Shown here in pieces: positions 1 to 64,000 of a stretch of 64,000 bases of DNA. The notes under the pieces were generated by a model. It did not search any database. It was not told where the DNA came from and saw only the letters and a list, made by a program, of their open reading frames with translations. The DNA comes from Desulfosoma sp. Its GTDB lineage: Bacteria > Desulfobacterota > Syntrophobacteria > Syntrophobacterales > DSM-9756. Numbering within the stretch: position 1 is the first letter of the stretch; every line of letters begins with the position of its first letter. The DNA lies in the NCBI GenBank assembly GCA_037481835.1, contig JBBFKW010000002.1, positions 160,001 through 224,000 on the forward strand. The letters run 5' to 3'. The position numbers and the translations under genes were made by a program.

Positions 1-37
1 CATCCCATGCCGTTCGCGAAGCATCGCGGCTTTTGGC

Positions 38-66
38 TTGACAGGGATCGTGGCCTTGGGTAAGGA
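38..66 (+). promoter_or_regulatory. Putative sigma70 promoter for the leader/paaK operon
   Basis: TTGACA at 38-43, 17-nt spacer, TAAGGA at 61-66 (weak -10). Confidence 0.5.
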
Positions 67-132
67 ACCGTTCTGAACACAGGATACGGCCACGATCCGG
101 GAATTGGAGCTCACTCAAAAAGCGGCGCGGCG

Positions 133-219
133 ATGATGACGCGGTTCTTTCGTTTCTACTTTATCGGCGAAAAGGGGGGCTTCTTTTTTAGGAAGTCTAC
201 CCATGGCCGAGCGGGGTAG
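133..219 (+). CDS. Phe-rich attenuator leader peptide, 28 aa: MMTRFFRFYFIGEKGGFFFRKSTHGRAG
   Basis: Translated by hand from ATG133 to TAG217-219; 7 Phe and 1 Tyr in two clusters; overlaps the antiterminator arm. No strong SD visible. Confidence 0.8.
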   Translation: MMTRFFRFYFIGEKGGFFFRKSTHGRAG

Positions 220-276
220 GCGAAAGGAGCCGGTCGCACAGCCCCGCTCAAGCGGGATAACCAGCCATGGGTAGAC
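195..276 (+). promoter_or_regulatory. Antiterminator hairpin of the attenuator
   Basis: gtctacccatggc (195-207) is the exact reverse complement of gccatgggtagac (264-276); gagcgggg (209-216) pairs with ccccgctc (242-249). Confidence 0.8.
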
Positions 277-305
277 GAGATCGGAACCCATGGCTTTTCG
301 TTTTT
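263..305 (+). terminator. Attenuator terminator 1
   Basis: 10-bp stem agccatgggt (263-272)/acccatggct (286-295) followed by tttcgttttt. Confidence 0.8.
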
Positions 306-346
306 AGAGGCCGTGGGTTCGTGGAACCGACGGCCTTTGCGTTTTT
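306..346 (+). terminator. Attenuator terminator 2
   Basis: Stem aggccgt-g-ggttc (308-320)/gaacc-g-acggcct (324-336), 3-nt loop, followed by ttgcgttttt. Confidence 0.75.
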
Positions 347-400
347 GGCGGACACACTCCCCCAAACTACGGCTCCCTCACACAAAGGAGGAACGATGCG

Positions 401-1702
401 ATGATCTACGACATGGAATATGAAACCCTACCCCGCGAGGCCCTGGAGGCCATTCAACTCAGAAGACTCCAGAACACGCTCCAACGCGTCTATGCCACGG
501 TTCCCTTTTACAGGAAACGGTTCGACGAAGTGGGGTTCAAACCCTCGGAACTGAAATCCCTTGACGATTTGCGGCGCGTGCCGTTCACCACCAAGCAGGA
601 TCTTCGGGACAACTACCCTTTCGGGCTTTTTGCCGTGCCCATGGAAAACGTGGTCCGCATTCACGCCTCGTCGGGTACCACCGGTAAACCCACGGTGGTT
701 GGCTACACGGCCCGGGACATCGAGACCTGGGCGACTCTCATGGCCCGGTCCCTTTCCGCCGCCGGAGCCACTCGAGGCGACATCATCCATAACGCCTACG
801 GGTACGGTTTGTTCACGGGGGGGTTGGGCGTCCACTACGGTGCGGAAAAGCTGGGCGCCTCGGTCATTCCCATCTCCGGGGGAAACACCAAGCGGCAGAT
901 CATGATCATGAAGGATTTCGGCGCCACGATCCTCACCTGCACACCGTCCTACGCCCTGCACTTGGCGGAAGTTGCCCAGGAGATGGGGGTGGAGTTCAAG
1001 GACCTGAAATTTAAGGCGGGTCTTTTTGGAGCCGAGCCTTGGTCCGAGAGGATGCGGGAGGAGATCGAAAGGAAGCTTCATTTGGACGCCGTGGACATTT
1101 ACGGGCTGAGTGAAGTCATCGGGCCCGGCGTTGCGGTGGAGTGCCTGGAAGCCAAAGCGGGACTCCATATCTTCGAAGATCATTTCATTGCCGAAATCAT
1201 CGATCCGGCAACGGGAGAAGTTTTGCCTCCGGGATCCGTGGGCGAACTCGTCTTCACCTCCATCACCAAGGAAGCCTTTCCCGTCATCCGTTACCGCACG
1301 CGGGACATCACGAGCCTGAACCCCGAACCGTGCGTGTGCGGCCGGACCTTCGTGCGCATGAACCGCGTGAGCGGCCGAAGCGACGACATGCTCATCATCC
1401 GGGGCGTCAACGTGTTCCCGTCCCAGATCGAAAGCGTTCTCATGGAGATTCAAGGGGTCGAGCCCCACTACCAGCTCATCGTGGACCGGGAAGGGAACCT
1501 GGATATGCTCACGGTCCTTGTGGAAGTCGGGGAATCGGCCTTTTCCGACAAGGTGAAGACCCTCCAAGACCTTGAAAAGGTGATCACCAAGAACATCAAG
1601 GAATACCTTGGAATTTCGGCCAAGGTGAAACTGGTGGAACCCAAGACGATCGCCCGCAGCGAAGGCAAAGCGGTTCGGGTGATCGATAACAGAAAACTTT
1701 AA
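401..1702 (+). CDS. paaK: Phenylacetate-CoA ligase
   Basis: [11 protein letters not shown]-loop, DIYGLSE, RYRTRD and C-terminal SEGKAVRV motifs; SD aaggagg upstream. Confidence 0.92.
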
Positions 1703-1733
1703 CGCGGGCTTCGCACAAGAAAGGAGGCCGAGG

Positions 1734-2165
1734 ATGCGCGTGGAACAGATTTCGGTCTTTTTGGAAAACAAGGCGGGACGTCTCGCCGAAGTGACCCGGG
1801 TCTTGTCGGAAGCGGGGGTGAACATCCGAGCCTTGTCCCTTGCCGACACGTCGGATTTCGGGATTCTACGCCTCATCGTCAACGATAACGAAAAGGCCAA
1901 GGAGGCCCTCAAGGCCAACGGCTTTACAGTCGGAAAGACCGACGTCGTGGCGGTGGAAGTGGAAGACCGCCCCGGGGGGCTCCACAAGATTCTGGACATC
2001 CTCCGAAAGGCCGGCATCAACGTGGAGTACATGTACGCCTTCGTGCAGCAGAGCGGGAACAACGCCGTGATCATCTTCCGATTCGACAACTTGGACGAGG
2101 CGGTCCGCGTTCTTACGGAAAACGGCGTGACGGTCATCAACGGAAGCCGGGTTTACAGCATGTAG
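1734..2165 (+). CDS. Tandem ACT-domain amino-acid-binding protein
   Basis: [13 protein letters not shown] and [12 protein letters not shown] signatures; typical partner of paaK; SD aggagg. Confidence 0.9.
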
Positions 2166-2257
2166 CGGGTGGCTCCGGCGGGCCGGATGCCGCTCGGTCA
2201 CGGCACCGGGGCGGCCCGCCGGATGGATGAACATGGACCAAGACAGGAGGAAGGGCG

Positions 2258-3418
2258 ATGGAAAGAAGGGCAAGACCGTGGATCTTCTGGATGGCGGCCG
2301 TGGCGGCGGTTCTGGGACTTGTGGTCGGGCCGAAGGCGGCTTTCAGCGCCGAGCCTTACAAGATCGGAGGCGTTTTTTCCATCACCGGCTCTTCCTCTTT
2401 TCTCGGGGATCCCGAGAAGAAAAGCCTGGAGATGGCCGTCGATGAGATCAACGCCCAGGGGGGGATCGACGGCCGGCCGTTGGAGGCCGTCGTCTACGAC
2501 ACGGAAGGGGATCCCACGAAAGCCGTGCTGGCGGTCAACAAGCTGATCAGCAAGGATAACGTCGTGGCCATTATCGGGCCCAGCCTGACCCCCACGACCT
2601 TGGCGGTCATGCCCATTGTGGAGCGGGTCCAGATGCCGCTCATCAGCTGTGCGGCCGGGATCCAAATCGTGGAACCCGTCAAGCCCTACGTTTTCAAGAC
2701 GGCCCAGAGCGACGTCCTGGCTGTGGCCGCCATCTACAAGCACATGCAGAAGCACGGCATCAAGAAAATCGGGATTCTCACGGTGACCAACGCCTTCGGG
2801 GTGAGCGGTCGGGATCAGCTGGTCAAGCAGGCCCCGGATTACGGCATTCAGATCGTCAAGGAAGAGGCCTACGGGGCCGGCGACACGGACATGACGGCGC
2901 AATTGACGAAGATCAAAGGGGAAAATCCCGATGCCGTCGTGTGCTGGGGGACCAATCCGGGGCCGGCCGTGGTGGCCAAGAACATGCGCCAGTTGGGCTT
3001 TAACGCACCCCTGTACCAAAGCCACGGGGTCGCCTCGCCCAAGTTCATCGAACTGGCGGGGGAAGCGGCTGAAGGCATTCGGCTTCCCACGGGAAAGATT
3101 CTCGTGGCGGACCTTTTGCCCGACATGGACCCCCAGAAGGCCGTCCTGAAAAAATACATTGTCGACTTTAACCAGCGCTACGGCGGCGGGGTTTCGGGCT
3201 TCGGCGGTTACGCCTACGACGCCATGCACATCCTTGCCAAGGCGCTCAAGGGAACCGGCGGCGATAAGGCCAAGATTCGGGACAACCTGGAAAAGATCGC
3301 CAACCATGTGGGTATCAGCGGAATTTTCACCATGACGGCCAAGGACCACAACGGTTTGGGGCCCGAGGCTTTCGTCATGGTGGAAATCCGAAACGGCACG
3401 TGGAAACTGCTGGACTAG
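2258..3418 (+). CDS. Liv-type ABC transporter substrate-binding protein
   Basis: Signal peptide; EINAQGGIDGRPLE..YD and IIGP motifs of periplasmic binding protein type 1. Confidence 0.9.
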   Translation: MERRARPWIFWMAAVAAVLGLVVGPKAAFSAEPYKIGGVFSITGSSSFLGDPEKKSLEMAVDEINAQGGIDGRPLEAVVYDTEGDPTKAVLAVNKLISKDNVVAIIGPSLTPTTLAVMPIVERVQMPLISCAAGIQIVEPVKPYVFKTAQSDVLAVAAIYKHMQKHGIKKIGILTVTNAFGVSGRDQLVKQAPDYGIQIVKEEAYGAGDTDMTAQLTKIKGENPDAVVCWGTNPGPAVVAKNMRQLGFNAPLYQSHGVASPKFIELAGEAAEGIRLPTGKILVADLLPDMDPQKAVLKKYIVDFNQRYGGGVSGFGGYAYDAMHILAKALKGTGGDKAKIRDNLEKIANHVGISGIFTMTAKDHNGLGPEAFVMVEIRNGTWKLLD

Positions 3419-3436
3419 AGGGGATAGGCCGTCTTC

Positions 3437-4315
3437 ATGAGCGAATTCCTGCAGTTTCTCCTCACGGGGATCACCACCGGGGCGATCTACGGCCTGATCG
3501 CCCTGGGGTTCAACGTGCTCTACAACGCCACGGATTTGATCAACTTCGCCCAGGGCGAATTCGTCATGCTGGGCGGCCTGTGCTTCTATTCGCTGGGGTC
3601 GGCTCTTGGATGGCCTGCGGCCGCGGCTTTCGCCGCCGCCGTCTGCATCGTCTCCCTGTTGGGGCTGCTGCTGGAAAGGGTGGCGCTGCGCCCGGTCAAG
3701 AAACCGGAACCTCTCACCCTCATCATCATCACCGTGGGAGCGAGCATTTTCCTTCGGGGTGTGGCCATGCGGCTGTGGGGCAAGGACCCGTACAGCGTCC
3801 CGGGGCTCACGGCGTCCGTGGAGCCCGTTCGGATCTGGGGCGCGGCGCTCATGCCCCAGAGCTTGTGGATCGTGGGCATCGTTGTCGCTTTCATGACGGG
3901 TTTGCACCTTTTCGGCAAACGCACCTTGACCGGCAAGGCCATGGAGGCCTGTGCCATTCACCGCAACGCCGCCTGGATCCTGGGCATTCCCAGCGATCGC
4001 ATGGTGCTTTTGGCCTTCGCCTTGAGCGCCGGGCTGGGGGCTGTGGGGGGGGTGATCATCGCCCCCATTACCATGTGCAGCTACGATATGGGCACCATGC
4101 TGGGCCTGAAGGGCTTTTGCGCGGCCATGTTGGGAGGCTTGGGCAGCCACTGGGGGGCGGCGCTGGGCGGCGTGCTCCTCGGTGTGCTGGAATCCCTCGG
4201 GGTGGGCTATTTTTCCTCCGGCATCAAGGACGCCGTCGCCTTTCTCGTGCTCCTGGTGATCCTCATCGTGCGACCCGCCGGCCTTCTCGGGGCCTCTGCG
4301 GTGAAGCGTTTTTAG
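3437..4315 (+). CDS. livH: Liv-type ABC permease
   Basis: GAIYGLIALGF, INFAQGEF and GFCAAMLGGLG motifs. Confidence 0.9.
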   Translation: MSEFLQFLLTGITTGAIYGLIALGFNVLYNATDLINFAQGEFVMLGGLCFYSLGSALGWPAAAAFAAAVCIVSLLGLLLERVALRPVKKPEPLTLIIITVGASIFLRGVAMRLWGKDPYSVPGLTASVEPVRIWGAALMPQSLWIVGIVVAFMTGLHLFGKRTLTGKAMEACAIHRNAAWILGIPSDRMVLLAFALSAGLGAVGGVIIAPITMCSYDMGTMLGLKGFCAAMLGGLGSHWGAALGGVLLGVLESLGVGYFSSGIKDAVAFLVLLVILIVRPAGLLGASAVKRF

Positions 4316-4334
4316 GCGGGGGAAAGGAGGGGCG

Positions 4335-5291
4335 GTGGGTTCTCGACAGAGGCTGTACGGGACTGCGATTTTTTCCCTGGGAATGGCGGCGCTCGGCGTG
4401 GCGGTGTCCAACCCCTATGAACAGCAGTTGCTGACCATTATCGGCATCCACACCCTGTTGGCTCTGGGCCTGAACATGCTCATGGGCTATGCGGGCCAGA
4501 TTTCCCTGGGCCATGCCGCCTTTTTCGGCCTGGGCGCCTACGGCACGGGCATTCTCACCACCCACTTTCAATGGTCCCCGTGGGCGTCTTTGCCCGCCGT
4601 GCTCGTATTCGCCGCCCTCTCGGGCTACCTCATCGGCCGTCCCATCCTTCGCCTTTCGGGGTATTACCTGGCCATGGGGACCCTCGGCCTGGGCATCATC
4701 GTCCATGTCCTCTTTCGAGAATGGGACACGTTCACCGGCGGGGCTTCGGGCCTGGTGGGCATTCCTCCCCTGAGCGTGGGGCGACTGATCGTGGGGCTCG
4801 GGCGAAGCGGCTTCTTCGCGGTGTGGGCGACCGTGGTCCTGTTTTTCGTCCTCTGCGGCCGAGTGGTGGATTCGCGCATCGGCCGCGCCCTGCGCGCCTT
4901 GGGGGACAGCCAGGGCGCTGCGGCCGCTTCCGGCATCCATACCGCCCATCTCAAGGCGGCCATTTTTTCCTTCAGCGCCGTCATGGCGGCACTGGCCGGG
5001 TACCTCTACGCCCATCTTCTGGGATTTATCAGCCCCAGTTCTTTCGATTTTCTCATGTCCATCCGCATGGTCACCATGGTGGTCATCGGCGGTATGGCCA
5101 GCATTTGGGGTTCCCTTCTCGGCGCCTCGGTCATCACTCTCCTCCCCGAATGGCTCCACGTATTTTCCGATTACGAAATGATGGTCTACGGATTGATCCT
5201 CATGGGAGTCATGATTTTTCTGCCCCAGGGGCTCACGCGAGGGGTCCTGGATGCCCTCCAGCGCGCCCGGGCGCGAACGGCTTCTTCGTAG
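4335..5291 (+). CDS. livM: Liv-type ABC permease
   Basis: GYAGQISLGHAAFFGLGAY and LRLSGYYLAMGT motifs; GTG start after aaggagg. Confidence 0.9.
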   Translation: MGSRQRLYGTAIFSLGMAALGVAVSNPYEQQLLTIIGIHTLLALGLNMLMGYAGQISLGHAAFFGLGAYGTGILTTHFQWSPWASLPAVLVFAALSGYLIGRPILRLSGYYLAMGTLGLGIIVHVLFREWDTFTGGASGLVGIPPLSVGRLIVGLGRSGFFAVWATVVLFFVLCGRVVDSRIGRALRALGDSQGAAAASGIHTAHLKAAIFSFSAVMAALAGYLYAHLLGFISPSSFDFLMSIRMVTMVVIGGMASIWGSLLGASVITLLPEWLHVFSDYEMMVYGLILMGVMIFLPQGLTRGVLDALQRARARTASS

Positions 5292-5318
5292 AAGCGAAGG
5301 GGGAAGGAGACAAGGTTT

Positions 5319-6092
5319 TTGAGCGGCCTCAACCCATTTCTGACCATCGACGGCGTCTCCAAGGCCTTCGGGGGCATCCAAGCCCTCTATCAGGTCTCCT
5401 TCGCAGTGCAGGCGCGGCACATCCATGCCCTGATCGGCCCCAACGGGGCGGGAAAGACGACTCTTTTCAACGTGATCTCAGGGGCCTTCGCGCCCGATGA
5501 GGGTTCCATCCGGCTGGACGGCAAAGACATTCAGGGGCGTCCCATGCATGAGCTCGTGCGGCGAGGCATCGCGCGCACCTTCCAGAACGTGGAGCTTTTC
5601 GGGAGCATGAGCGTTTTGGAAAACGTTCTTGTGGGATGCCACACTCGCACACGTTGTGGGCTCATCGGGGCCATGGTGCGATGGCCGTGGGTTTCCCGCG
5701 AGGAACGCTGGGCTCGAGAACGCGCCATGGAACTCCTAAACATGGTGGGCCTTGCAGACTCGGCCATGAAAAGAGCCGTGGACCTTCCCTTCGGGTGGCA
5801 GCGCCTTGTGGAAATCGCCCGGGCCTTGGCCGGCGATCCCAAGCTCTTGCTTCTGGACGAGCCCGCTGCGGGACTCAATGCCGTGGAAACCGAAAGGCTG
5901 TCCCGGCTCATTCAAGAGATTCAAGCCCTTGGCGTTACGGTCCTCCTGGTCGAACACGACATGAACCTCACCATGGACATTTCCGACCGCATCGTGGTCC
6001 TGGACCGCGGCCGAAAGCTTGCGGAAGGAACGCCTCGGGAAATCCAATCCAGCGACGCGGTCATGGAAGCCTACTTGGGAAAGAAACACTGA
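5319..6092 (+). CDS. livG: Liv-type ABC ATPase
   Basis: GPNGAGKTT, IARTFQN, LLLLDEPAAG and VEHDM motifs; TTG start. Confidence 0.9.
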   Translation: MSGLNPFLTIDGVSKAFGGIQALYQVSFAVQARHIHALIGPNGAGKTTLFNVISGAFAPDEGSIRLDGKDIQGRPMHELVRRGIARTFQNVELFGSMSVLENVLVGCHTRTRCGLIGAMVRWPWVSREERWARERAMELLNMVGLADSAMKRAVDLPFGWQRLVEIARALAGDPKLLLLDEPAAGLNAVETERLSRLIQEIQALGVTVLLVEHDMNLTMDISDRIVVLDRGRKLAEGTPREIQSSDAVMEAYLGKKH

Positions 6093-6114
6093 GAGGGGAG
6101 GGGTCCGCCGACCC

Positions 6115-6861
6115 ATGCTGATCGTTCGCAATCTTCGGGCTGGCTACGGCCGCATCGAGGCGCTCCACGGGGTGAGTCTTTCCGTGAGGCACGGGGAAAT
6201 CGTGGCCATCGTGGGGGCCAACGGGGCGGGAAAGAGCACCCTGTTGCGGGCCGTTGCGGGGTTGATCGTGCCGTGGCAGGGAGAGGTTCTCTTTGAGGAG
6301 CGGTCCCTTGCGGGGACGAAACCGCCGGCGATCGTCGCCGCGGGAATCGGCTTGGTCCCGGAAGGGCGCTGGTTGTTCCCCCCCATGAGCGTCCTGGACA
6401 ATCTCCGCCTGGGGGCTTACTTGAGGCTGCGCCGCGGCGAAAAAGAGGCCGTGCGGGAGGACTTGGAGCGCGTCTTTGAGCTCTTTCCCATTCTCGCCGA
6501 ACGCCGAAAACAGCCGGCGGGGTCCCTTTCCGGCGGCGAGCAGCAGATGCTGGCCATTGCCCGAGCCCTTATGAGCCGCCCCAAGATGCTTCTGCTCGAC
6601 GAACCGTCCACGGGCCTAGCCCCGCTCCTCGTGGAAAAGATCTTTGAAACCATCGTCCAGCTCAACGGGGAAGGGATCACCTTCCTCCTCGTAGAACAGA
6701 ACGCCCGGGCGGCTTTGGCCGTGGCGAGCCGCGGTTACGTCCTGGAAACCGGCCGGATGGTCCTCCAGGGAAAGGCGGGGGACCTCCTCGAGGATCAAGA
6801 AGTGAAGCGAGCCTACCTGGGTAAGGACTATCGTGAGTTTGCGGAAGGGAGGGCCCGATGA
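6115..6861 (+). CDS. livF: Liv-type ABC ATPase
   Basis: GANGAGKST, LSGGEQQM and VEQN motifs; start taken at ATG6115 (MLIVRNL). Confidence 0.9.
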   Translation: MLIVRNLRAGYGRIEALHGVSLSVRHGEIVAIVGANGAGKSTLLRAVAGLIVPWQGEVLFEERSLAGTKPPAIVAAGIGLVPEGRWLFPPMSVLDNLRLGAYLRLRRGEKEAVREDLERVFELFPILAERRKQPAGSLSGGEQQMLAIARALMSRPKMLLLDEPSTGLAPLLVEKIFETIVQLNGEGITFLLVEQNARAALAVASRGYVLETGRMVLQGKAGDLLEDQEVKRAYLGKDYREFAEGRAR

Positions 6862-8132
6862 GCGATGCAGGAAACGGCAACGGGGAATGGCTGCCGCCGG
6901 CGGAACGGCGCCAGCAACAGCTGGAGCGGCTCCAGATTGTGTGCAATCGCGCGTACAAGAACGTGCCGTTTTACCGGAATCGGTTTCAGGCGGCGGCCCT
7001 TTCCCCTCAGGACATCGGCAGCCTGGAAGACGTTCGGCGCCTGCCTTTTACGGAACGCCGCCACTTCGGCGAACATTACCCCTACGGGCTTTTTGCCGTG
7101 CCGTTACGGGACATCGTGCGCATCCACACGGCGCCGGGCATCGGCGGCAGTCTGGCGGTGAGCGGCTACACGGCCCGGGACCTGAAGATGTGGAAGGAGA
7201 TGGTTGCTCGAGCCCTGAGGGCGGCCGGGGTCTCAGTGGACGATATCCTCCAAATCGTCCTCCATCCCGGGTTGGCCAACTGGGGCCGGGATTACAAGGA
7301 CGGCGCCGAGGCGCTTCAGGCGGGCGTCATCCCCCTGAATGCCCTGCACCTGAGCAAACAGATCATGGTTCTGCGGGACTACAAGACCTCCGTGCTCATC
7401 ACCACGCCGACTTCGGCCGTCCAAATCCAGGAACTCTTGTTTTCCTCGGACATCAATCCCAACGAACTTTCTCTGAAGACCCTGATTCTCGTCGGGGAGC
7501 CGGCGTCACAGGAGCTGCGCCGCAGGATCGAGGAGCAGCTGCACGTGCGCACATGGCAGCATTACGGGTTGAGCGAGGTGCCCGGGCCGGCGGTGGCCTA
7601 TGAGTGCGAAGGGCACGATGGGCTTCATGTGTCCGAAGACCATTTCCTCGTGGAGGTGCTGGATCCGATAACCCTTGAGCCCGTACCCGAGGGAGAAAGC
7701 GGCGAATTGGTCCTCACGAGTCTCACCATCCAGGCATTCCCTCTCATTCGGTTCCGCACCGGAGACCGGGTGAGGGTCCTTGCCGAGGGCTGCCCGTGCG
7801 GGAGGACCCTGAGGCGGCTGGAGTGGCTTCCCGACCGGGTGGACGACCTCCTTGTCATTCAGGGGGTGAAGATTGACAAGGACCAGGTTGCCGTTCGAGT
7901 GGCCCAGACGCTCGGGTTTGCTCCCCGGAAGCTCTCGGTGCACCTTGTCCGGCAAGGCGGCTACAAGGCTCTGGAAGTGCAGTTGGGCATGGAAGAAAAC
8001 CTCTTCAGCGACGAGATCAAGGAATTGGAGCGGCTCGTTCGAAAGACGGCCTTCGAGCTCCGGCAGGAATTCGGCGTTCCGGTGGAAGTGCGCCTCCTGG
8101 AGGGCCCCAGCGTGGAGGCGGCTTTCCCATGA
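6858..8132 (+). CDS. Divergent phenylacetate-CoA ligase paralog, possibly catalytically inactive
   Basis: Colinear with 401..1702 (YPYGLFAVP, IVRIH, YGLSE, IRFRTGD), but the P-loop is replaced by TAPGIGGS and the C-terminal GKA is missing; ATGA overlap with livF. Confidence 0.8.
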   Translation: MSDAGNGNGEWLPPAERRQQQLERLQIVCNRAYKNVPFYRNRFQAAALSPQDIGSLEDVRRLPFTERRHFGEHYPYGLFAVPLRDIVRIHTAPGIGGSLAVSGYTARDLKMWKEMVARALRAAGVSVDDILQIVLHPGLANWGRDYKDGAEALQAGVIPLNALHLSKQIMVLRDYKTSVLITTPTSAVQIQELLFSSDINPNELSLKTLILVGEPASQELRRRIEEQLHVRTWQHYGLSEVPGPAVAYECEGHDGLHVSEDHFLVEVLDPITLEPVPEGESGELVLTSLTIQAFPLIRFRTGDRVRVLAEGCPCGRTLRRLEWLPDRVDDLLVIQGVKIDKDQVAVRVAQTLGFAPRKLSVHLVRQGGYKALEVQLGMEENLFSDEIKELERLVRKTAFELRQEFGVPVEVRLLEGPSVEAAFP

Positions 8133-8166
8133 TTTTCCTCGGTCGGGGTCAATCCCAGGGCCACTC

Positions 8167-8197
8167 GAAGGTTGGGGTGAGCGCAGCGAACCCCGAT
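8167..8197 (+). repeat. REP-like palindrome, copy 1
   Basis: gaag-gttggggtgagcgcagcgaaccccga; matches copies at 9463, 9527, 23753 and 25227. Confidence 0.75.
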
Positions 8198-8297
8198 ACC
8201 TGCACAAACAGCGCAGGACGAGCGCCCATGGAAGTTGGTGTCCCTATGCATGATCACAAAAGCCGGCATTTTTGCAAACCATGGAGGACAGCGGTCT

Positions 8298-9212
8298 ATG
8301 GATGTTTTGGTCGTAGGAACGGGCGCCATCGGCGGCTACTACGGAGGCCGGCTGGCTCAAGCTGGGGCGAGGGTCTCCGTGGTGGCCCGTTCGGACTACG
8401 AGGTCGTGGCTGAAGACGGGATTCGCATTGAAAGCCCGGCGGGCGATTTCCATTTTCGTCCCGATCGGGTGGTTCGAACCGCCGCGGCTTTCGGCGACTT
8501 TCCCGATGTGATTCTTGTGGGCCTGAAGGTTTTGGAAGAAATCCGCACGCCGGATCTGATTCGGGATGCCGTGGGGCCCAAGACCGCCGTCCTTCTCATC
8601 CAAAACGGGGTGGATATTGAACCTGCGGTGGCCGACGCCTTTCCCAACAATGAGATCCTGAGCGGGCTGGCGTTTATCTGCGTGCACCGCACGGCGCCGG
8701 GGAAAGTGCTGCACCAGGACTACGGCCGCCTGGTTCTCGGCCGGTACCCCGGCGGCCCCTCGGAGACAGCCCACAGGCTTGCCGAAATTTTTCGCCGGGC
8801 CGGGGTGCCGTGCGAAGTCACCGAAGACGTGGTCACGGCCCGATGGCAGAAACTGGTCTGGAACGCGCCCTTCAATCCCATGTCCGTGCTGTGCGGGGGG
8901 GCGAGCACCCAAGATATGCTCGCTCATGAAGAGACGACCCGCCTTGTGCGCGCGGTCATGGAAGAGGTGTGCGCCGTGGCGGCGGCGACGGGACATGCCC
9001 TTCCTCCGGACGTGGTGGATCGCATGATCTCCGACACGCGAAAGATGACCCCTTACAAGACAAGCATGCTCTTGGACTTCGAGGCGGGCCGCCCCATGGA
9101 AGTGGAAGCCATCGTGGGCAACGCCGTGCGCATCGCTCGGAGCCTTCACGTTCCGGTTCCCCACATGGAAACCCTGTATGCGCTTTTGAGCGGCTTGAAG
9201 GAACGGGCCTGA
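8298..9212 (+). CDS. panE: 2-dehydropantoate 2-reductase family
   Basis: VVGTGAIGG, IQNG, WQKLVWN, TSMLLD and MEVEAI motifs; start at ATG8298. Confidence 0.85.
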   Translation: MDVLVVGTGAIGGYYGGRLAQAGARVSVVARSDYEVVAEDGIRIESPAGDFHFRPDRVVRTAAAFGDFPDVILVGLKVLEEIRTPDLIRDAVGPKTAVLLIQNGVDIEPAVADAFPNNEILSGLAFICVHRTAPGKVLHQDYGRLVLGRYPGGPSETAHRLAEIFRRAGVPCEVTEDVVTARWQKLVWNAPFNPMSVLCGGASTQDMLAHEETTRLVRAVMEEVCAVAAATGHALPPDVVDRMISDTRKMTPYKTSMLLDFEAGRPMEVEAIVGNAVRIARSLHVPVPHMETLYALLSGLKERA

Positions 9213-9297
9213 GAAAGGAGGCGATGGGGGGCTTGGAGGTCGGTGAGGCCTCTTGTCCGCTGGACGGGTTGAAATGCAGGGTCCGATGGGAAAGAAA

Positions 9298-9396
9298 TGG
9301 CGGAAGTGCATGGGAATCGAACCCACCTGGGACGCCCCTCAGCGCCCCACACCGGATTTGAAGTCCGGGAGCCCCACCAGTGAGCTTGGCACTTCC
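9298..9396 (-). tRNA. selC: tRNA-Sec (anticodon UCA)
   Basis: 8-bp acceptor stem GGAAGTGC/GCACTTCC, discriminator G plus CCA, anticodon loop ctTCAaa, long variable arm, GTTCGATTC T-loop. Confidence 0.95.
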
Positions 9397-9403
9397 GGGG
9401 GCT

Positions 9404-9432
9404 TTTTTACTTCAGAGGATGCGCTTTGGCAA
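9404..9432 (-). promoter_or_regulatory. Putative sigma70 promoter of selC
   Basis: Minus strand TTGCCA-17 nt-TAAAAA ending 7 nt before the tRNA. Confidence 0.6.
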
Positions 9433-9462
9433 GCCCTTGTGCGGGATGATGGGGAAAGAAGA

Positions 9463-9557
9463 GTGTTGGGGTTCGCTGCGCTCACCCCAACCTCCATCTC
9501 GCCGCACCATATGCTCGAACAAACGCGTAGGTTGGGGTGAGCGAAGCAAACCCCAAC
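9463..9557. repeat. Inverted pair of REP-like palindromes, copies 2 and 3
   Basis: 9463-9495 (minus) ggag-gttggggtgagcgcagcgaaccccaacac; 9527-9557 (plus) gtag-gttggggtgagcgaagcaaaccccaac. Confidence 0.8.
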
Positions 9558-9667
9558 GGACATTTGGTGCGCCATATTTCGTGCGAGACATTTGGGCGCT
9601 GCACTCGACCTGCGTTTTGCTCCCCCGAACCGACGTAGACACAACGGGGGAAACGCGGGAAACGCTC

Positions 9668-9793
9668 CTAGAGCTTGTCCGATAATAAAAAATGGCGATG
9701 TTTTTCCTGGGAGTGCGGGCGTCTCGCCCGCCTATGGGGCGGCCGAGATTCCCGCGCTCTTCGGGACAAAGCCGTTCTCGGACAAGCTGTTAG
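9668..9793. mobile_element. MITE-like element of about 125 bp
   Basis: Terminal inverted repeats agcttgtccga (9672-9682)/tcggacaagct (9778-9788), TAG near both ends, internal GC hairpin at 9705-9766; no coding capacity. Confidence 0.55.
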
Positions 9794-10965
9794 CGGCCTT
9801 TTTTCTTCTTCGGGGGCTGGACGCGGATGAGTTCGTAGTCCCGGAAGCCCAGTCCCAAGGATTCCGCATACTCCAGCTGGTGTTCCCACGGGATGTTGGG
9901 GTAGACGGCGCGGATCTTGTCCGTCGGTGCCGGGTTCATGGACCCGAGCCGGCTGCCGGCCAAAACAGGCTGGGCGTTCATGAGATCCACCGAAGCCTGG
10001 TCAATGGCTACGGGGTCCGCCGAGGCCATGATGCCCAGGTCCGCCACAATGGGGGCGTCCGCCGAGGCGTGGCAGTCGCACGCCGGGGAAATCTGGGTCA
10101 AGAAGTTGATGAAGAAGCTTTTGTCCTGCTTTCCGTAAAGAGCCCCCACCGTGTACTCGACCATGCGCTCCATGAACCCCGCGATGTCGTTATCCCAATT
10201 GATGTCGATGGCTTCTTCCGGGCAGGCGTGGATACAGGAGCCGCATCCCACGCACTTGGCGGGGTCGATGCGGGCGATCTTCTTGATGGAATCTTTGGGC
10301 CGCGCCATGCCTTCCGGCCGATCGGCCAAGGAAAGGGCGTCGTGGGCGCACACCTTGAGGCAGGTCCCGCAGGCGATGCACTTTTTGGGCCGAATCCTGG
10401 GTTCCATGACGCTGTGCTGCTGCAGCTTGCCGCGCCGGGAAGCCGCGCCCATGCCCACGTTCTTCATGGCCCCGCCGAACCCGGCCAGTTCGTGCAGCTT
10501 GAAATGGGCGACCGACACCAGGGCCTCGGCCCGGGCGACGGCCGACGCGATGTAGGTATCTTGACACCGCTTGAGGCACACCGGCACGGCCACTTCATCC
10601 CGGCCGTCCAGACCGTCGGCGATGATGAGGGGGGCCCCCACCACTTCCAGGACAAAGCCGTTGCGCACGGCCGTGAGCAGATGATCCACGGCGTTGCCCC
10701 GCGTGCCCACGTAGAGCGTCCCCGCATCCGTGAGAAAAGGGCGCCCTCCGGCTTGTGCGATGGCGTCGATGATGGGGCGCACGAGAAGCGGCCGGACGAA
10801 AGCCGTGTTTCCCCGTTCGCCGAAATGGATTTTTACGGCCGTCAAAGCCTTCTTGGGGATGCGGCTTGCCAATCCGGCTTCCTTCAGGAGCAGGTGGATC
10901 TTGTCCAAAAGATTCCACGTGTCGTCGGCTCGAAGATCGATGAAATAAACGGCGCTTCGCGGCAT
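9790..10965 (-). CDS. DUF362-domain Fe-S protein with two 4Fe-4S ferredoxin motifs
   Basis: VKIHFGERGN, HFKLHELAGFGGAMKN, CIACGTC and CVGCGSC motifs. Confidence 0.85.
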   Translation of the reverse strand: MPRSAVYFIDLRADDTWNLLDKIHLLLKEAGLASRIPKKALTAVKIHFGERGNTAFVRPLLVRPIIDAIAQAGGRPFLTDAGTLYVGTRGNAVDHLLTAVRNGFVLEVVGAPLIIADGLDGRDEVAVPVCLKRCQDTYIASAVARAEALVSVAHFKLHELAGFGGAMKNVGMGAASRRGKLQQHSVMEPRIRPKKCIACGTCLKVCAHDALSLADRPEGMARPKDSIKKIARIDPAKCVGCGSCIHACPEEAIDINWDNDIAGFMERMVEYTVGALYGKQDKSFFINFLTQISPACDCHASADAPIVADLGIMASADPVAIDQASVDLMNAQPVLAGSRLGSMNPAPTDKIRAVYPNIPWEHQLEYAESLGLGFRDYELIRVQPPKKKKGR

Positions 10966-10980
10966 GTGTTTCCTCTCTTT

Positions 10981-11655
10981 TTACCAGGACAACAAAACGG
11001 CCAAAATACCCGTCAGAAAAATTCCGTCAAAAGTGCCCGCCCCGCCGATGGAAGCCACCGGAGCCTTGAGTTCCCGGATGCGGTTAAGGTTCAGAAGGTC
11101 CGCGCCGATGAGCGTCCCCAGCGTTCCGGCCACATAGGCCGTCGGGGGCGCCCAGTGGGGATTGAGCACAAGCGCGGCCAAGGCGGCCACCAGGGGCGGG
11201 ATGAACATGGGTGTGGCGATCCCCAAGCCGGGAATGGGGCGGGCGATGCGGTGGATCACGGTGGTCACGACCCCGGTGGCGAGCAGCATGCGGATGGGGT
11301 GTTCCGCGTGCATCAACAGGTAGAGGGAAATGAGCGTGGGGATGACGGCGCCGCCCACGTTGACCGCCAGAACCATTTCCCGGGGACGTCGCCACTGGGG
11401 CGGGCGATACCGCATGCCGAAAAACGAAATCAGGGTCAACGGAGGCGGTTCGTCCTCCAGCCGGATGCGTTTCACGGGAATGTTGATCATGCTCCCGATG
11501 ATGCACAGAAAGAGCAAGGAAAACAGCTGCTCCGGCGGGATGCCCAGACGGGCGAAGGCCACGGCGAAAAGGCCGAACTTGACGAGCCCGAAGACCAGAA
11601 ACAGGAGAAAGACGAAGAGGAAAAAGAAAATCACGAGAAACGGCGGGAAAAACAT
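10981..11655 (-). CDS. DUF1614-type membrane protein
   Basis: GSMINIP, AVNVGGAVIP, GTLIGADLLNL and SIGGAGTFDGIFL motifs; start ATG11655. Confidence 0.8.
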   Translation of the reverse strand: MFFPPFLVIFFFLFVFLLFLVFGLVKFGLFAVAFARLGIPPEQLFSLLFLCIIGSMINIPVKRIRLEDEPPPLTLISFFGMRYRPPQWRRPREMVLAVNVGGAVIPTLISLYLLMHAEHPIRMLLATGVVTTVIHRIARPIPGLGIATPMFIPPLVAALAALVLNPHWAPPTAYVAGTLGTLIGADLLNLNRIRELKAPVASIGGAGTFDGIFLTGILAVLLSW

Positions 11656-11666
11656 GACGCATCCTT

Positions 11667-13271
11667 TCAGGCCATGACGGAGCGCACTGCGGGATCCACC
11701 TGTCCCCTGTAATCCGCAAAGTTTTTCCTGAACAGTCCCTTGAGGTGTTCCGCCTGGCTGCGGTAGGCCTCCTTGTCCTGCCAGGTGGCCGACGGGCTCA
11801 GCACTTCCGGGGGCACCCCGGGGCACATCCGCGGCACGAGCAACCCGAAATAGGGCTCCTTTTCAAAATCCACCGTATCCAGAGCGCCGCTCAAAGCCGC
11901 TTGGACCATGGCCCGCGTATACCCGATGGGAATGCGCCGCCCGACGCCGTACGGACCCCCGGACCAGCCCGTATTGATGAGCCAGCATCGAGCCCCGTGA
12001 GCCTCCATGCGTCGGCGGAGCAGTTCGGCGTAGACGGTCGGGGGAAGGGCCATGAAGGGCGCCCCGAAACACGTGCTGAACGTCGCCTGGGGTTCCGTGA
12101 TGCCGGCTTCGGTTCCGGCCACTTTGGCCGTGTAGCCGGAAAGGAAATGGAACATGGCTTCATGAGGCGTCAGGCGCGCAATGGGCGGCAAGACGCCGAA
12201 GGCGTCACAGGTCAGCATGACGATGTCCGTGGGGTGGGGGGCCATGCCGTCCGGGGACGCATTGTCTATGAAAGACAGGGGATAGGCGGCCCGGGTGTTT
12301 TCCGTGAGCGAATCGTCGTTGAGATCGATTTCGCGGCTCTGTGTGTCGATGGCCACATTCTCCAGAACCGTGCCGAATCGCCGGGTGCACTGGAAGATCT
12401 GAGGCTCGGCTTCCGGGGAAAGACGAATGACCTTGGCGTAACAGCCGCCCTCGAAATTGAAAATGCCGTGGTCGCTCCAGCCGTGTTCGTCGTCCCCTAC
12501 CAGGGTTCTCGAGGGGTCGGCGGAAAGGCTGGTCTTCCCGGTTCCGGAAAGGCCGAAAAAGATGGCCGCGCGACCGTCCGGTCCCACATTGGCCGAACAG
12601 TGCATGGGGAAAACGCCTTTTTGCGGCAAGATGAAGTTCATCATGGTAAAGACGGATTTCTTGATTTCACCGCCGTAGCCCGTCCCGCCGATGAGGATGC
12701 GCTTCTTGCCGAAATGCTCGATGATGAAGGCGCCGGAACGGGTGTGGTCCCACTCGGGGGACGCCCGGAAATGAGGCGCGGCGATCAGGGTGTATTCCGG
12801 CTGGAATTCGGCCAGCTCCCGGCGGTCCCGGATCCGAATGAACATGTTGCGGGCGAAAAGACTCTGCCAGGCCATTTCCGTAATGATCCGAACCGGCACG
12901 CGGTATTTGGGGTCGGCCCCCACATAACAATCCTGGACGTAGATTTCCCGGCCCTGCAGGTAGGCGAGAAGCCGCGCCTCCAGCTTGTCGAAATCTCCCG
13001 GGTCGAAGGCCCGGTTCACCGGTCCCCACCAAATCTTGTTTTCACAGGACGGTTCCCGCACAAGGAACTTATCTTGGGGAGCCCGGCCCGTGTAGGCGCC
13101 CGTGCGCACGACCAGAGGACCGCTTCGAGCGAGAAGGCCTTCCTGCCGTTTGATGGCCTGCTCGTAAAGGACGGGCGCCGGGGCGTTGTAAAAGACCCGC
13201 GTGTAGTTCACGATGCCTTGTGCATCCACCGGGACCTTTCTTCCATCAGTCGGTTTGTCACACGTCTCCAT
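11667..13271 (-). CDS. pckA: PEP carboxykinase (ATP)
   Basis: YGGEIKK, MHCSAN, FGLSGTGKT, GDDEHGW and NFEGGCYAK motifs; start taken at ATG13271. Confidence 0.95.
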   Translation of the reverse strand: METCDKPTDGRKVPVDAQGIVNYTRVFYNAPAPVLYEQAIKRQEGLLARSGPLVVRTGAYTGRAPQDKFLVREPSCENKIWWGPVNRAFDPGDFDKLEARLLAYLQGREIYVQDCYVGADPKYRVPVRIITEMAWQSLFARNMFIRIRDRRELAEFQPEYTLIAAPHFRASPEWDHTRSGAFIIEHFGKKRILIGGTGYGGEIKKSVFTMMNFILPQKGVFPMHCSANVGPDGRAAIFFGLSGTGKTSLSADPSRTLVGDDEHGWSDHGIFNFEGGCYAKVIRLSPEAEPQIFQCTRRFGTVLENVAIDTQSREIDLNDDSLTENTRAAYPLSFIDNASPDGMAPHPTDIVMLTCDAFGVLPPIARLTPHEAMFHFLSGYTAKVAGTEAGITEPQATFSTCFGAPFMALPPTVYAELLRRRMEAHGARCWLINTGWSGGPYGVGRRIPIGYTRAMVQAALSGALDTVDFEKEPYFGLLVPRMCPGVPPEVLSPSATWQDKEAYRSQAEHLKGLFRKNFADYRGQVDPAVRSVMA

Positions 13272-13312
13272 GACCTTCCCCCAGATTGTCAAAACAATTG
13301 ATTTGCAGGTTT

Positions 13313-13894
13313 TCAGCGCACAGCGCAGTCCCCGGCTGCGGTGTCGAAGAGGCCTCTTACGGCATCAAAAAAAGTGTTGTATACAGGAACACCCGGGGGT
13401 GCCTCCACGGCGTCTGGAGTGCGCCGTAGGAGCACGGGGAGGCATCCGGCGCTTTCAGCGGCGGCCACATCCGTGAGCTTATCCCCCACAAAGGGCGTTT
13501 GGGCAAGGGGCAGGCCGTAGAGGGAAGCCGCGGCCAGAATCATTCCTGGAGCCGGTTTTCGACACAAACATCCTTCATCGGGCCGATGGGGGCAGTAAAA
13601 AGCGGCGTCGATTCGGCCGCCGAAGGCGCCGATTTCACGGATCATGTAACCATGAATGTCGAAAAAGGCGTCCCACGGCATGAGGCCTCGGTGCAAGGCC
13701 GACTGGTTGCTGACGACGATGACTTGGACTCCGCGGGCGTGCACCCAACGCAGCGCCTCCAAGGCGTCGGGATAAAAAATGAACTCGTTTCGGTTTTTCA
13801 CGTAATCGGAACGATCTTGATTGATGACCCCGTCTCGATCCACCAAGAGAAATCCATGGGAAGAAGGACGCCTGGGGGAAATCCAGCAGATCAC
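13313..13894 (-). CDS. gmhB: HAD IIIA phosphatase, heptose-1,7-bisphosphate phosphatase-like
   Basis: VDRDGVIN, VSNQS, YCPH..CLCRKP and VGDK motifs; start uncertain (GTG13894 after aggag). Confidence 0.75.
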   Translation of the reverse strand: MICWISPRRPSSHGFLLVDRDGVINQDRSDYVKNRNEFIFYPDALEALRWVHARGVQVIVVSNQSALHRGLMPWDAFFDIHGYMIREIGAFGGRIDAAFYCPHRPDEGCLCRKPAPGMILAAASLYGLPLAQTPFVGDKLTDVAAAESAGCLPVLLRRTPDAVEAPPGVPVYNTFFDAVRGLFDTAAGDCAVR

Positions 13895-14012
13895 GCCGTG
13901 GGCTCCTGTGGCGGGGGCCGTTCGCGTCTTGACAGACGATGTTCGGCGGAAAACAATGGGTGTCCGAAAAAAAAACCTGCACCGCCGCCACTGCTCGTAA
14001 CAGGAAATCCCC

Positions 14013-14738
14013 GTGAACGCAAGATCCATGAGATCCCTCCAAAACATCCTGGCCTATCGATTTCGAAACCTCCACGTGCTTCGGCAGGCCTTGATCCATC
14101 GGTCCTACTCCCACGAAAACCCCAGAGAAAGGCGCGGTGACAATGAACGGTTGGAATTCCTCGGCGATGTGGTCCTGAGCCTTACCATTTCCCACATGCT
14201 CTTGGAAAAGTTTCCCGATGCGGACGAAGGCACCCTGTCGCGCATGCGGGCGTCCTTGGTCAACGAAGAGCAGCTCGCCCGGATCGCCGGAAACCTGGGT
14301 CTGGGCGAATTGCTCCTTCTCGGCAAAGGGGAGGAACTTTCCGGGGGCCGCACGAAGCCGTCCATTCTGGCCGACGCCGTGGAAGCACTCCTCGGGGCCG
14401 TCTATTGGGACGGCGGGCTGGAGCCGGCCCTGGCGATTGTGCGGCGGTTTTTTCAGGCCAAACTGGCGCAGGCCGAAACAGACGAGGACCCTCTGCGCCG
14501 TCTGGACAAGGACTTCAAAACCCAGTTACAGGAAGTCTCACAGGCTCGGATGCGTCTCGTGCCCCAGTACGAGGTGGAGCGGGAAGAAGGGCCCGACCAC
14601 GACAAGACCTTTTACATTGCGGTGAGCCTTGCCGGTCGGGTCATCGCCCGAGGGGCGGGCAAGAGCAAGAAAGCCGCCGAACAGGCCGCGGCCCGGGAAG
14701 CCCTGGCCCTTCTCGAAAGCGATCAAGGAAAACCATGA
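14013..14738 (+). CDS. rnc: Ribonuclease III
   Basis: NERLEFLGD signature, ADAVEA, C-terminal dsRBD (DFKTQLQE, GPDH, SKKAAEQAAA). Confidence 0.95.
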   Translation: MNARSMRSLQNILAYRFRNLHVLRQALIHRSYSHENPRERRGDNERLEFLGDVVLSLTISHMLLEKFPDADEGTLSRMRASLVNEEQLARIAGNLGLGELLLLGKGEELSGGRTKPSILADAVEALLGAVYWDGGLEPALAIVRRFFQAKLAQAETDEDPLRRLDKDFKTQLQEVSQARMRLVPQYEVEREEGPDHDKTFYIAVSLAGRVIARGAGKSKKAAEQAAAREALALLESDQGKP

Positions 14739-17700
14739 GTGAAGAACAAGGATTCCGGAAATACCCGGTCGGACTCATCGTTGCCTGTGTGGCGGCCGTT
14801 GCGGCCGTCGCCCTCGGCGGCTTAAAGTTTTTGCAAACCCATCAAAAATCCCAGGAGCGGGAGGCGGAACACTACCTGCTCACCATCGCTCAGCAGAAGG
14901 AAGCCCAGCTCGCCGCCTGGATTCGCGACCAGAAGGAAGACGCCCTGGCGCTCCAGGAGTCGCTGATCTTCGCGGCTCACGCCTATTCGGTCCTGGAAAG
15001 CCCCGAAAGCCCCGTCTCCAAGACCTTGGAAAATTTCGTGCACTACGTCGCCGTAAGTCACGAGGTCGATGATGTGCTGCTGGTGGACCTGGCGGGCCGC
15101 GTGCGGTTTTCGCTACGGGGCACTCAAGAGATCCATGCAGAAGGTCAGGCTGCCCTTGCCGAAGCCATGCGAAACGTTCGGCCCGTCATGACCGATATCC
15201 ACGCGGATCCGAGGACCGGGGACGGCTGCGTGGGCGTCGCCATCCCCGTGAAGGTCCCCTTAAGCGACCCGCCCAGGGCCGCCGGGGGAGCCCTCCTCGT
15301 CACCAAGGCGTCCCGGTTCATGGATCCTCTGATGGAGTCATGGCCCGTGCCGAGCCGAACGGGGGAAGCCCTGCTGGTGCGCCGGGAAGGCGAGAATGTC
15401 CTTTACCTCAACGCCCTGCGCAGCCGCCCCGACAGCGCCCTGAAACTGCGGGTTCCCCTGAGCCGGGCCGATCTTCCCGAGGTCATGGCCGCGCGAGGAC
15501 AAACGGGGGTGGTTCGAGGCACGGATGAGCGTGGCGTCCCGGTGACGGCGGCCATCGTTCCCGTGGAAGGGACGTCGTGGTTCTTGGTGGCCAAGGTGGA
15601 TCGCGCGGAACTGGACGAGGACAATCGGATCCTTTCCGTCTCCATGGGATTGCATTGGATCGGGTTTGCCGCGCTCCTCGTTTTCGTGGTGATCTGGGCA
15701 AGGCAGAGGGCCCGGAAAGAACAGTTCCGCCGCCTCTTTCAGGCGGAATCGGAGCTGCGCAAGACCCTGGTGCGACACGCCGTCGTCCTCGAGGCCATGG
15801 AAGATGCGGTGATCGTCACGGACGCCCGTGGCTTTGTGGAACTGTGCAACCCGGCGGCCGAAAGGCTCACCTGCTGGACGGCCGGCGAAGCCAAAGGAAA
15901 GCCCCTGAAAGACGTTTTTCCCATAGAAGGGGAACCGGGGAAGGAAATCGTCCAGGATCCCGTTTCCTTTGTTCGTGCACGGGTTCGTGAAGGAAGTTTC
16001 AGAGACACCGTTGTGCTGCGCACGCGGGACGGGCGCCGAAAGCCCGTTTCGGTTAGCGTCAGCCTGCTGCGGGAGGCTTCGGGCACCGTAACCGGGGCGA
16101 TCCTGTGCTGTCGGGACCAGAGCGAAGAATTCGTGCGGCGGCGCATCTTGGAAATTCGCCTGGGCTTCATGGAGCGATCCCACGCGGTTCCCCTGGAGGA
16201 GGCCCTTTCCGAAACCCTGGATGCCGTGGGCGATCTCCTGGAAAGTCCCGTGGGATTTTACGCTTCCATAGCGCCGAACGGAGAGGGCATAGAAGCCCGT
16301 TTTGGGTCCTCCGGCGCAGCCCGGGGCTTTTGCCCAGGCGGGGCCCAGAAAGGTCATGAAAGCCTTGAGAAAGACGGCCTGTGGGCCCAAGCCGCCCAAG
16401 AGAAAAGACCGATCATCCTCAACGACGATGCCGAGGGGGCTTTGCGGGGCAGACTGCCTCAAGGACATGGGCCGGTGCAAAGAATCATCGTGGTTCCCGT
16501 GGTACGAGACGGAACCGCCCGAGCGCTCCTTGCTCTGGCGAACAAAGAGACCGCCTATACCGATGAAGACGCCGCCACCCTGGGCCTCGTGGCCGACATG
16601 ATCCAGCAGGTGGTGGAGCACCGCCAGGCCGAAGAGAGGCTGAGGCAGAGTGAAGCGCGCTATAAGAGCCTGTTTCGGGACCACAAGGCCGTAAAGCTTC
16701 TCATCGATCCGGAAGACGGGAGCATCGTGGACGCCAATCAGGCTGCCGTGGAATTCTACGGCTGGTCCCACGAAGAACTCACCCGAATGAAGATCCAGCA
16801 GATCAACACCCTGCCCCCCGAGGCCGTCAAGGAGCGAATCGCCGAGGTGAAGGGGCGGCGTCGCGTGCCTTTTGAATTTCAACATCGGCGGGCCGACGGT
16901 TCCGTAAGAGATGTGGAGGTTTACAGCAGCCGCATCGATGTGAATGGAAAACCCTTCCTGCATTCCATCGTTCACGACGTCACCGCGAGGAAGCGGATGG
17001 AAGCCGAGCGTGAGCGGTGGCTTACGGCCATCGAACAGGCCGGCGAAGTGGTCCTCATCACGGATGCGGAGGGCATCATCCAATATGTGAACCCGGCCTT
17101 CGAGGCTGTGACGGGCTACAAGAGGGAAGAGGCCGTCGGGCGAAAACCGGCGATCCTGAAAAGCGGCGTCCAGGAAGAGGCGTTTTATAGAGAGTTGTGG
17201 GATAGGCTGCGATCCGGCAAGAAATGGACGGGCCGCATGGTCAACAGGAAGAAAGACGGCACCCTGTACACGGAGGAAGCCACCATCTCGCCCGTCAAGG
17301 ACGCCCAGGGAAACATCGTGAACTATGTGGCCGTCATGCGCGACATTACGGAAAAACTGCAGCTGGAGCAGCAGTTCCATCAAGCCCAGAAGATGGAGTC
17401 GGTCGGCCGATTGGCAGGCGGGGTCGCCCACGATTACAATAACAGCCTGACCATTATCCTGGGCTTTGCGGATCTGGCGCTTAAAGAGATCCCTCCGGAC
17501 AGCCCGGCCGCCCGTCATATCCACGAGATCATCCAGGCTGCAAACCGTTCTGTGGCCATTACGCGGCAGTTGCTCGCCTTCGCCCGCAAACAGATCATCG
17601 AACCCGTGATCATGGACCTTAACGTGTCCGTGGAATCGACCCTGAAGATGCTCCGGCGCCTCATCGGCGAAGACATCGAGCTCGTGTGGAAGCCGGGACC

Positions 17701-18526
17701 CAACCTGTGGAAGGTCAAGATGGATCCGGCCCAGCTGGATCAAATTTTGGCGAACCTCTGCGTCAACGCCCGAGATGCCATCGGCGGGGTGGGGACCATC
17801 ACGCTGGAGACGGAAAACGCGGTATTGAGCGAGGAATACTGCGCGGGGCGTGCCGAGTTCGTCCCGGGGGAGTATGTCATGCTGGCGGTGACGGACACCG
17901 GCTGCGGCATGGACAAAGAGACCCTGGGCAAGATTTTCGAACCCTTCTTCACCACGAAAGAAATCGGCAAGGGAACCGGCCTGGGCCTGGCCACGGTGTA
18001 CGGCATCGTGCGTCAAAACCGCGGGTTTATCAACGTCTACAGCGAACCCGGGGTGGGCACCACTTTTAAGATTTACATCCCCCGAGAACCTGAGGCCGAG
18101 ACGGATCACACGGAGAAGCTCCAGGATGCCGGCGAGGTGCCTCGTGGCCGAGGGGAGACGATCCTTTTGGTGGAAGATGACCTCATCTTGCTGGAAATGA
18201 CTCGGATCTTGCTCACCCAACTGGGTTATACCGTGCTCGAGGCCGCAAGCCCCCAGGATGCGGCGGCTTTGGCCCGAAGCCACGAAGGCCCCATCCATGC
18301 GCTCATGACCGATGTGATCATGCCCGGGATGAACGGCAAAGAGTTGGCGGACCTTGTGCGGGAACTGAGGCCCGGCATCCGGGTGCTGTTCATGTCGGGA
18401 TACACGGCGAATGTGATCGCCCATCACGGGGTGCTGGACCCCGGCGTCGCCTTCATTCAGAAACCTTTTGGCCTTTGGGATCTCGCGTCGCGAATCCGCC
18501 AGGTGCTGGACGGCGCGACGGCATGA
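14735..18526 (+). CDS. Membrane hybrid histidine kinase (2 TM, PAS/GAF/PAS/PAS, HisKA-HATPase, receiver)
   Basis: GVAHDYNN H-box, VNARDA, DTGCG, GTGLGL, C-terminal LLVEDD..TDVIMP..QKPF; ATGA overlap with the rnc stop. Confidence 0.9.
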
Positions 18527-18679
18527 AGCGCCATGAGGCCCGTTCCGGGCGGCAATGGCGGATGTGGCCAAAGCGTTGGCGAACACGCCCCTTTCCGGCA
18601 AAGGGGCGGGCTTAGGGAGCGCTGTGCAGGGGTGGCAACGAGGCGTTTAGGGCAAACTCATGAAGGGAGAGGTGGCAGC

Positions 18680-19432
18680 ATGAGTCAGGAAGCGAGGGTT
18701 AAGGCGTTCGAAGAGCTCACGGAAGCGGAATTGATCCCCTGGGTGATGGACGGGCTGCGCCGCACGCTGGTGCATTACGGCTGCTGGTTTCGCGAAGTGG
18801 AGTATCAGTTGGGGATGGCCAAGGCCATGGACGTGGAAGCGGAAGCCGGGGACGCCGCGTTTTCCATCATCTTGAAGCGCCTTTCCAAGGTCCTGGGGTT
18901 TGAAATGGACGGGGACGTGCCCAAGGCGCTCAAGCAACTGGACAAGGCAAAGCTTCTGGAACTCATGGATGCCGTGGGGACCAACTGGCTGGCCAACGAC
19001 GGCGTGTGGTTTCAGGCTGTGGAAAAGCGCTTCGGCATGGATGCCGCCAAGCGCTGTAACGACACCTGCTGGACTCGGTTTTCTCCTTACGAAGCCTTGC
19101 GCATCAAGAAACTCCTCGGCCTCGGCCCGCTCCCGGGCCTGGAAGGGCTCAAGGCGGCTCTGGGCTATCGGCTCTACGCGCGGATCAACCGGCAAACCAT
19201 CGAAGACGTGGACGCCCACAGCTTCATCTTCAGGATGGTGGACTGCCGCGTGCAAGGGGCCAGGAAACGCAAAGGCCTTCCCGACTACCCCTGTAAATCC
19301 GCAGGCCTTGTGGAATATCCCTATTTCGCCGAAGCCATCGACCCGAGAATCCGAACCGAATGCGTGGGGTGTCCTCCCGACGCCCACCCCGATTCATGGT
19401 GGTGCGCCTGGAAGTTCACCCTGAAAGAATAA
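18680..19432 (+). CDS. Conserved Cys/Trp-containing protein (DUF6125-like, internally duplicated HYGxWF/NDGxWF halves)
   Basis: VHYGCWF and ANDGVWFQAVE repeats, CRVQ..R, YPCK, CVGCPPD..CAW; SD ggagagg. Confidence 0.7.
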   Translation: MSQEARVKAFEELTEAELIPWVMDGLRRTLVHYGCWFREVEYQLGMAKAMDVEAEAGDAAFSIILKRLSKVLGFEMDGDVPKALKQLDKAKLLELMDAVGTNWLANDGVWFQAVEKRFGMDAAKRCNDTCWTRFSPYEALRIKKLLGLGPLPGLEGLKAALGYRLYARINRQTIEDVDAHSFIFRMVDCRVQGARKRKGLPDYPCKSAGLVEYPYFAEAIDPRIRTECVGCPPDAHPDSWWCAWKFTLKE

Positions 19433-19619
19433 GCTGAGAAGACCACCGGGTTCGCATGGTCCTGAAGCCTTGAGGATGACGCGGGCTTTAGCCCTGCATG
19501 CGGATATTGTGGCCAAGCCTGTTCCCCCAGAAGGGCGGGAGAAAAGCTTGGCCCTTCAGCGGGGTTCAACGTGACCTGGGGCCCCCTGTGAGCCTAAAAG
19601 ACCCTGGAAGAACGGCCGA

Positions 19620-19668
19620 TGTTGCGCGAAAGCCACATCCGGAAGCGGAGTGTGGCTTTTGTGCGACA
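19620..19668. promoter_or_regulatory. Two palindromic candidate enhancer (UAS) sites, TGTnGC-N6-GCnACA
   Basis: tgttgcgcgaaagccaca (19620-19637) and tgtggcttttgtgcgaca (19651-19668), 31 nt apart. Confidence 0.6.
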
Positions 19669-19776
19669 AGAGAGGGGATGGGGCAAGAGGGGGCTCGAAA
19701 GGGGCTTTTTCCAAGAAACGGGGAAAAACCTAGCGTGGCAAAAGACTTCCACAGCGCACGGGTCTGAAAGGGCCGC

Positions 19777-19791
19777 TGGTATGCTCTTTGC
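19777..19791 (+). promoter_or_regulatory. Sigma54 -24/-12 promoter of lpxC
   Basis: TGGTATGCTCTTTGC fits TGGYA-N6-TTGC with GG-N10-GC spacing; ends 32 nt before the lpxC start. Confidence 0.75.
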
Positions 19792-19823
19792 TCCACCTGA
19801 AAAACTCGAGGAGGAAGAGACCA

Positions 19824-20765
19824 GTGCGCTATGACCTTTTCACGCAGCATACGATTCGAGCGGATGTTCATTTTGGCGGGACGGGCCTACATACGGGGGC
19901 TCGCGTGCATGTAGTGATCCGTCCCGCGCCTCCCAACCACGGCGTGGTGTTCTACCGTGTGGACCAGCCGGGGGCTCCGGCCGTACCCGCCCGTTACGAC
20001 CATGTGGTGGACACGGCTTTGGCCACCGTGATCGGCAAAAACGGTGTGTCCGTCGCCACGGTGGAACATTTTATGGCGGCCGTGAGGGTGGCCGGCCTGG
20101 ACAACCTGCGGGTGGAAATCGACGGGGCGGAAATGCCCGTTCTGGACGGGAGCGCCAGGCCTTTTCTGGAGATTCTTCAGGAAGCGGGAATTCAAGCCCA
20201 GGAAACCCCGAAGAAATGCCTCCGAGTGAACCACCCCTTCACGGTGAGCCAGGGAGACGCCTACATTAAGGTGGCGCCTTCCGATGAGTTGCGCATTTGC
20301 TACACCATCGATTTTCCTCATCCCCTGGTGGGCCGGCAGGCCTTCACGTGGAGATTCGATCCGGGTTCTTTCGCCCGCGATCTGGCTTCGGCACGGACCT
20401 TCGGGTTCCTTCGCGATGTGCAGAGCCTCCAGAGCCGGGGTTTGGCCTTGGGGGGATCTTTGGAAAACGCGGTGGTTTTCGACGATCACAAGGTGCTGAA
20501 CCCGGACGGGCTCCGGTATCGGGACGAGTGCGTGCGCCACAAGGTGCTGGATTTTTTGGGGGACCTGGGGCTGTGTCCTTTCCCGGTCTTTGGCGCCTTT
20601 GAAGCCCACAAGGCAGGGCATGCTTTGCATAACCGGCTGCTGCGTCACCTGTGTGAACGGCCGGGCTACGTGCGCTTCGTCCCGGCGACGGTTATGCCGC
20701 CCAGGAGCGTGACGCCGACGCGTCCGTCGGTATACTGGAAACCGCCGGTGCTGCCCGTGGGCTGA
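19824..20765 (+). CDS. lpxC: UDP-3-O-acyl-GlcNAc deacetylase
   Basis: GTGLHTG, TVEH, EMPVLDGS, ARTFGF, RHKVLD and KAGH motifs; GTG start after gaggagg. Confidence 0.93.
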   Translation: MRYDLFTQHTIRADVHFGGTGLHTGARVHVVIRPAPPNHGVVFYRVDQPGAPAVPARYDHVVDTALATVIGKNGVSVATVEHFMAAVRVAGLDNLRVEIDGAEMPVLDGSARPFLEILQEAGIQAQETPKKCLRVNHPFTVSQGDAYIKVAPSDELRICYTIDFPHPLVGRQAFTWRFDPGSFARDLASARTFGFLRDVQSLQSRGLALGGSLENAVVFDDHKVLNPDGLRYRDECVRHKVLDFLGDLGLCPFPVFGAFEAHKAGHALHNRLLRHLCERPGYVRFVPATVMPPRSVTPTRPSVYWKPPVLPVG

Positions 20766-20869
20766 AGGAAAGCCGCCGGGGCCTTCGGCCTATTTTCTTG
20801 TCAACGCCAAGCGCCTTCGCTACAATCCAATCCTTCCGGGACATCCACAGAGGGGAAGGGTCGGACGCG

Positions 20870-21436
20870 ATGCGTAAGGCGTTTTTTTTTGCAGGGTGTC
20901 TTTTGCTCGTGCTCATGACGGTGTCCGAACCCGCGCCGGCCAGAAATAAGGCGGATATCGCCGACCTTAAGGTATTTGCCGATCCCCCGAGCCTCAAGAT
21001 CAGCTTCCGCATTGACAACTGTTTCAACGAAGAAATGGAGCAGGCCATCCAAAGCGGCGTGACGACCACGTTCCGCATCCGGATCGTTGTGGAAAAGGAT
21101 GGTTTGCCCTATGTGCGCGAGCGCTTGGTGGATACGTCCGTGGAACGCACCATCCGCTACGACACTTTGCACGAACAGTATTTGGTGTCCCGCGTGGACC
21201 AGCCCGCGTCGTTTCTCACGACCAAGCGCTTTGACGAGGCCAAAGCCTGGATGAGCGAGGTCAGGGATCTGCCCGTCATCGCGCTGTGGCGGCTTGCCCC
21301 GGAACAAACCTACCTTGTTCAGGTCAAGGCCGAACTGTCCAAAGCTCAAGTGCCGTCCTTCCTACGCTACGTCTTCTTCTTTGTGAGCCTTTGGGACTTC
21401 GAAACGCCCTGGGTCACCGCCACCTACACGCCCTGA
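20870..21436 (+). CDS. Exported protein, DUF4390-like
   Basis: Signal peptide, C-terminal WDFETPW, conserved position upstream of an ntrY-like kinase. Confidence 0.75.
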   Translation: MRKAFFFAGCLLLVLMTVSEPAPARNKADIADLKVFADPPSLKISFRIDNCFNEEMEQAIQSGVTTTFRIRIVVEKDGLPYVRERLVDTSVERTIRYDTLHEQYLVSRVDQPASFLTTKRFDEAKAWMSEVRDLPVIALWRLAPEQTYLVQVKAELSKAQVPSFLRYVFFFVSLWDFETPWVTATYTP

Positions 21437-21453
21437 GCCGCAGAGATGCCGTC

Positions 21454-23712
21454 ATGACGTTCCCAGATGCCGCCATGATCCGTCGGCGCCGCCGGCGTGA
21501 AAGGGCCGTGCTCATTACGGTTCTCGCTCTGGTGCTGGTCTTCGGCTTCCTTCAGGGCTGGTTTTTCCATTACGAATCGGAACTGCCCCTTCTCGGCAAC
21601 CTCCTGCTCATCGCCCTCGTCAACGTTAACTTGATCCTGCTCTTGCTTTTGCTCTATCTGGTGCTCCGCCAGTTGGTGAAGCTCGTTTTCGAGCGGAAAC
21701 GAGGCGTGCTGGGCCACAAGCTGCGCACGCGTCTCACCCTGGCCTTTGTGGCCCTGACCCTCATCCCCACCATTCCCCTTTTCGGGGTCGCCGTGCAGTT
21801 CATGTCCTTCAGTTTGGATTACTGGTTCAGCGCCCAGGTTGAGCAGTCCTTGGCTCAGAGCGTGGAACTGGGCCGAGGATACCTGAGGCAGGTTCAGGAG
21901 GATTTGCGGGCGGAAGCCGCCGCGGCGGCGGCTGAAATCTTTCCAGACGGAGCCGGTGCCGATCTGCGGATTCCAGAGGTGTCCCTTGCGCCCGCCTTTT
22001 GGAGCCGCCATCATGTGTGCGGGGTGTTTGCGGCCGATGCCGACGGAACGGTGCTGTGGTCCGCGTGGAAGGACCCGGAGTGGGCTCGGTTTGCCGTCAA
22101 CGTGGCCCGGGCGATTCACGAACGGGTGACGCATCGGGAGGACCTCTCAGAAGCGTTTCCCGTTGCCCTGGGGGACTACGGGGAGGCGCTTCTGTTGCTG
22201 CGGTCTTTGGGCGGGGAAAACCATGGCCGGGATGCCGTTTTCTACCTGGGGGTCCTTCGGCCTTTGCCGTCGGATCTCTCCTCCAAGCTGAGCACCGTGG
22301 TGCAGGGCTACCAGAACTACCGCCAGTTGAAACTCTTCAAGGCTCCCTTGAAGACCACGTACTTTATCGCCTTTTCCATCGTCACCCTCTTGGTGGCCTT
22401 TGCCGCCATTTGGTTTGGATTTTATCTCGCTCGCCATATCACGGGCCCGGTCCAGAGCCTGCTCACGGCCACCGACCGGGTGGCCCACGGAGATCTGGAC
22501 GTGAGCCTCCACTTGGACCGGGAGGACGAGCTGGGTCTTCTCATGGCTTCTTTCAACCACATGGTGCGCGACTTGCGTTCGGGCCGGGAAAAGCTCACCG
22601 AAGCCTACCGCGCCTTGCAGGAAAGCCATGAAGAATTGGAAGCGCGCCGGCGGTACATGGAGATTGTTCTGGCCAACATCGGAGCGGGTGTGGTGGGGGT
22701 GGACGCCGATGGGATCGTCCGGGCGATGAACAAGGCTGCCGAAAAGATGTCCGGCGTGCGGGCCGATGAGATCACGGGGCGGCATTACCGGGATTTTCTC
22801 CAGCCGGAACATCTGGACGTGGTGAAATCCTTCCTCAGGCTTTATCAGATCAGCCGCCAGACCTATTTGGAAAAGCATGTGCAGGTCATGGTGGGCAACC
22901 GCCCCTTGGCCCTCCTTGTCAAGGTGAGTGTGCTTACGGACGAAAACGGGCGGCATGCGGGAGCCGTGGTGGTTTTGGACGATTTGAGCGAGCTTCAGAG
23001 GGCACAGCGCATGGCCGCGTGGCGCGAAGTGGCGCGCCGCATCGCCCATGAGATCAAGAACCCCCTCACGCCCATCAAGCTGTGCGCGCAGCGGCTTCGC
23101 CGCCGGTACACCGCCGGGTCGGGGACCGAGGGAACGGATCCGGTGTTGGACGAATGCACCGAAACCATCATCCAGCAAGTGGATCACATGAAGCGGCTGG
23201 TCAACGAGTTTTCCCTGTTTGCCCGCATGCCGGAAGCCCATCCGCAGCCGTGCGATTTGGGTGCCCTGGCGCAGGAGGCCGTGTCCCTGTACCGGCACAC
23301 GTATGGGAACATCCGGTTCCATCTGAAAAAAAGCGGCGTTTTTCCCGTGCTGCACCTGGACCCCGACCAGTTCCGCCAGGTCTTGAACAACCTCTTGGAA
23401 AACGCCGTTCAGGCCTTGGACGGCGGGGACGGCGATGTGGAGATCCGGCTGGACTACGATCCCATCTTGCGAATCGCCCGGCTGGAATGCGCGGACACGG
23501 GGCCGGGGTTGGATCTGGAAGCCAAGGTGCGGGTTTTTGAGCCGTATTTTTCCACGAAGGAGAAAGGAACAGGCCTGGGACTGCCCATTGTGGCCAAGAT
23601 CGTCGCCGACCACAACGGATTCGTGCGGGTGCGTGACAACGAACCCCGAGGGACGGTGTTCGTCATTGAGTTGCCGGTGGTCCAGATGGAGGGTGCCGAG
23701 CCGACCGCGTGA
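21454..23712 (+). CDS. NtrY-like sensor kinase (TM, HAMP, PAS, HisKA, HATPase)
   Basis: AAWREVARRIAHEIKNPLTPIKLCAQRL, FEPYFSTK and GTGLGL motifs. Confidence 0.9.
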   Translation: MTFPDAAMIRRRRRRERAVLITVLALVLVFGFLQGWFFHYESELPLLGNLLLIALVNVNLILLLLLLYLVLRQLVKLVFERKRGVLGHKLRTRLTLAFVALTLIPTIPLFGVAVQFMSFSLDYWFSAQVEQSLAQSVELGRGYLRQVQEDLRAEAAAAAAEIFPDGAGADLRIPEVSLAPAFWSRHHVCGVFAADADGTVLWSAWKDPEWARFAVNVARAIHERVTHREDLSEAFPVALGDYGEALLLLRSLGGENHGRDAVFYLGVLRPLPSDLSSKLSTVVQGYQNYRQLKLFKAPLKTTYFIAFSIVTLLVAFAAIWFGFYLARHITGPVQSLLTATDRVAHGDLDVSLHLDREDELGLLMASFNHMVRDLRSGREKLTEAYRALQESHEELEARRRYMEIVLANIGAGVVGVDADGIVRAMNKAAEKMSGVRADEITGRHYRDFLQPEHLDVVKSFLRLYQISRQTYLEKHVQVMVGNRPLALLVKVSVLTDENGRHAGAVVVLDDLSELQRAQRMAAWREVARRIAHEIKNPLTPIKLCAQRLRRRYTAGSGTEGTDPVLDECTETIIQQVDHMKRLVNEFSLFARMPEAHPQPCDLGALAQEAVSLYRHTYGNIRFHLKKSGVFPVLHLDPDQFRQVLNNLLENAVQALDGGDGDVEIRLDYDPILRIARLECADTGPGLDLEAKVRVFEPYFSTKEKGTGLGLPIVAKIVADHNGFVRVRDNEPRGTVFVIELPVVQMEGAEPTA

Positions 23713-23752
23713 GCGGTGGGGGCACGGTCCTGCCCGATGGAAAGTTCTGTAA

Positions 23753-23780
23753 GTGTTGGGTTTCACTGAGCTCACCCCCC
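23753..23780 (-). repeat. Degenerate REP-like palindrome, copy 4
   Basis: Minus strand ggggggtgagctcagtgaaacccaacac, in the kinase-regulator gap. Confidence 0.6.
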
Positions 23781-23848
23781 AAATCTGCGTTCACGGAGAC
23801 ATGCGGTGCGAGGGCGCTTCAGGGGGGAATCCTGCAGGAGAGGGCGTC

Positions 23849-25240
23849 ATGGCCATCAAGATCCTCGTGGTGGACGATGAACCGAACATCCTTCGGTCAC
23901 TTAAAGGCGTCTTGGAGGATGAAGGCTATGAGACGGTGCTGGCTTCGTCCGGGGAAGCGGCCCTGGAGGAGCTGAAAAAAGAGCCGCCCGATGCAGTGCT
24001 CCTGGATATTTGGCTCCCTGGATTGGACGGCCTGGAAGTGCTTCGGCGCATCAAGACGTCCCATCCCACGCTCCCGGTCATTATCATTTCCGGGCACGGC
24101 ACCATCGAAACGGCCGTTCGCGCCACCCGCATGGGCGCCTTCGACTTTGTGGAAAAGCCGCTGTCCCTGGAAAGGGTGTTGGTGAGCATACAAAACGCCT
24201 TGCAGGTGTCCCGCTTGGAGGCGGACAACCTGCTCTGGCGCCAGAAGGCGGAGAAACGCTATCGAATCACGGGCCAGGGTCCCGCGGTCGTCCGATTGCG
24301 GGAATTCATCGAACGGGCCGCCCCCAGCAACGCCACGGTGCTCATTACCGGAGAAAACGGCACGGGAAAGGAGCTGGCGGCCCGGTCCATCCATTTCTTG
24401 AGCCCCCGCAGGCACAGGCCGCTTATTGAAGTCAACTGCGCCGCCATTCCGGAAGATCTCATTGAAAGCGAACTGTTCGGCCACGAAAAGGGCGCTTTCA
24501 CGGGAGCCCAGGAAAGACGGCGCGGCAAATTCGACTTGGCGGACGGCGGCACGCTCTTCCTGGACGAAATCGGGGACATGAGCTTGAAGACCCAGGCGAA
24601 GATCTTGCGGATCCTCCAGGAACAGACCTTCGAAAGGGTGGGCGGGTCGCGCACCATTCGGGTTGACGTGCGCATCGTGGCGGCCACGAACAAAGATCTT
24701 CCCAAGGAAATCGAGGCGGGCCGGTTTCGACAGGACCTCTATTTCCGTTTAAACGTCATTCCCATCCACGTGCCGCCTCTGCGGGAGCGTCTGGAAGACA
24801 TCCCTTTGCTCGTGGAAGACTTCTTGGACGAACTGTCCCGGGAAAGTTCCATGGGCCGAAAGGAGATCGCCCCGGAAGTCTATCCTCTGCTCAGCCGCTA
24901 TACCTGGCCGGGGAACGTGCGCGAGCTCAAGAATTTCGTGGAACGGCTGGTCATCATGACCCCGTCGCGCATCATCGGGGTGAAAGATCTGCCGGACGAT
25001 TTTCTGCGGCACTTGGGCCAGGACCTGCCTCGGACCGATCCCTTCCAATACGGGACGCTCAAGGAAGCCCGGCACCACTTCGAAAGGGAATATCTCCTGC
25101 GCAAGCTTCGAGAAAACGACTGGAACGTCTCCCTGACCGCTCAAAATATCGGGGTGGAAAGAACCCATCTCCATCGCAAGATGAAAACCTTGGGGTTGCG
25201 TCCCGTCAGCGAGACGGAAGGGGAGGGTCGGTTGGGGTGA
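23849..25240 (+). CDS. NtrX-like sigma54-dependent response regulator
   Basis: Receiver (VVDDE, LDIWLP), GENGTGKE, intact GAFTGA, LFLDEIG, WPGNVREL, Fis-type HTH. Confidence 0.92.
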   Translation: MAIKILVVDDEPNILRSLKGVLEDEGYETVLASSGEAALEELKKEPPDAVLLDIWLPGLDGLEVLRRIKTSHPTLPVIIISGHGTIETAVRATRMGAFDFVEKPLSLERVLVSIQNALQVSRLEADNLLWRQKAEKRYRITGQGPAVVRLREFIERAAPSNATVLITGENGTGKELAARSIHFLSPRRHRPLIEVNCAAIPEDLIESELFGHEKGAFTGAQERRRGKFDLADGGTLFLDEIGDMSLKTQAKILRILQEQTFERVGGSRTIRVDVRIVAATNKDLPKEIEAGRFRQDLYFRLNVIPIHVPPLRERLEDIPLLVEDFLDELSRESSMGRKEIAPEVYPLLSRYTWPGNVRELKNFVERLVIMTPSRIIGVKDLPDDFLRHLGQDLPRTDPFQYGTLKEARHHFEREYLLRKLRENDWNVSLTAQNIGVERTHLHRKMKTLGLRPVSETEGEGRLG

Positions 25241-25259
25241 GCGAAGCGAACCCCAACAC
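25227..25259 (+). repeat. REP-like palindrome, copy 5 (contains the regulator's TGA stop)
   Basis: gtcg-gttggggTGAgcgaagcgaaccccaacac. Confidence 0.75.
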
Positions 25260-25368
25260 CCTTCCGGGATTACGACCCGTCAACGGAACGGAAGGGCAGA
25301 GCGACGAGCGGTCCGTGCGGTTCCCTTGACACGGCACGGGTTTTGGTGCTAAGAGAGCCCGACGCTGT

Positions 25369-25446
25369 CGGGGCGTAGCGCAGTCTGGTAAGCGCACTAG
25401 CATGGGGAGCTAGGGGTCGGCGGTTCAAATCCGCCCGTCCCGACCA
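25369..25446 (+). tRNA. tRNA-Pro (GGG)
   Basis: Acceptor CGGGGCG/CGTCCCG, anticodon arm ctagc-atGGGga-gctag, GGTTCAAATCC, CCA; TTGACA at 25326-25331. Confidence 0.95.
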
Positions 25447-25460
25447 GGTTTCCGCCTTCG

Positions 25461-25488
25461 AGGGGCCGCATGGGCCCCTTTATTTTTT
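25461..25488 (+). terminator. Intrinsic terminator after tRNA-Pro
   Basis: aggggcc-gcatg-ggcccct followed by ttatttttt. Confidence 0.8.
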
Positions 25489-25675
25489 CCCGTGACGTCC
25501 GGGCTATGCCGCCCGGCGATTTTGTCCGTCCTCCCAAGGCTTCCGCAACCCTTTCCTTCTGACCGCGGTTCCTGTGCCCCTTTCGGCGCGTGTTTTTTTT
25601 TCGCCCGAGGCTAATCGAATGATGCCATCTTTCCGAATAGAGAAATAGCGCAAAGGTGCAAGGAGAAGAAGGGAT

Positions 25676-26881
25676 ATGGGATGGAGCATTGTTTTCGTCG
25701 ATGATGATCCCGGCGTGCTGGAAGGACTCCAGCGCATGCTTCGATCCATGCGGCGTGAATGGCGGATGCACTTTTTCCCCAGTGCGGCCCAGGCCCTTGC
25801 CTTTCTGGAATCGGAACCGGTGGACGTCGTCGTTTCCGACATGCGCATGCCGGGAGTGGACGGCGCGGAATTTCTCGCCCAGGTAAAGCGCGCCTATCCC
25901 CATGTCATCCGCATTGCCCTTTCAGGCTATGCGGACCAGGAGATGGTCCTGAGGGCCGTCCGATCCGCCCACCAGTACTTGGCCAAGCCGTGCAGCGCCG
26001 AGACCCTCAAGGGCGCCATCGATAGGGTCAGAGCGCTCAGGGAACTCCTGGAGGAAGAATCTCTCAGGGCCGTGGTCGCCGACTTGGAAGTGCTTCCCAG
26101 CTTGCTGTCCCTTTACCAGGACATCATGAAGGAACTGGAATCGCAAGAGGCGTCCGTCAAGAGGGTGGGGGAAATCATCGCGAAAGACGTGGGGATGACC
26201 GCCAAAATTCTCCAGCTGGTAAACTCGGCCTTCTTCGGCGTGTCCCGGCATGTGTCCAACCCGGCCCAGGCCGCCGTGCTCTTGGGCCTAGACACCATCC
26301 GCGCCCTGGTCTTGTCGCTGCACATCTTTTCTCAGTTCAAAGGCAAAGCCTTTTCGGAAAAGGACGTCAGCCTCCTGTGGGAACACAGCCTGACGACGGC
26401 CGTGTACGCCAAGACCATCGCCTCCGCCTTCGGAGCGGACCGCATGGTCTGTGAGGACGCTTTCATGGCGGGAATGCTCCACGATGTGGGGAAACTCATT
26501 TTCATACAAAACCTACCGGAAAAGACCAAGCAGGCCGTGGAACGCTCAACCCAGACCGTCGAGCCCCTCTGGGCCAGCGAAAAGGCCGTGGTGGGCACCT
26601 CCCACGGCGAGGTGGGGGCGTACCTTATGGGCGTGTGGGGCTTGCCTGACAGTATTGTGGAGGCTCTGGCCTTTCATCATTTCCCGAGCCGGTGCCCCCA
26701 CCGACAGTTCAGCGCCTTGACGGCGGTTCATGTTGCGGACTTTCTCCATTATGCCGCATCCGGCGGGCCGTCCTTTCAGGGACCTGGATTGGTGGATCAG
26801 GCCTATCTTTCGGATTTGGGGGTGTTGGGCCAGCTGAGGCCGTGGAAGGAAGCCTGTCAGAGGGCGATCGCCGCCCAGTAG
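25676..26881 (+). CDS. Response regulator with HDOD output domain
   Basis: FVDDD..SDMRMP receiver; LPSL, AKILQLVNSAFFG, WEHS, LHDVGKL, WGLP. Confidence 0.88.
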   Translation: MGWSIVFVDDDPGVLEGLQRMLRSMRREWRMHFFPSAAQALAFLESEPVDVVVSDMRMPGVDGAEFLAQVKRAYPHVIRIALSGYADQEMVLRAVRSAHQYLAKPCSAETLKGAIDRVRALRELLEEESLRAVVADLEVLPSLLSLYQDIMKELESQEASVKRVGEIIAKDVGMTAKILQLVNSAFFGVSRHVSNPAQAAVLLGLDTIRALVLSLHIFSQFKGKAFSEKDVSLLWEHSLTTAVYAKTIASAFGADRMVCEDAFMAGMLHDVGKLIFIQNLPEKTKQAVERSTQTVEPLWASEKAVVGTSHGEVGAYLMGVWGLPDSIVEALAFHHFPSRCPHRQFSALTAVHVADFLHYAASGGPSFQGPGLVDQAYLSDLGVLGQLRPWKEACQRAIAAQ

Positions 26882-26891
26882 GGGCTGGATC

Positions 26892-28037
26892 ATGCCGATA
26901 TCGGAAAAGATTCTCTTTGTGGATGACGATCCCAACATTTTGGCCTCTTTCAAGAGGACGCTGCGCAAGCGCTACGATGTAGACACGGCCGTGGGGCCCG
27001 AAGAAGGCCTGGAGGCCGTCGGCAGGTACCGCCATTACGCCTTGATCATTTCCGATCTGCGCATGCCCGTCATGGACGGCATCCAGTTTCTCAGCAAAGT
27101 CAAGGAACTGTGCCCGGAAACGATCCGCATGATCCTCACCGGTAACGCCGATCTCCAAGCCGCCATCGACGCGGTGAACCGGGGCAACATTTTCCGTTTC
27201 CTGACCAAACCGTGCCCTCCGGAGACGCTTCAGCTGGCCGTCGATGCGGGACTGCAGCAATATCGGCTGATCCGCGCCGAAAAAGAGCTTTTGGAAAAGA
27301 CCTTGCGCGGGGCCATCCGTATCCTGACGGACGTCTTGAGCCTGGTCAATCCCGAGGCGTACGGCAGGGCCTCACGAATCCGGCGGTATGTGCGCGATAT
27401 CGGGGCCCGTCTCGCATATGCCAAGGCCTGGCAGCTGGAAACCGCGGCCATGCTGAGCCAGATCGGCTGCGTCGTGCTCCCCGAGGATTCCCTTAAGAAA
27501 ATCTATCGCGGAAAGGAACTTACGCCCGAAGAGGCGCAGCTGTTCCGAATGTACCCTTCGGTAGGGGCGGATCTCATCGCCAAGATCCCCCGCATGGAAG
27601 AAATCAGCGAAATCATCGCCTACCAAGAAAAACATTTCGACGGCGGCGGGATTCCCAAGGATGAGCGCAGCGGAGAGGCCATCCCGCTGGGGTCCCGGAT
27701 CCTTAAGGTGGTTTTGGATTTCGATGCGCTGGAAACCCGAGGCCTTCCACGGGCCGCCGCCATGAACCAGCTGAGAAAGCGGGACGGGTGGTATGATCCG
27801 ACCGTCCTGAAGGCGCTGGAAAAGGTTCTGGGGGACGAGGCGCGCTTCCAGGTCAAGGAACTTTCGCTGCAGGAACTCCAGCTCAACATGATCGTCGGGG
27901 AAGACGTCCTAAGCCTCAAAGGCGTGCTGCTCATCGCCAAGGGCCAGGAGATCACCCCGGCTCTCTTGGAACGATTGAAAAATTTCGCCAAGACCGTGGG
28001 GGTCAAGGAGCCCATCCGGGTTTTGATTCCGGTCTGA
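26892..28037 (+). CDS. Response regulator with degenerate HD-GYP-like domain
   Basis: Receiver; LSQIG in place of LHDIG, FDGGGIP in place of DGxGYP, IPLGSRIL, YDP. Confidence 0.8.
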   Translation: MPISEKILFVDDDPNILASFKRTLRKRYDVDTAVGPEEGLEAVGRYRHYALIISDLRMPVMDGIQFLSKVKELCPETIRMILTGNADLQAAIDAVNRGNIFRFLTKPCPPETLQLAVDAGLQQYRLIRAEKELLEKTLRGAIRILTDVLSLVNPEAYGRASRIRRYVRDIGARLAYAKAWQLETAAMLSQIGCVVLPEDSLKKIYRGKELTPEEAQLFRMYPSVGADLIAKIPRMEEISEIIAYQEKHFDGGGIPKDERSGEAIPLGSRILKVVLDFDALETRGLPRAAAMNQLRKRDGWYDPTVLKALEKVLGDEARFQVKELSLQELQLNMIVGEDVLSLKGVLLIAKGQEITPALLERLKNFAKTVGVKEPIRVLIPV

Positions 28038-28060
28038 GCAAGCGAGGCGAGGGGTGGAGC

Positions 28061-28621
28061 ATGAAGGGAACCGTTCTTTTTGTGGACGACGAACCCCATT
28101 TCACCAGTGCGTTACAGCGGGCCTTGCGCCATGAACCCTATCGGATCCTGACGGCCAATTCCGCAGCCCGGGCCTTGGAGATCCTGGCAAGCGAGCCCGT
28201 GGACGTGGTGGTTTCCGACGAAAGGATGCCGGGTATGAGCGGTTCCGAGTTCCTGGCCGTGGTGCGGCGCCGCCATCCACGGACCGTGCGCATTCTGCTC
28301 ACCGGATACGCGACGCTGGATGCGGCGGTCAAGGCCATTAACGAAGGAGAAATCTATAGGTTCTTGACGAAACCGTGCCAAGCGAAGGATCTTTCGGAAA
28401 TCATCCGGCAGGCGCTGGCTATCAGCCGGCACATGGACAAGGCGAAAGAAAGGCCTGCCGGATCGGCAGAGGAGACCGACCCCCTGGGGGTTTTGTCGGA
28501 ATTGGAACGCCATTATCCGGGGATCACCCGGATCAAGATGGACGAAACGGGGGCCATCATCCTGGACGACACAGACCTGGGTTTGGACAGGCCCCCGGAA
28601 TCCAACGAGGAGAGTGTTTAA
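28061..28621 (+). CDS. Response regulator (receiver plus short tail)
   Basis: FVDDE, SDERMP, LTGY and FLTKP motifs. Confidence 0.85.
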   Translation: MKGTVLFVDDEPHFTSALQRALRHEPYRILTANSAARALEILASEPVDVVVSDERMPGMSGSEFLAVVRRRHPRTVRILLTGYATLDAAVKAINEGEIYRFLTKPCQAKDLSEIIRQALAISRHMDKAKERPAGSAEETDPLGVLSELERHYPGITRIKMDETGAIILDDTDLGLDRPPESNEESV

Positions 28622-29727
28622 GTTTCCAGGGTGCGTATCTGGAAGCGGTCTTCCAAGTCCTTGAGTTTCTGCACAATGCCTCCGTACTCCAGTTCAGCGT
28701 AGGGAAGCATGGCGTTTCCGAAGAAACCTTGGCGACGGATTTCCGTGGCCTTGTCGGAAACTTTTTGGCGGATGCGGTCCCAATAGGGATGGTCGAAAGC
28801 GTCCACGGCGCCGGACAGCCGTCCGTGGTGGACGCAGTAGGCGGCGCACGAGACGATAGGCGGGCCGTCGAAGAAAGAAGTGCCCGTATTCTGCCGAACG
28901 GGCATGAGCGGCCCGTTGTGGCTTCCCCGCATGAATCCCGCCACATACGCCCCCAGGTTGAACGGGGCCAGAACCTCTCCGGTGGCGGGAAAGGCGCCCT
29001 GCACACGAACGAGCATGATGGGGTCGTCCTTTCCAGTGTATTTGCCGGCGATGTTGTGCAACCGCGTGGTGCTCACGGCCGCGGCTTGCTCGCCCGTTTG
29101 GCGGGAATGGATGGATTCGATGACGAATCGTTCCGGGTCGCGAAGCAGCGCCGCGATATCGTAGAGTTCTTCCGGGGCGTTCAAAGTGATGACCCGGTCG
29201 GCTTCCACGTGGTTCACGTCCATGATGGTGAAGGAGAAGCCCTGGAACATGCCCGGAGATAGGATGAGGCCCGAACAATACATGGGGTCGGCGAAAGCCA
29301 GGTAGAGCGGCAAATTGTAGGCTCCGGGATCGGTCTTGTCGGCGGCGAAGAAAAGGAAAGGTTCGGCGGGCCTTTCGTCGAATTCCATTTCCGCCACGGC
29401 CGGGCCCAGCCCCCGGACGTTACCGGCGAAAGCGTCTTTGAGCAAGTCTTGGCCGGCGCCGTAAAGACCCTGGTCCTTGGCCACGTCCGTTCCCGCCTTG
29501 AAGGCTTCCCAGGCCAGCCGGTGGACATCTTCGTTGCAGACCCCGCCGGTGTGCGTGCACAAAATGGCGATGTCGTCTCCCGTGTAGGTGACCCGAAAGT
29601 CGATGAGCATCCCTCGGTGATGCTGCTTGACGTGTTCCGCAACCGTCTCCAGCAGCCTGCGGCTGGGCTGGATGTGGCCTCCCACACTGCCGATGTCCGC
29701 CTTGATGGCTGTCAGCGTTGTTTTCAT
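28618..29727 (-). CDS. fbp: Bifunctional fructose-1,6-bisphosphate aldolase/phosphatase (class V)
   Basis: IKADIGSVGGH, GDD, GLYGAGQDLL, ADKT, YTGKDDP, MRGSH and DGPP motifs. Confidence 0.93.
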   Translation of the reverse strand: MKTTLTAIKADIGSVGGHIQPSRRLLETVAEHVKQHHRGMLIDFRVTYTGDDIAILCTHTGGVCNEDVHRLAWEAFKAGTDVAKDQGLYGAGQDLLKDAFAGNVRGLGPAVAEMEFDERPAEPFLFFAADKTDPGAYNLPLYLAFADPMYCSGLILSPGMFQGFSFTIMDVNHVEADRVITLNAPEELYDIAALLRDPERFVIESIHSRQTGEQAAAVSTTRLHNIAGKYTGKDDPIMLVRVQGAFPATGEVLAPFNLGAYVAGFMRGSHNGPLMPVRQNTGTSFFDGPPIVSCAAYCVHHGRLSGAVDAFDHPYWDRIRQKVSDKATEIRRQGFFGNAMLPYAELEYGGIVQKLKDLEDRFQIRTLET

Positions 29728-29917
29728 GATCCACCCCCTTGGTTAATGTTTGCCGATTTCATTGTTTTTCCATGATCTTGGCCCGTATGCTGCGCGGTGG
29801 AGCGGACGTCACCTGGATCGCGAAAAGGCCCCTGGAAGGCGAAGGGAAGGCGATGTCATGGATGGAGTGATCGCACTGGAGCAGGAAAAGATTCGGCGCA
29901 GGTTTTTCTGAGTATAT

Positions 29918-30508
29918 TTACTCTACCACAAACGAGGCGTCGAAACGACCGTAGGATTCCATGTACCGCACGAGGGCAGCCAACTCCTGAAGGAGAACAG
30001 GATAGAGCTTTCGAGCGGTGAGAGCCTGGAGCATGGCCTTATAATACCACAAGGTGCCGTCGCGGCCTCCTTGGAAGCGGTCCCAGACGCCGGGGCCCGA
30101 GCGGTGGAGGTCCGCGACGATGCTCCTGGCGTTGTGGGTCTTGTCCGCCAAAACGACGAGGATTTCCTCCGGGGACGCCTTTTCCAAGCGTCGGAGGGCT
30201 TTTTCTTTGCGTTCCTTCCAGGGAGGCTTGGGAGTGGTGTCGGAATCGGAACAATGCCGGACGATGTCCGCAACCCGTTCTCCGAAACGAGATCGGATAA
30301 TGTCCAAGGTCTCGCGCCCTCCCTGATCTTCCACGGCGTCGTGAAGGAGGGCTGCGATGGCCGTGTCTTCATCCCCGCCGTTTTCCAGCACAAGGGAGGC
30401 TACGGCCATGAGGTGGGAAATGTAGGGAACCGGCGTTCCTTTGCGGACTTGGCTCCGATGCAAATCGAAACAATACCCCAAAGCCTCTCGGAACCGATCG
30501 CTGAGCAT
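29918..30508 (-). CDS. Stand-alone HD hydrolase (Mesh1/small alarmone hydrolase-like)
   Basis: HRSQVRKG..PYISH, AALLHDAVED, FGERVA and ADKTHN motifs; start uncertain. Confidence 0.8.
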   Translation of the reverse strand: MLSDRFREALGYCFDLHRSQVRKGTPVPYISHLMAVASLVLENGGDEDTAIAALLHDAVEDQGGRETLDIIRSRFGERVADIVRHCSDSDTTPKPPWKERKEKALRRLEKASPEEILVVLADKTHNARSIVADLHRSGPGVWDRFQGGRDGTLWYYKAMLQALTARKLYPVLLQELAALVRYMESYGRFDASFVVE

Positions 30509-30636
30509 GGCCTGTGAGCCCGTTTCCATGGGTAGCGCGCTCTCCACGTGGCCTGATCCATCGACGAGGGGGGGAGCCTCGTTGCCTGTGGTTTTCGAGT
30601 TTCCCCGGACCACTCCCGTAAAGGACATGCAGGGGA

Positions 30637-31077
30637 TCATTGGTAGGGCTTGCCGGAGCCGTGGGACTTGCCCTGCTTCTTGGTTTGTCCCGGAGGGTAT
30701 TTTTTTATCACCTCTTTGTGGAATTCATAGGGGCGTTCCGTATCCATTTCCAGGACCACGTAGGTGCCCAAACTGGACGCAAGGGATTTGGGGAGGGAGG
30801 CGGCCGTAATCCAGCGGCCGTCTTGCACGTAAAAGTAAACGCTCCGGGAGACATCCAGATAGACCGCCGCGTCGGGATAATAGTGATAGCGATATTTGGC
30901 CCGATAGCCGTGAGCCGGAGCCCACGGAGGTGGGCCTCCTCCTTGACCCGGCCCGATGTAAGCATCGTCGGACACAACCACTTGGCCGGGGAGGACGCAT
31001 CCGTAAAAGGCTGGGCTTGTGACCAAAAGGATAAGCCCGATGATCAAGCGCGTTAGGGCGGTTCGCATCGTCTCCAT
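30637..31077 (-). CDS. Putative lipoprotein
   Basis: Hydrophobic leader ending FYGC; GPPPWAPAHGYR and KYPPGQ motifs. Confidence 0.7.
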   Translation of the reverse strand: METMRTALTRLIIGLILLVTSPAFYGCVLPGQVVVSDDAYIGPGQGGGPPPWAPAHGYRAKYRYHYYPDAAVYLDVSRSVYFYVQDGRWITAASLPKSLASSLGTYVVLEMDTERPYEFHKEVIKKYPPGQTKKQGKSHGSGKPYQ

Positions 31078-31310
31078 TAGGGTTTTCCTTCCCCGATCAA
31101 GCCCGCGGGATCAGAGTTTTTTCAACCTGGACGATTATGGTACTCAATTGTCCTTGTCACCGCAACATTTCATGGACCTCCCAGGATGAAAGATATTCGT
31201 GCGGTCGAGGCTGACTCGGCACCGCCTTTTCACCCGTCGTCTTGACAGGAGCGCTGAAGGCTGATAGGCGAAGCGTAATCCAAAAAATTTCCCTGAATCA
31301 GGAGCCTGCC

Positions 31311-32024
31311 ATGACGAACGGACACGGAGCGGCTTTTACGCTCGGCATTTTCATATGCATCGGCCTATTCGGACTGGGCATGAGCCTTGGCTCTTCCATC
31401 CATCGCCTCAAAGGCTATGAACGGGTCGTCACGGTGAAAGGACTGGCGGAACGGGAGGTGCCGGCCGATATCGCGGTCTGGCCCATCACCTTTGCCTCGG
31501 CCAATAACGACGTGACGGCCCTTTATGCGACCATGGAAGAAAACACGAAGGAGATCCTTGCTTTTCTGCGAGCGGCCGGGTTTTCCGATGCGGAAATCAC
31601 GACAGCGGCTCCCGTGGTCACGGATAAATTCGCCCAGCGATACGGGACACAGGAGGCCAGCGTCCGCTACACGGCGCAACAGACCATAACGGTTTATTCT
31701 CAACGAATCGATTTTGTGCGGGCCTCCCAGAGTCGGCTGGCCGAGCTGGGCAAGAAGGGAATTGCCTTCGGCGGTGAGGACTACAACCAAAGGACCCAGT
31801 TTCTTTTTACAAAGTTGAATGATTTGAAACCAGCCATGATCGAGGAGGCGACGAGGAATGCCCGGGCCGTGGCGGAAAAGTTCGCTGCGGACTCCCAAAG
31901 CCGGCTCGGCAAACTGAAGCGGGCCAGTCAGGGTCAGTTCACCATCGAGGACCGGGACAGCAACACGCCCTACATCAAGAGGGTCCGCGTCGTCTCAACC
32001 GTGGAATATTATCTGTCCGACTGA
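31311..32024 (+). CDS. SIMPL (DUF541)-type protein
   Basis: N-terminal TM; VTVKGLAEREV, ATRNARAVAEKFA and RVRVVSTVEY motifs; SD caggag. Confidence 0.85.
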   Translation: MTNGHGAAFTLGIFICIGLFGLGMSLGSSIHRLKGYERVVTVKGLAEREVPADIAVWPITFASANNDVTALYATMEENTKEILAFLRAAGFSDAEITTAAPVVTDKFAQRYGTQEASVRYTAQQTITVYSQRIDFVRASQSRLAELGKKGIAFGGEDYNQRTQFLFTKLNDLKPAMIEEATRNARAVAEKFAADSQSRLGKLKRASQGQFTIEDRDSNTPYIKRVRVVSTVEYYLSD

Positions 32025-32325
32025 TGGGCAGGCTCCTCCATGTGTCCTGGTGACAGCCGGTACGGAGGGTCAATTGTAAGAATGTGCCACGTGGGGCCGG
32101 GGCTGTTTCCGGAAGGCCTTTCGCGAGAAGTTCAGCGGCGAATACCCTGGTAACTCATGGATGGCGCTTCGCCGGAATCGCTCTCCATGCAGGCATGGAT
32201 GGGGGGGAAGTGGTGGAGCAGGTTCTGGAGCAGAAGGCCGCGGAGGCAAAGAATTCCCAGGATTTCCCTGTGACCGGTTGCCGGTCAAAGGCGGGATACT
32301 CTGCCTGTTCTTCCTCCAGGGGCTC

Positions 32326-32649
32326 CTAAGCCGTTTCTTTGAGCATCTTGTCCAGAAGCTCTCGGAATGCCGCCAGGCTTTCCGCCTGGATCGCCTGGCG
32401 CCTCAGAGCCTTAAGCCTGGCAATGGAATCCAGGGAGACGATGATCTCTCGAATCGCCAGCGGGCATTCTCCGAAGCGCTCCGTGAGAACGTCCAGGATG
32501 GCCTCCCGCGCCTCCTCCATCATGCCAATCTTCGTCCCTTGTTTGATTCCCTGCTCCAGCCCCTGCTGCAGCCCCTGTTGCAGCCCTTGTTGGATGCCCT
32601 CCTCGTAGCCTTCCTTCTTGATCATTTCGTAAGCGGCGGATTCCATCAT
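32326..32649 (-). CDS. Putative internally translated small Rpn protein, 107 aa (MMESAAYEMIK...)
   Basis: In-frame ATG ATG preceded by AAGGAGG (32665-32659) with a 9-nt spacer. Confidence 0.6.
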   Translation of the reverse strand: MMESAAYEMIKKEGYEEGIQQGLQQGLQQGLEQGIKQGTKIGMMEEAREAILDVLTERFGECPLAIREIIVSLDSIARLKALRRQAIQAESLAAFRELLDKMLKETA

Positions 32650-33249
32650 GATGTCTTTCCTCCTTTCCAGGAGCCTTCGCGGAAACTCGGGTGATACCAG
32701 CCCCGCCAAGAGGGCCATGCCGGTAAGTAAATCGGCCTTCTGCGAGCGGTTGAGGTCGGAGTGATAGAGGATGTTTTCCGCCTCTCCGAAAAGCTCACCG
32801 CCCCCTTTCATGAGGCCCACAAAGGGCATGAGGCATGGTTTTCCCGTTGCCACAATATCACGGGCGTCCAGGGTCGCCAAGGACAGCAGATGAAAGCGGT
32901 ATGAAAGATAACGATTCTCAATGCGATCTACGGCGGAAGGTGCGTGCTTTAAAAGCATAACGGCCGGCACTACGGAAAGGCCCGTCTTCAAACGGTATCG
33001 GGCGTCATACTCCAGGAGCCGGAGGGGCACCTCGGGTTCCCATCGAGATTGGACCTCCAGAAGGACAACCAGGTCCTCACCATCGGTTGTCTTGACGCGA
33101 ATGGGAAAGTCGGCCCGGCGCACGGACGGGGTTTCCTGGGGAAGTTCCAGGATCTCGCTCCATTCGACGGAGAGGTTCAGGAAATACTCCAGAGCCGTTT
33201 CCCGGCAGTGAGACAGAATGACTTTGACCGCGATGTCATAGGCGCCCAT
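32326..33249 (-). CDS. Rpn family (recombination-promoting nuclease/putative transposase) PD-(D/E)xK-like protein
   Basis: YDIAVK, RRADF..LLEVQS, P.RLLEY motifs; GLQQ repeats and RFG-containing C-terminal domain. Confidence 0.8.
   Translation of the reverse strand: MGAYDIAVKVILSHCRETALEYFLNLSVEWSEILELPQETPSVRRADFPIRVKTTDGEDLVVLLEVQSRWEPEVPLRLLEYDARYRLKTGLSVVPAVMLLKHAPSAVDRIENRYLSYRFHLLSLATLDARDIVATGKPCLMPFVGLMKGGGELFGEAENILYHSDLNRSQKADLLTGMALLAGLVSPEFPRRLLERRKDIMMESAAYEMIKKEGYEEGIQQGLQQGLQQGLEQGIKQGTKIGMMEEAREAILDVLTERFGECPLAIREIIVSLDSIARLKALRRQAIQAESLAAFRELLDKMLKETA
32537..32596 (-). repeat. 12-nt tandem repeat, five imperfect units encoding (I/L)(Q/E/K)QG
   Basis: Units resembling ccctgctgcagc on the plus strand. 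Confidence 0.8.
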
Positions 33250-33556
33250 GGGTTGCAGACTCCTTTTCCAGGGTCATCTTTAGGCATGATTATGCCATGG
33301 AGCGCCTTGTCGGTGCACGGGGATATGCATCGAGTTTTGGCCATAAGGGCGGGCTTCGGCGGCCTTCTGAGGAGCTGTTCATCCAATTGAACGCCGTGGG
33401 GGCTATGCGGCTCCCCATGAATGAGGTCTCGTCGATGCCGATCTTTCGGCTCCCGGGAAATCGCTTGGGGTTCCGATGTATCCGACAGGGTGCGCGATCA
33501 TGCGGCAAATGCGGGCGTGGTGTTCCCGGGGAAGGCACTTTACTTTTAGGGAAGTC

Positions 33557-33590
33557 AAAAGGGGCTACGGTTGACAAGCCGTAACCCCCT
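33557..33590 (-). terminator. Terminator after tRNA-Trp
   Basis: Minus strand ggggttacggct-tgtc-aaccgtagcccc followed by tttt. Confidence 0.7.
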
Positions 33591-33599
33591 TGATTTTCC

Positions 33600-33676
33600 T
33601 GGCAGGCCAGGAGGGATTCGAACCCCCAACCCCCGGATTTGGAGTCCGGTGCTCTAGCCGTTCGAGCTACTGGCCT
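33600..33676 (-). tRNA. tRNA-Trp (CCA)
   Basis: Acceptor AGGCCAG/CTGGCCT, anticodon arm ccgga-ctCCAaa-tccgg, GGTTCGAATCC, GCCA end. Confidence 0.95.
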
Positions 33677-33864
33677 GCATGCGCGGACCTTATAGCCATT
33701 CCGGGAAGTGTTGTAAAGGGAAAACTGGGCGCGCCCTGGAGCGCTGCGAGGCTGGGGCCGCCGCAGGCCTAAAAAAAACCGACGCCTGTTGCCTTCGGCA
33801 CGGTTTGTGCTTAAAATTACGTCAGATTGAAAAAAGCTCCGGGGCCGGAGCGCAGGAGGGTGCG

Positions 33865-34128
33865 ATGAAGATCAAATACTGCAAAAAATACGAAAAGTAT
33901 GTGAGCCAACAGCATTGTGAATTCTTTAATGAAGGGGCATCGTGCGAATTCTACAGCCCGGTGACGTGGAACAGCATTAAGGAGCTCCTTCAGGATGTGA
34001 ACAGGCCCAAGTGGGAAGTGAGCGAAGTCATTAAGCCCTTCAAGTGCAATCTTCTCGGCCGGGAATACCTCAACGAGATGAGCCGAAGAAGGCGCGAGCA
34101 AAAAAAGAGAACGGCGGCCCGCCTCTAG
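33865..34128 (+). CDS. Small hypothetical protein, 87 aa, 4 Cys, basic C-terminus
   Basis: Strong SD caggagg before ATG33865; protein-like composition. Confidence 0.7.
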   Translation: MKIKYCKKYEKYVSQQHCEFFNEGASCEFYSPVTWNSIKELLQDVNRPKWEVSEVIKPFKCNLLGREYLNEMSRRRREQKKRTAARL

Positions 34129-34403
34129 TGCGTCATCACGACGCCGCAGGGGCCGTCCCGTGCCAGGACAGGTCCTAACGCCGAAACTCCCCCTTGATCC
34201 CCGTCTTTCCCTCATGCTACTAGCACGATGATCCCGGTCGTGCACAACGTCCCACGGCCACGCCGCTTCCCGCGGACGATGGCCGTGTCATTTTCCTTGA
34301 ACCCTGTGTCAACACATTGAGCACCGGGGCCCGGGGAATGCCCGAAGGGGCACTCGGACCCCGTAGGCTTTTTCCCGTCAAACCTTCAAGGGATGGGGCG
34401 ACG

Positions 34404-35849
34404 ATGTTCAAGAAACTGCTTGTGGCCAACCGCGGGGAGATTGCCATCCGCATCATGCGCTCCGCTCAGGAGCTGGGGATTCGCACGGTGGCAATCTATG
34501 AGGAAACAGACAAAACGGCCATGCACATCATGAAAAGCGATGAAGCCGTGTGCATCGGGGCGGGGCCGCGCAAGGACTATTTGGATATCGACCGGATCAT
34601 TCAGGCGGCCAAGGCCACGGGGGCGGACGCCATCCACCCGGGGTACGGTTTTCTTGCGGAAAATCCCTTGTTTTCCAAAAGATGCACGGACAATGGCCTT
34701 CTCTTTGTCGGACCGCCGCCCCAGGTCATTGCGGACATGGGAAGCAAGGTGGTCGCCCGCCGGATCATGACCGAGGCCGGAATTCCCGTGATTCCCGGGA
34801 CTCCTGTGCTTTCCCAGGGGGATGCCGGAGAGCGCCAGGCCGTTCGGTTTGCGGAAGAGCATGGTTTCCCGGTGATGATCAAGGCCGTGGCGGGAGGCGG
34901 CGGCCGGGGCATCCGAGCCGCCAAGACCATGGATGAGCTGGTTTCGGGCCTCAGGCTGGCCCGTTCCGAAGCCCGCATGGCCTTCGGCGACGACAGCATC
35001 TATCTGGAAAAAGGCCTCATCAATCCCCGCCACGTGGAGGTGCAGATCCTTGCGGACAACTACGGGGCGGTGATTCATCTGGGGACCCGCAACTGTTCCA
35101 TCCAACGCCGACACCAGAAACTGGTGGAAATCGCCCCGGCGAGCCTACCGCCGCTCATTTTGGAAAGGATCTGCGCAGACGCCGTGCGGGCGGCCAAGGC
35201 GGCCCGTTACGTCAACGCGGGGACGGTGGAATTTCTCATCGACGATCAGGATCAGTATTATTTTCTGGAAGTGAACACGCGAATCCAGGTGGAGCATACG
35301 GTCACGGAAATGGTGACGGGCGTGGATATTGTTCGCGAGCAGCTGCGCATCGCCGCCGGGGAACCCCTGTCTTTGAAGCAGCATGACATCCAGATTCGTG
35401 GCTGGTCCATCGAACTGCGCATCAATGCGGAAGATCCCAAAAACAACTTCATGCCCAGTCCCGGCACCATCCGTGTGTACCAGTCCCCCGGAGGCCACGG
35501 CGTGCGCCTGGACGGCGCCATCTATCAGGGCTATGAAATCCCCAGGTTCTACGATTCCATGCTGGTGAAACTGACCGTCTACGGGTTCACCTGGCGTGAA
35601 GCCGTGGACCGCTTGCGCCGTGCTCTGGACGGATTCAACATCGTGGGGGTTCCGACGACCATCCCCTTTTACAAGCAAATCGTGCAGGATCGTGATTTCA
35701 TCGAGCAGCGCTTTGATACGTCCTACATCGACACCCACCCCCATTTGATGGAGTACCGGGAAGAATCCCGCCCGTTGGATCGCTTGGCGCGGCTGATCGC
35801 CGAAATCAACGCCCACGGGTACAATCCCTATGCCCAAGATCGCCCTTGA
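34404..35849 (+). CDS. Biotin carboxylase subunit (PycA/AccC-like)
   Basis: ANRGEIA, HPGYGFLAEN, GGGGRG, CSIQRRHQK and EVNTRIQVEH motifs. Confidence 0.92.
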   Translation: MFKKLLVANRGEIAIRIMRSAQELGIRTVAIYEETDKTAMHIMKSDEAVCIGAGPRKDYLDIDRIIQAAKATGADAIHPGYGFLAENPLFSKRCTDNGLLFVGPPPQVIADMGSKVVARRIMTEAGIPVIPGTPVLSQGDAGERQAVRFAEEHGFPVMIKAVAGGGGRGIRAAKTMDELVSGLRLARSEARMAFGDDSIYLEKGLINPRHVEVQILADNYGAVIHLGTRNCSIQRRHQKLVEIAPASLPPLILERICADAVRAAKAARYVNAGTVEFLIDDQDQYYFLEVNTRIQVEHTVTEMVTGVDIVREQLRIAAGEPLSLKQHDIQIRGWSIELRINAEDPKNNFMPSPGTIRVYQSPGGHGVRLDGAIYQGYEIPRFYDSMLVKLTVYGFTWREAVDRLRRALDGFNIVGVPTTIPFYKQIVQDRDFIEQRFDTSYIDTHPHLMEYREESRPLDRLARLIAEINAHGYNPYAQDRP

Positions 35850-35864
35850 GGAACGGAGTCTTCC

Positions 35865-37523
35865 ATGGCGAGTCGAGAACGCATCACCCCTTCCATGAGC
35901 CCTTCGGAGATTATCGCTTTTGTTCGGGAAACTCCGGGCTATTTCCTGACCAACAACGAAAGGGACGTGTCCCAATCGGATTTCAAATGCCGCATCCTGC
36001 CATGGACCACCCTGCGCGTCGCCCCGTACCGAGACGACACTGGCTATTTCGCCTTTGAAATCACGGGCGGGGCCTCCATCCACGTGGACCTCATGGTCAA
36101 GCAAATCAACCCGTTCGAAAAGCTGCGCCTCGTGCGGCAGCGCATGCCCAATACCCTGATCCAGACCGTATGTCGCGGTCGGAACCTTTTCGGCTACCGC
36201 CCCTATCCGGACAATGTCCTGGAGCTGACCGTCACCCAGTTCGCCCGCTACGTGGATGTGTGGCGGGTTTACGACTTCCTGAACCATGTGCCCAACATGG
36301 AGGTTGTCGGCCGGGCGGTGCAAAAAGCCGGCAAGCTCCTCATGCCGTGCATCTGTTTCAGCACGGGGATCGGACACACCGATGAGTACTATGTGGGCAA
36401 GGTCGGGGAGATTCTGGAAACTTTCGGGGAAGAGATCATCCTCGGCATCAAGAACCACTCGGCCTTGGGATCGCCCCGCCGGATCGCCTCCTTGGTGCAG
36501 GCTCTGCGCACGCGCTATCCCCAGCTGGTGCTCGCCTATCACGGCCATAACACGGACGGAAACGACCTGGGCAGGATGGTGGCGGCCGCCGAAACCGGTG
36601 TCAAGATTTTGGAAGTGGCCGATCACGGCTTTGGCGGCATGTTTTCTCAAGCGCCGGCCCTGAGTCTCATCCAGACGCTCCATGACTACGGCTTCAAGGC
36701 CCCGGGACTGAAAGTCCAGCCCATTGTGGATGCTTCGGATCTCCTGCGACGGGAACGCCGGTACTATGAGCGCTTCGAGACGCCTTTCAGGGGATTCGAT
36801 CCCACCGTCAAGCGGCATCGCCTCACGGGGGGCGCCGCCTCCATGGCTTTCGAGCAAGCGGAAAAGCTGGGCCTTTTGGAACGAATCCATGAGGTCTTCA
36901 GCGAACTCATGGACGTCAACCGGGAATTGGGCAACATTTGGTCGGTCACCCCGGGAAGCCAGATCCTGTGGACCACGGCGGTAAGCAACGTCCTTCACGG
37001 TCGTTACGAACAGCCCAGCGACGACCTTAAGAATTTACTCCTGGGTCGCTACGGCCCTTTTCCGTTTTACGACCCCCAGGAGTGGATCTACGAAAAGGTG
37101 CTGGAACACAAGCGGCGAGACGGCAAGAGGTGGTACCAGATTCTCGCCGAAGAAGCCGGGGTTCAGAAACTGCCCGATGTGGATTTGGAAGCCAAACGGC
37201 GGGAACTGGAAGAGCGGATCAAAAGGCCCGCGGACGACGAGACCCTCTGCCTCTATCTCCAATTTCCCAAAGACGCAGTGGAATTTTTCCGATTCGAGGA
37301 GGCCTTCGGGAAGACGTGGCTCTTGCCGCCCCAAGTGTGGTACCGCCGCGGCGGGTTCCACGACGGCGAAACCATCCTCATTCCCGACGAAGAAGGCAAG
37401 ACCCACCAGATCGATATCATCTCCACGTCTCGCAAAGAGGGCATGGTGGAAACGTCCCTTCTGGTGGACTTTCATTTCCAGACCTATTCCGTCCCTGTGG
37501 GAGGTGCCGAGAAATCCTTTTAA
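35865..37523 (+). CDS. Pyruvate carboxylase-like carboxyltransferase without a biotinyl domain
   Basis: ERDVSQS, RGRNLFGYRPYPD, IKN, HGH and VTPGSQ motifs; no AMKM motif. Confidence 0.8.
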   Translation: MASRERITPSMSPSEIIAFVRETPGYFLTNNERDVSQSDFKCRILPWTTLRVAPYRDDTGYFAFEITGGASIHVDLMVKQINPFEKLRLVRQRMPNTLIQTVCRGRNLFGYRPYPDNVLELTVTQFARYVDVWRVYDFLNHVPNMEVVGRAVQKAGKLLMPCICFSTGIGHTDEYYVGKVGEILETFGEEIILGIKNHSALGSPRRIASLVQALRTRYPQLVLAYHGHNTDGNDLGRMVAAAETGVKILEVADHGFGGMFSQAPALSLIQTLHDYGFKAPGLKVQPIVDASDLLRRERRYYERFETPFRGFDPTVKRHRLTGGAASMAFEQAEKLGLLERIHEVFSELMDVNRELGNIWSVTPGSQILWTTAVSNVLHGRYEQPSDDLKNLLLGRYGPFPFYDPQEWIYEKVLEHKRRDGKRWYQILAEEAGVQKLPDVDLEAKRRELEERIKRPADDETLCLYLQFPKDAVEFFRFEEAFGKTWLLPPQVWYRRGGFHDGETILIPDEEGKTHQIDIISTSRKEGMVETSLLVDFHFQTYSVPVGGAEKSF

Positions 37524-37562
37524 TCAAGCCACAGGCGGACTTGGACGAAGGGGAGGGATCGT

Positions 37563-38450
37563 GTGCGGGGCGAAGTGGACCTCTTTCTGGAATACCTGGT
37601 GGCGGAAAGGCGGATGAGCCGCCACACGGTTTCGGCCTACGCCGGAGATCTGAGAAACCTTGCCCATTTCTTGACCCACAAAAAAGGGCGTTCGTCGTGG
37701 TCCGCCGTGGATCGACGGGACTTGGAGGATTATCTGGCGGCGTGCGCTCCCCAAACCGCACCCAAGACCCGGGCGCGGCGCCTCGCATGCATGCGCTCCT
37801 TTTTTCGATTCCTGGAGGAACGATCCCTTGTGCCATCCAATCCCGCCGCCGCGGTGACCTTTCCCAAGCTGCCCCGGTCCTTGCCCAAGACGCTTTCCGG
37901 GTCTCATGTGGAGGCATTGCTCAACGCCCCGGTACTTTCCACGCCCCTTGGGCTGAGAGACAAGGCCATCCTGGAATTGCTCTACGCCACGGGCATCCGT
38001 GTGGCCGAACTGACCGAACTCACCTTTCACCAGGTGAACCTTAAGGCGGGATTCCTCATCGTGCGCGGCAAAGGGGACAAGGAGCGCCTGGTGCCCATGG
38101 GGCAGTGGGCCGTGGAGGCTCTCCAGGCTTATGTGGAAAGGGGCCGCCCCGTGCTGGTCAAAGGGCGGGATCCCGGTCGCATTTTCCTCAATCACCACGG
38201 TCGACCGCTGTCCCGGCAGGGCGTGTGGAAGATGATCAAGACCTACGGACGGCGGATCGGAAGTCCTGAGGCCGTCAGTCCTCACGTGTTGCGGCATTCC
38301 TTCGCCACCCACTTGCTCCAAAACGGAGCCGACCTCCGTTCCCTCCAGATGATGCTCGGCCATGCCGATATCAGCACCACCCAGATTTACACCCATGTGG
38401 CCCGGGAACGCCTCAAGAAGATCCATCAGCACCATCATCCTCGCGCATAG
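37563..38450 (+). CDS. xerD: Site-specific tyrosine recombinase XerD
   Basis: LYATGIRVAEL, RGKGDKERLVP, SPHVLRHSFATH and LGHADISTTQIYTH motifs; housekeeping context. Confidence 0.88.
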   Translation: MRGEVDLFLEYLVAERRMSRHTVSAYAGDLRNLAHFLTHKKGRSSWSAVDRRDLEDYLAACAPQTAPKTRARRLACMRSFFRFLEERSLVPSNPAAAVTFPKLPRSLPKTLSGSHVEALLNAPVLSTPLGLRDKAILELLYATGIRVAELTELTFHQVNLKAGFLIVRGKGDKERLVPMGQWAVEALQAYVERGRPVLVKGRDPGRIFLNHHGRPLSRQGVWKMIKTYGRRIGSPEAVSPHVLRHSFATHLLQNGADLRSLQMMLGHADISTTQIYTHVARERLKKIHQHHHPRA

Positions 38451-38621
38451 CCCGTCGTGCTGAACCGTTGGTGCCTTGGAGGGCGGGGTCGGCGTGCCGG
38501 AACCTTCCCGGCGCGGGCGTCCAAGGAAGAGAATATTCTTGGCCTTTAGGGCGCGCGTCGTTAACATCCGGCCACGGTTTTGCGGAAGATCTCTCTTCTA
38601 GGGCGGCAATGGAGTCCATGC

Positions 38622-41285
38622 ATGGAAGTGATTACGACCCATCTCAATGCGGATTTCGACGCCATGGCATCCATGGTGGCAGCGAAAAAGCTCTATCCCG
38701 ACGCCGTTTTGGTTTTTCCAGGATCGCAGGAAAAGAACCTGCGCGATTTTTTCGTCAGCACCGCGGGCTACCTTTTCGATTTCGCTAAACTCAAGGGATT
38801 GGACCTGGAGCGCATCGAGCGGCTCATTTTGGTGGACACGCGCCAAGCGTCCCGAATCGGCAAGTTCCAAGACATCGCCGCCCGTCCCGGCGTGGACATC
38901 CACATTTACGACCATCACCCCCAGGCCGACGACGACGTTCGCGGTTCCCTGGAAGTCATCCGCCCGGTGGGCGCCACGGTAACCCTGCTGACCCACATTC
39001 TTCGCGAGCGCGGGGTTTCCATCAGTCCGGAAGAAGCCACCATTTTGATCCTCGGCATCTTCGAAGATACGGGTTCTTTCACCTTTTCGTCCACGACCCC
39101 TGAGGACTTCCGGGCGGCGGCCTTCCTCCTGGAACAAGGGGCGGACCTGAACGTGGTGGCCGATCTGGTCACCCGCGAGCTCACCTCAGAGCAGGTGGCC
39201 CTCTTGCACGAGCTGCTCCATTCTGCGCGAACTTACAACATCCAGGGCGTGGACGTGTGCATCGCCACCGTGTCCGTGGACCGCTATGTGGGCGATTTCG
39301 CGGTCTTGGTCCACAAGCTCAAGGACATGGAAAACCTGGATGTGGTTTTCGCTCTGGCGCGCATGGAAGACCGGATCTATCTCGTGGCCCGGAGCCGCAT
39401 TCCGGACGTCAACGTGGGGGAAATCGCCGCCTATTTCGGCGGCGGCGGTCATGCCACTGCGGCTTCGGCCACCATCAAGGACTTGACCTTGATCCAAGCC
39501 GAAGACCGGCTGTTCGAACTGCTCCAGAGCACCATCAAGCCGGCCGTGACTGCGCGAACCCTCATGAGTTCCCCGGTGATCACCATCTCGGCCGACGCCA
39601 CGCTCGCCCAAGCGGAAGAACTTATGGTGCGCTACAACATCAACGCCATGCCCGTGCTGGAAGGCGAGCAGGTCGTGGGCCTTATCAATCGTCAGGTTTT
39701 GGAAAAAGCCATGTATCATGGCCTCCACGAGGAGAAGGTGAGCGACTACATGAACCGCGATTTCGCCGTGATCGGCATCGACGGGACCCTCGTGGAGATT
39801 CAAAAGCACCTGGTGGAGCACCAGCAGCGCATCCTGCCCGTCTTGGACGGGCGGGCTCTGGTGGGTGTCATCACGCGCCGTGATCTCCTCAACCACCTCA
39901 TCACGGACCGATCGCGGGAACCGACGGCCCTCAAGGACGATCTGAGCTTGGGGCCTTGGGGCCGAAAGAAAAACATCACCAACGTCCTCACGGAACAGTT
40001 GCCCCGGGAGATCATCGAGCTGCTTCGGTCCTTGGGGGAGCACGCCGAGTCCATGGGGTACAAGGTTTACGCCGTGGGCGGCTTCATCCGGGATCTCCTC
40101 CTGCGGCGCCCCAATCTGGATATCGACGTGGTGGTGGAAGGGGACGGGATCCAGTTCGCTCGGACTTTTGCGGAAAAGGCGGGTATTCGGGCCCGTTGTC
40201 ATAAGAAATTCAACACGGCCGTGCTCGTTTTCCCCGACGAACTCAAGGTGGATGTCGCCACGGCGCGGCTCGAATACTACCAATACCCCGCGGCGCTGCC
40301 CATCGTCCAATTCGGTTCCCTGAAAATGGACCTCTACCGTCGGGATTTCACCATCAACACCCTGGCTGTCGCCTTAAATCCCAAGGAATTCGGCACCCTC
40401 ATCGACTTCTTTGGAGGCCAAAAGGACCTGAAGGAAAAGGCCATCCGCGTCCTCCATAATTTAAGTTTCGTGGAAGATCCGACGCGGATCCTTCGGGCCA
40501 TCCGGTTTGAGCAGCGCTTCGGGTTTCGAGTGGGCAAGCAGACGGCGGGTCTCATGCGCAACGCCGTCAAAATGGGCCTCATCGACCGGTTGGGGGGGCA
40601 GAGGCTTTTCCACGAGTTGCAGCATATCTTCATGGAAGAAGATCCCCTGCCGGCCATCCGCCGCATGGGGGAATTCGGCGTCATGGACGCCTTGTGTCCT
40701 GGGTCGTGTTTCGATGCCAAGGCCGAACGGCTTTTCGTGAAGATCAAGGAAGTCATTCTGTGGTACAAGCTCAGCTTCCTTGACGAACCGCTGGAATCCT
40801 GGCGGGTGTATTTCTTGGGTTTTCTGTGCCGGCTGAAACCCGACGATCTCCAGAAGGTGCTCGGCCGACTGGATTTGCCCCAGAATGCGAGGGAGCGAAT
40901 TCTATGGACCTTTCAAAGGGTTAACGATGTCCTCAACGACTTTTTGCGATTGCCTGCCCTGCGGCCTAGTGATATCTATCGAGCGCTTCAGCCCTTCGGG
41001 CCGGAGGAGCTCTTGTTTATGATGGCCAAGACGAACCGGGAAGAGGTTCAGCGGGCCATCAGCTATTATTTCCATCGATACCGTTATGTGAAGCCGGAAA
41101 TCGGCGGCAAGGACTTGAAGGCCATGGGGATTCCACCGGGGCCTCTGTACACGAAAATTCTAACGGCCGTGCGGGATGCCAAGTTGAACGGGGACGTGAA
41201 GAGCCTGGAGGATGAGATCCGCATGGCTCAGGCCATGGCGGCGGCCCAAGAAGGAGAGGCGGGGCGCAGTGCAGGACATCCTTAA
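38622..41285 (+). CDS. tRNA nucleotidyltransferase with N-terminal DHH/DHHA1 and CBS domains
   Basis: NADFDA, YDHH, GGGGH, CBS pair, VGGFIRD, LDID, RRDFTIN and EDPTRILR motifs. Confidence 0.88.
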   Translation: MEVITTHLNADFDAMASMVAAKKLYPDAVLVFPGSQEKNLRDFFVSTAGYLFDFAKLKGLDLERIERLILVDTRQASRIGKFQDIAARPGVDIHIYDHHPQADDDVRGSLEVIRPVGATVTLLTHILRERGVSISPEEATILILGIFEDTGSFTFSSTTPEDFRAAAFLLEQGADLNVVADLVTRELTSEQVALLHELLHSARTYNIQGVDVCIATVSVDRYVGDFAVLVHKLKDMENLDVVFALARMEDRIYLVARSRIPDVNVGEIAAYFGGGGHATAASATIKDLTLIQAEDRLFELLQSTIKPAVTARTLMSSPVITISADATLAQAEELMVRYNINAMPVLEGEQVVGLINRQVLEKAMYHGLHEEKVSDYMNRDFAVIGIDGTLVEIQKHLVEHQQRILPVLDGRALVGVITRRDLLNHLITDRSREPTALKDDLSLGPWGRKKNITNVLTEQLPREIIELLRSLGEHAESMGYKVYAVGGFIRDLLLRRPNLDIDVVVEGDGIQFARTFAEKAGIRARCHKKFNTAVLVFPDELKVDVATARLEYYQYPAALPIVQFGSLKMDLYRRDFTINTLAVALNPKEFGTLIDFFGGQKDLKEKAIRVLHNLSFVEDPTRILRAIRFEQRFGFRVGKQTAGLMRNAVKMGLIDRLGGQRLFHELQHIFMEEDPLPAIRRMGEFGVMDALCPGSCFDAKAERLFVKIKEVILWYKLSFLDEPLESWRVYFLGFLCRLKPDDLQKVLGRLDLPQNARERILWTFQRVNDVLNDFLRLPALRPSDIYRALQPFGPEELLFMMAKTNREEVQRAISYYFHRYRYVKPEIGGKDLKAMGIPPGPLYTKILTAVRDAKLNGDVKSLEDEIRMAQAMAAAQEGEAGRSAGHP

Positions 41286-41922
41286 GGACATAAGCATCTA
41301 TGCGGTCCCGTTGCTCTTGGCCGTGGTCAGTCATGAGGTGGCCCACGGATGGGTGGCGGAAAAGCTGGGCGATCCCACGGCCCGGCTCATGGGGCGCATT
41401 TCTTTGAACCCTTTGGTTCACATCGACCCCGTAGGGACGGTGATCATTCCCCTGGTGCTCCTTGTCACCCATTCGCCTTTTCTGTTCGGCTGGGCCAAGC
41501 CGGTGCCTGTCCAGTTCCACAGGCTCCACGGGGGGCGCAAGGCCATGGCGTGGGTGGCGTTGGCCGGCCCTCTGACCAACTTGATGCTGGCGGCCGTGAG
41601 CGCCCTGGTTTACCGTCTGGTCGTCTTTTTGTTCGCCGTGGGGGCGTCATCCGGTATCTTGGGCCTTCTCTTGCATCCTTTGTATCACATGGCCCGTTTT
41701 TCCGTCGTCTTCAATCTCGTGCTCATGGCCGTCAACCTCTTTCCCGTGCCGCCTCTGGACGGCGGCCGGGTGCTTGTGGGGTTCTTGCCCCGCACCTTGG
41801 CCCTCCACGTGGCGCGTTTGGAACGCTACGGCATGGTCATCGTCTTGGTGTTCATGGTCACGGGCTGGTGGGGATACGTGCTTCGGCCCGTGGTAAATCT
41901 CTTTGCGAGAATTTTGCTTTAG
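41269..41922 (+). CDS. Site-2 protease (M50) family
   Basis: HEVAHG, AGPLTN and NLFPVPPLDG motifs; GTG start. Confidence 0.88.
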   Translation: MQDILKDISIYAVPLLLAVVSHEVAHGWVAEKLGDPTARLMGRISLNPLVHIDPVGTVIIPLVLLVTHSPFLFGWAKPVPVQFHRLHGGRKAMAWVALAGPLTNLMLAAVSALVYRLVVFLFAVGASSGILGLLLHPLYHMARFSVVFNLVLMAVNLFPVPPLDGGRVLVGFLPRTLALHVARLERYGMVIVLVFMVTGWWGYVLRPVVNLFARILL

Positions 41923-42001
41923 GCCGAGGCCCCTGCGGCGTCTTCGGCGGAGGCGAACCGGGCGGATGGATTTGGGAAGAGCTGAGGAGGAGAAAGACCT
42001 G

Positions 42002-43003
42002 ATGAACAAGGACAAGAGGATCTTGAGCGGTATGCGTCCCACGGGGCGGCTTCACTTGGGGAACCTTCACGGGGCGCTCAAGAACTGGATCCAGCTTCAA
42101 GATCAATACGACTGTTTCTTCTTCGTTGCGGACTGGCACGCTTTGACCACGGACTATGCGGATCCCGGAGCGATCCGCCAAAACACATGGGACATGATCC
42201 TGGATTGGTTCGCCGCAGGACTGGACCCCGAAAAGGCCGTCGTGTTCATCCAATCCCACGTCAAAGAACACGCCGAATTGTACTTGCTCCTGGGGATGAT
42301 CACCCCGCTCGCGTGGTTGGAACGCAACCCCACCTACAAGGAGCAGCAGCAGCAGTTGGACACCAAGGATCTGTCCACCTATGGTTTCTTGGGTTACCCG
42401 GTGCTCCAGGCGGCCGACATCATTATTTATCGGGCTCACGGGGTCCCCGTGGGCAAAGACCAGCTGCCCCATGTGGAACTGACCCGGGAGATCGCCCGGC
42501 GGTTCAACTTTATCTACAACCGAGAGGTTTTCCCCATTCCCGACGCCCTGCTCACGGAAGTTCCCGTGCTGCCGGGAACGGACGGGCGAAAGATGAGCAA
42601 GAGTTACGGCAACTGCATCTACATCACGGAGCCGGAAGAGTCGGTTCGCCGAAAGATCCTGCAGATGGTCACCGATCCGGCGCGGGCGCGGCGCACCGAT
42701 CCGGGGGACCCGGAAAAATGTCCGGTTTTTGAGTACCACAAGCTCTATTCCACGGCGGACGAAATTGCCCACGTGGTTCAGGGATGCCGCACGGCCGGCA
42801 TCGGATGCGTGGACTGCAAGAAGATCCTGCTGCCCCACCTGCTGGATCACCTCGCGCCCATCTGGGACAAACGGGCGGCCCTGGAAAGGGACATGGACGG
42901 GGTCAAGGCGGCGGTCCAGGCCGGTATCGAAAAGGCGGCCCGGGAAGCCCGAAAGACCATGGAGCTTGTGGTGGAAACCGTCGGTTTGGGAAATCATGAC
43001 TGA
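42002..43003 (+). CDS. trpS: Tryptophan-tRNA ligase
   Basis: SGMRPTG, HLGN, YPVLQAADI, VGKDQ and KMSKS motifs. Confidence 0.95.
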   Translation: MNKDKRILSGMRPTGRLHLGNLHGALKNWIQLQDQYDCFFFVADWHALTTDYADPGAIRQNTWDMILDWFAAGLDPEKAVVFIQSHVKEHAELYLLLGMITPLAWLERNPTYKEQQQQLDTKDLSTYGFLGYPVLQAADIIIYRAHGVPVGKDQLPHVELTREIARRFNFIYNREVFPIPDALLTEVPVLPGTDGRKMSKSYGNCIYITEPEESVRRKILQMVTDPARARRTDPGDPEKCPVFEYHKLYSTADEIAHVVQGCRTAGIGCVDCKKILLPHLLDHLAPIWDKRAALERDMDGVKAAVQAGIEKAAREARKTMELVVETVGLGNHD

Positions 43004-43769
43004 AAGGCCACGCGTCACCCTAACGTCCGTAAGGCTCCATAAATACATCGCCCAGGCGGGTTTGGCGTCTCGGCGAACGGCGGAGCGATGGATCCTGGAG
43101 GGACGGGTTACGGTCAACGGCGCGGTGATCACCGCCCTGGGAACGACCGTGGATCCCGAGTGCGATGACGTGCGCGTGGACGGGCGCAAGGTGGCGCCGA
43201 TACGGGGCCGTGAAGTCATCCTTTTTCATAAGCCGCGGTTTTGCCTGACCACGGTGAACGACCCCCGGGGCCGGCCCACGGTCATGGATTATCTGCGAGG
43301 TCTTTCGGTGCGCGTCTACCCCGTGGGGCGCCTGGATTGGGATGCGTCTGGCGCGCTCATCCTCACCAACGACGGCGAGCTGGCCAACCGGTTGATGCAT
43401 CCCTCCTACGGGGTTCCGAAGGTCTATGAGGTCCAGGTCCAGGGGGTTCCAACGGCGGAACAGCTGGCGGCGCTGCGCCAGGGCGTTCCTCTGGCGGAGG
43501 GGGTCACGGCACCGGCCGCAGTTCGCCTGGTGCGCCGCGCCCAAACGTCCGCCTGGTTGGAAATAACCCTCCACCAAGGATGGTATCGCCAGATCAAGCG
43601 CATGGGTGAAGCCGTCGGTCTTCCCGTGCTCAGAATTCATCGCACGGCTTACGGGCCCATCCCGTTGGGGGCGCTGCCGGTAGGCCGGTGGAGACGCTTG
43701 ACGGAGCGGGAGGTTCGCCGGCTTCGGGAAGCGGTTTCGTTGCCGAGAGAGGCACAGGCGGGCGCATGA
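42996..43769 (+). CDS. rluB: rRNA pseudouridine synthase (RluB/RsuA family)
   Basis: S4 domain RLHKYIA..SRR, PVGRLD, LTNDGELAN. Confidence 0.8.
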   Translation: MTERPRVTLTSVRLHKYIAQAGLASRRTAERWILEGRVTVNGAVITALGTTVDPECDDVRVDGRKVAPIRGREVILFHKPRFCLTTVNDPRGRPTVMDYLRGLSVRVYPVGRLDWDASGALILTNDGELANRLMHPSYGVPKVYEVQVQGVPTAEQLAALRQGVPLAEGVTAPAAVRLVRRAQTSAWLEITLHQGWYRQIKRMGEAVGLPVLRIHRTAYGPIPLGALPVGRWRRLTEREVRRLREAVSLPREAQAGA

Positions 43770-45676
43770 CGTTCAAGAAAGATCGTCAAAGAGAGCTTCC
43801 TTATGAGGGGTCTCTCTTTCGGCCGAGAAAGAAAAAGAGCCGAGCGGCCTCCGTGTTAAAGGGCGCCGCGGGAGCGGTCGTGGTGGTGGGGCTCATTGTT
43901 CTTGCGCAGACTCAGTGGAACCTTCTGGGAGCCTTTTCCGCCCATCTACCCGTGCCCCATCGGCTCGAAGAGCTGGTTTTGGAAGTGAACGCCAAACGGG
44001 AAACCATCCCACCGGACGGCGAAAAGATTCTCAATCCTCGGGATGCCGTGCGGTTCGTGGGCGTCAAAACCGACGGATGGTTTTCCTGGGGCGTGAAAGT
44101 CAGGGCTCCTGAGCTGGATTTTCACAGGGTGCATTCCAAGGCGGCGGTTTTGCGCGACCTTTTTCCCGCAGAACCTTTCGAAACGCCCAAGACCCTGGCG
44201 GTTGAGGCCACGTGGATGGGAAAGCGCTTGGGCGGAGCGAGGCTCGTTATTCAGTTGGACGCCAAGGATTGGATGTCCAAGGCGCAGGAGGCCGGAAAAA
44301 CCGAGGACAAGATCCGCTTCTTGGAAAAGGTCCTGGAGTCTGAGCCCCGAAATGTTTTGGCGAAAACGCAGCTTGCGGCCTTGTATGCCGAAGCCGGCCG
44401 GGCTTCCGATGCCGAAAGGCTTTACGAAGAGGTTCTGGAACTGGGGCAATCCCGGCCGGTCCTGGAACGGCTCATCGGCGTCTACAAGAAGCAGAAGAAG
44501 CATGCCAAGGTTGTCGAAGCGTCCCTGAACCTCCTGCAGCTTAGCGAAGACGCTCAGGTGTTTCAGGATCTCCTCGGCTATCTGCAAAACAACGTGCCCT
44601 CAAAGGAAGCTCTGACATTGCTTAAGCACTACGCCGGCAAAGTGCCCGCCAAGTACCGCGGCTCTTGGCACTTGGTGCGTGCGGACCTGGCGACCAAGAC
44701 GGAAAATTGGTCGGAAGCGGCCCAAGCCTACGAAAGCGCCGTGGCGTCGGGGGTTCGGGACCCCAACATCCACTACAATCTGTCCGTTGTGCGGACGAAA
44801 TCGGGGGATTTGGATCAAGCGGCCGAGGATCTGGAAAAATACCTTCGCGCCAACCCCAACGATGTGACCAATTGGTTGAAGTTGGCGGCCATGTACGAAA
44901 AGGCCGGCGAAGAGTCCAAGGCGGTGAAGATCTATCGGGACGTGGTCGCCAAGAGCCCCTCCGAAAAGCGGGCCCTCGTGCGCCTGGTGGCCCTCTTGGA
45001 AAAATCGGGGGATAAGAACGAGCTTTTAAAAATCTACGAAAACTTGGCCCGCTTGGACCCCGACGATCGGGTCGTCCAGTGGAATCTGGCCATGCTGTCC
45101 TACGAGGCCAAACAGTGGGACAAGGCTTTGAGCGCCTTTGAAAAATGCGCCGCCCTTTCGCCAAACGATCCAAAGCCTTTGAAATACCTGCTGGATCTCT
45201 ACCAAAAGAACAAGGACCAGGAAAAACAGATCGCCGTCCTGCAAAAGCTTATTGCCGTGGATAGGGACAACTTGGCTTATTACGATGCCTTGTTTACACT
45301 TTACGATCAGGCGAGGAACTATGATGCCATAATCAAGGTTTTTGAAGAGGCGTCGAAGAACAATCCCAAAGTGAAGGCGTTTCACGAATATCTTCTCTAC
45401 GGGGCGCTGAAGAAGGGCCAAAAGCAGAAGGCCTTGGCGGCTCTGGAAGAATTGTGTCGTCTGGAACCCAAAGAAGTGAAATATTTCAAACAGGCGGCGC
45501 AGCTACACGAGAGCCTGGGCCAATACTCGAAAGCTTTGGAAAAAATTAAGCGTGTTCTGGAAATCAATCCCAATGATGCGGCGGCCAAGGACGACTACCT
45601 GCGGCTGAGGCTCCTTTTGGTGGCGCCCAAGAAGACCGGCTTTTTCTATTGCACAGACAAGCCGGTTCGTGTATAG
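43766..45676 (+). CDS. Membrane-anchored TPR protein
   Basis: One N-terminal TM followed by many TPR-like helical repeats; ATGA overlap with rluB. Confidence 0.8.
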   Translation: MTFKKDRQRELPYEGSLFRPRKKKSRAASVLKGAAGAVVVVGLIVLAQTQWNLLGAFSAHLPVPHRLEELVLEVNAKRETIPPDGEKILNPRDAVRFVGVKTDGWFSWGVKVRAPELDFHRVHSKAAVLRDLFPAEPFETPKTLAVEATWMGKRLGGARLVIQLDAKDWMSKAQEAGKTEDKIRFLEKVLESEPRNVLAKTQLAALYAEAGRASDAERLYEEVLELGQSRPVLERLIGVYKKQKKHAKVVEASLNLLQLSEDAQVFQDLLGYLQNNVPSKEALTLLKHYAGKVPAKYRGSWHLVRADLATKTENWSEAAQAYESAVASGVRDPNIHYNLSVVRTKSGDLDQAAEDLEKYLRANPNDVTNWLKLAAMYEKAGEESKAVKIYRDVVAKSPSEKRALVRLVALLEKSGDKNELLKIYENLARLDPDDRVVQWNLAMLSYEAKQWDKALSAFEKCAALSPNDPKPLKYLLDLYQKNKDQEKQIAVLQKLIAVDRDNLAYYDALFTLYDQARNYDAIIKVFEEASKNNPKVKAFHEYLLYGALKKGQKQKALAALEELCRLEPKEVKYFKQAAQLHESLGQYSKALEKIKRVLEINPNDAAAKDDYLRLRLLLVAPKKTGFFYCTDKPVRV

Positions 45677-45677
45677 A
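45649..45677 (+). promoter_or_regulatory. Putative sigma70 promoter of tRNA-Val inside the TPR gene end
   Basis: TTGCAC-17 nt-TATAGA. Confidence 0.6.
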
Positions 45678-45688
45678 AATGGCGATTC

Positions 45689-45764
45689 GGGCGGGTAACT
45701 CAGCGGTGAGAGTGCCATCCTCACACGGTGGAAGTCGAGGGTTCGAATCCCCCCCCGCCCACCA
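45689..45764 (+). tRNA. tRNA-Val (CAC)
   Basis: Acceptor GGGCGGG/CCCGCCC, anticodon arm ccatc-ctCACac-ggtgg, GGTTCGAATCC, ACCA end. Confidence 0.95.
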
Positions 45765-45774
45765 TGCAGCTTCC

Positions 45775-45804
45775 AAGCTTCGGCCGTGCCGAAGCTTTTT
45801 TTTT
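45775..45804 (+). terminator. Intrinsic terminator after tRNA-Val
   Basis: aagcttcggc-cgt-gccgaagctt followed by a T run. Confidence 0.9.
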
Positions 45805-45830
45805 GGCAAAATCCGAAGGGGAGCCGCGCG

Positions 45831-45986
45831 ATGTGGAAAGACAAAACGTGGAAGACTTTGATCTTGGGGGGCCTTATCGTCTTTTTGTTCGGGGGGCTGA
45901 GCGCCTGCAATACGGTCAAAGGGATCGGCAAAGACATCCGGTCCTTGGGAGGGGCCATCGAGCGGTCGGCCGGCGGCGGAAAGTAG
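45831..45986 (+). CDS. Entericidin A/B-family small lipoprotein
   Basis: Lipobox LSAC followed by NTVKGIGKDI..G.AI; SD ggggag. Confidence 0.8.
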   Translation: MWKDKTWKTLILGGLIVFLFGGLSACNTVKGIGKDIRSLGGAIERSAGGGK

Positions 45987-46170
45987 GGAAGGAAAACGCC
46001 AAAGGGCGTCGCCTTTTTGAGCAGGAAAAGGGCTCCGCCCGTCCCGTCGTCCTCAGGCCGTTAAAGGTTGAGGGGCACGGCGGGCCGTGCCCCTGGAACA
46101 TATCCAAAGAAGAAAGAAGGCGTGGGAGCGCCCATGGCGCGTTGAGACGGGTTTGGGGACGGCAGAGCCC

Positions 46171-46971
46171 CTAACGGACACCCGTGGGAAGAAAACTTTC
46201 CTCGCCCAGCATGGTGAACGGCGATTTGCCGTCGGGGACCCCCGTCTTGTAGTGGAAAATCCCTTCCACAAGGCTGTTCACGTGCTTGTAGAGCGCCCGA
46301 AGGGGGATGTTGGCCGGGCAGGTTTCTTCGCACAGGCCGCAGTCGATGCACCGGCCGGCCATGTGGACGGCCCGCACCAGGTGGAACGACGTGTCGGGGG
46401 GGAGTTTTTCTGCCGGAATGAGTTCTTTGTGTTCGAGGCTGCATTCCGTGCAGAAGCACACGGGGCACACGTCCCGGCAGCCGTAGCAGCGGATGCAGCG
46501 GTTGAAATGGCCGAGCCACCAGGCTAGGCGATCCGTCTCCGGCATGGTTTGCAGCTCATGCAGCCGCCGGCTTTCCTGCACCGGCTTGGGGGCTTCCCCG
46601 TAGTCCAAGCGGTCCGGATACGGCTTGGCGCACTCACAGTAAGACGCCAGATCCTGCGAACAGGCCTGTCCCAAGACCACGACCTTGTCGGGCTGGAGCT
46701 GGTTCCATTTGAACAGTTCGTAAAGGGAGCGTTCCTCGCAGCCGCGCACCAGGACCCCGAAAGTCTTGTCCGGGTTTTGCCGTGCTTGGGCCAGCAGGAG
46801 CTTGGTGACGGGATATCGGGCCTTAAACGGCTGCCAGGTTTCCAGCGCGTCCACATCGGCCTTGGTGAAAACCGCCGGGAAAGGCAGGCCGTGGACCGTC
46901 TTGTAAGCGATGAAGGCGTCCACGCGACCTTCTTCCAGAAGTTGTCGGACTTTGGTCTTCATGAGATCCAT
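46171..46971 (-). CDS. 4Fe-4S protein (FdhB/FrhB-like, Hdr/MvhD-associated)
   Basis: RGCEERS, RCIRCYGCRDVCPVCFC..C and HMAGRCIDCGLCEETCP motifs. Confidence 0.8.
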   Translation of the reverse strand: MDLMKTKVRQLLEEGRVDAFIAYKTVHGLPFPAVFTKADVDALETWQPFKARYPVTKLLLAQARQNPDKTFGVLVRGCEERSLYELFKWNQLQPDKVVVLGQACSQDLASYCECAKPYPDRLDYGEAPKPVQESRRLHELQTMPETDRLAWWLGHFNRCIRCYGCRDVCPVCFCTECSLEHKELIPAEKLPPDTSFHLVRAVHMAGRCIDCGLCEETCPANIPLRALYKHVNSLVEGIFHYKTGVPDGKSPFTMLGEESFLPTGVR

Positions 46972-47002
46972 CCTGTGCGATGATCGAGTCGAGGTTTCGC
47001 CA

Positions 47003-47443
47003 TTACAGTCCCATGGCCAAGCGCGGGCTCGCCTCAAAGGACGGGGCGGGGCCCAGGGATCGCACCTTTTCCGTAAAATCGCGGATGACTTCGGCGAACT
47101 TTATTCCCTCGGCCGAGGAAATCCATTCCAGGCGGAACCGCTCCGGGTTGTAGCCGGCAAACCGGATGAGCTCCTGGACGAAGGTCATGCGCTTGAGCGT
47201 CATGTAGTTGCCTTTGAGGTAGTGGCAGTCGCCGATGTGGCATCCGGCCACCAGCACGCCGTCGGCGCCGCGCTGAAAGGCGTGGATCACGTGGTGGGGC
47301 GACACCGTCCCCGAGCACATGACCCGAACCACACGAACATTGGGCGGATATTGAAAGCGGCTCACCCCGGCCAGGTCCGCTCCGGCATAGCTGCACCAGT
47401 TGCACAAGATCGCCAAAATTCTCGGTTCGAAACGTTCAGCCAT
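47003..47443 (-). CDS. mvhD: MvhD/FlxD-type 2Fe-2S subunit
   Basis: CNWCSYAGAD, RVMCSG, GCHIGDCHY and WISSAEG motifs. Confidence 0.9.
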   Translation of the reverse strand: MAERFEPRILAILCNWCSYAGADLAGVSRFQYPPNVRVVRVMCSGTVSPHHVIHAFQRGADGVLVAGCHIGDCHYLKGNYMTLKRMTFVQELIRFAGYNPERFRLEWISSAEGIKFAEVIRDFTEKVRSLGPAPSFEASPRLAMGL

Positions 47444-47467
47444 GATTGCGTCTCCCGCCTTTGTGGC

Positions 47468-50400
47468 CTAAGCCGTTAAGGCCTCATCGATCTGGGTGTA
47501 GAGCTGCAGGTGCGAAAATCCCAGCAGCGTGATGGCTTCCGAAGGGCAGGTGGCCGCGCAGGTGCCGCATCCCTTGCACAAGGCCTGGTTTACTTCGCAC
47601 TTGGCCTCTTTTTCCAGGTAAGAGATCGCCCCAAAGGGGCAGCACTGGACGCAGCCCTGGCAACCGCAGCACAGATCCTTGTTGATGACGGCGACGACGC
47701 CGCCCGCCAAGATGGAATCCTTGGCCAGAATCGTCGCCGCCCGAGCGGCCGCCGCCTTGGCTTGGGCGATACATTCTTCCGTGGGCTTGGGATAGTGGGC
47801 CAGGCCCGCCACGAAGACGCCGTCCGTGGCGAAATCCACGGGGCGCAACTTGGCATGGGCTTCCAGGAAGAAGCCTTCCGAGTTAAGGGGCACCTTGAAC
47901 ATCTTGGCCAGTTCGTCCGCTTCCGCGCTCTGCATGACGATGGCTGAAGCCAGGGTGAGGATGTCGGGTTTGAGAACGATGGGCCGTTGGAGCACATGGT
48001 CGACGACGGTCACCGTCAGAGTGCCGTCGGGAGCCACCTGAACCTGGGGTTTCTTTTCCAGGTCGAAGCGGATGAAGAGAACCCCCCGGGCTCTGGCTTC
48101 CTTGTAGAGGTTTTCCCTGAGCCCGAAGGTGCGGATGTCCCTGTACAGGACGTAGACATCCATTTCGGGGTCGAGTTTTTTCAACCGCAACGCATTTTCG
48201 ATGGAGTGGCTGCAGCACACCCGGCTGCAATAAGGTCTTTCCGGTTCCCGGGATCCCACGCACTGGATGAAGACGGCCGAACGGGCGTGGGCGATCCGGG
48301 GATCGCGTTCGCTGATGGCCTTGTCCAGGTCCAGGTTGAGGAAGATCCGGTCGCTCTGGCCGTAGCCGTACTCGGTGGGTTTTAGGGAATGGGCGCCGAT
48401 GGCGAGGATCGCTACGCCGTGATCGATTTCCTTCCGGGTTCCGGCCACGTCCACCACGGTGTGGAAATTGCCCACGAAGCCTTGGACGTCTCGGATTTGG
48501 GCGTTGGTCAGTACCGTGATCTTGGGGTGCTGGATGACGCGGTGGATGAGCTCATCCAGATACGGGGCGATGGGCTGGCCGTCCCACGTGGAATAGAGTT
48601 TTCGGCCGTGACCGCCCAAAACGTCTTTTCGTTCCACGAGCGTGACCGGGTAGCCTTGGTCGGCCAGGGTCAGGGCGGCCGTCATGCCGGCGATGCCGCC
48701 CCCGACCACCAGGCCCGACTTGGTCACGTTGAGTTCCATTTCGCCCAAGGGCTGCTGCAGCGCCACCTTGGCCACGGCCATGCGGACCATGTCCTTGGCC
48801 TTTTCCGTGGCGGCTTCCGGTTCGTTCATATGGACCCACGAGCCCATATTGCGGATGTTGGCCATTTCAAAAAGATATTTATTCAGCCCTGCCTGCCGAA
48901 GCGTTTCTTGGAACAGGGCTTCATGGGTGCGCGGGGAACAGGCGGCCACAACGATGCGGTTCAGGCGGTGTTCCTCGATGACTTTCTTCATCTTGTCCTG
49001 AGTGTCCTGGGCGCACGTGAACAGGTTGCGCTCCACGTAGGCCACCGAAGGCAAGGTTTCCGCGTAATCGGCCACGGCCGCCACATCGATCACTCCGGCG
49101 ATGTTGACCCCGCAGTGGCACACGAACACCCCGACCCTGGGTTCCTCCGCCGCGACGTCTTTTTCCGAAAGGGCAGGGGGTTTTCGGGTGAGGCTGTTTC
49201 GGGCCGGAGCCAGAAGCGCCGCGGAATCCGCGGCGGCGGCGGAGGCCTCCATGACGGACAGGGGAATGTCCTTCGGGCTCTGGAAAACACCGCACACGAA
49301 AATGCCGTTTCGAGACGTCTGCACGGGCTCGAAAGGCGACGTGGCGGCAAAGCGCCCGTCCCCGATTTCGATTCCCAGGCGCTCCGCCATCTCCAGGGTA
49401 TCCTTGGCAATCTGGAGGCCGACGGAAAGGACCACGAGATTAAACGTTTCTTCAATGATTCTGCCGTCTTCCGTCACGTACTGAATGGCCATGTCGTCCG
49501 TTCCGGGAACCGCCTCGATGCTGTGGACCCGGGATCGGATGAAACGGACGTGCTTTTCCTTTTCGGCTCGTTCGTAGTACTTGTCGAAGTCCTTGCCCGG
49601 CGTGCGCATGTCCATGAAAAAGATGGCCGTATCCAGCTCCGGACCACTGTGTTCTATGGCGATACCGGCTTGCTTGATCGCGTACATGCAGCAGACCGCG
49701 GAGCAGTACCCGTTGTCACAATGGTGGATGTCTCGAGACCCCACGCATTGGAGCCATGCGATCTTCTTCGGTTCTTGATGGTCGCTGGGGCGGACGAGAT
49801 GGCCTTCGAACGGACCGGACGCCGAAAGGATCCGTTCGAATTCCATGGATGTGACCACATTGGGCAGCTTGGCGTAGTTGTAGGTGTCGTAAACTCTGGG
49901 ATCGAAAGGCTCAAAGCCGGGAGCCAGGATGATGCTTCCCACATCGAGGGTGAATTCGCGGTCCTGATCGTCGAATTTTACCGCCTGGGTCGGACAGAAT
50001 TTTTCACAGGCCCGGCACTTGCCCTTTTCGAAGTAAATGCAGTGATCCTTGTCGATCACATATTTCAAAGGCACGGCCTGGGGAAACTTGACATACGCGG
50101 CTTTGCGTGTGCCGAGCCCCGCATTGTATTCGTCAGGGACCTTCCGAGGGCATTTTTCCGCGCACGTCCCGCACCCGATACATTTGTCCATGTCAATGTA
50201 GCGAGCCCTTTGAAAAACGGTGACGCGAAAATTTCCCGCGTCCCCGGAAACGTCCTTCACCTCGGCGAGGGTGTGGAGTTGAATGTTCAGGTGCCGACCC
50301 ACTTCCACGAGTTTGGGGGACAGAATGCACAGTGAGCAATCGTCGGTCGGAAACGTTTTATCGAGCGTCGCCATGACACCGCCGATGGCCGAACTCTTTT

Positions 50401-50527
50401 CGATCAAATGGACAAAGTACCCTGAGTCGGCCAAATCCAAAGCGGCCTGGACGCCGGCGATGCCTCCACCAACCACCATGACGGATCCGATGGGGTTCGA
50501 AGGGGTGGGTCGCGTCGCATTGGTCAT
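47468..50527 (-). CDS. hdrA: Large heterodisulfide reductase subunit A-like flavoprotein
   Basis: Two GGGIAG FAD motifs, LDKTFPT.DC, two QCVGSR..YCS.VCC modules, several ferredoxin motifs. Confidence 0.9.
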   Translation of the reverse strand: MTNATRPTPSNPIGSVMVVGGGIAGVQAALDLADSGYFVHLIEKSSAIGGVMATLDKTFPTDDCSLCILSPKLVEVGRHLNIQLHTLAEVKDVSGDAGNFRVTVFQRARYIDMDKCIGCGTCAEKCPRKVPDEYNAGLGTRKAAYVKFPQAVPLKYVIDKDHCIYFEKGKCRACEKFCPTQAVKFDDQDREFTLDVGSIILAPGFEPFDPRVYDTYNYAKLPNVVTSMEFERILSASGPFEGHLVRPSDHQEPKKIAWLQCVGSRDIHHCDNGYCSAVCCMYAIKQAGIAIEHSGPELDTAIFFMDMRTPGKDFDKYYERAEKEKHVRFIRSRVHSIEAVPGTDDMAIQYVTEDGRIIEETFNLVVLSVGLQIAKDTLEMAERLGIEIGDGRFAATSPFEPVQTSRNGIFVCGVFQSPKDIPLSVMEASAAAADSAALLAPARNSLTRKPPALSEKDVAAEEPRVGVFVCHCGVNIAGVIDVAAVADYAETLPSVAYVERNLFTCAQDTQDKMKKVIEEHRLNRIVVAACSPRTHEALFQETLRQAGLNKYLFEMANIRNMGSWVHMNEPEAATEKAKDMVRMAVAKVALQQPLGEMELNVTKSGLVVGGGIAGMTAALTLADQGYPVTLVERKDVLGGHGRKLYSTWDGQPIAPYLDELIHRVIQHPKITVLTNAQIRDVQGFVGNFHTVVDVAGTRKEIDHGVAILAIGAHSLKPTEYGYGQSDRIFLNLDLDKAISERDPRIAHARSAVFIQCVGSREPERPYCSRVCCSHSIENALRLKKLDPEMDVYVLYRDIRTFGLRENLYKEARARGVLFIRFDLEKKPQVQVAPDGTLTVTVVDHVLQRPIVLKPDILTLASAIVMQSAEADELAKMFKVPLNSEGFFLEAHAKLRPVDFATDGVFVAGLAHYPKPTEECIAQAKAAAARAATILAKDSILAGGVVAVINKDLCCGCQGCVQCCPFGAISYLEKEAKCEVNQALCKGCGTCAATCPSEAITLLGFSHLQLYTQIDEALTA

Positions 50528-50551
50528 GATGCTCTCTCCCTTGTTTGATCC

Positions 50552-52033
50552 TTATTGCGTTTTGTCGTCGTCCTGTGCGGGACTGGGAGGAATGATCTTT
50601 TTCTGCCCGTTGGACAGGTATTCGTGCATGGATGCCGCGGCGATGCGGCCCTCTCCCATGGCGCTGATGACCGTGGCCCCGCCCGAAACGATGTCGCCGC
50701 CGGCCCACACGCGGGCTTTGGAGGTGCGGCCCCGCTCGTCGATGACCACGGTACCCCACCGGGTGACATTGAGATCCGGCGTCGTGGACGGGATGAGCGG
50801 GTTCGGGGAGGTGCCGAGCGACACCACCACGGTGTCCACATCCAGGATGTATTCGCTGCCGGGAATGGGCACGGGGCGGCGCCGGCCGCTTTCATCGGGT
50901 TCGGTGAGTTTCATCCGGATGAGTTCCATGGCGGCCACGTTGTTTCGACCGTCGCTCAGAAACGCCGTCGGGTTGCACAGGAAATGGAACTGGATGCCTT
51001 CTTCCTCGGCGTTTTCCACTTCTTCGAGCCGCGCGGGCATTTCGGCGCGCGTTCGGCGATAAATGACGTAGACCTCCTGGGCTCCAAGGCGCACGGCGCA
51101 TCGCGCCGCGTCCATGGCCACGTTGCCGCCGCCGATGACCGCAACCTTTTTCCCCATCTTGATGGGGGTGGCGTATTCGGGGTAGCGGTACGCTTTCATG
51201 AGGTTGGTGCGCGTCAAGAATTCATTGGCCGAATAGACCATGTTCAGGTTTTCCCCGGGCACGCCGAGGAATTTGGGGAGCCCCGCCCCGGGCGCCAGGT
51301 AGACGGCGTCGTAGTCCGTGCGCAGCAGCTCATCCAGGCTGTAGTTGATGCCGATGACGGTGTTGAGCCGCAGATCCACGCCCAGGGACTGCACGTACTG
51401 GACTTCCCGCTGAACGATTTCCTTGGGAAGACGAAACTGCGGAATGCCGTACATGAGCACCCCGCCGGCCACGTGAAGGGCTTCGAAAAGGACCACCTGA
51501 TGGCCCAAAATGGCCAGATCCGAAGCCACGGTCAGGCCGGAAGGGCCTGAGCCCACCACGGCGACTTTTTTGCCCGTGGACGGAGCCATCTCCGGCATGG
51601 TCGGCGTGCCCTGGGTGCGTTCCCAATCGGCGATGAAGCGCTCCAGGCGGCCGATGGCGACCGGAGCGCCTTTCTTGTTCAGGGTGCAGGCTTCTTCGCA
51701 CTGGAGTTCCTGGGGGCAGACGCGGCCGCACACGCCCGGAAGGGATGTCTTGCGCTTCAGGACCTTGGCCGCCTCCTCGATGTCTTCACGCTGCAAGGCC
51801 GCAATGAAGTCCGGAATGTCGATGTTGACCGGGCAGCCCTGCTGGCACGGCCGCTTCTTGCACTGGATGCACCGTGAGGCTTCCTCTTTGGCCAGTTCCC
51901 ACGTATAGCCCAGCGCCACCTCATCGAAATTATGCCGGCGCTCGTGTTCCGACTGCTTGGGCATGTCGACCCGGTTCAGGTTGAGCTTCTGTTTCTTCGC
52001 CGGGGCGCCCTTGGTTTCTTTTTCGTCCGTCAT
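50552..52033 (-). CDS. nfnB: NfnB/GltD-like NADPH flavoprotein
   Basis: RCIQC..PC..GCP, CGRVCPQE.QC, GSGPSG, YGIPQFRLPK, GGGNVAMD and YRR motifs. Confidence 0.82.
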   Translation of the reverse strand: MTDEKETKGAPAKKQKLNLNRVDMPKQSEHERRHNFDEVALGYTWELAKEEASRCIQCKKRPCQQGCPVNIDIPDFIAALQREDIEEAAKVLKRKTSLPGVCGRVCPQELQCEEACTLNKKGAPVAIGRLERFIADWERTQGTPTMPEMAPSTGKKVAVVGSGPSGLTVASDLAILGHQVVLFEALHVAGGVLMYGIPQFRLPKEIVQREVQYVQSLGVDLRLNTVIGINYSLDELLRTDYDAVYLAPGAGLPKFLGVPGENLNMVYSANEFLTRTNLMKAYRYPEYATPIKMGKKVAVIGGGNVAMDAARCAVRLGAQEVYVIYRRTRAEMPARLEEVENAEEEGIQFHFLCNPTAFLSDGRNNVAAMELIRMKLTEPDESGRRRPVPIPGSEYILDVDTVVVSLGTSPNPLIPSTTPDLNVTRWGTVVIDERGRTSKARVWAGGDIVSGGATVISAMGEGRIAAASMHEYLSNGQKKIIPPSPAQDDDKTQ

Positions 52034-52098
52034 TGCCTATTCTCCTTGGAAAACCGCACATCCGAGTCGACGCCGATCGGCCTCATGCCGAATCGATT

Positions 52099-52944
52099 TC
52101 ACCATTGGGAACATCCGCGGCATTGGAATCCCTGCTGCAGGATGCTTTCATCGGCATAGGTGCAACGGCGGGCCATCAGGACTTCCCAACCGTCCACTTC
52201 GTGGCCGTCGAATTCGGGACCGTGCACGCAGGCGAATCTGTTGGTTCGCCCCACACTCAACCGACAGGCGCCGCACATCCCGGTGCCGTCCACCATGACG
52301 GGAGTGAGGTGCACCATGGTTTTGATGCCGTAGGGGCGGGTCATTTCCGAAAGCACTCGCATGAGACACAGGGAACACATGGCGATGACGCGGTCGATCC
52401 GCCGCCTGGGGTGCTGGTTGAGGAGCTTTCGCATGGCGACCGTGGTGCTTTCCATCATGCCGTCGCCCTTGGTGCCCAAAGCCCAAATCACGGTGTCGCT
52501 TAGTTCTTCGAGAGGCTTTTGCCCGAAGAGGCGCTCGGGGTCGGGAGCCTGCACGATGGTGGTCAGGGTATTGCCCTTTTCCTTGAGTGCTTTGAGGATG
52601 GGGACCATGGCGGCAAGGCCGTATCCGCTGAGGACCGAGACCACATGGCCGTAATGGTCCACTTCCGCGGGACGGCCCAGCGGCCCGATGAAACTCAACA
52701 AGGCGTCGCCGGGCTGAAGGCCGGCCAGCTGCTGCGTGGTCTTGCCCACTTCGATGAACACGAAATCCACCGTTCCGGCGCCCGTATCCCAGTCGCTGAT
52801 GGTGAACGGCACACGTTCCCCTTTTTCGTCGATGATGAGGATCACGAACTGGCCGGGCTTGGCCTTTTCTGCGACCACCGGCGCTTTCACTCGGAGCCGG
52901 TGGACCCTGGGAGCCAACACTTCATGATCGACAATTGGATACAT
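52099..52944 (-). CDS. nfnA: NfnA/SudB-like FAD and 2Fe-2S subunit with divergent NAD-binding domain
   Basis: PGQFVIL..GERVPFTI, GPLG and MVDGTGMCGACR..FACVHGPEFD motifs; start ATG52944. Confidence 0.78.
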   Translation of the reverse strand: MYPIVDHEVLAPRVHRLRVKAPVVAEKAKPGQFVILIIDEKGERVPFTISDWDTGAGTVDFVFIEVGKTTQQLAGLQPGDALLSFIGPLGRPAEVDHYGHVVSVLSGYGLAAMVPILKALKEKGNTLTTIVQAPDPERLFGQKPLEELSDTVIWALGTKGDGMMESTTVAMRKLLNQHPRRRIDRVIAMCSLCLMRVLSEMTRPYGIKTMVHLTPVMVDGTGMCGACRLSVGRTNRFACVHGPEFDGHEVDGWEVLMARRCTYADESILQQGFQCRGCSQW

Positions 52945-52946
52945 GG

Positions 52947-55550
52947 CTATCTTTTCTCCACTTTTGCGGCCAGTGATGTGCCCGTAAGACGGCTTCCACC
53001 GAGAACGCCCTGGAGGCGCTCCGCCGGGACGACCACGAGCTTCAGGGGGAGGTGGATGTTCAGTGCCAGTCGCCCCGTCACTTCTCCGCCGTTGAAGACC
53101 ACCGCCACGGTGTCCCCGGGCATGCACCCCAGCCGGTACGCATCGGCCGGGTTCATTTCGATCTCGCCGTCACAGGCCATGACGGCCCGGGCTTCCGGAG
53201 CCAAGAGCGGCCCGAAGTAGGAAGGGTAGAGCGCTTCCTTGGCAGCCAGGTGCAAGGGGAATTCCTTGCGCACTTCGGCTGGCTCCGGAGTCCGAGGCGG
53301 CTGCGACGGCCTCCACGGTTTGTAAACCGGGGCCGAGTCGGCAAAGAGAATGGGCGTTCCTCCATGGTCCGAAGAAGGGCACGGGAGCTGCACCGCCTCG
53401 TATCGGGCACGACTGCGGTCTATCCCCGCATAGGACTCCTGCTGTGAGGCCAGACTTTTCAGGATCACAACGGGTTCTTCATCGCCGATTTCCGCTCCGC
53501 CCAGGAAGCGCGACAAGGCCGCCGCCGTCTGGATGATCGTGCGGGATCCTGTGGAGGTGGCCAGCGCTTTCTCCGTCCACTGGATTCGCCGCTCGGCATT
53601 GGTCAAAGAGCCGTCCTTTTCCAAAAGAGGAGTCATCGGCAGCAGGACATCGGGCCGGATAAATTCCGGCGGCGCCGTCACGTCCTGGACCACGACGAAG
53701 TCCAGGGCGTCGCGAAAAGACCCCAGGGCCGCCCAGCATTCGTCGCCGTAAGATTCCGCCGCCACGAAGACGGCCTTGATCCGGCCCGAAGCCACGGCCT
53801 CCATGACGGCCGGACTCCAGCCGAGATCGCGGGCGCCCTGGATGTTGGACGACCCGAAAAGGGGCCAGAATCCTCCGCCGGGCTTTCCCAAGCTTCCCTT
53901 GGCGAACGCCAGGGAAAGGAGAGCCCGCGTCAGGTCGCCCACGTCGGGGGATTCCAAAACACCCAGTCCGGCCAAAACGGCCACCGTGTCACGCGCCGCA
54001 AGCATGCAGCCGGCTTCGACCAGTTCCTCGTCGTGGATCCCGGTCAAGTGGGAGACGGTCTCCACGTCGTAAGGGGCGGTGAGTTCTTTGAGCGCCGAGA
54101 GGAGCTCCGGGCCGGCCTTCTTGTCCGCCCCTTTTTCGTCCAGGATGATCCTCAAAAGGCCCAAGACCAGAGCGGTCTCCGATCCGGGCACGTAGCGCAG
54201 GTGCATGTGGGCGTAGCGCGCGATGGCCACATCATAGGGGTTGGCCACCACCAACTTGGCGCCCTTGAGCACCGCCTGGCGAATCGCTGTTCCCGCAATG
54301 GGATGTGAGGCTGCGGGGTTGCACCCCATGGCGAAGATGGCCGGCGCCTCGGCCAAGTCTTTCAAACTGTTGGTGGCGCACACCCTTCCCAACTGCTCGA
54401 ACACCGCCTGCTCGAAGAGGGCCAGCCCTTGGGATCCCATGAGGCCCACATGGGGGGTGTTCAGCGATTCCCGGGCCACCCGATTCAGAACATGAAGTTC
54501 CTCATTGGTCAAGCGGCCGTCCGTCAGCACGGCGATCTGATCCGGGGCGTAGTCTTTCAGCCGTCGGGCGACGTGCTTCAGAGCTTCGTCCCACGAGCGG
54601 GTCTTCCAGCCGTCGGCGTCTCGCACGGCAGGCTGCCGGATCCTTTCGGGGCGGGCGATGTAGCGCTTGAGGAGAAAGCGGCCTTGCACGCAGGCCTGCC
54701 CATTGTTGCTGGGGCCGTCGGGGCTGGGCTTTACCTGGATGACGGCTTCGTCGGCGCTCTTTTCCAGCATGAGCCGGCAGCCCGCGCTGCACACGGGGCA
54801 GATGGCCGTGGACCACAGAGTTTCCAGTTCTTTCTTGTAAAGGTCTGTCACGATGGCCGTCAAAGCGCTGCACACGGCGTCCATGGCCGAGCGGGTCTCG
54901 CCGTGGAAGTCCCCGAGATTCTCGCGCAAGGCCCCCACCGGACACACATCCACGCAGGCCCCGCAGAACTGGCACCCCGATTCTTCCAAGGTCCTGCCGA
55001 ACGGCGTGCCCACGGATTGACGCCCGTCCTTGGATTCCCGAAAAACGATGGTGCGGGCCCCCCGCACTTCGTGGCACACCCGCACGCAGCGGCCGCAGCG
55101 CACGCACAGGCTGTAGTCCCTTTCGAAATAGGGGCCGCCGGGCAGCGGTTCGGGCCGGGAGACGTCGGGCGCCGGGTAGGGGAAATCGATTCCCACGGCC
55201 GCCACCAGCTGCTGAAGTTCGCAGGTGCCGTTGCGGGGGCACCCCAGGCAGTGCCGCGGATGGTCCTGGAGGATCAGCTGCAGCATCTCCCGGCGAAAGT
55301 CGATGACCTTGGAAGACTGGGTCTGCACGCGAAGGCCTTCGCTTACGGGCGTCGTGCACGCCGCCGGAAGGCCCCGTTGGCCTTCGATCTCCACGGCGCA
55401 CAAGCGGCAGGATCCGCTGGGTTCCAAGGCCGGGTGGAAACACAGCCGAGGAATGTAGATTCCGGCGGCATCGGCGGCCTGGAGGATCGTCTGACCGGTC
55501 CTCGCCTTGACTTGCTCATCGTTGATCCAAATGTTGACGTCGCTCATCAT
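52947..55550 (-). CDS. NuoG/SfrA-like multi-Fe-S protein with a molybdopterin-oxidoreductase fold
   Basis: 2Fe-2S (LC..SCRLC..AC), HPRHC.GC..C, two CxxCxxC motifs, CPVCSAGC..C; no Cys/Sec-His Mo ligand motif found. Confidence 0.8.
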   Translation of the reverse strand: MMSDVNIWINDEQVKARTGQTILQAADAAGIYIPRLCFHPALEPSGSCRLCAVEIEGQRGLPAACTTPVSEGLRVQTQSSKVIDFRREMLQLILQDHPRHCLGCPRNGTCELQQLVAAVGIDFPYPAPDVSRPEPLPGGPYFERDYSLCVRCGRCVRVCHEVRGARTIVFRESKDGRQSVGTPFGRTLEESGCQFCGACVDVCPVGALRENLGDFHGETRSAMDAVCSALTAIVTDLYKKELETLWSTAICPVCSAGCRLMLEKSADEAVIQVKPSPDGPSNNGQACVQGRFLLKRYIARPERIRQPAVRDADGWKTRSWDEALKHVARRLKDYAPDQIAVLTDGRLTNEELHVLNRVARESLNTPHVGLMGSQGLALFEQAVFEQLGRVCATNSLKDLAEAPAIFAMGCNPAASHPIAGTAIRQAVLKGAKLVVANPYDVAIARYAHMHLRYVPGSETALVLGLLRIILDEKGADKKAGPELLSALKELTAPYDVETVSHLTGIHDEELVEAGCMLAARDTVAVLAGLGVLESPDVGDLTRALLSLAFAKGSLGKPGGGFWPLFGSSNIQGARDLGWSPAVMEAVASGRIKAVFVAAESYGDECWAALGSFRDALDFVVVQDVTAPPEFIRPDVLLPMTPLLEKDGSLTNAERRIQWTEKALATSTGSRTIIQTAAALSRFLGGAEIGDEEPVVILKSLASQQESYAGIDRSRARYEAVQLPCPSSDHGGTPILFADSAPVYKPWRPSQPPRTPEPAEVRKEFPLHLAAKEALYPSYFGPLLAPEARAVMACDGEIEMNPADAYRLGCMPGDTVAVVFNGGEVTGRLALNIHLPLKLVVVPAERLQGVLGGSRLTGTSLAAKVEKR

Positions 55551-55690
55551 GACCCCTGATTGTTTCGTGTGACCGTGAAATGAGCCGGATCAAGAGAAAA
55601 AAATCACATTAAAGGGCCAAAAAAACAATGGGAAACCCATCGCTTAAGCGCTCTTCGGCGGTAACATCCCCCCTGCCTCCAAGCCGTTAA

Positions 55691-55719
55691 ACCATAAATG
55701 GAGACGGTTTCTTTGTCAA
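55691..55719 (-). promoter_or_regulatory. Putative sigma70 promoter of the redox operon
   Basis: Minus strand TTGACA-17 nt-TATGGT. Confidence 0.65.
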
Positions 55720-55900
55720 CAACTTGGATCACCGACGTGCAGGTGCGTTCAAGGCCAGGGGTGCAGGGCCCGCCTTCACGCCCCTTGGGCTCCGAAGGCG
55801 TGACCGCTCCATTGCGCCTTGCGTCCGTCCGCGGTCATCGGGTAAATGGAAGCGGGGCCATCACAGGGTTCGGCACCGGACGATGACAACGGAGGCACGC

Positions 55901-57517
55901 ATGAAGATCGCCTATTTGACCATGGAAGTGGGCCTGAGCGAACACATCCCCACCTACAGCGGCGGCCTTGGCATTTTGGCAGGGGATCACATCAAATCGT
56001 CGGCGGATTTGAACATCCCGTTGGTGGCCGTGACCCTTCTCTACAAACGCGGGTACTTCATCCAGCAGATCAACGCCATGGGACAGCAGGAAGAGCTCTA
56101 TCCGTACTTCGATCCCCGCGCCTTCATGGAACCCCTTCCCTTCAAGGTGACGGTCCCCATGGAAGGGCGAAACGTCCACGTGGGGGTCTGGAAATACAAC
56201 CAGGTTGGCCAGAAAGGCCGGGTTCCCGTCTACTTCCTGGATACCGATTTGCCCATGAACCGGCCCGAGGACCGCATGATCACCCATTATCTCTACGGCG
56301 GCGACAAACACACGCGGATTTGTCAGGAGGCCGTCTTGGGTATCGGCGGCTACATGGTGCTCAAGAAGCTGGAGCCGGGTGTGACCACCTATCACATGAA
56401 CGAAGGCCACGCCGTTTTTCTGACCCTGGCCCTGCTCAAGGACCTGGGGGGCACTGTGGAGCGGGTGCGGGAAAAGTGCGTCTTCACGACGCACACGCCG
56501 GTTCCCGCCGGCCATGACATTTTCGATTACGGCATGGCCCAAGCCGTCCTTCAGGATTACCTGCCGCCCAACATCCGGGATCTGGCCGGCCGAGACGCCC
56601 TCAACACGACCGTGTTGGCCTTGAACCTGTCGCGGGCGAGTAACGGCGTGAGCGAGCTCCACGGGGAAGTGTCCCGGCAAATGTTTCCCGGCTTCGACAT
56701 CGGCCACATCACCAACGGCGTGCACCATCTCACGTGGACCGGTCCCGAATTCCAGGCCCTCTTCGATCGGCACTGCCCGGGATGGCGCGAGCAGCCTCAA
56801 AACCTGGCCAAGGCCCGGGACATTCCGGACGATGAGATCCGGGAGGCCAAGAAAGCAGCCAAGAAACGCCTCATCAGTTACATCAACGCCATCTCAGGCG
56901 CCGGTTTCAGCGAACAACTCCTGACCGTGGGGTTCGCCCGCCGTGCCGCCTCGTACAAGCGGGCGACCTTGGTCCTCACCGACCTGGAATACCTGGTCAA
57001 CCTCTCTTATGACCGGGTCCAGTACATTTTCGCCGGCAAGGCCCACCCCCAGGACGGGGCGGGAAAGGAACTCATCGCGGAAATCGTCAGGATCGCCAAG
57101 AAGTACGAAGAAAAACTGCGGATCGTCTACGTGCCCAACTACAACATGTGGCTCGGCGCCCTCATGACCCAAGGCACCGACGTGTGGCTGAACACCCCGC
57201 GGCGCCCCCGCGAGGCGTGCGGCACCAGCGGAATGAAGGTGTGCTTCAACGGGGGCGTGAACATGAGCGTCCTGGACGGCTGGTGGCGGGAGGCGTGCCG
57301 GGACCGGATCAACGGATGGGCCGTCGGGGACGACGAGGACCAAAGCGATGAAGACGCCGCCGCGGACCTCTATCGCGATATCGACGACATGGTGACCACG
57401 TACTACGCCAGCCCCAAACACTGGGTGCAAATCATGAAAAACTCCATCGCCGATGTGACCCCCGTGTTCAACACGCACCGCATGGTCCTGGAGTATCTCC
57501 ACAAATACTACCTCTAA
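55901..57517 (+). CDS. glgP: Alpha-glucan phosphorylase (short form)
   Basis: YSGGLGILAGD, HMNEGH, FTTHTP, ITNGVH, FARR and EACGTSGMK (PLP lysine) motifs. Confidence 0.9.
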   Translation: MKIAYLTMEVGLSEHIPTYSGGLGILAGDHIKSSADLNIPLVAVTLLYKRGYFIQQINAMGQQEELYPYFDPRAFMEPLPFKVTVPMEGRNVHVGVWKYNQVGQKGRVPVYFLDTDLPMNRPEDRMITHYLYGGDKHTRICQEAVLGIGGYMVLKKLEPGVTTYHMNEGHAVFLTLALLKDLGGTVERVREKCVFTTHTPVPAGHDIFDYGMAQAVLQDYLPPNIRDLAGRDALNTTVLALNLSRASNGVSELHGEVSRQMFPGFDIGHITNGVHHLTWTGPEFQALFDRHCPGWREQPQNLAKARDIPDDEIREAKKAAKKRLISYINAISGAGFSEQLLTVGFARRAASYKRATLVLTDLEYLVNLSYDRVQYIFAGKAHPQDGAGKELIAEIVRIAKKYEEKLRIVYVPNYNMWLGALMTQGTDVWLNTPRRPREACGTSGMKVCFNGGVNMSVLDGWWREACRDRINGWAVGDDEDQSDEDAAADLYRDIDDMVTTYYASPKHWVQIMKNSIADVTPVFNTHRMVLEYLHKYYL

Positions 57518-57661
57518 CCCGATAAAGCACTGGGTCCCGAGGCTCGGCAGATCGCTCGACGCGCCTCGGGGGGCCCGAGCGCGCCGAAGTGGCAGGAAAG
57601 AGTCGCAAGCGTGCCGGCTTGGAGGAGCACCGCGGCCGCGACCTCCTTCGCCGGCCGGGTC

Positions 57662-58138
57662 CTACAGCGCTTCCAGGAGCTTGGGCACGGTGTCTTTGGG
57701 GGAAACGGGGGACCAGGCCTGCACGAGCTTTCCATTGGAGTCGAAGAGGAAGGCGGAGCGAATGATTCCCTGGACGGTTTTTCCCCGAACCTGCTTTTCT
57801 CCCCAGACGCCGAAGGCTTCCGCCACCAGGTGGTCCGAGTCGGAAAGGAGGGGAAATCGAAGGCCGTGCTTTTCCGCGAATCGTTTTTGGGTTGTCGGGG
57901 AATCGGGGCTGATGCCCACAACGCGCACGTTAAGACCGCTTAGGCGCTCCAAGGCCTCCTGGACGGAGACGGCTTGAGCCGTGCAGCCGCCCGTATTGGC
58001 TTTGGGATAGAAGAAGATGAAAAGATGGGATCCCAAAAAATCTTCCGGGCGCACCACGACGCCGTCCTGATCGAGCAGGGAAAAGGGCGGGACGGGATCG
58101 CCCGGACCGAGAGGCGCGGGGTTTTTCGGGGCGGGCAT
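57662..58138 (-). CDS. bcp: Peroxiredoxin, BCP/PrxQ family
   Basis: FYPKANTGGCTAQA, GISPD, FPLLSD and IRSAF motifs. Confidence 0.85.
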   Translation of the reverse strand: MPAPKNPAPLGPGDPVPPFSLLDQDGVVVRPEDFLGSHLFIFFYPKANTGGCTAQAVSVQEALERLSGLNVRVVGISPDSPTTQKRFAEKHGLRFPLLSDSDHLVAEAFGVWGEKQVRGKTVQGIIRSAFLFDSNGKLVQAWSPVSPKDTVPKLLEAL

Positions 58139-58152
58139 GATGTCGGCTCCTT

Positions 58153-59388
58153 TCATGACCGGTAGTCGGCGTTAATTTTGACGTAGTCGTAGGAAAAATC
58201 GCACGTATAGACCGTTTCCTCCTCCCTTCCCTCCCCCAAATCCAGGCGCAGCCGGATGTCCTTGCGGCGGAAGACGGCGGAGGCCTTTTCTTCCAGGTCT
58301 TCGTCCTGCACGGGTTGGCCGTTTCTAAAGATGCAGACGTCTTCGAAATAGAGACTGGCCCGGTCGGGATCGAAATCCACGCCGGCGCGTCCGGCGGCGG
58401 CCACAATCCGGCCCCAGTTGGCGTCCTGGCCGAACAACGCGGTCTTGACGAGGGGGGAGGTGGCGATGGTCCGAGCCACCCGAAGGGCCCGGTCCCGGCT
58501 CTTGGCTCCGAAAACCGTCACGGCCACGAACTTGGTGGCCCCTTCGCCGTCTCGAACGATCTGGTGCGCCAGATCCAGGCACACGTCACTGAGCACGCGG
58601 CCGAAAGCCCGTGCCTCGGAAGAGTCGGGGTCGGTGATAGGGGGATGGGCGGCTGTCCCGCTTGCCAAGACGAGAACCGTGTCGTTGGTGCTTGTGTCGC
58701 CGTCCACGGTGATCCGGTTGAAGGATCGCGAGACGGCTTCGCCGAGCCAGAACCGAAGGACTTCCGGGCTCACGCGGGCGTCCGTCGCCACAAAGGCGAG
58801 CATGGTGGCCATATCGGGGGCGATCATGCCCGATCCCTTGGCCATGCCGCCGCAGGTGATGGGTATTGCGCCCAGTTCCGTTTGGGCCCAGGCCGTTTTC
58901 GGCACGGTGTCCGTGGTCATGATGGCCGCGGCGGCATCTTCCCATCCTTCGGGCCGAAGATCGGCGGCCAGCCGGGACAGGGCGCTTTGCAAAGGTTCCA
59001 GGCGCAGCTGGGGGCCGATGACGCCCGTAGAGGCCACGAGAACCTGTTGGGGATCGATCCCGAGCACCGACGCCGCATGATGGGCGCTCAGCCGGGCCCG
59101 CCGAAGCCCTTCTTCGCCGGTGCAGGCGTTGGCGATGCCGGCATTGATGAGAACCGCTCGAGCCGCTCCCCGGGTTGCCGCAAGGTGTTCCTTGCACAGG
59201 ATCACCGGGGCGGCACAAAACCGATTCCGGGTGAAGACCCCGGCCGCCGCCGCAGGAGTGTCGCTCACAACGAGCGCGCAGTCGAGACGGTTCTTGTAGC
59301 GCATACCGCTTGCCGCCGCCGCCGCCTGAAAACCCGGAACCTGAAAGGATCCCCGATTCACGTTTCCGTGCGCTTCGTGCCTCGTCAT
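58153..59388 (-). CDS. argJ: Ornithine acetyltransferase/N-acetylglutamate synthase
   Basis: STGVIG, IMTTD, AKGSGMIAPDMATML, DGDTSTND and DANWGR motifs. Confidence 0.93.
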   Translation of the reverse strand: MTRHEAHGNVNRGSFQVPGFQAAAAASGMRYKNRLDCALVVSDTPAAAAGVFTRNRFCAAPVILCKEHLAATRGAARAVLINAGIANACTGEEGLRRARLSAHHAASVLGIDPQQVLVASTGVIGPQLRLEPLQSALSRLAADLRPEGWEDAAAAIMTTDTVPKTAWAQTELGAIPITCGGMAKGSGMIAPDMATMLAFVATDARVSPEVLRFWLGEAVSRSFNRITVDGDTSTNDTVLVLASGTAAHPPITDPDSSEARAFGRVLSDVCLDLAHQIVRDGEGATKFVAVTVFGAKSRDRALRVARTIATSPLVKTALFGQDANWGRIVAAAGRAGVDFDPDRASLYFEDVCIFRNGQPVQDEDLEEKASAVFRRKDIRLRLDLGEGREEETVYTCDFSYDYVKINADYRS

Positions 59389-59398
59389 GGCCAGCGCC

Positions 59399-61921
59399 TC
59401 ACTTTCCGCAGCATTTTTTATACTTTTTGCCACTTCCGCAGGGACATGGGTCGTTTCGGCCCACCTTTTTGTCCTTCTTGACGGTCTGGGGCGCCCTTTG
59501 GCCTCCGGCGGGACCGTAGTACATGGGCTGGTTTTCCTGTTCCTGGCGGAGCTCCTGGACCTCTTCCTCCCTGCGGATCTGCACGTGGAAAAGCACCCGG
59601 ATGGTTTCTTCCTTCAGCCGATGGATCATGTCGTCAAACAGGGCATGGGCCTCCCTCTTGTAGGCCACGAGAGGGTCCTGCTGGGCGTAGCCCCGAAGGC
59701 CGATGCCTTCCTTCAGGTGGTCCATGTTGAGCAGGTGGTCTTTCCACAGGCTGTCCAGGGTCTGAAGCAGGACGTAGTTTTCCAGATCCCGCATGAGGGT
59801 GTCGCCGAATTCCCGCTCGCGGGCTTCGTAGCGTTCCTGGACTCTTCGCCACAGGAGTTCCCTCAGGCCGTCTTGGCTCAGTTCGTTAAGCTCGCCCGGG
59901 CTGGGCATGAGGCCGGGTCCGAACAGGCGCTGCAGCTCGGCGTTGAGGGTCTCCAGGTCCCAGTCTTCCGCAAAGGTTTTCTCGTCCGTGGTGGATTGGA
60001 TGATGTCTTCCAGGAGATCTTCCGCCATGTCCATGATGGTGGGTTTGAGGTCGCCGCCTTTGAGGGCTTCCCGGCGCTGGCGGTAGATGACTTCCCGCTG
60101 TTGGTTCATCACATCGTCGTATTCCAAAAGATGCTTGCGGATGCTGAAGTTGTGCGCTTCCACGCGGCTTTGGGCGTTCTCGATGGCTTTGCTTACGAGC
60201 CGATGCTCGATGGGTTCGCCTTCTTCCATGCCGATGCGCTGCATGAGGCTGGAGATGCGATCGGCGGCGAAGATGCGCATGAGATCGTCTTCCAGGCTGA
60301 GATAGAAGCGGGAGGAGCCGGGGTCTCCCTGACGGCCGGCACGACCGCGAAGTTGGTTGTCGATGCGGCGCGCCTCGTGGCGTTCCGTTCCCAGAATGTG
60401 CAAGCCGCCCAGTTCGGCCACTCCCGGACCCAGGACGATATCGGTGCCGCGGCCGGCCATGTTGGTGGAAATGGTCACCGCGCCCCTTTGGCCGGCTTTG
60501 GCGACGATTTCCGCTTCCTTCTCGTGGTGCTTGGCATTGAGGACCTGGTGGGGGATGCCTTCGCGTTTGAGCATGCGGCTGAGCATCTCCGATTTGTCGA
60601 TGCTCACGGTCCCCACCAAGACGGGCCGCCCCTGGGCGTGGAGTTCCTTGATTTCCTGAACGGCGGCCTGGAACTTTTCCCGTTCGGTGCGGAAGATGCA
60701 ATCCGGATAGTCGATGCGGATCATCTTCTTGTGGGTCGGAATGACCACGACTTCCAGCTTGTAGATCTTGGCGAATTCCTCCGCTTCGGTGTCAGCCGTG
60801 CCCGTCATGCCGGCCAGCTTGTTGTACATCCGGAAATAGTTCTGGAAGGTGATGGTGGCGAGGGTTTGATTTTCGTTCTCAACCTGCACGCCTTCCTTGG
60901 CTTCCAGGGCCTGGTGCAATCCGTCGCTGTAGCGGCGGCCGGGCATGAGCCGCCCGGTGAATTCATCGACGATGATGACCTTGCCGTCCTTGACGATGTA
61001 GTCCACATCCTTTTGGAAAAGGGTGTGGGCCCGCAGGGCCTGTTGGACGTGGTGGAGGAGATCGATGTTCCTCGGGTCGTAGAGGTTATCCACGCCCAGG
61101 AGGCGTTCCGCCGCGGCCACGCCTTCTTCGGTCAGTGTCACCGTGCGGCTCTTTTCCTCCTTGGTGTAGTGGATTTCCGGCTTGAGGTGCGGGATGATGC
61201 GGTTGACCCGCACGTAGAGCTGGGTCGATTTCTCGGCGGGTCCCGAGATGATCAGGGGGGTTCTGGCTTCGTCGATGAGGATGCTGTCCACTTCGTCCAC
61301 GATGGCGTAGTTGAGTTCCCTTTGGACCATGTCCTCGAGCCGGAACTTCATGTTGTCGCGCAGATAATCGAACCCGAACTCGTTGTTGGTGCCGTAGGTG
61401 ACATCGCATTCGTAGGCGGCTTTTCGCTGGCGGTCGTCCAGACCGTGGACGATGCAGCCCACCGACAGGCCGAGAAACTTGTAGATTTCACCCATCCACT
61501 CGCTGTCGCGCTTGGCCAGGTAATCGTTCACGGTGACGACGTGGACGCCTCGACCGGTGAGGGCGTTGAGGTAGACCGGCATCACGGCGACGAGCGTCTT
61601 GCCTTCGCCGGTTTTCATTTCGGCGATTTTTCCCTGATGCAGGACGATCCCGCCGATGATCTGCACATCGAACGGGCGCATGCCCACGGTGCGGGCGGCC
61701 GCTTCCCGGGCCACGGCAAAGGCTTCGGGCAGGAGATCGTCCAGGGGTTCGCCGCGGGCGACCCGCTGGCGGAATTCGATGGTTTTCGCCTGGAGGGCCT
61801 GGTCGCTCAGGGCGCGCACGGACGGTTCCAGCTGGTTGACGGCGTCCACGAGGGGCGCAATGCGCTTCAGGTTCCGTTCGTTTTGAGTCCCGAAAATCTT
61901 TTTTAACAGAGCACCGATCAT
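59399..61921 (-). CDS. secA: Preprotein translocase ATPase SecA
   Basis: [28 protein letters not shown] and C-terminal [18 protein letters not shown] motifs. Confidence 0.98.
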
Positions 61922-62040
61922 GGTGGGCGTTCTCCTTATCTAAGATGAACGGCGGCCGCTGCGGCCGCCGCCAAGGTTCTATAACGCACAAGCAAACCAA
62001 ATTCAACGCATGGTTCCCTCCTGCCGGCGCAGACAAGGGA

Positions 62041-62070
62041 TTGACAAAGCCCGGGGGCTTCTGGTATGCG
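62041..62070 (+). promoter_or_regulatory. Putative sigma70 promoter of the IclR gene
   Basis: TTGACA (62041-62046), 18-nt spacer, TG-n-TATGCG. Confidence 0.5.
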
Positions 62071-62098
62071 ATCAAATAAAAAAACGGTGTATTGCATT

Positions 62099-62905
62099 AT
62101 GAAACGCACGGGACAGCCCAACGCCATTGAAAAAGCCCTTCAGGTCTTGTCCGCCTTCCAGGTGGATCGGCCGCGGTGGGGCGTGCGGGAGCTGGCGGCC
62201 CATGTGGGCTTCAGCCCGGCCACGGTGCAAAGGATCCTTCAGAGCTTGAAGGCGTACCATTTCATCGAGCAGGATCCTCAAACGCTGCAGTATCGGCTGG
62301 GCCCCATTTACTACCGTTTCGTGGAAGTGCTCCAAAGCCAGCACGCCGTGGTCCAGGAGGCGGGCCCTGTCATGCGGCGCTTGAGTTTCGAGACGGGGGA
62401 GACGGTGCACTTGAACGTCGTGGACGGCCGGGAGAGACTGTGCATCGAGAGCATGGAATCCCTCCAGTCTCTTAAGGCCGGCATGCCCGTGGGCAACCGC
62501 TCCCCGCTCTATGCAGGGGCCTCATCCAAATGCCTCTTGGCCTTTTCTCCTGACGAGTTCGTGGCGGCCTATCTTGCGGACCTATCGCCCAAGGCTCTGA
62601 CCGAAAACACCATTGTGGACAAGGAGGCCCTCACGGCCGAGATCGCCGCCATCCGCCGTCGAGGTTACGCGGAAAGCCTGGCGGAACGGACTTTGGGGCT
62701 GGGGTCTCTCAGCGTGCCCGTCTTTTCCCATAACGGGGGGTTGCTGGCGGCCTTGAGTCTCGCTTTGCCGGAACTTCGGTTTCGAAACCCCGACCATAAG
62801 CAGCGGTGCCTTGAGCACCTTCTGGAGGCGGGACGGGAATTGTCCATGCGCATGGGCTGGCGTGGGCCGTATCCCAAACCCGTCGGCCGCATCGATGGCG
62901 TGTGA
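62099..62905 (+). CDS. IclR-family transcriptional regulator
   Basis: AIEKALQVL..ATVQRIL HTH; ETGETVHL, PLYAGASSK and IRRRGYA motifs. Confidence 0.9.
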   Translation: MKRTGQPNAIEKALQVLSAFQVDRPRWGVRELAAHVGFSPATVQRILQSLKAYHFIEQDPQTLQYRLGPIYYRFVEVLQSQHAVVQEAGPVMRRLSFETGETVHLNVVDGRERLCIESMESLQSLKAGMPVGNRSPLYAGASSKCLLAFSPDEFVAAYLADLSPKALTENTIVDKEALTAEIAAIRRRGYAESLAERTLGLGSLSVPVFSHNGGLLAALSLALPELRFRNPDHKQRCLEHLLEAGRELSMRMGWRGPYPKPVGRIDGV

Positions 62906-62934
62906 ACAACGGGGACAAGGAGAAGGGGAGTGCC

Positions 62935-64000
62935 ATGACAGGAGGATCCAGGGCGTTGGACGGCATCAAGGTGTTGGACCTTTCCCGGGTTCTTGCCGGA
63001 CCGTATTGTTCCATGATGCTGGGAGACATGGGGGCGGATGTGATCAAGGTGGAACGCCCCGGGGCCGGAGACGACACCCGCCAGTGGGGCCCTCCGGAAG
63101 CCGGCGGCGAGGCCGCCTATTACCTCTGTGTCAACCGAAACAAGCGCAGCATCACGGTGGACCTGAAAAAGGAAGAAGGCCGGGAGATCATCCGCACCTT
63201 GGCGTCCCAAAGCGACATCCTCATCGAAAATTACAAGGTGGGCACTCTGCCCAAGCTGGGTTTGGGCTACGAGGACCTAAAGAAGGTCAATCCCGGCCTG
63301 ATCTACTGTTCCATTACGGGATTCGGGCAAAACGGGCCGTACAAGGACAAACCCGGCTATGATTTCATGATCCAAGGCATGGGCGGCATCATGAGCATCA
63401 CCGGGGATCCCGAAGGGCCGCCCATGAAGGTGGGGGTGGCCATCGTGGACATCACGGCGGGCCTTTTCGCCTGCAGCGCCATTTTAGCGGCGCTGTATCA
63501 CAGGACCCTCACGGGCCGAGGACAGTACATCGATGTGGCCCTTCTCGACGCCGTGGTGGCGTGGCTCGCCAACGTGGGCAGCAACTATCTGGTTTCGGGA
63601 GAAATCCCGGCGCGATATGGCAACGCTCACCCCAACATCGTGCCCTACGAGCCCTTCAAATGCAAAGACGGCACCTACATCGCCCTGGCCGTGGGCAACG
63701 ACCGCCAGTGGCAGGATTTCTGTCGGCTGGCCGGCTTGGACCATCTGGCCGACGATTCCCGCTTCGCCACCAATCCCCAGCGGGTGATCCATCGCAAGGA
63801 ACTCATTCCCCTGGTGGCCCAGGCCATGCTCCAAAAGACGGGCGATGAATGGCTCGAGGCCCTGGATCGGCTCAAGATCCCCTGTGGGCCCATCAACACG
63901 TTGGATCGGGTGTTTTCCGACCCGCAGGTCTTGGCGAGGCAGATGGTCGCCGAGGTGCCGCACCCGACGGCCGGGTCGGTCAAGCTGGTGGCGAGCCCCA
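62935..64000 (+). CDS. CaiB/BaiF family III CoA-transferase (partial, runs off the window)
   Basis: Hand translation MTGGSRALDGIKVLDLSRVLAGPYCSMMLGDMGADVIKVE; NRNKRS and KPGYDF motifs. Confidence 0.9.
   Translation, partial: MTGGSRALDGIKVLDLSRVLAGPYCSMMLGDMGADVIKVERPGAGDDTRQWGPPEAGGEAAYYLCVNRNKRSITVDLKKEEGREIIRTLASQSDILIENYKVGTLPKLGLGYEDLKKVNPGLIYCSITGFGQNGPYKDKPGYDFMIQGMGGIMSITGDPEGPPMKVGVAIVDITAGLFACSAILAALYHRTLTGRGQYIDVALLDAVVAWLANVGSNYLVSGEIPARYGNAHPNIVPYEPFKCKDGTYIALAVGNDRQWQDFCRLAGLDHLADDSRFATNPQRVIHRKELIPLVAQAMLQKTGDEWLEALDRLKIPCGPINTLDRVFSDPQVLARQMVAEVPHPTAGSVKLVASP

Follow-up and report, generated by a model that had tools for sequence, protein, structure and literature searches.

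Why should a short reading frame crowded with phenylalanine codons stand in front of genes that look catabolic, i.e., those for PaaK-type phenylacetate-CoA ligases and a Liv-type importer, and what would it report to them? An earlier note on the window (the whole stretch of 64,000 nucleotides from Desulfosoma sp. analysed here) had proposed attenuation of the pheL/trpL type for this locus, and conservation, covariation, the match between leader codons and downstream pathways, and fold modelling support that logic. We consider it likely that the region is a ribosome-mediated (leader-peptide) transcription attenuator which resembles the his attenuator, reads the supply of Phe-tRNA and is ON under Phe starvation. 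Leader-peptide attenuation is textbook knowledge and the mechanism itself is unsurprising. What makes the locus worth describing is, among other things, that its leader codons indicate for which amino acid the cell regulates the operon as a source.

Anatomy of the leader and of the operon downstream

Transcription probably starts near position 73, judging from a likely promoter (Table 1) whose hexamers are invariant or nearly so across the four genomes of the genus (alignment A2); a strict sigma-70 scan does not list this TTGACA promoter at 38-66. An inverted repeat (45-55/90-100) was considered as an operator and dropped because it is unconserved in two of the four genus members. The leader ORF starts at ATG133 or ATG136, and both the sequence and the ORF list bear out the Phe-rich uORF of 28 codons that had been described, seven of them coding for Phe (145-150, 154-156, 160-162, and 181-189) and a single one for Tyr (157-159). 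The caveat that its Shine-Dalgarno sequence is weak holds for the genome of the window, where ATG133 has no purine run within 20 nt, but not for at least 10 of 16 aligned leaders, in which, by eye, a Shine-Dalgarno-like purine run precedes the start by 4-8 nt.

Table 1. Features of the leader region, of the genes downstream, and of further leaders in the same genome
Feature	Position in window	Strand	Description
Likely promoter	38-66	+	TTGACA 38-43, 17-nt spacer, TAAGGA 61-66
Leader ORF	133-219	+	28 codons, stop TAG 217-219, product MMTRFFRFYFIGEKGGFFFRKSTHGRAG; sequence and ORF list
First aromatic codon cluster	145-162	+	F F R F Y F; sequence
1:2 hairpin	178-185 / 190-197	+	Loop 186-189; holds FFF codons 181-189; MFE folds
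Segment 2	195-216	+	Antiterminator 5' arm, within last 8 codons of leader ORF
Segment 3	242-276	+	Antiterminator 3' arm (242-249, 264-276), also T1 5' arm (263-272)
Terminator T1	263-305	+	Stem 263-272 / 286-295, 13-nt loop, tail TTTTCGTTTTT
Segment 4	284-294	+	T1 3' arm; alternative partner segment 5 (310-320)
Terminator T2	308-346	+	Stem 308-320 / 324-336, one G-G mismatch, 3-nt loop, tail TTTGCGTTTTT
Shine-Dalgarno sequence	385-391	+	AAGGAGG, before first gene
PaaK-type phenylacetate-CoA ligase	401-1702	+	First gene; Pfam AMP-binding, AMP-binding_C_2
ACT-pair protein	1734-2165	+	Pfam/NCBIfam
LivK-like binding protein	2258-3418	+	Pfam/NCBIfam
LivH	3437-4315	+	Pfam/NCBIfam
LivM	4335-5291	+	Pfam/NCBIfam
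Two ABC ATPases	5319-6092 and about 6019-6861	+	Pfam/NCBIfam
Second PaaK-like ligase	6858-8132	+	Pfam/NCBIfam
5-Trp leader			Window's genome, before DAHPS-trpE-trpG
5-Trp leader			Window's genome, before gene for TrpB-like enzyme
Tyr-rich leader			Window's genome, before DAHPS and TyrA-AroB fusion
5-Tyr leader			Window's genome, before livKHMGF-paaK-iorAB
3-Trp leader			Window's genome, before iorAB; liv-like permease genes downstream (by eye)
Leu-run leader			Window's genome, before LeuA

The distal part of this frame takes part in a series of mutually exclusive pairings. In MFE folds, the 1:2 hairpin sequesters the start of segment 2. An inverted-repeat search independently recovered the 13-nt perfect complementarity between 195-207 and 264-276 (repeat I1), for which rough arithmetic (about 3x10^4 arm pairs times 4^-13) gives an expectation of about 5x10^-4 perfect 13-nt inverted repeats in 260 nt. 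The helix extension of 8 bp that had been claimed in addition, 209-216 (GAGCGGGG) with 242-249 (CCCCGCTC), is present in the sequence and in the constrained fold, and it sits in an insert limited to the four genomes of the genus (alignment A1); a small linker hairpin at 243-256 is likewise possible only in this genus. The predicted intrinsic terminator at 263-305 consists of a stem of 10 nt that is 100% complementary (repeat I3), followed by TTTTCGTTTTT up to 305, and forms in all unconstrained folds. The layout with a single terminator, as first drawn, is correct for T1 and had overlooked the 1:2 hairpin, a second predicted terminator, T2 (repeat I2, then a U tract), and the complementarity between segments 4 and 5 (repeat I4, 284-294/310-320, 11 nt with one G-U). 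The tail of T2 resembles that of T1 (direct repeat D1, 82%). A simple promoter/terminator scan lists neither T1 nor T2, since the 13-nt loop of T1 and the internal mismatch of T2 lie outside the rules of the scanner. The RNA from 100 to 400 folds with a z of -5.4 against 100 shuffles.

The genes from the first to the second paaK, up to 8132, lie on the same strand with short gaps and apparently form one operon. The first PaaK scores 637.1 bits with TIGR02155, just below the cut-off of 646.3. No paa genes for ring oxidation are found in the operon, which beyond the first PaaK encodes only the ACT protein, the ABC importer, and the second ligase.

Conservation in relatives and related leaders in the same genome

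Leader DNA is found directly upstream of the paaK orthologue in 15 of the 60 relatives searched, i.e., in all eight members of the window's family, in 7 of 46 members of a second family (f3), and in none of the six of a third (f2). A motif scan of GTDB species genomes yields 52 loci, of which 45 carry the leader upstream of paaK; among the other seven, four are likely chance matches and three lie before DAHP synthase. The motif used to gather this wide set demands segments 3, 4, and 5, so that the set cannot test the conservation of these segments. Cultured carriers of the family include Desulfacinum infernum DSM 9756, D. hydrothermale DSM 13146, and Desulforhabdus sp. TSK, and the closest named relatives place the organism of the window in the Syntrophobacterales, as a Desulfosoma/Desulfacinum type. 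The three loci before DAHP synthase show the same scaffold in Syntrophales-like genomes, two of them with leaders of mixed Phe/Tyr/Trp content and the third cut too short for its leader to be read.

All 16 aligned leaders keep the reading frame, the FFF/FYF run, and the position of the stop, and every indel within the frame is a multiple of three. The first cluster is Phe-rich in the relatives too, despite differing nucleotides in the alignment. Over 48 unique leaders, each with a Phe-rich frame, Phe accounts for 350 of 1331 residues (26%). TTY codons number 347 in the chosen frame versus 179 and 155 in the other two, a comparison biased by the choice of the frame according to its aromatic content.

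The helices are conserved as well. The 1:2 hairpin retains 6-8 of its 8 pairs in all 16 leaders (94.5% of cells paired), the 195-207/264-276 helix 12-13 of 13 pairs, also in all 16 (97.5%, three pairs changed on both sides), and the 4:5 helix, which forms in ON-state folds, 8-11 of 11 pairs (93.6%). T1 is paired in 97.5% of cells with three pairs changed on both sides, and T2, present in 16 of 16 leaders, in 97.9% for its outer six pairs, again with three changed on both sides. Taken together, helices of the OFF state are paired in 96.6% of cells versus 23-55% with slid partners (seven pairs changed on both sides), and those of the ON state in 95.8% versus 31-42% (five pairs). Thus both features that the earlier note had suggested looking for in relatives, Phe-rich uORFs and covarying stems before paaK, are found. 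Chance, i.e., a T-rich ORF that arose by accident in an intergenic region with RNA structure, is a negligible explanation and already contradicted by these comparative data: short ORFs are common in any sequence, but 48 unique leaders are conserved, with covariation in all helices and a fixed geometry before one gene family.

This conserved RNA family is absent from Rfam 15. A cmscan of positions 1-600 of the window at E up to 10 returns only four unrelated weak matches and none to the covariance model of Phe_leader (RF01859). Riboswitch, T-box, and protein-binding leader families of Rfam 15 are not matched there either, nor, with E up to 1, at the loci of three paralogues; the sole Rfam match near a paralogue, ar14, scores 27.3 bits where the gathering score is 58.8. 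No published description of the family was found in the openly accessible full-text literature, and the accessible portions of PMC545781, PMC1173090, PMC2965389, and PMC4833913 do not describe the leader element.

Six further leader-peptide attenuators are predicted in the genome of the window, and in each the enriched codon, for Trp, Tyr, or Leu, fits the downstream pathway (Table 1). Two of the six precede operons for importer, PaaK, or indolepyruvate oxidoreductase; the Tyr leader is conserved in seven of nine genomes of the family, the window's own included. Because Tyr and Trp leaders stand before importer/paaK/iorAB operons and Trp, Tyr, and Leu leaders before biosynthetic genes, the paaK operon seems to be regulated like a supply operon, and a paaK/transporter target, which had first appeared unusual for such a leader, is less odd than supposed. 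The origin of the shared CCRTGGG motif from a mobile terminator was rejected, only 17 hairpin-plus-T sites existing in the genome. The pheA operon of this genome, considered as another target of a Phe leader, starts at a contig edge.

Ribosome position, two predicted terminators, and a proposed role in the supply of phenylalanine

Transcription from near 73 would run into a leader of six segments. If it is not translated, the hairpins 1:2, 3:4 (T1), and 5:6 (T2) would form and RNA polymerase would terminate (OFF). With ample Phe-tRNA, the ribosome would reach the stop codon and cover 195-216, so that T1 and T2 would form and the operon would be OFF as well. With scarce Phe-tRNA, the ribosome would stall with F17 or F18 (181-186) in the A site, melt the 1:2 hairpin, and leave 195-216 free, and segment 2 would then pair with segment 3 (195-207/264-276 plus 209-216/242-249). 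Given this pairing T1 could not form; its freed 3' arm would pair with the 5' arm of T2 (284-294 with 310-320) and hinder T2, and the polymerase would continue into paaK-ACT-livKHMGF-paaK2 (ON).

A fold model for each ribosome position, computed at equilibrium with the RNA free from A-site +11, is largely consistent with this scheme. P(T1) is at least 0.94 with the A site at codons 1-8, 10-11, and 20-29 and 0.71 at codon 9; it drops to 0.00 when one of the codons 13-18 (E K G G F F) occupies the A site, while codons 12 and 19 give about 0.55. As had been proposed, a ribosome beyond the Phe codons, at codons 20-29, gives termination in the model. The companion claim that stalling at Phe codons opens the antiterminator agrees with the model for F17 and F18 but not for the first cluster, which falls outside the predicted ON window and may only delay the ribosome; the outcome is predicted to be decided by F17, F18, and partly F19 (181-189). 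An ON window exists in 35 of the 48 unique leaders, its 3'-most codon being aromatic in 28 of the 35. None appears at equilibrium in the other 13 leaders or in the three Tyr/Trp paralogues tested from the window's genome, and the switch in these cases would have to be kinetic. In attenuators such as trp, the terminator commonly exceeds the antiterminator in stability, and the missing window is therefore not counted against the paralogues.

How far T2 is part of the switch is a separate matter. T1 might be the sole regulated terminator, T2 an unregulated back-up or leftover of a tandem duplication, and the 4:5 complementarity without function, a reading which we regard as possible, if somewhat improbable. 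The arms and tails of T1 and T2 are similar, as a duplication predicts, and 4:5 could be its by-product; T2 still forms at equilibrium in most leaders with segment 3 blocked, and 4:5 is mismatched in 5 of 16 leaders where 5:6 is compensated. In the same vein, only 7 of 47 leaders reach a P(4:5) above 0.5, and for the leader of the window P(4:5) is 0.22, 0.77, or 0.93, depending on how much RNA may fold. Yet a T2 outside the control of the switch would limit how strongly the operon can be expressed when ON, and in 9 of 47 leaders, one from the same genus, T1 has no usable U tract (at most 4 U in 9) while T2 keeps its own and leader ORF, 2:3, and 3:4 are all retained, so that regulation would there be exerted only through T2. 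In nine such U-tract-poor leaders tested (eight within the set of 47), the 4:5 duplex has -15 to -23 kcal/mol. Moreover, segment 5 is nearly invariant in all 16 unbiased leaders whereas the loop-proximal part of T2 covaries freely, and the tandem layout recurs in five of the seven leaders of the window's genome. Two U-tract hairpins with a putative relay, the first U tract being lost in some species, offer a natural series for the study of relayed attenuators.

The switch might also be real but set by an RNA-binding protein, uncharged tRNA, or a small ligand, with the Phe-rich frame incidental. An ACT-domain protein, typically an amino acid-sensing fold, is encoded in the operon, the leader of the window has no Shine-Dalgarno sequence, and the 13 leaders mentioned above have no ribosome-position window in equilibrium folds. 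We nevertheless hold this to be very unlikely: frame, stop position, and aromatic codons are kept while nucleotides change, Rfam 15 gives, at E up to 10, no match to a riboswitch, T-box, or protein-binding leader, and seven leaders in one genome each carry the codon that matches their pathway, a match which a non-translational sensor would not need.

In the preferred reading, ribosome-mediated attenuation, the operon would supply phenylalanine by bringing in Phe, phenylacetate, or both. Activation of phenylacetate to its CoA ester would fall to PaaK, and an indolepyruvate-type ferredoxin oxidoreductase (IOR) encoded elsewhere would reductively carboxylate the phenylacetyl ester to phenylpyruvate. 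Of two genes for the IOR alpha subunit in the window's genome, one exceeds the cut-off of TIGR03336 with 728.9 bits and the other stays just under it with 641.5 bits. In Methanococcus maripaludis, according to work cited in the available part of PMC4162585, aryl acids feed aromatic amino acid synthesis through IOR.

The opposite sense, i.e., a TnaC-type sensor of nascent peptide or free Phe which induces a catabolic operon for phenylacetate or Phe when Phe is abundant, would suit PaaK, which is best known from phenylacetate catabolism, and the earlier note had judged the target atypical for a starvation-induced attenuator. The layout, however, is the biosynthetic one, with the stop codon inside the antiterminator arm, so that an unhindered ribosome favors termination; this scaffold is also found before DAHP synthase and before trp genes, and the operon has none of the paa ring-oxidation genes. 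Induction by abundant Phe is, in our estimation, even slightly more improbable than a sensor other than the ribosome.

More broadly, and with slightly less than even confidence, we suggest that in this lineage Phe, Tyr, and Trp each govern a separate module for the salvage of aryl acids through an attenuator of their own, that the modules form a starvation-induced anabolic regulon, and that the relay from T1 to T2 provides two-stage control of termination. If so, the modules would be paaK-ACT-liv-paaK with the Phe leader, liv-paaK-iorAB with the Tyr leader, and iorAB with the Trp leader, each consisting of a Liv-type ABC importer plus a PaaK-type CoA ligase and/or an indolepyruvate-type ferredoxin oxidoreductase, and most of their attenuators would share one his-like double-terminator design. 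Catabolic-looking paaK and ior genes would then serve to build Phe, Tyr, and Trp by the reductive carboxylation of aryl-acetates. The leader codons in themselves provide an argument from regulation that in these anaerobes PaaK-type ligases, Liv-type importers, and IOR serve the supply of aromatic amino acids and not degradation alone; this helps with the annotation of a gene cluster that is ambiguous and very common among anaerobes.

Comparison with known attenuators

pheM-pheST and pheL-pheA are Phe leader-peptide attenuators of the same logic. In pheL-pheA of Gammaproteobacteria (Rfam Phe_leader RF01859; PMC3082878), Phe codons stand in runs within a short leader ORF, the position of the ribosome sets the choice between terminator and antiterminator, and expression rises upon shortage of Phe-tRNA; the leader described here has a comparable ORF and would respond in the same manner. 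In contrast, the Syntrophobacterales leader has 28 codons instead of about 15, six segments, two U-tract hairpins, and no Rfam match, and where pheA or pheST would follow, it precedes genes for a PaaK-type ligase, an ACT protein, and a Liv-type ABC importer.

With trpL (E. coli; rnTrpL of Sinorhizobium), the leader would share ribosome-dependent attenuation and a pause or anti-antiterminator hairpin that holds the regulatory codons, and the window's genome has Trp leaders built in the same way before DAHPS-trpEG and the gene for the TrpB-like enzyme. The Phe leader differs in the amino acid that is read and belongs to another RNA family.

The layout also resembles that of the his attenuator. 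There, C:D is the third OFF hairpin. For Salmonella and E. coli, PMC4046918 describes A:B together with the terminator E:F as hairpins of the OFF state, B:C and D:E as those that form with a stalled ribosome, and termination as the default of untranslated RNA. The pairings 1:2, 3:4, and 5:6 versus 2:3 and 4:5 correspond to these states, and in the leaders described here all five complementarities exist and are conserved; the relay step, 4:5 versus T2, depends on the model, as the values of P(4:5) given above illustrate. Unlike in his, the regulatory codons are for Phe and fall into two clusters, the sequences are unrelated, and the middle hairpin 3:4 is followed by a U tract in most leaders (at least 6 U in 9 in 35 of 47), which makes for two terminators in series.

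The phenylalanine leader and its operon

The element upstream of paaK is likely a ribosome-mediated Phe attenuator, and this interpretation by the earlier note is supported with corrections: codons F17 and F18 are decisive in the model, a second terminator has to be added, and the codons of paralogous leaders fit the pathways encoded behind them. The proposed Phe-rich leader ORF, the perfect 13-nt complementarity, its 8-bp extension and the terminator T1 were all recovered, whereas a small hairpin around the FFF codons, a second U-tract hairpin (T2) and the complementarity between the 3' arm of T1 and the 5' arm of T2 had been overlooked. With the pairing segments numbered 1 to 6, the OFF folding consists of 1:2, T1 (3:4) and T2 (5:6), and the ON folding of the antiterminator 2:3 together with 4:5. 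RNA of positions 100-400 folds far better than its shuffles (z = -5.4). The caveat about a missing strong Shine-Dalgarno site holds for the window's own copy, which has no purine-rich site, but on visual inspection such a site is present in 10 or more of the 16 aligned leaders.

Features of the proposed Phe attenuator and its operon, and further leader-peptide attenuators of the same genome (G000; C, contig; L, extracted locus)
Feature	Position	Sequence or terminators	Basis or genes 3'
Conserved TTGACA-17-TAAGGA	38-66		sequence conservation
Leader ORF	133-219	MMTRFFRFYFIGEKGGFFFRKSTHGRAG; 7 Phe, 1 Tyr	sequence, ORF list
Hairpin 1:2 around FFF	178-185 / 190-197		folds
2:3, perfect 13 nt	195-207 / 264-276		repeat search
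2:3, 8-bp extension	209-216 / 242-249		sequence, constrained folds
T1 stem	263-272 / 286-295	then TTTTCGTTTTT	repeat search
4:5, 11 nt	284-294 / 310-320		repeat search
T2 stem	308-320 / 324-336	then TTTGCGTTTTT	repeat search
PaaK-type ligase, first downstream gene	401-1702		TIGR02155, 637 bits (under cut-off 646)
Then in order: ACT-pair protein, LivK-like binding protein, LivH, LivM, two ABC ATPases, second PaaK-like ligase	end 8132		Pfam/NCBIfam
5-Trp leader (L087)	C6:80308-80403, element to 80515	..HFWWCWWWC..; T1 + T2	DAHP synthase (with FXD domain), trpE, trpG
5-Trp leader (L088)	C1:47831-47887, element to 48015	..RWSWWWQAW (..ISIRWSWWWQAW); T1 + T2	TrpB-like PLP enzyme (NF009057, 754 bits)
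Tyr-rich leader (L100), 5 Tyr, 2 Phe, 1 Trp	C8:71852-71766 (-), element to 71650	..RRFYFYYGWYYG.., full MSIKGTARRFYFYYGWYYGPDGVGRPPR; T1 + T2	second DAHP synthase, then TyrA-AroB fusion (prephenate dehydrogenase / 3-dehydroquinate synthase)
5-Tyr leader (L086:185-376)	C21:20584-20658, element to 20775	..SFYYGYGYL.., full MNGRVYSGDSFYYGYGYLRRSARR; T1 + T2	livK, H, M, G, F, paaK-like ligase, iorA, iorB
3-Trp leader (L079)	C7:21322-21236 (-), element to 21190	..LWRHGKWWC.., full MTTGPSLWRHGKWWCGAKRSARPPRGRA; one terminator	iorA/iorB-like genes
Leu-run leader (L099)	C1:162526-162639, element to 162700	..LSLLLLLS.. (..LRGLSLLLLLSNG..); one CCATGGG-type terminator	LeuA (TIGR00973, 732.6 bits)

The window corresponds to G000:C2:160001-224000, and 51 nt separate its first position from the end of the preceding gene, which is encoded on the same strand. 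The nearest records bearing a name are those of an uncultured Desulfosoma MAG, whose paaK is 97.5% identical, of Desulfacinum infernum, D. hydrothermale and Desulforhabdus sp. TSK, and of many Syntrophobacteraceae MAGs. Past the operon, a 2-dehydropantoate 2-reductase-like gene (8235-9212) and a gene for a 1373-aa multi-PAS hybrid histidine kinase (14405-18526) have no evident link to the attenuator. A perfect 11-nt inverted repeat at 45-55 and 90-100 (GGATCGTGGCC / GGCCACGATCC), reaching from the promoter spacer to the early transcript, is partly present in the congener G003 and absent from the congeners G001 and G002. An ORF at 267-404 (MGRRDRNPW...) starts at the ATG within the conserved CCATGG of segment 3, with no Shine-Dalgarno site ahead of it; this ORF is unlikely to be a gene, and its recurrence in relatives would be due solely to conservation of the RNA.

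Conservation of the leader and of both foldings

As proposed in the earlier note, Phe-rich leaders were sought ahead of paaK orthologs, and a DNA search encountered them directly 5' of paaK in 15 of 60 relatives, i.e., in 8/8 of the window's family and in 7/46 and 0/6 of two other families (f3 and f2, respectively); one extra weak match, in G060, does not adjoin paaK. All 16 aligned leaders, including that of the window, share a frame rich in Phe codons (MDNRFFRFRFFGFFGGFFFRKSAHGRGR and MIFRFFCFCFYGFWGGFYFSKPACGAK are examples), in which indels are of 3, 6 or 9 nt only. The position of the stop codon relative to segment 2 is kept in 15 of the 16; the leader of relative G029 carries a 9-nt in-frame insertion immediately ahead of the stop. 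Covarying stems, which the same note had suggested looking for, exist for both foldings. In the OFF folding, 96.6% of the cells (base-pair positions across the aligned leaders) are paired, compared to 23-55% in controls with shifted helix partners, and seven pairs are altered on both sides; for the ON folding the values are 95.8% versus 31-42%, with five such pairs.

A wider scan of GTDB species genomes with an exact motif requiring segments 3, 4, and 5 identified 52 loci, a set which, being chosen by the motif itself, cannot serve as evidence for conservation of these segments. A paaK ortholog (73-97% identity) follows immediately in 45 of them, and four resemble chance matches (Bacteroidales, Spirochaetales, Polyangiaceae, and Saccharospirillum). 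At three loci (L034, L044, and L070, in Syntrophaceae, Syntrophales, and 'Pseudomonadota' MAGs) the scaffold lies ahead of DAHP synthase. Leader content there rests on L034 and L044, the record of L070 being too short for a leader reading, and is mixed-aromatic (..NFWFSYFYYF.. and ..VYFYFWRYYY..), whereas Phe dominates before paaK (350 of 1331 residues in 48 unique leaders, besides 50 Tyr and 34 Trp).

Ribosome position and the second terminator

In a fold model that lets only RNA 3' of the ribosome pair, free from A-site +11, the probability of T1 is at least 0.94 with the A-site at codons 1-8 and 10-11, 0.71 at codon 9, about 0.55 at codon 12, 0.00 at codons 13-18 (E K G G F F), about 0.55 at codon 19 (F), and again at least 0.94 from codon 20 to the stop at 29. 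By this model, stalling at F17 or F18 should therefore produce the antiterminator, as claimed for stalling at Phe codons, but the first Phe cluster (145-162) lies outside this ON window. This cluster may merely slow the ribosome or may work in concert with pausing of the polymerase at hairpin 1:2, an idea taken from trp attenuation. The model agrees with the claim that a ribosome covering segment 2 permits termination, as T1 forms with the ribosome at the stop codon; with no ribosome on the leader, termination would occur by default. Among 48 unique leaders, 35 possess an ON window, whose 3'-most codon is aromatic in 28 cases, and aromatic residues account for 137 of 272 codons within the windows versus 297 of 1059 outside. 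At equilibrium the window is absent in 13 of the 48 leaders and in three tested Tyr/Trp paralogs of G000, where, in terms of this model, switching would need to be under kinetic control.

T2 is found in all 16 leaders of the unbiased alignment. Of 47 unique leaders, 35 have a good U tract (at least 6 U in 9) at T1 and 41 at T2, and a poor one (at most 4 U in 9) occurs at T1 in nine, the congener G001 among them, and at T2 in three, all three being artefacts of the scoring script. Nine poor-T1 leaders were examined (eight within the set of 47), and all retain the leader ORF, 2:3, and 3:4, so that regulation there is only possible via T2; their 4:5 duplexes amount to -15 to -23 kcal/mol. These observations support a relay in which 2:3 would liberate segment 4, which would pair with segment 5 and hinder 5:6. 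We lean slightly towards such a relay operating. The energy balance is close and varies with the model: the probability of 4:5 in the window is 0.22, 0.77 or 0.93, and just 7 of the 47 leaders reach values above 0.5. The likeness of T1 and T2, tails included (82%), also fits a simple duplication.

Paralogous leaders, physiological role, and known systems

A leader profile run over G000 and follow-up reading, with downstream genes assigned by Pfam and NCBIfam, revealed six further leader-peptide attenuators. In the four classical cases the enriched codon fits the pathway, which supports the same reading for those leaders with Phe, Tyr, or Trp codons that precede paaK, ior, and importer operons. 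The C21 Tyr leader is kept as YYYGYGY or GYYYYGY in 7/9 family genomes, G000 included. The C7 Trp leader was missed by the profile search and is known from follow-up reading; its distal part is complementary to the 5' arm of its single terminator, and by eye Liv-type permease genes come after iorA/iorB. An Rfam ar14 match overlapping the C6 Trp leader is sub-threshold (27.3 bits, gathering score 58.8). That the shared CCRTGGG motif is a general mobile terminator is ruled out, as sites with hairpin and T-run are rare in G000 (17).

Attenuators of this layout turn genes on when charged tRNA is scarce, and we infer that the operon should supply Phe. As G000 possesses tyrA and pheA (chorismate mutase / prephenate dehydratase), the paaK/importer operon would be an additional Phe route. 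The pheA gene lies immediately 3' of an ORF of 331 aa located at the contig edge (the pair at C3:93-2209, L089). Two loci for indolepyruvate-type ferredoxin oxidoreductase (IOR), behind Tyr and Trp leaders, adjoin importer and paaK genes. In Methanococcus maripaludis, aryl acids enter aromatic amino acid synthesis via IOR (Porat et al., as cited in an excerpt of PMC4162585). On the most economical reading of the operon, Phe and/or phenylacetate would be imported, PaaK would carry out the activation with CoA, and reductive carboxylation would then give phenylpyruvate; we consider a salvage role somewhat more probable than not.

The attenuator belongs neither to Rfam Phe_leader nor to any other Rfam 15 family, and no description of it was found in the openly searchable full-text literature. 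Its main value lies in the bearing of the codon-to-operon map on PaaK/IOR function and in the natural series of double-terminator variants. Functionally, it follows the same logic as pheL-pheA. Its layout resembles that of the Salmonella his leader as described in an excerpt of PMC4046918, with A:B and E:F set against B:C and D:E, but here the middle hairpin (3:4) usually bears its own U tract.

Follow-up and report, generated by a model that had tools for sequence, protein, structure and literature searches.

Organization of the locus

The window analyzed here is a 64,000-nt stretch of a Desulfosoma sp. contig; positions refer to the window, and window features given with a strand lie on the + strand. 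Its first structural gene (401..1702, +) encodes a PaaK-like phenylacetate-CoA ligase, assigned by Pfam AMP-binding and AMP-binding_C_2; against NCBIfam TIGR02155, the gene scored 637.1 bits, just below the cut-off of 646.3. Its ribosome-binding site, AAGGAGG, was read directly at 385..391 (+). Pfam further identified an ACT-pair protein (1734-2165) and a Liv-type ABC transporter consisting of a binding protein, two permeases and two ATPases (2258-6861). The second PaaK-like gene (6858-8132) is more divergent, with 328 bits to TIGR02155, and within 6858-9212 it is followed by a ketopantoate-reductase-family (ApbA/PanE) gene.

The upstream gene has the same orientation and does not extend into the window. 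Between this gene and the hexamer TTGACA lies a terminator-like hairpin (14-29; TCGCGAAGCATCGCGG then CTTTTGG), so the leader seems to be its own transcription unit. TTGACA (38..43, +) is a -35-like hexamer, read directly, that could serve as the promoter of the leader transcript, with TAAGGA following 17 nt later at 61-66. The hexamer occupies the equivalent position in all 15 homologous loci listed, and the leader promoter was not called by a consensus promoter scan. We infer from these positions that TTGACA and TAAGGA form the leader promoter.

The leader ORF, taken from the ORF listing (133..219, +), has 28 codons and encodes MMTRFFRFYFIGEKGGFFFRKSTHGRAG, with eight Phe residues and one Tyr. 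It would act as the sensor, on which the ribosome would stall when Phe-tRNA is scarce. The Shine-Dalgarno sequence of the window ORF is poor. Of the 15 loci listed in the search for relatives, 13 have a Phe-rich ORF with a matching C-terminal half; the same holds for 34 of the 80 PaaK loci taken from public genomes, and no leader ORF was recognised in the other 46. This is the only codon-biased ORF of the leader; the ORFs listed between the first terminator and the start codon coincide in part with the hairpins and lack this bias. Its stop codon lies at 217-219, and the distance from the stop codon to segment A, described below, is kept among homologues.

Two further structures involve the leader ORF. 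Hairpin P1 (177..198, +; GGGCTTCTT / AGGAAGTCT) includes the FFF codons, which fall in the 5' arm and loop, and runs into the beginning of segment A. In P1, 88% of alignment cells are paired and one pair goes from CG (26) to UA (9); its role may be that of a pause or lock hairpin. In the MFE fold of the full leader, the Phe-codon region 142-168 pairs with 206-232 (142..232, +), an analogue of the classical '1:2' pairing that would lock segment A away as long as the leader is ribosome-free. In alignment A1, which was made with MAFFT from 44 leaders that precede PaaK-like genes in records titled Syntrophobacterales and Desulfobacterales, 62.5% of the cells of this pairing are paired compared with 38-57% in slid controls, so comparison argues only faintly for this putative pairing.

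Two predicted terminators and their cross-pairing

Between the leader ORF and the first structural gene, there are two GC-rich hairpins with T-rich tails. Terminator 1 (T1; 263..305, +) has a stem of 10 perfect bp (263-272/286-295), a 13-nt loop and the tail TTTCGTTTTT, which runs to 305. Terminator 2 (T2; 305..346, +) is built from 305-314 + 316-320 paired with 324-328 + 330-339, giving a stem of 15 bp around one G-G mismatch with a 3-nt loop, and its T-rich tail (336-346) starts within the 3' arm of the stem. The two stems are separated by a gap of approximately 10 nt. T1 folds at -19.2 kcal/mol (z -4.5) and T2 at -24.6 kcal/mol (z -4.8). A simple consensus terminator scan, which required a loop of 3-8 nt and an unbroken stem, called neither hairpin because of the 13-nt loop of T1 and the internal mismatch of T2. 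Both hairpins probably act as terminators, judging by their stems and tails.

We divided this region into alternately pairing segments. Segment B (264..276, +) is the 5' arm of T1 and can pair with either A or C. Segment C (284..298, +; gaacccatggctttt) comprises the 3' arm of T1 and the first U residues after it and has either B or D as its partner. Segment D (306..320, +; agaggccgtgggttc) is the 5' arm of T2; it can pair with E to form T2 or with C, in which case C would be the antiterminator of T2. C:D (284-298 with 306-320) extends over 15 contiguous bp, three of which are G-U pairs, and the hairpin 280-324 that contains it folds at -23.9 kcal/mol (z -5.9). For T1, T2 and the C:D hairpin alike, none of 200 shuffles folded as well, and all three therefore exceed chance. 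Only approximately four residues of the 10-nt U-run after T1 are engaged in C:D. The initial annotation had placed a second terminator directly after the first and had proposed that 284-298 can pair with 306-320 over 15 contiguous bp including G-U pairs; direct reading and folding bore out both statements, the latter at exactly these positions.

Segment A and the two exclusive states

The upstream partner of the 5' arm of T1, absent from the initial annotation, is segment A (195..207, +), which is contained in the leader ORF, with 9 nt between its end and the stop codon. A:B (195-207 with 264-276) is a perfect complementarity of 13 bp. The whole 194-278 hairpin has a folding energy of -51.3 kcal/mol (z -6.7), far better than its shuffles. 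In this read-through fold, an inner hairpin (209..249, +; GAGCGGGG / CCCCGCTC stem) stacks under A:B, and the stretch it occupies varies in length among the homologues in alignment A1.

The four pairings fall into two exclusive states, namely, A:B + C:D (read-through) or B:C + D:E (both terminators). When ribosome footprints were imposed at 11 positions and MFE folds were computed at length 339, each of the 11 folds was one of these two states and none was mixed. The read-through fold was obtained for stalls at F5, F6, F17 and F18, and the termination fold for stalls at F8 to F10, at F19, at later codons and at the stop codon. Because the equilibrium fold is OFF at F8-F10 and F19, the ON state would need kinetic trapping or stalls at particular codons. 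As to the masking of A by an unstalled ribosome, the stop-codon footprint speaks for it through geometry and folding only. In the ribosome-free full leader, the Phe-codon half is paired with 206-232, A is locked in P1, and both T1 and T2 are formed.

When A is free, the energies of the two states are almost the same (-75.2 versus -73.6 kcal/mol). The findpath barriers are 13.3 kcal/mol from C:D to D:E and 17.3 kcal/mol from A:B to B:C. Given the near-equal energies and the barrier of 13.3 kcal/mol, the order of transcription should decide and the choice should be kinetic. Since D is made before E, a free C would be expected to capture D first.

Conservation in orthologous leaders

Every one of the other eight genomes in the family contains recognisable leader DNA, as do several genomes from a second family of the order. 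Two terminator-like hairpins, 20 to 45 nt apart, were present in 42 of 46 leaders scanned. For the comparative analysis, L012 was left out since no ORF passed the filter applied, and L002, L005 and L017 were left out as apparent duplicates of L029, L030 and L059. All four pairings are conserved in alignment A1, and each shows compensatory pairs. In A:B, 92.1% of cells are paired with six compensatory pairs (24 cells), compared with 29-51% in slid controls, and in C:D, 87.1% are paired with six compensatory pairs (22 cells), compared with 29-53%. B:C reaches 96.8% with five compensatory pairs, and D:E reaches 84.3% with 12 compensatory pairs in 68 cells. These cell counts exceed the number of independent events, as many compensatory cells are common to close kin.

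The pattern of variation in D bears on whether C:D itself is maintained. Mean column identity is 0.81 in D compared with 0.68 in E, and it reaches 0.91 in B. Much of the variation in D consists of C/U changes facing a G in C (one C:D pair reads GC in 22 leaders and GU in 22), so that both partners of D stay paired. The C:D duplex averages -16.8 kcal/mol compared with -6.7 for shuffled D, the weakest orthologue still reaching -11.4, whereas the B:E pairing, which the model does not need, averages -8.7.

A T-rich run after T1 is kept in 40 of the 44 orthologues; it is gone in L004, L092 and L105 and weak in L039. On close reading, the three leaders without the run retain the B:C hairpin; C:D is preserved in all four, with energies of -13.1 to -22.4 kcal/mol. 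Where the U-tract of T1 is lost, nothing visible other than C:D connects the leader with the one terminator. The preservation of C:D in these leaders and the higher conservation of D than of E point to a direct constraint on C:D. A T-rich tail after T2, counted as at least six T in the first nine bases after column 335, is present in 41 of 44 orthologues. The count is affected by shortened regions in L078 (five T) and L086 (four T), and L034 has six T in a tail shortened to eight bases.

Some observations count against C:D. In seven orthologues, C:D contains a C-A mismatch where D:E is compensated, and in most clades outside the genus of the window, C:D (approximately -13 to -19 kcal/mol) is weaker than D:E (-18 to -25 kcal/mol). 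RNAalifold on alignment A2, from which L054 and L078 were omitted because their T2 cut is unclear, returned a short P1, A:B and D:E together and not one pure state.

Two loci differ in their downstream part. L068 (Desulfobacterales) keeps a Phe-rich leader ORF and has neither hairpin before the PaaK start; this may be a deletion, which would de-repress the operon. L002, from a genome of the same genus, has short tandem repeats (units like CGATTTACGACTTCA) inserted between T2 and the PaaK start, and the repeat run ends in a second copy of the 3' arm and tail of T2.

Probable paralogous aromatic attenuators

A covariance model built from P1 + T1 + T2 found four more leaders in the same genome (L110, 1501-1642, +; L111, 1501-1666, +; L112, 1501-1655, -; L113, 1501-1646, +), each with two cross-pairing terminators like those of the window leader. 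Their ORFs are Tyr-, Trp- or mixed aromatic-rich. The Tyr-rich one (..FYYGYGY..) precedes a Liv-type binding protein, the two Trp-rich ones (..FWWCWWWC.. and ..RWSWWWQAW) precede a DAHP synthase in one case and a TrpB-like gene in the other, and the mixed Phe/Tyr/Trp one (..FYFYYGWYY..) precedes another DAHP synthase. At E <= 0.001, the model matched 85 of 151 sampled genomes of the phylum. As every hit has two hairpins by construction, this result demonstrates that the design is widespread and not that it is universal.

We analyzed 33 primary hits, after dropping the 14 secondary or opposite-strand hits among the 47 in A3. The first downstream gene encodes DAHP synthase in 15, a DeoC-family aldolase in seven, a class I/II aminotransferase in three, PALP (TrpB-like) in two, a PaaK-like ligase in two, a Peripla_BP_6 binding protein in two, anthranilate synthase I in one and a TPR protein in one; 32 of the 33 come from families compatible with the synthesis or uptake of aromatic amino acids. 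The T1 tail has at least five U in eight residues in 28 of the 33 paralogues and fewer in five. Taken with the orthologues, in which the U-tract of T1 is missing or weak in four of 44, this makes T2 the constant terminator and T1 an optional one.

All four pairings recur in the 33 paralogues, four of which lie in the genome of the window; 91.8% of their C:D cells are paired compared with 31-49% in slid controls. Permuting the rows of D gave 86.9 +/- 1.0, and none of 500 permutations reached the observed value. The arms vary in sequence from one paralogue to another, with C changing in step with D. One C:D core position reads CG in 17, UA in seven, UG in six and GC in one, and compensatory changes in C:D were found in both sets, the 44 orthologues and the 33 paralogues. 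Comparison of homologues, which the initial annotation had named as a check on the pairing, thus came out in favor of C:D in orthologues and paralogues alike. In L144, the CCAUGGG-type core is replaced by CCCCGGG/CUCGGGG/CCCCGAG in B, C and D alike. Cognate C:D duplexes are more stable than non-cognate ones (-17.8 versus -15.5 kcal/mol; 0/2000 permutations). However, B:E is also better in cognate pairs (-14.6 versus -13.5), so part of the C:D signal reflects the mere likeness of T1 and T2. Even so, in 30 of 33 loci the by-product pairing B:E is the less stable of the two.

In the frame of the leader ORF, the segment A motif GUCUACCC gives K-S-T in the window and V-Y-P in the aldolase leaders, and the conservation of this motif in differing frames indicates a constraint on the RNA and not on the peptide. 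In L120, L121, L124, L128 and L129, the aromatic-rich ORFs before DeoC-family aldolase genes end in V-Y/C-P-P-P. The Pro codons result from a frame difference, as these ORFs do not read the conserved A segment GUCUACCCGCCGCC in the frame used in the window. Translation might be slowed by such a poly-proline stretch itself, located where the ribosome has to clear segment A.

We also considered whether arms of the type GCCRTGGG belong to a generic terminator repeat, in which cross-pairing would be automatic, and rejected this idea: the 3.6 Mb contained six such T-run hairpins, all six in amino-acid leaders. A loose genome-wide terminator scan gave 2420 terminator-like sites and 29 tandem pairs; four of the 29 looked like clean paired terminators, all of them paralogous attenuators, and the window's own pair was missed by the scan. 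On contig C1 (162526-162700; L115), a Leu-rich ORF (..LSLLLLLS..) and a single GGCCATGGG/CCCATGGCC terminator precede a LeuA-like gene, so that an attenuator with one terminator and comparable arm sequences is also present in this genome.

A putative mechanism and its alternatives

After analyzing the folding and comparative data, we propose that the leader is probably a Phe-sensing, ribosome-mediated transcription attenuator in which the 5' half of the leader, A, B, C, D and E form a chain of alternately pairing segments. With ample Phe-tRNA, the ribosome would reach the stop codon (217-219) and cover A. B:C would then form T1, and a polymerase that escapes T1 would meet D:E as T2. When the ribosome stalls on the Phe codons, A would be free and would pair with B as soon as B is made. 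C, left without a partner, would pair with D, which is transcribed before E; E would be left single, neither terminator would form, and the polymerase would enter the paaK-ACT-ABC transporter operon. In this model, the leader ORF is presumed to be translated and stalling on it to set the state, and two terminators in series would be expected to lower the basal level. Every sequence-level feature of a leader-peptide attenuator was found, including antiterminators backed by covariation (A:B versus B:C and C:D versus D:E). The initial annotation had suggested that sequestering the 5' arm of T1 would free its 3' arm for the 5' arm of T2. The two-state outcome of all 11 footprint folds and the conserved C:D support this relay, as far as folding and alignment can speak for it.

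It is unlikely, in our judgment, that only one of the two terminators works, as in a his-type attenuator in which B:C merely keeps C from D, T2 is the sole attenuator and the C:D relay is intact. This would account for the leaders in which the T1 tail is absent, weak or short of five U (four of the 44 orthologues and five of the 33 paralogues), and the 13-nt loop of T1 is long for an intrinsic terminator. Moreover, C:D includes pairs between the first four U after T1 and the purine-rich 5' flank of D, which may be why these U have been kept. However, the run in the window is 10 nt long, of which C:D uses approximately four, a T-rich run follows T1 in the large majority of orthologues (40/44), and the 10 perfect bp of the T1 stem fold at -19.2 kcal/mol. 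We think it very improbable that T2 is an unregulated back-up or insulator that arose by duplication of T1, with C:D a relic and the operon expressed otherwise. B does resemble D and C resembles E, and B and E are complementary, at a mean of -14.6 kcal/mol that is better in cognate than in non-cognate pairs. Nevertheless, a constitutive T2 of -24.6 kcal/mol located 55 nt before the start codon would silence the operon, and the gap between T2 and the start codon holds the ribosome-binding site, with no promoter-like hexamers seen there. A relic would also fit poorly with D being more conserved than E, with C:D exceeding B:E (in 30 of 33 loci, and at -16.8 versus -8.7 in the orthologues), with the retention of C:D in lineages that lack the T1 tail, and with a likeness of T1 and T2 that is kept across the phylum and in paralogues with changed arms such as L144.

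A switch set by a protein, a tRNA or a small ligand on the leader RNA, with the Phe-rich ORF incidental, would explain the nucleotide-level conservation of P1 and the A region and the weak Shine-Dalgarno sequence of the window ORF. Against it, the N-terminal halves of the ORFs diverge and yet remain Phe/Tyr-rich, the Trp- and Tyr-rich ORFs of the paralogues precede Trp or general aromatic genes, the distance from the stop codon to A is kept, and no Rfam riboswitch or T-box matched at E <= 1. We regard such a switch as extremely unlikely.

Comparison with known systems

Tandem riboswitches, T-boxes and attenuators, such as the tandem TPP riboswitches, thrZ and mgtCBR, use serial terminators for sharper or deeper repression, and in tandem riboswitches and attenuators each terminator has its own sensor. 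The window leader differs from these systems: no sensor of its own was found for each terminator, there is one leader ORF, and T2 would be set via the freed arm of T1. Leaders of the pheL type have a single terminator. They control genes for Phe synthesis or charging, whereas the window leader precedes a PaaK-like ligase and an ABC transporter. Within what the available text on the pheA and pheST leaders of Gammaproteobacteria (pheL; Rfam Phe_leader) describes, a leader peptide rich in Phe codons controls an intrinsic terminator by alternative pairing (PMC3082878), and the Phe-rich peptide and the alternative pairing are shared with the window leader. In some Gammaproteobacteria, the rimP-leader has a second terminator in tandem ahead of the first, together with a possible antiterminator (PMC2965389); as described in the available part of that source, it has neither a leader peptide nor cross-pairing between its terminators.

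The closest likeness is with the his operon attenuator of Escherichia coli and Salmonella (hisL; Rfam His_leader). The original his attenuator model is said to have been put forward by Johnston and co-workers in 1980. To our knowledge, the CD hairpin of the his leader lacks a U-tract. According to the available portion of PMC10989985, the his leader has six segments, of which AB/CD/EF form in termination and BC/DE in read-through, and the last hairpin, EF, alone is the attenuator. As far as that text goes, the run of codons for the regulating amino acid and the two-step chain are common to both systems, and the window leader shows the same type of chain: OFF consists of the leader hairpin, B:C and D:E, and ON consists of A:B and C:D. 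With AB/CD/EF and BC/DE described in this way, the domino is a known principle. The initial annotation had contrasted its relay with classical attenuators that use a single terminator. That contrast is correct in itself; the relay is nevertheless not new, since the available account of his contains the same chain. In contrast to his, the middle hairpin of the window family has a U-tract (40/44 orthologues), through which one sensor would set two serial terminators, and the amino acid, the taxon and the regulated genes also differ. We therefore narrow the claim of novelty to one part: the middle hairpin of a his-type chain would also be a terminator, in a new aromatic-attenuator family of Desulfobacterota.

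Searches for earlier descriptions were consistent with a new family. No Rfam leader family (Phe_leader, His_leader or others) matched window 1-5000 at E <= 1, and none matched six related loci at E <= 0.1. The single Rfam match in window 1-5000 was a chance miRNA match inside a coding region and was discarded. In the full-text literature accessible to us (main texts, mostly from journals outside subscription), the family is not described, and neither is the control of two cross-paired terminators by one peptide; the accessible literature on the aryl-acid route does not describe the leader family either.

Biological significance

Most known cases of leader-peptide attenuation, a textbook mechanism, come from Gammaproteobacteria and a small number of other groups. 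Our data point to a large attenuator family that has no Rfam model in sulfate-reducing and syntrophic Desulfobacterota. Its expression platform, in which one sensor would act on two serial terminators with a shared arm, goes beyond the classical descriptions. If both terminators work, the arrangement would offer a natural way of keeping basal expression very low with a single sensor, relevant to RNA engineering and to how attenuators are tuned.

The regulation also bears on the function of the genes. Because attenuation switches on when charged tRNA is scarce, the PaaK-like ligase, the ACT protein and the ABC transporter would serve Phe/Tyr supply and not degradation. The indolepyruvate oxidoreductase genes of the Tyr-leader paralogue are likewise marked as a supply route. 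That paralogue lies on contig C21 (20788-29601, partly L146), where a one-strand operon behind the Tyr-rich leader comprises a binding protein, four ORFs whose sizes and positions resemble those of two permeases and two ATPases, a PaaK-like ligase and the alpha and beta subunits of indolepyruvate ferredoxin oxidoreductase, IorA scoring above its NCBIfam cut-off. The formation of aromatic amino acids from aryl acids is a known pathway, and the gene content of the C21 operon would fit its induction by starvation.

On a broader reading, to which we give about an even chance, these leaders form an old, phylum-wide class in Desulfobacterota in which one stall turns off two real terminators through a five-segment domino. 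The U-tract of T1 would then be an evolvable knob for leak, and the PaaK, indolepyruvate oxidoreductase and Liv-type operons would be starvation-induced routes to Phe/Tyr from aryl acids. If this reading is true, repression would be the product of two terminators, and induction would cost one decision.
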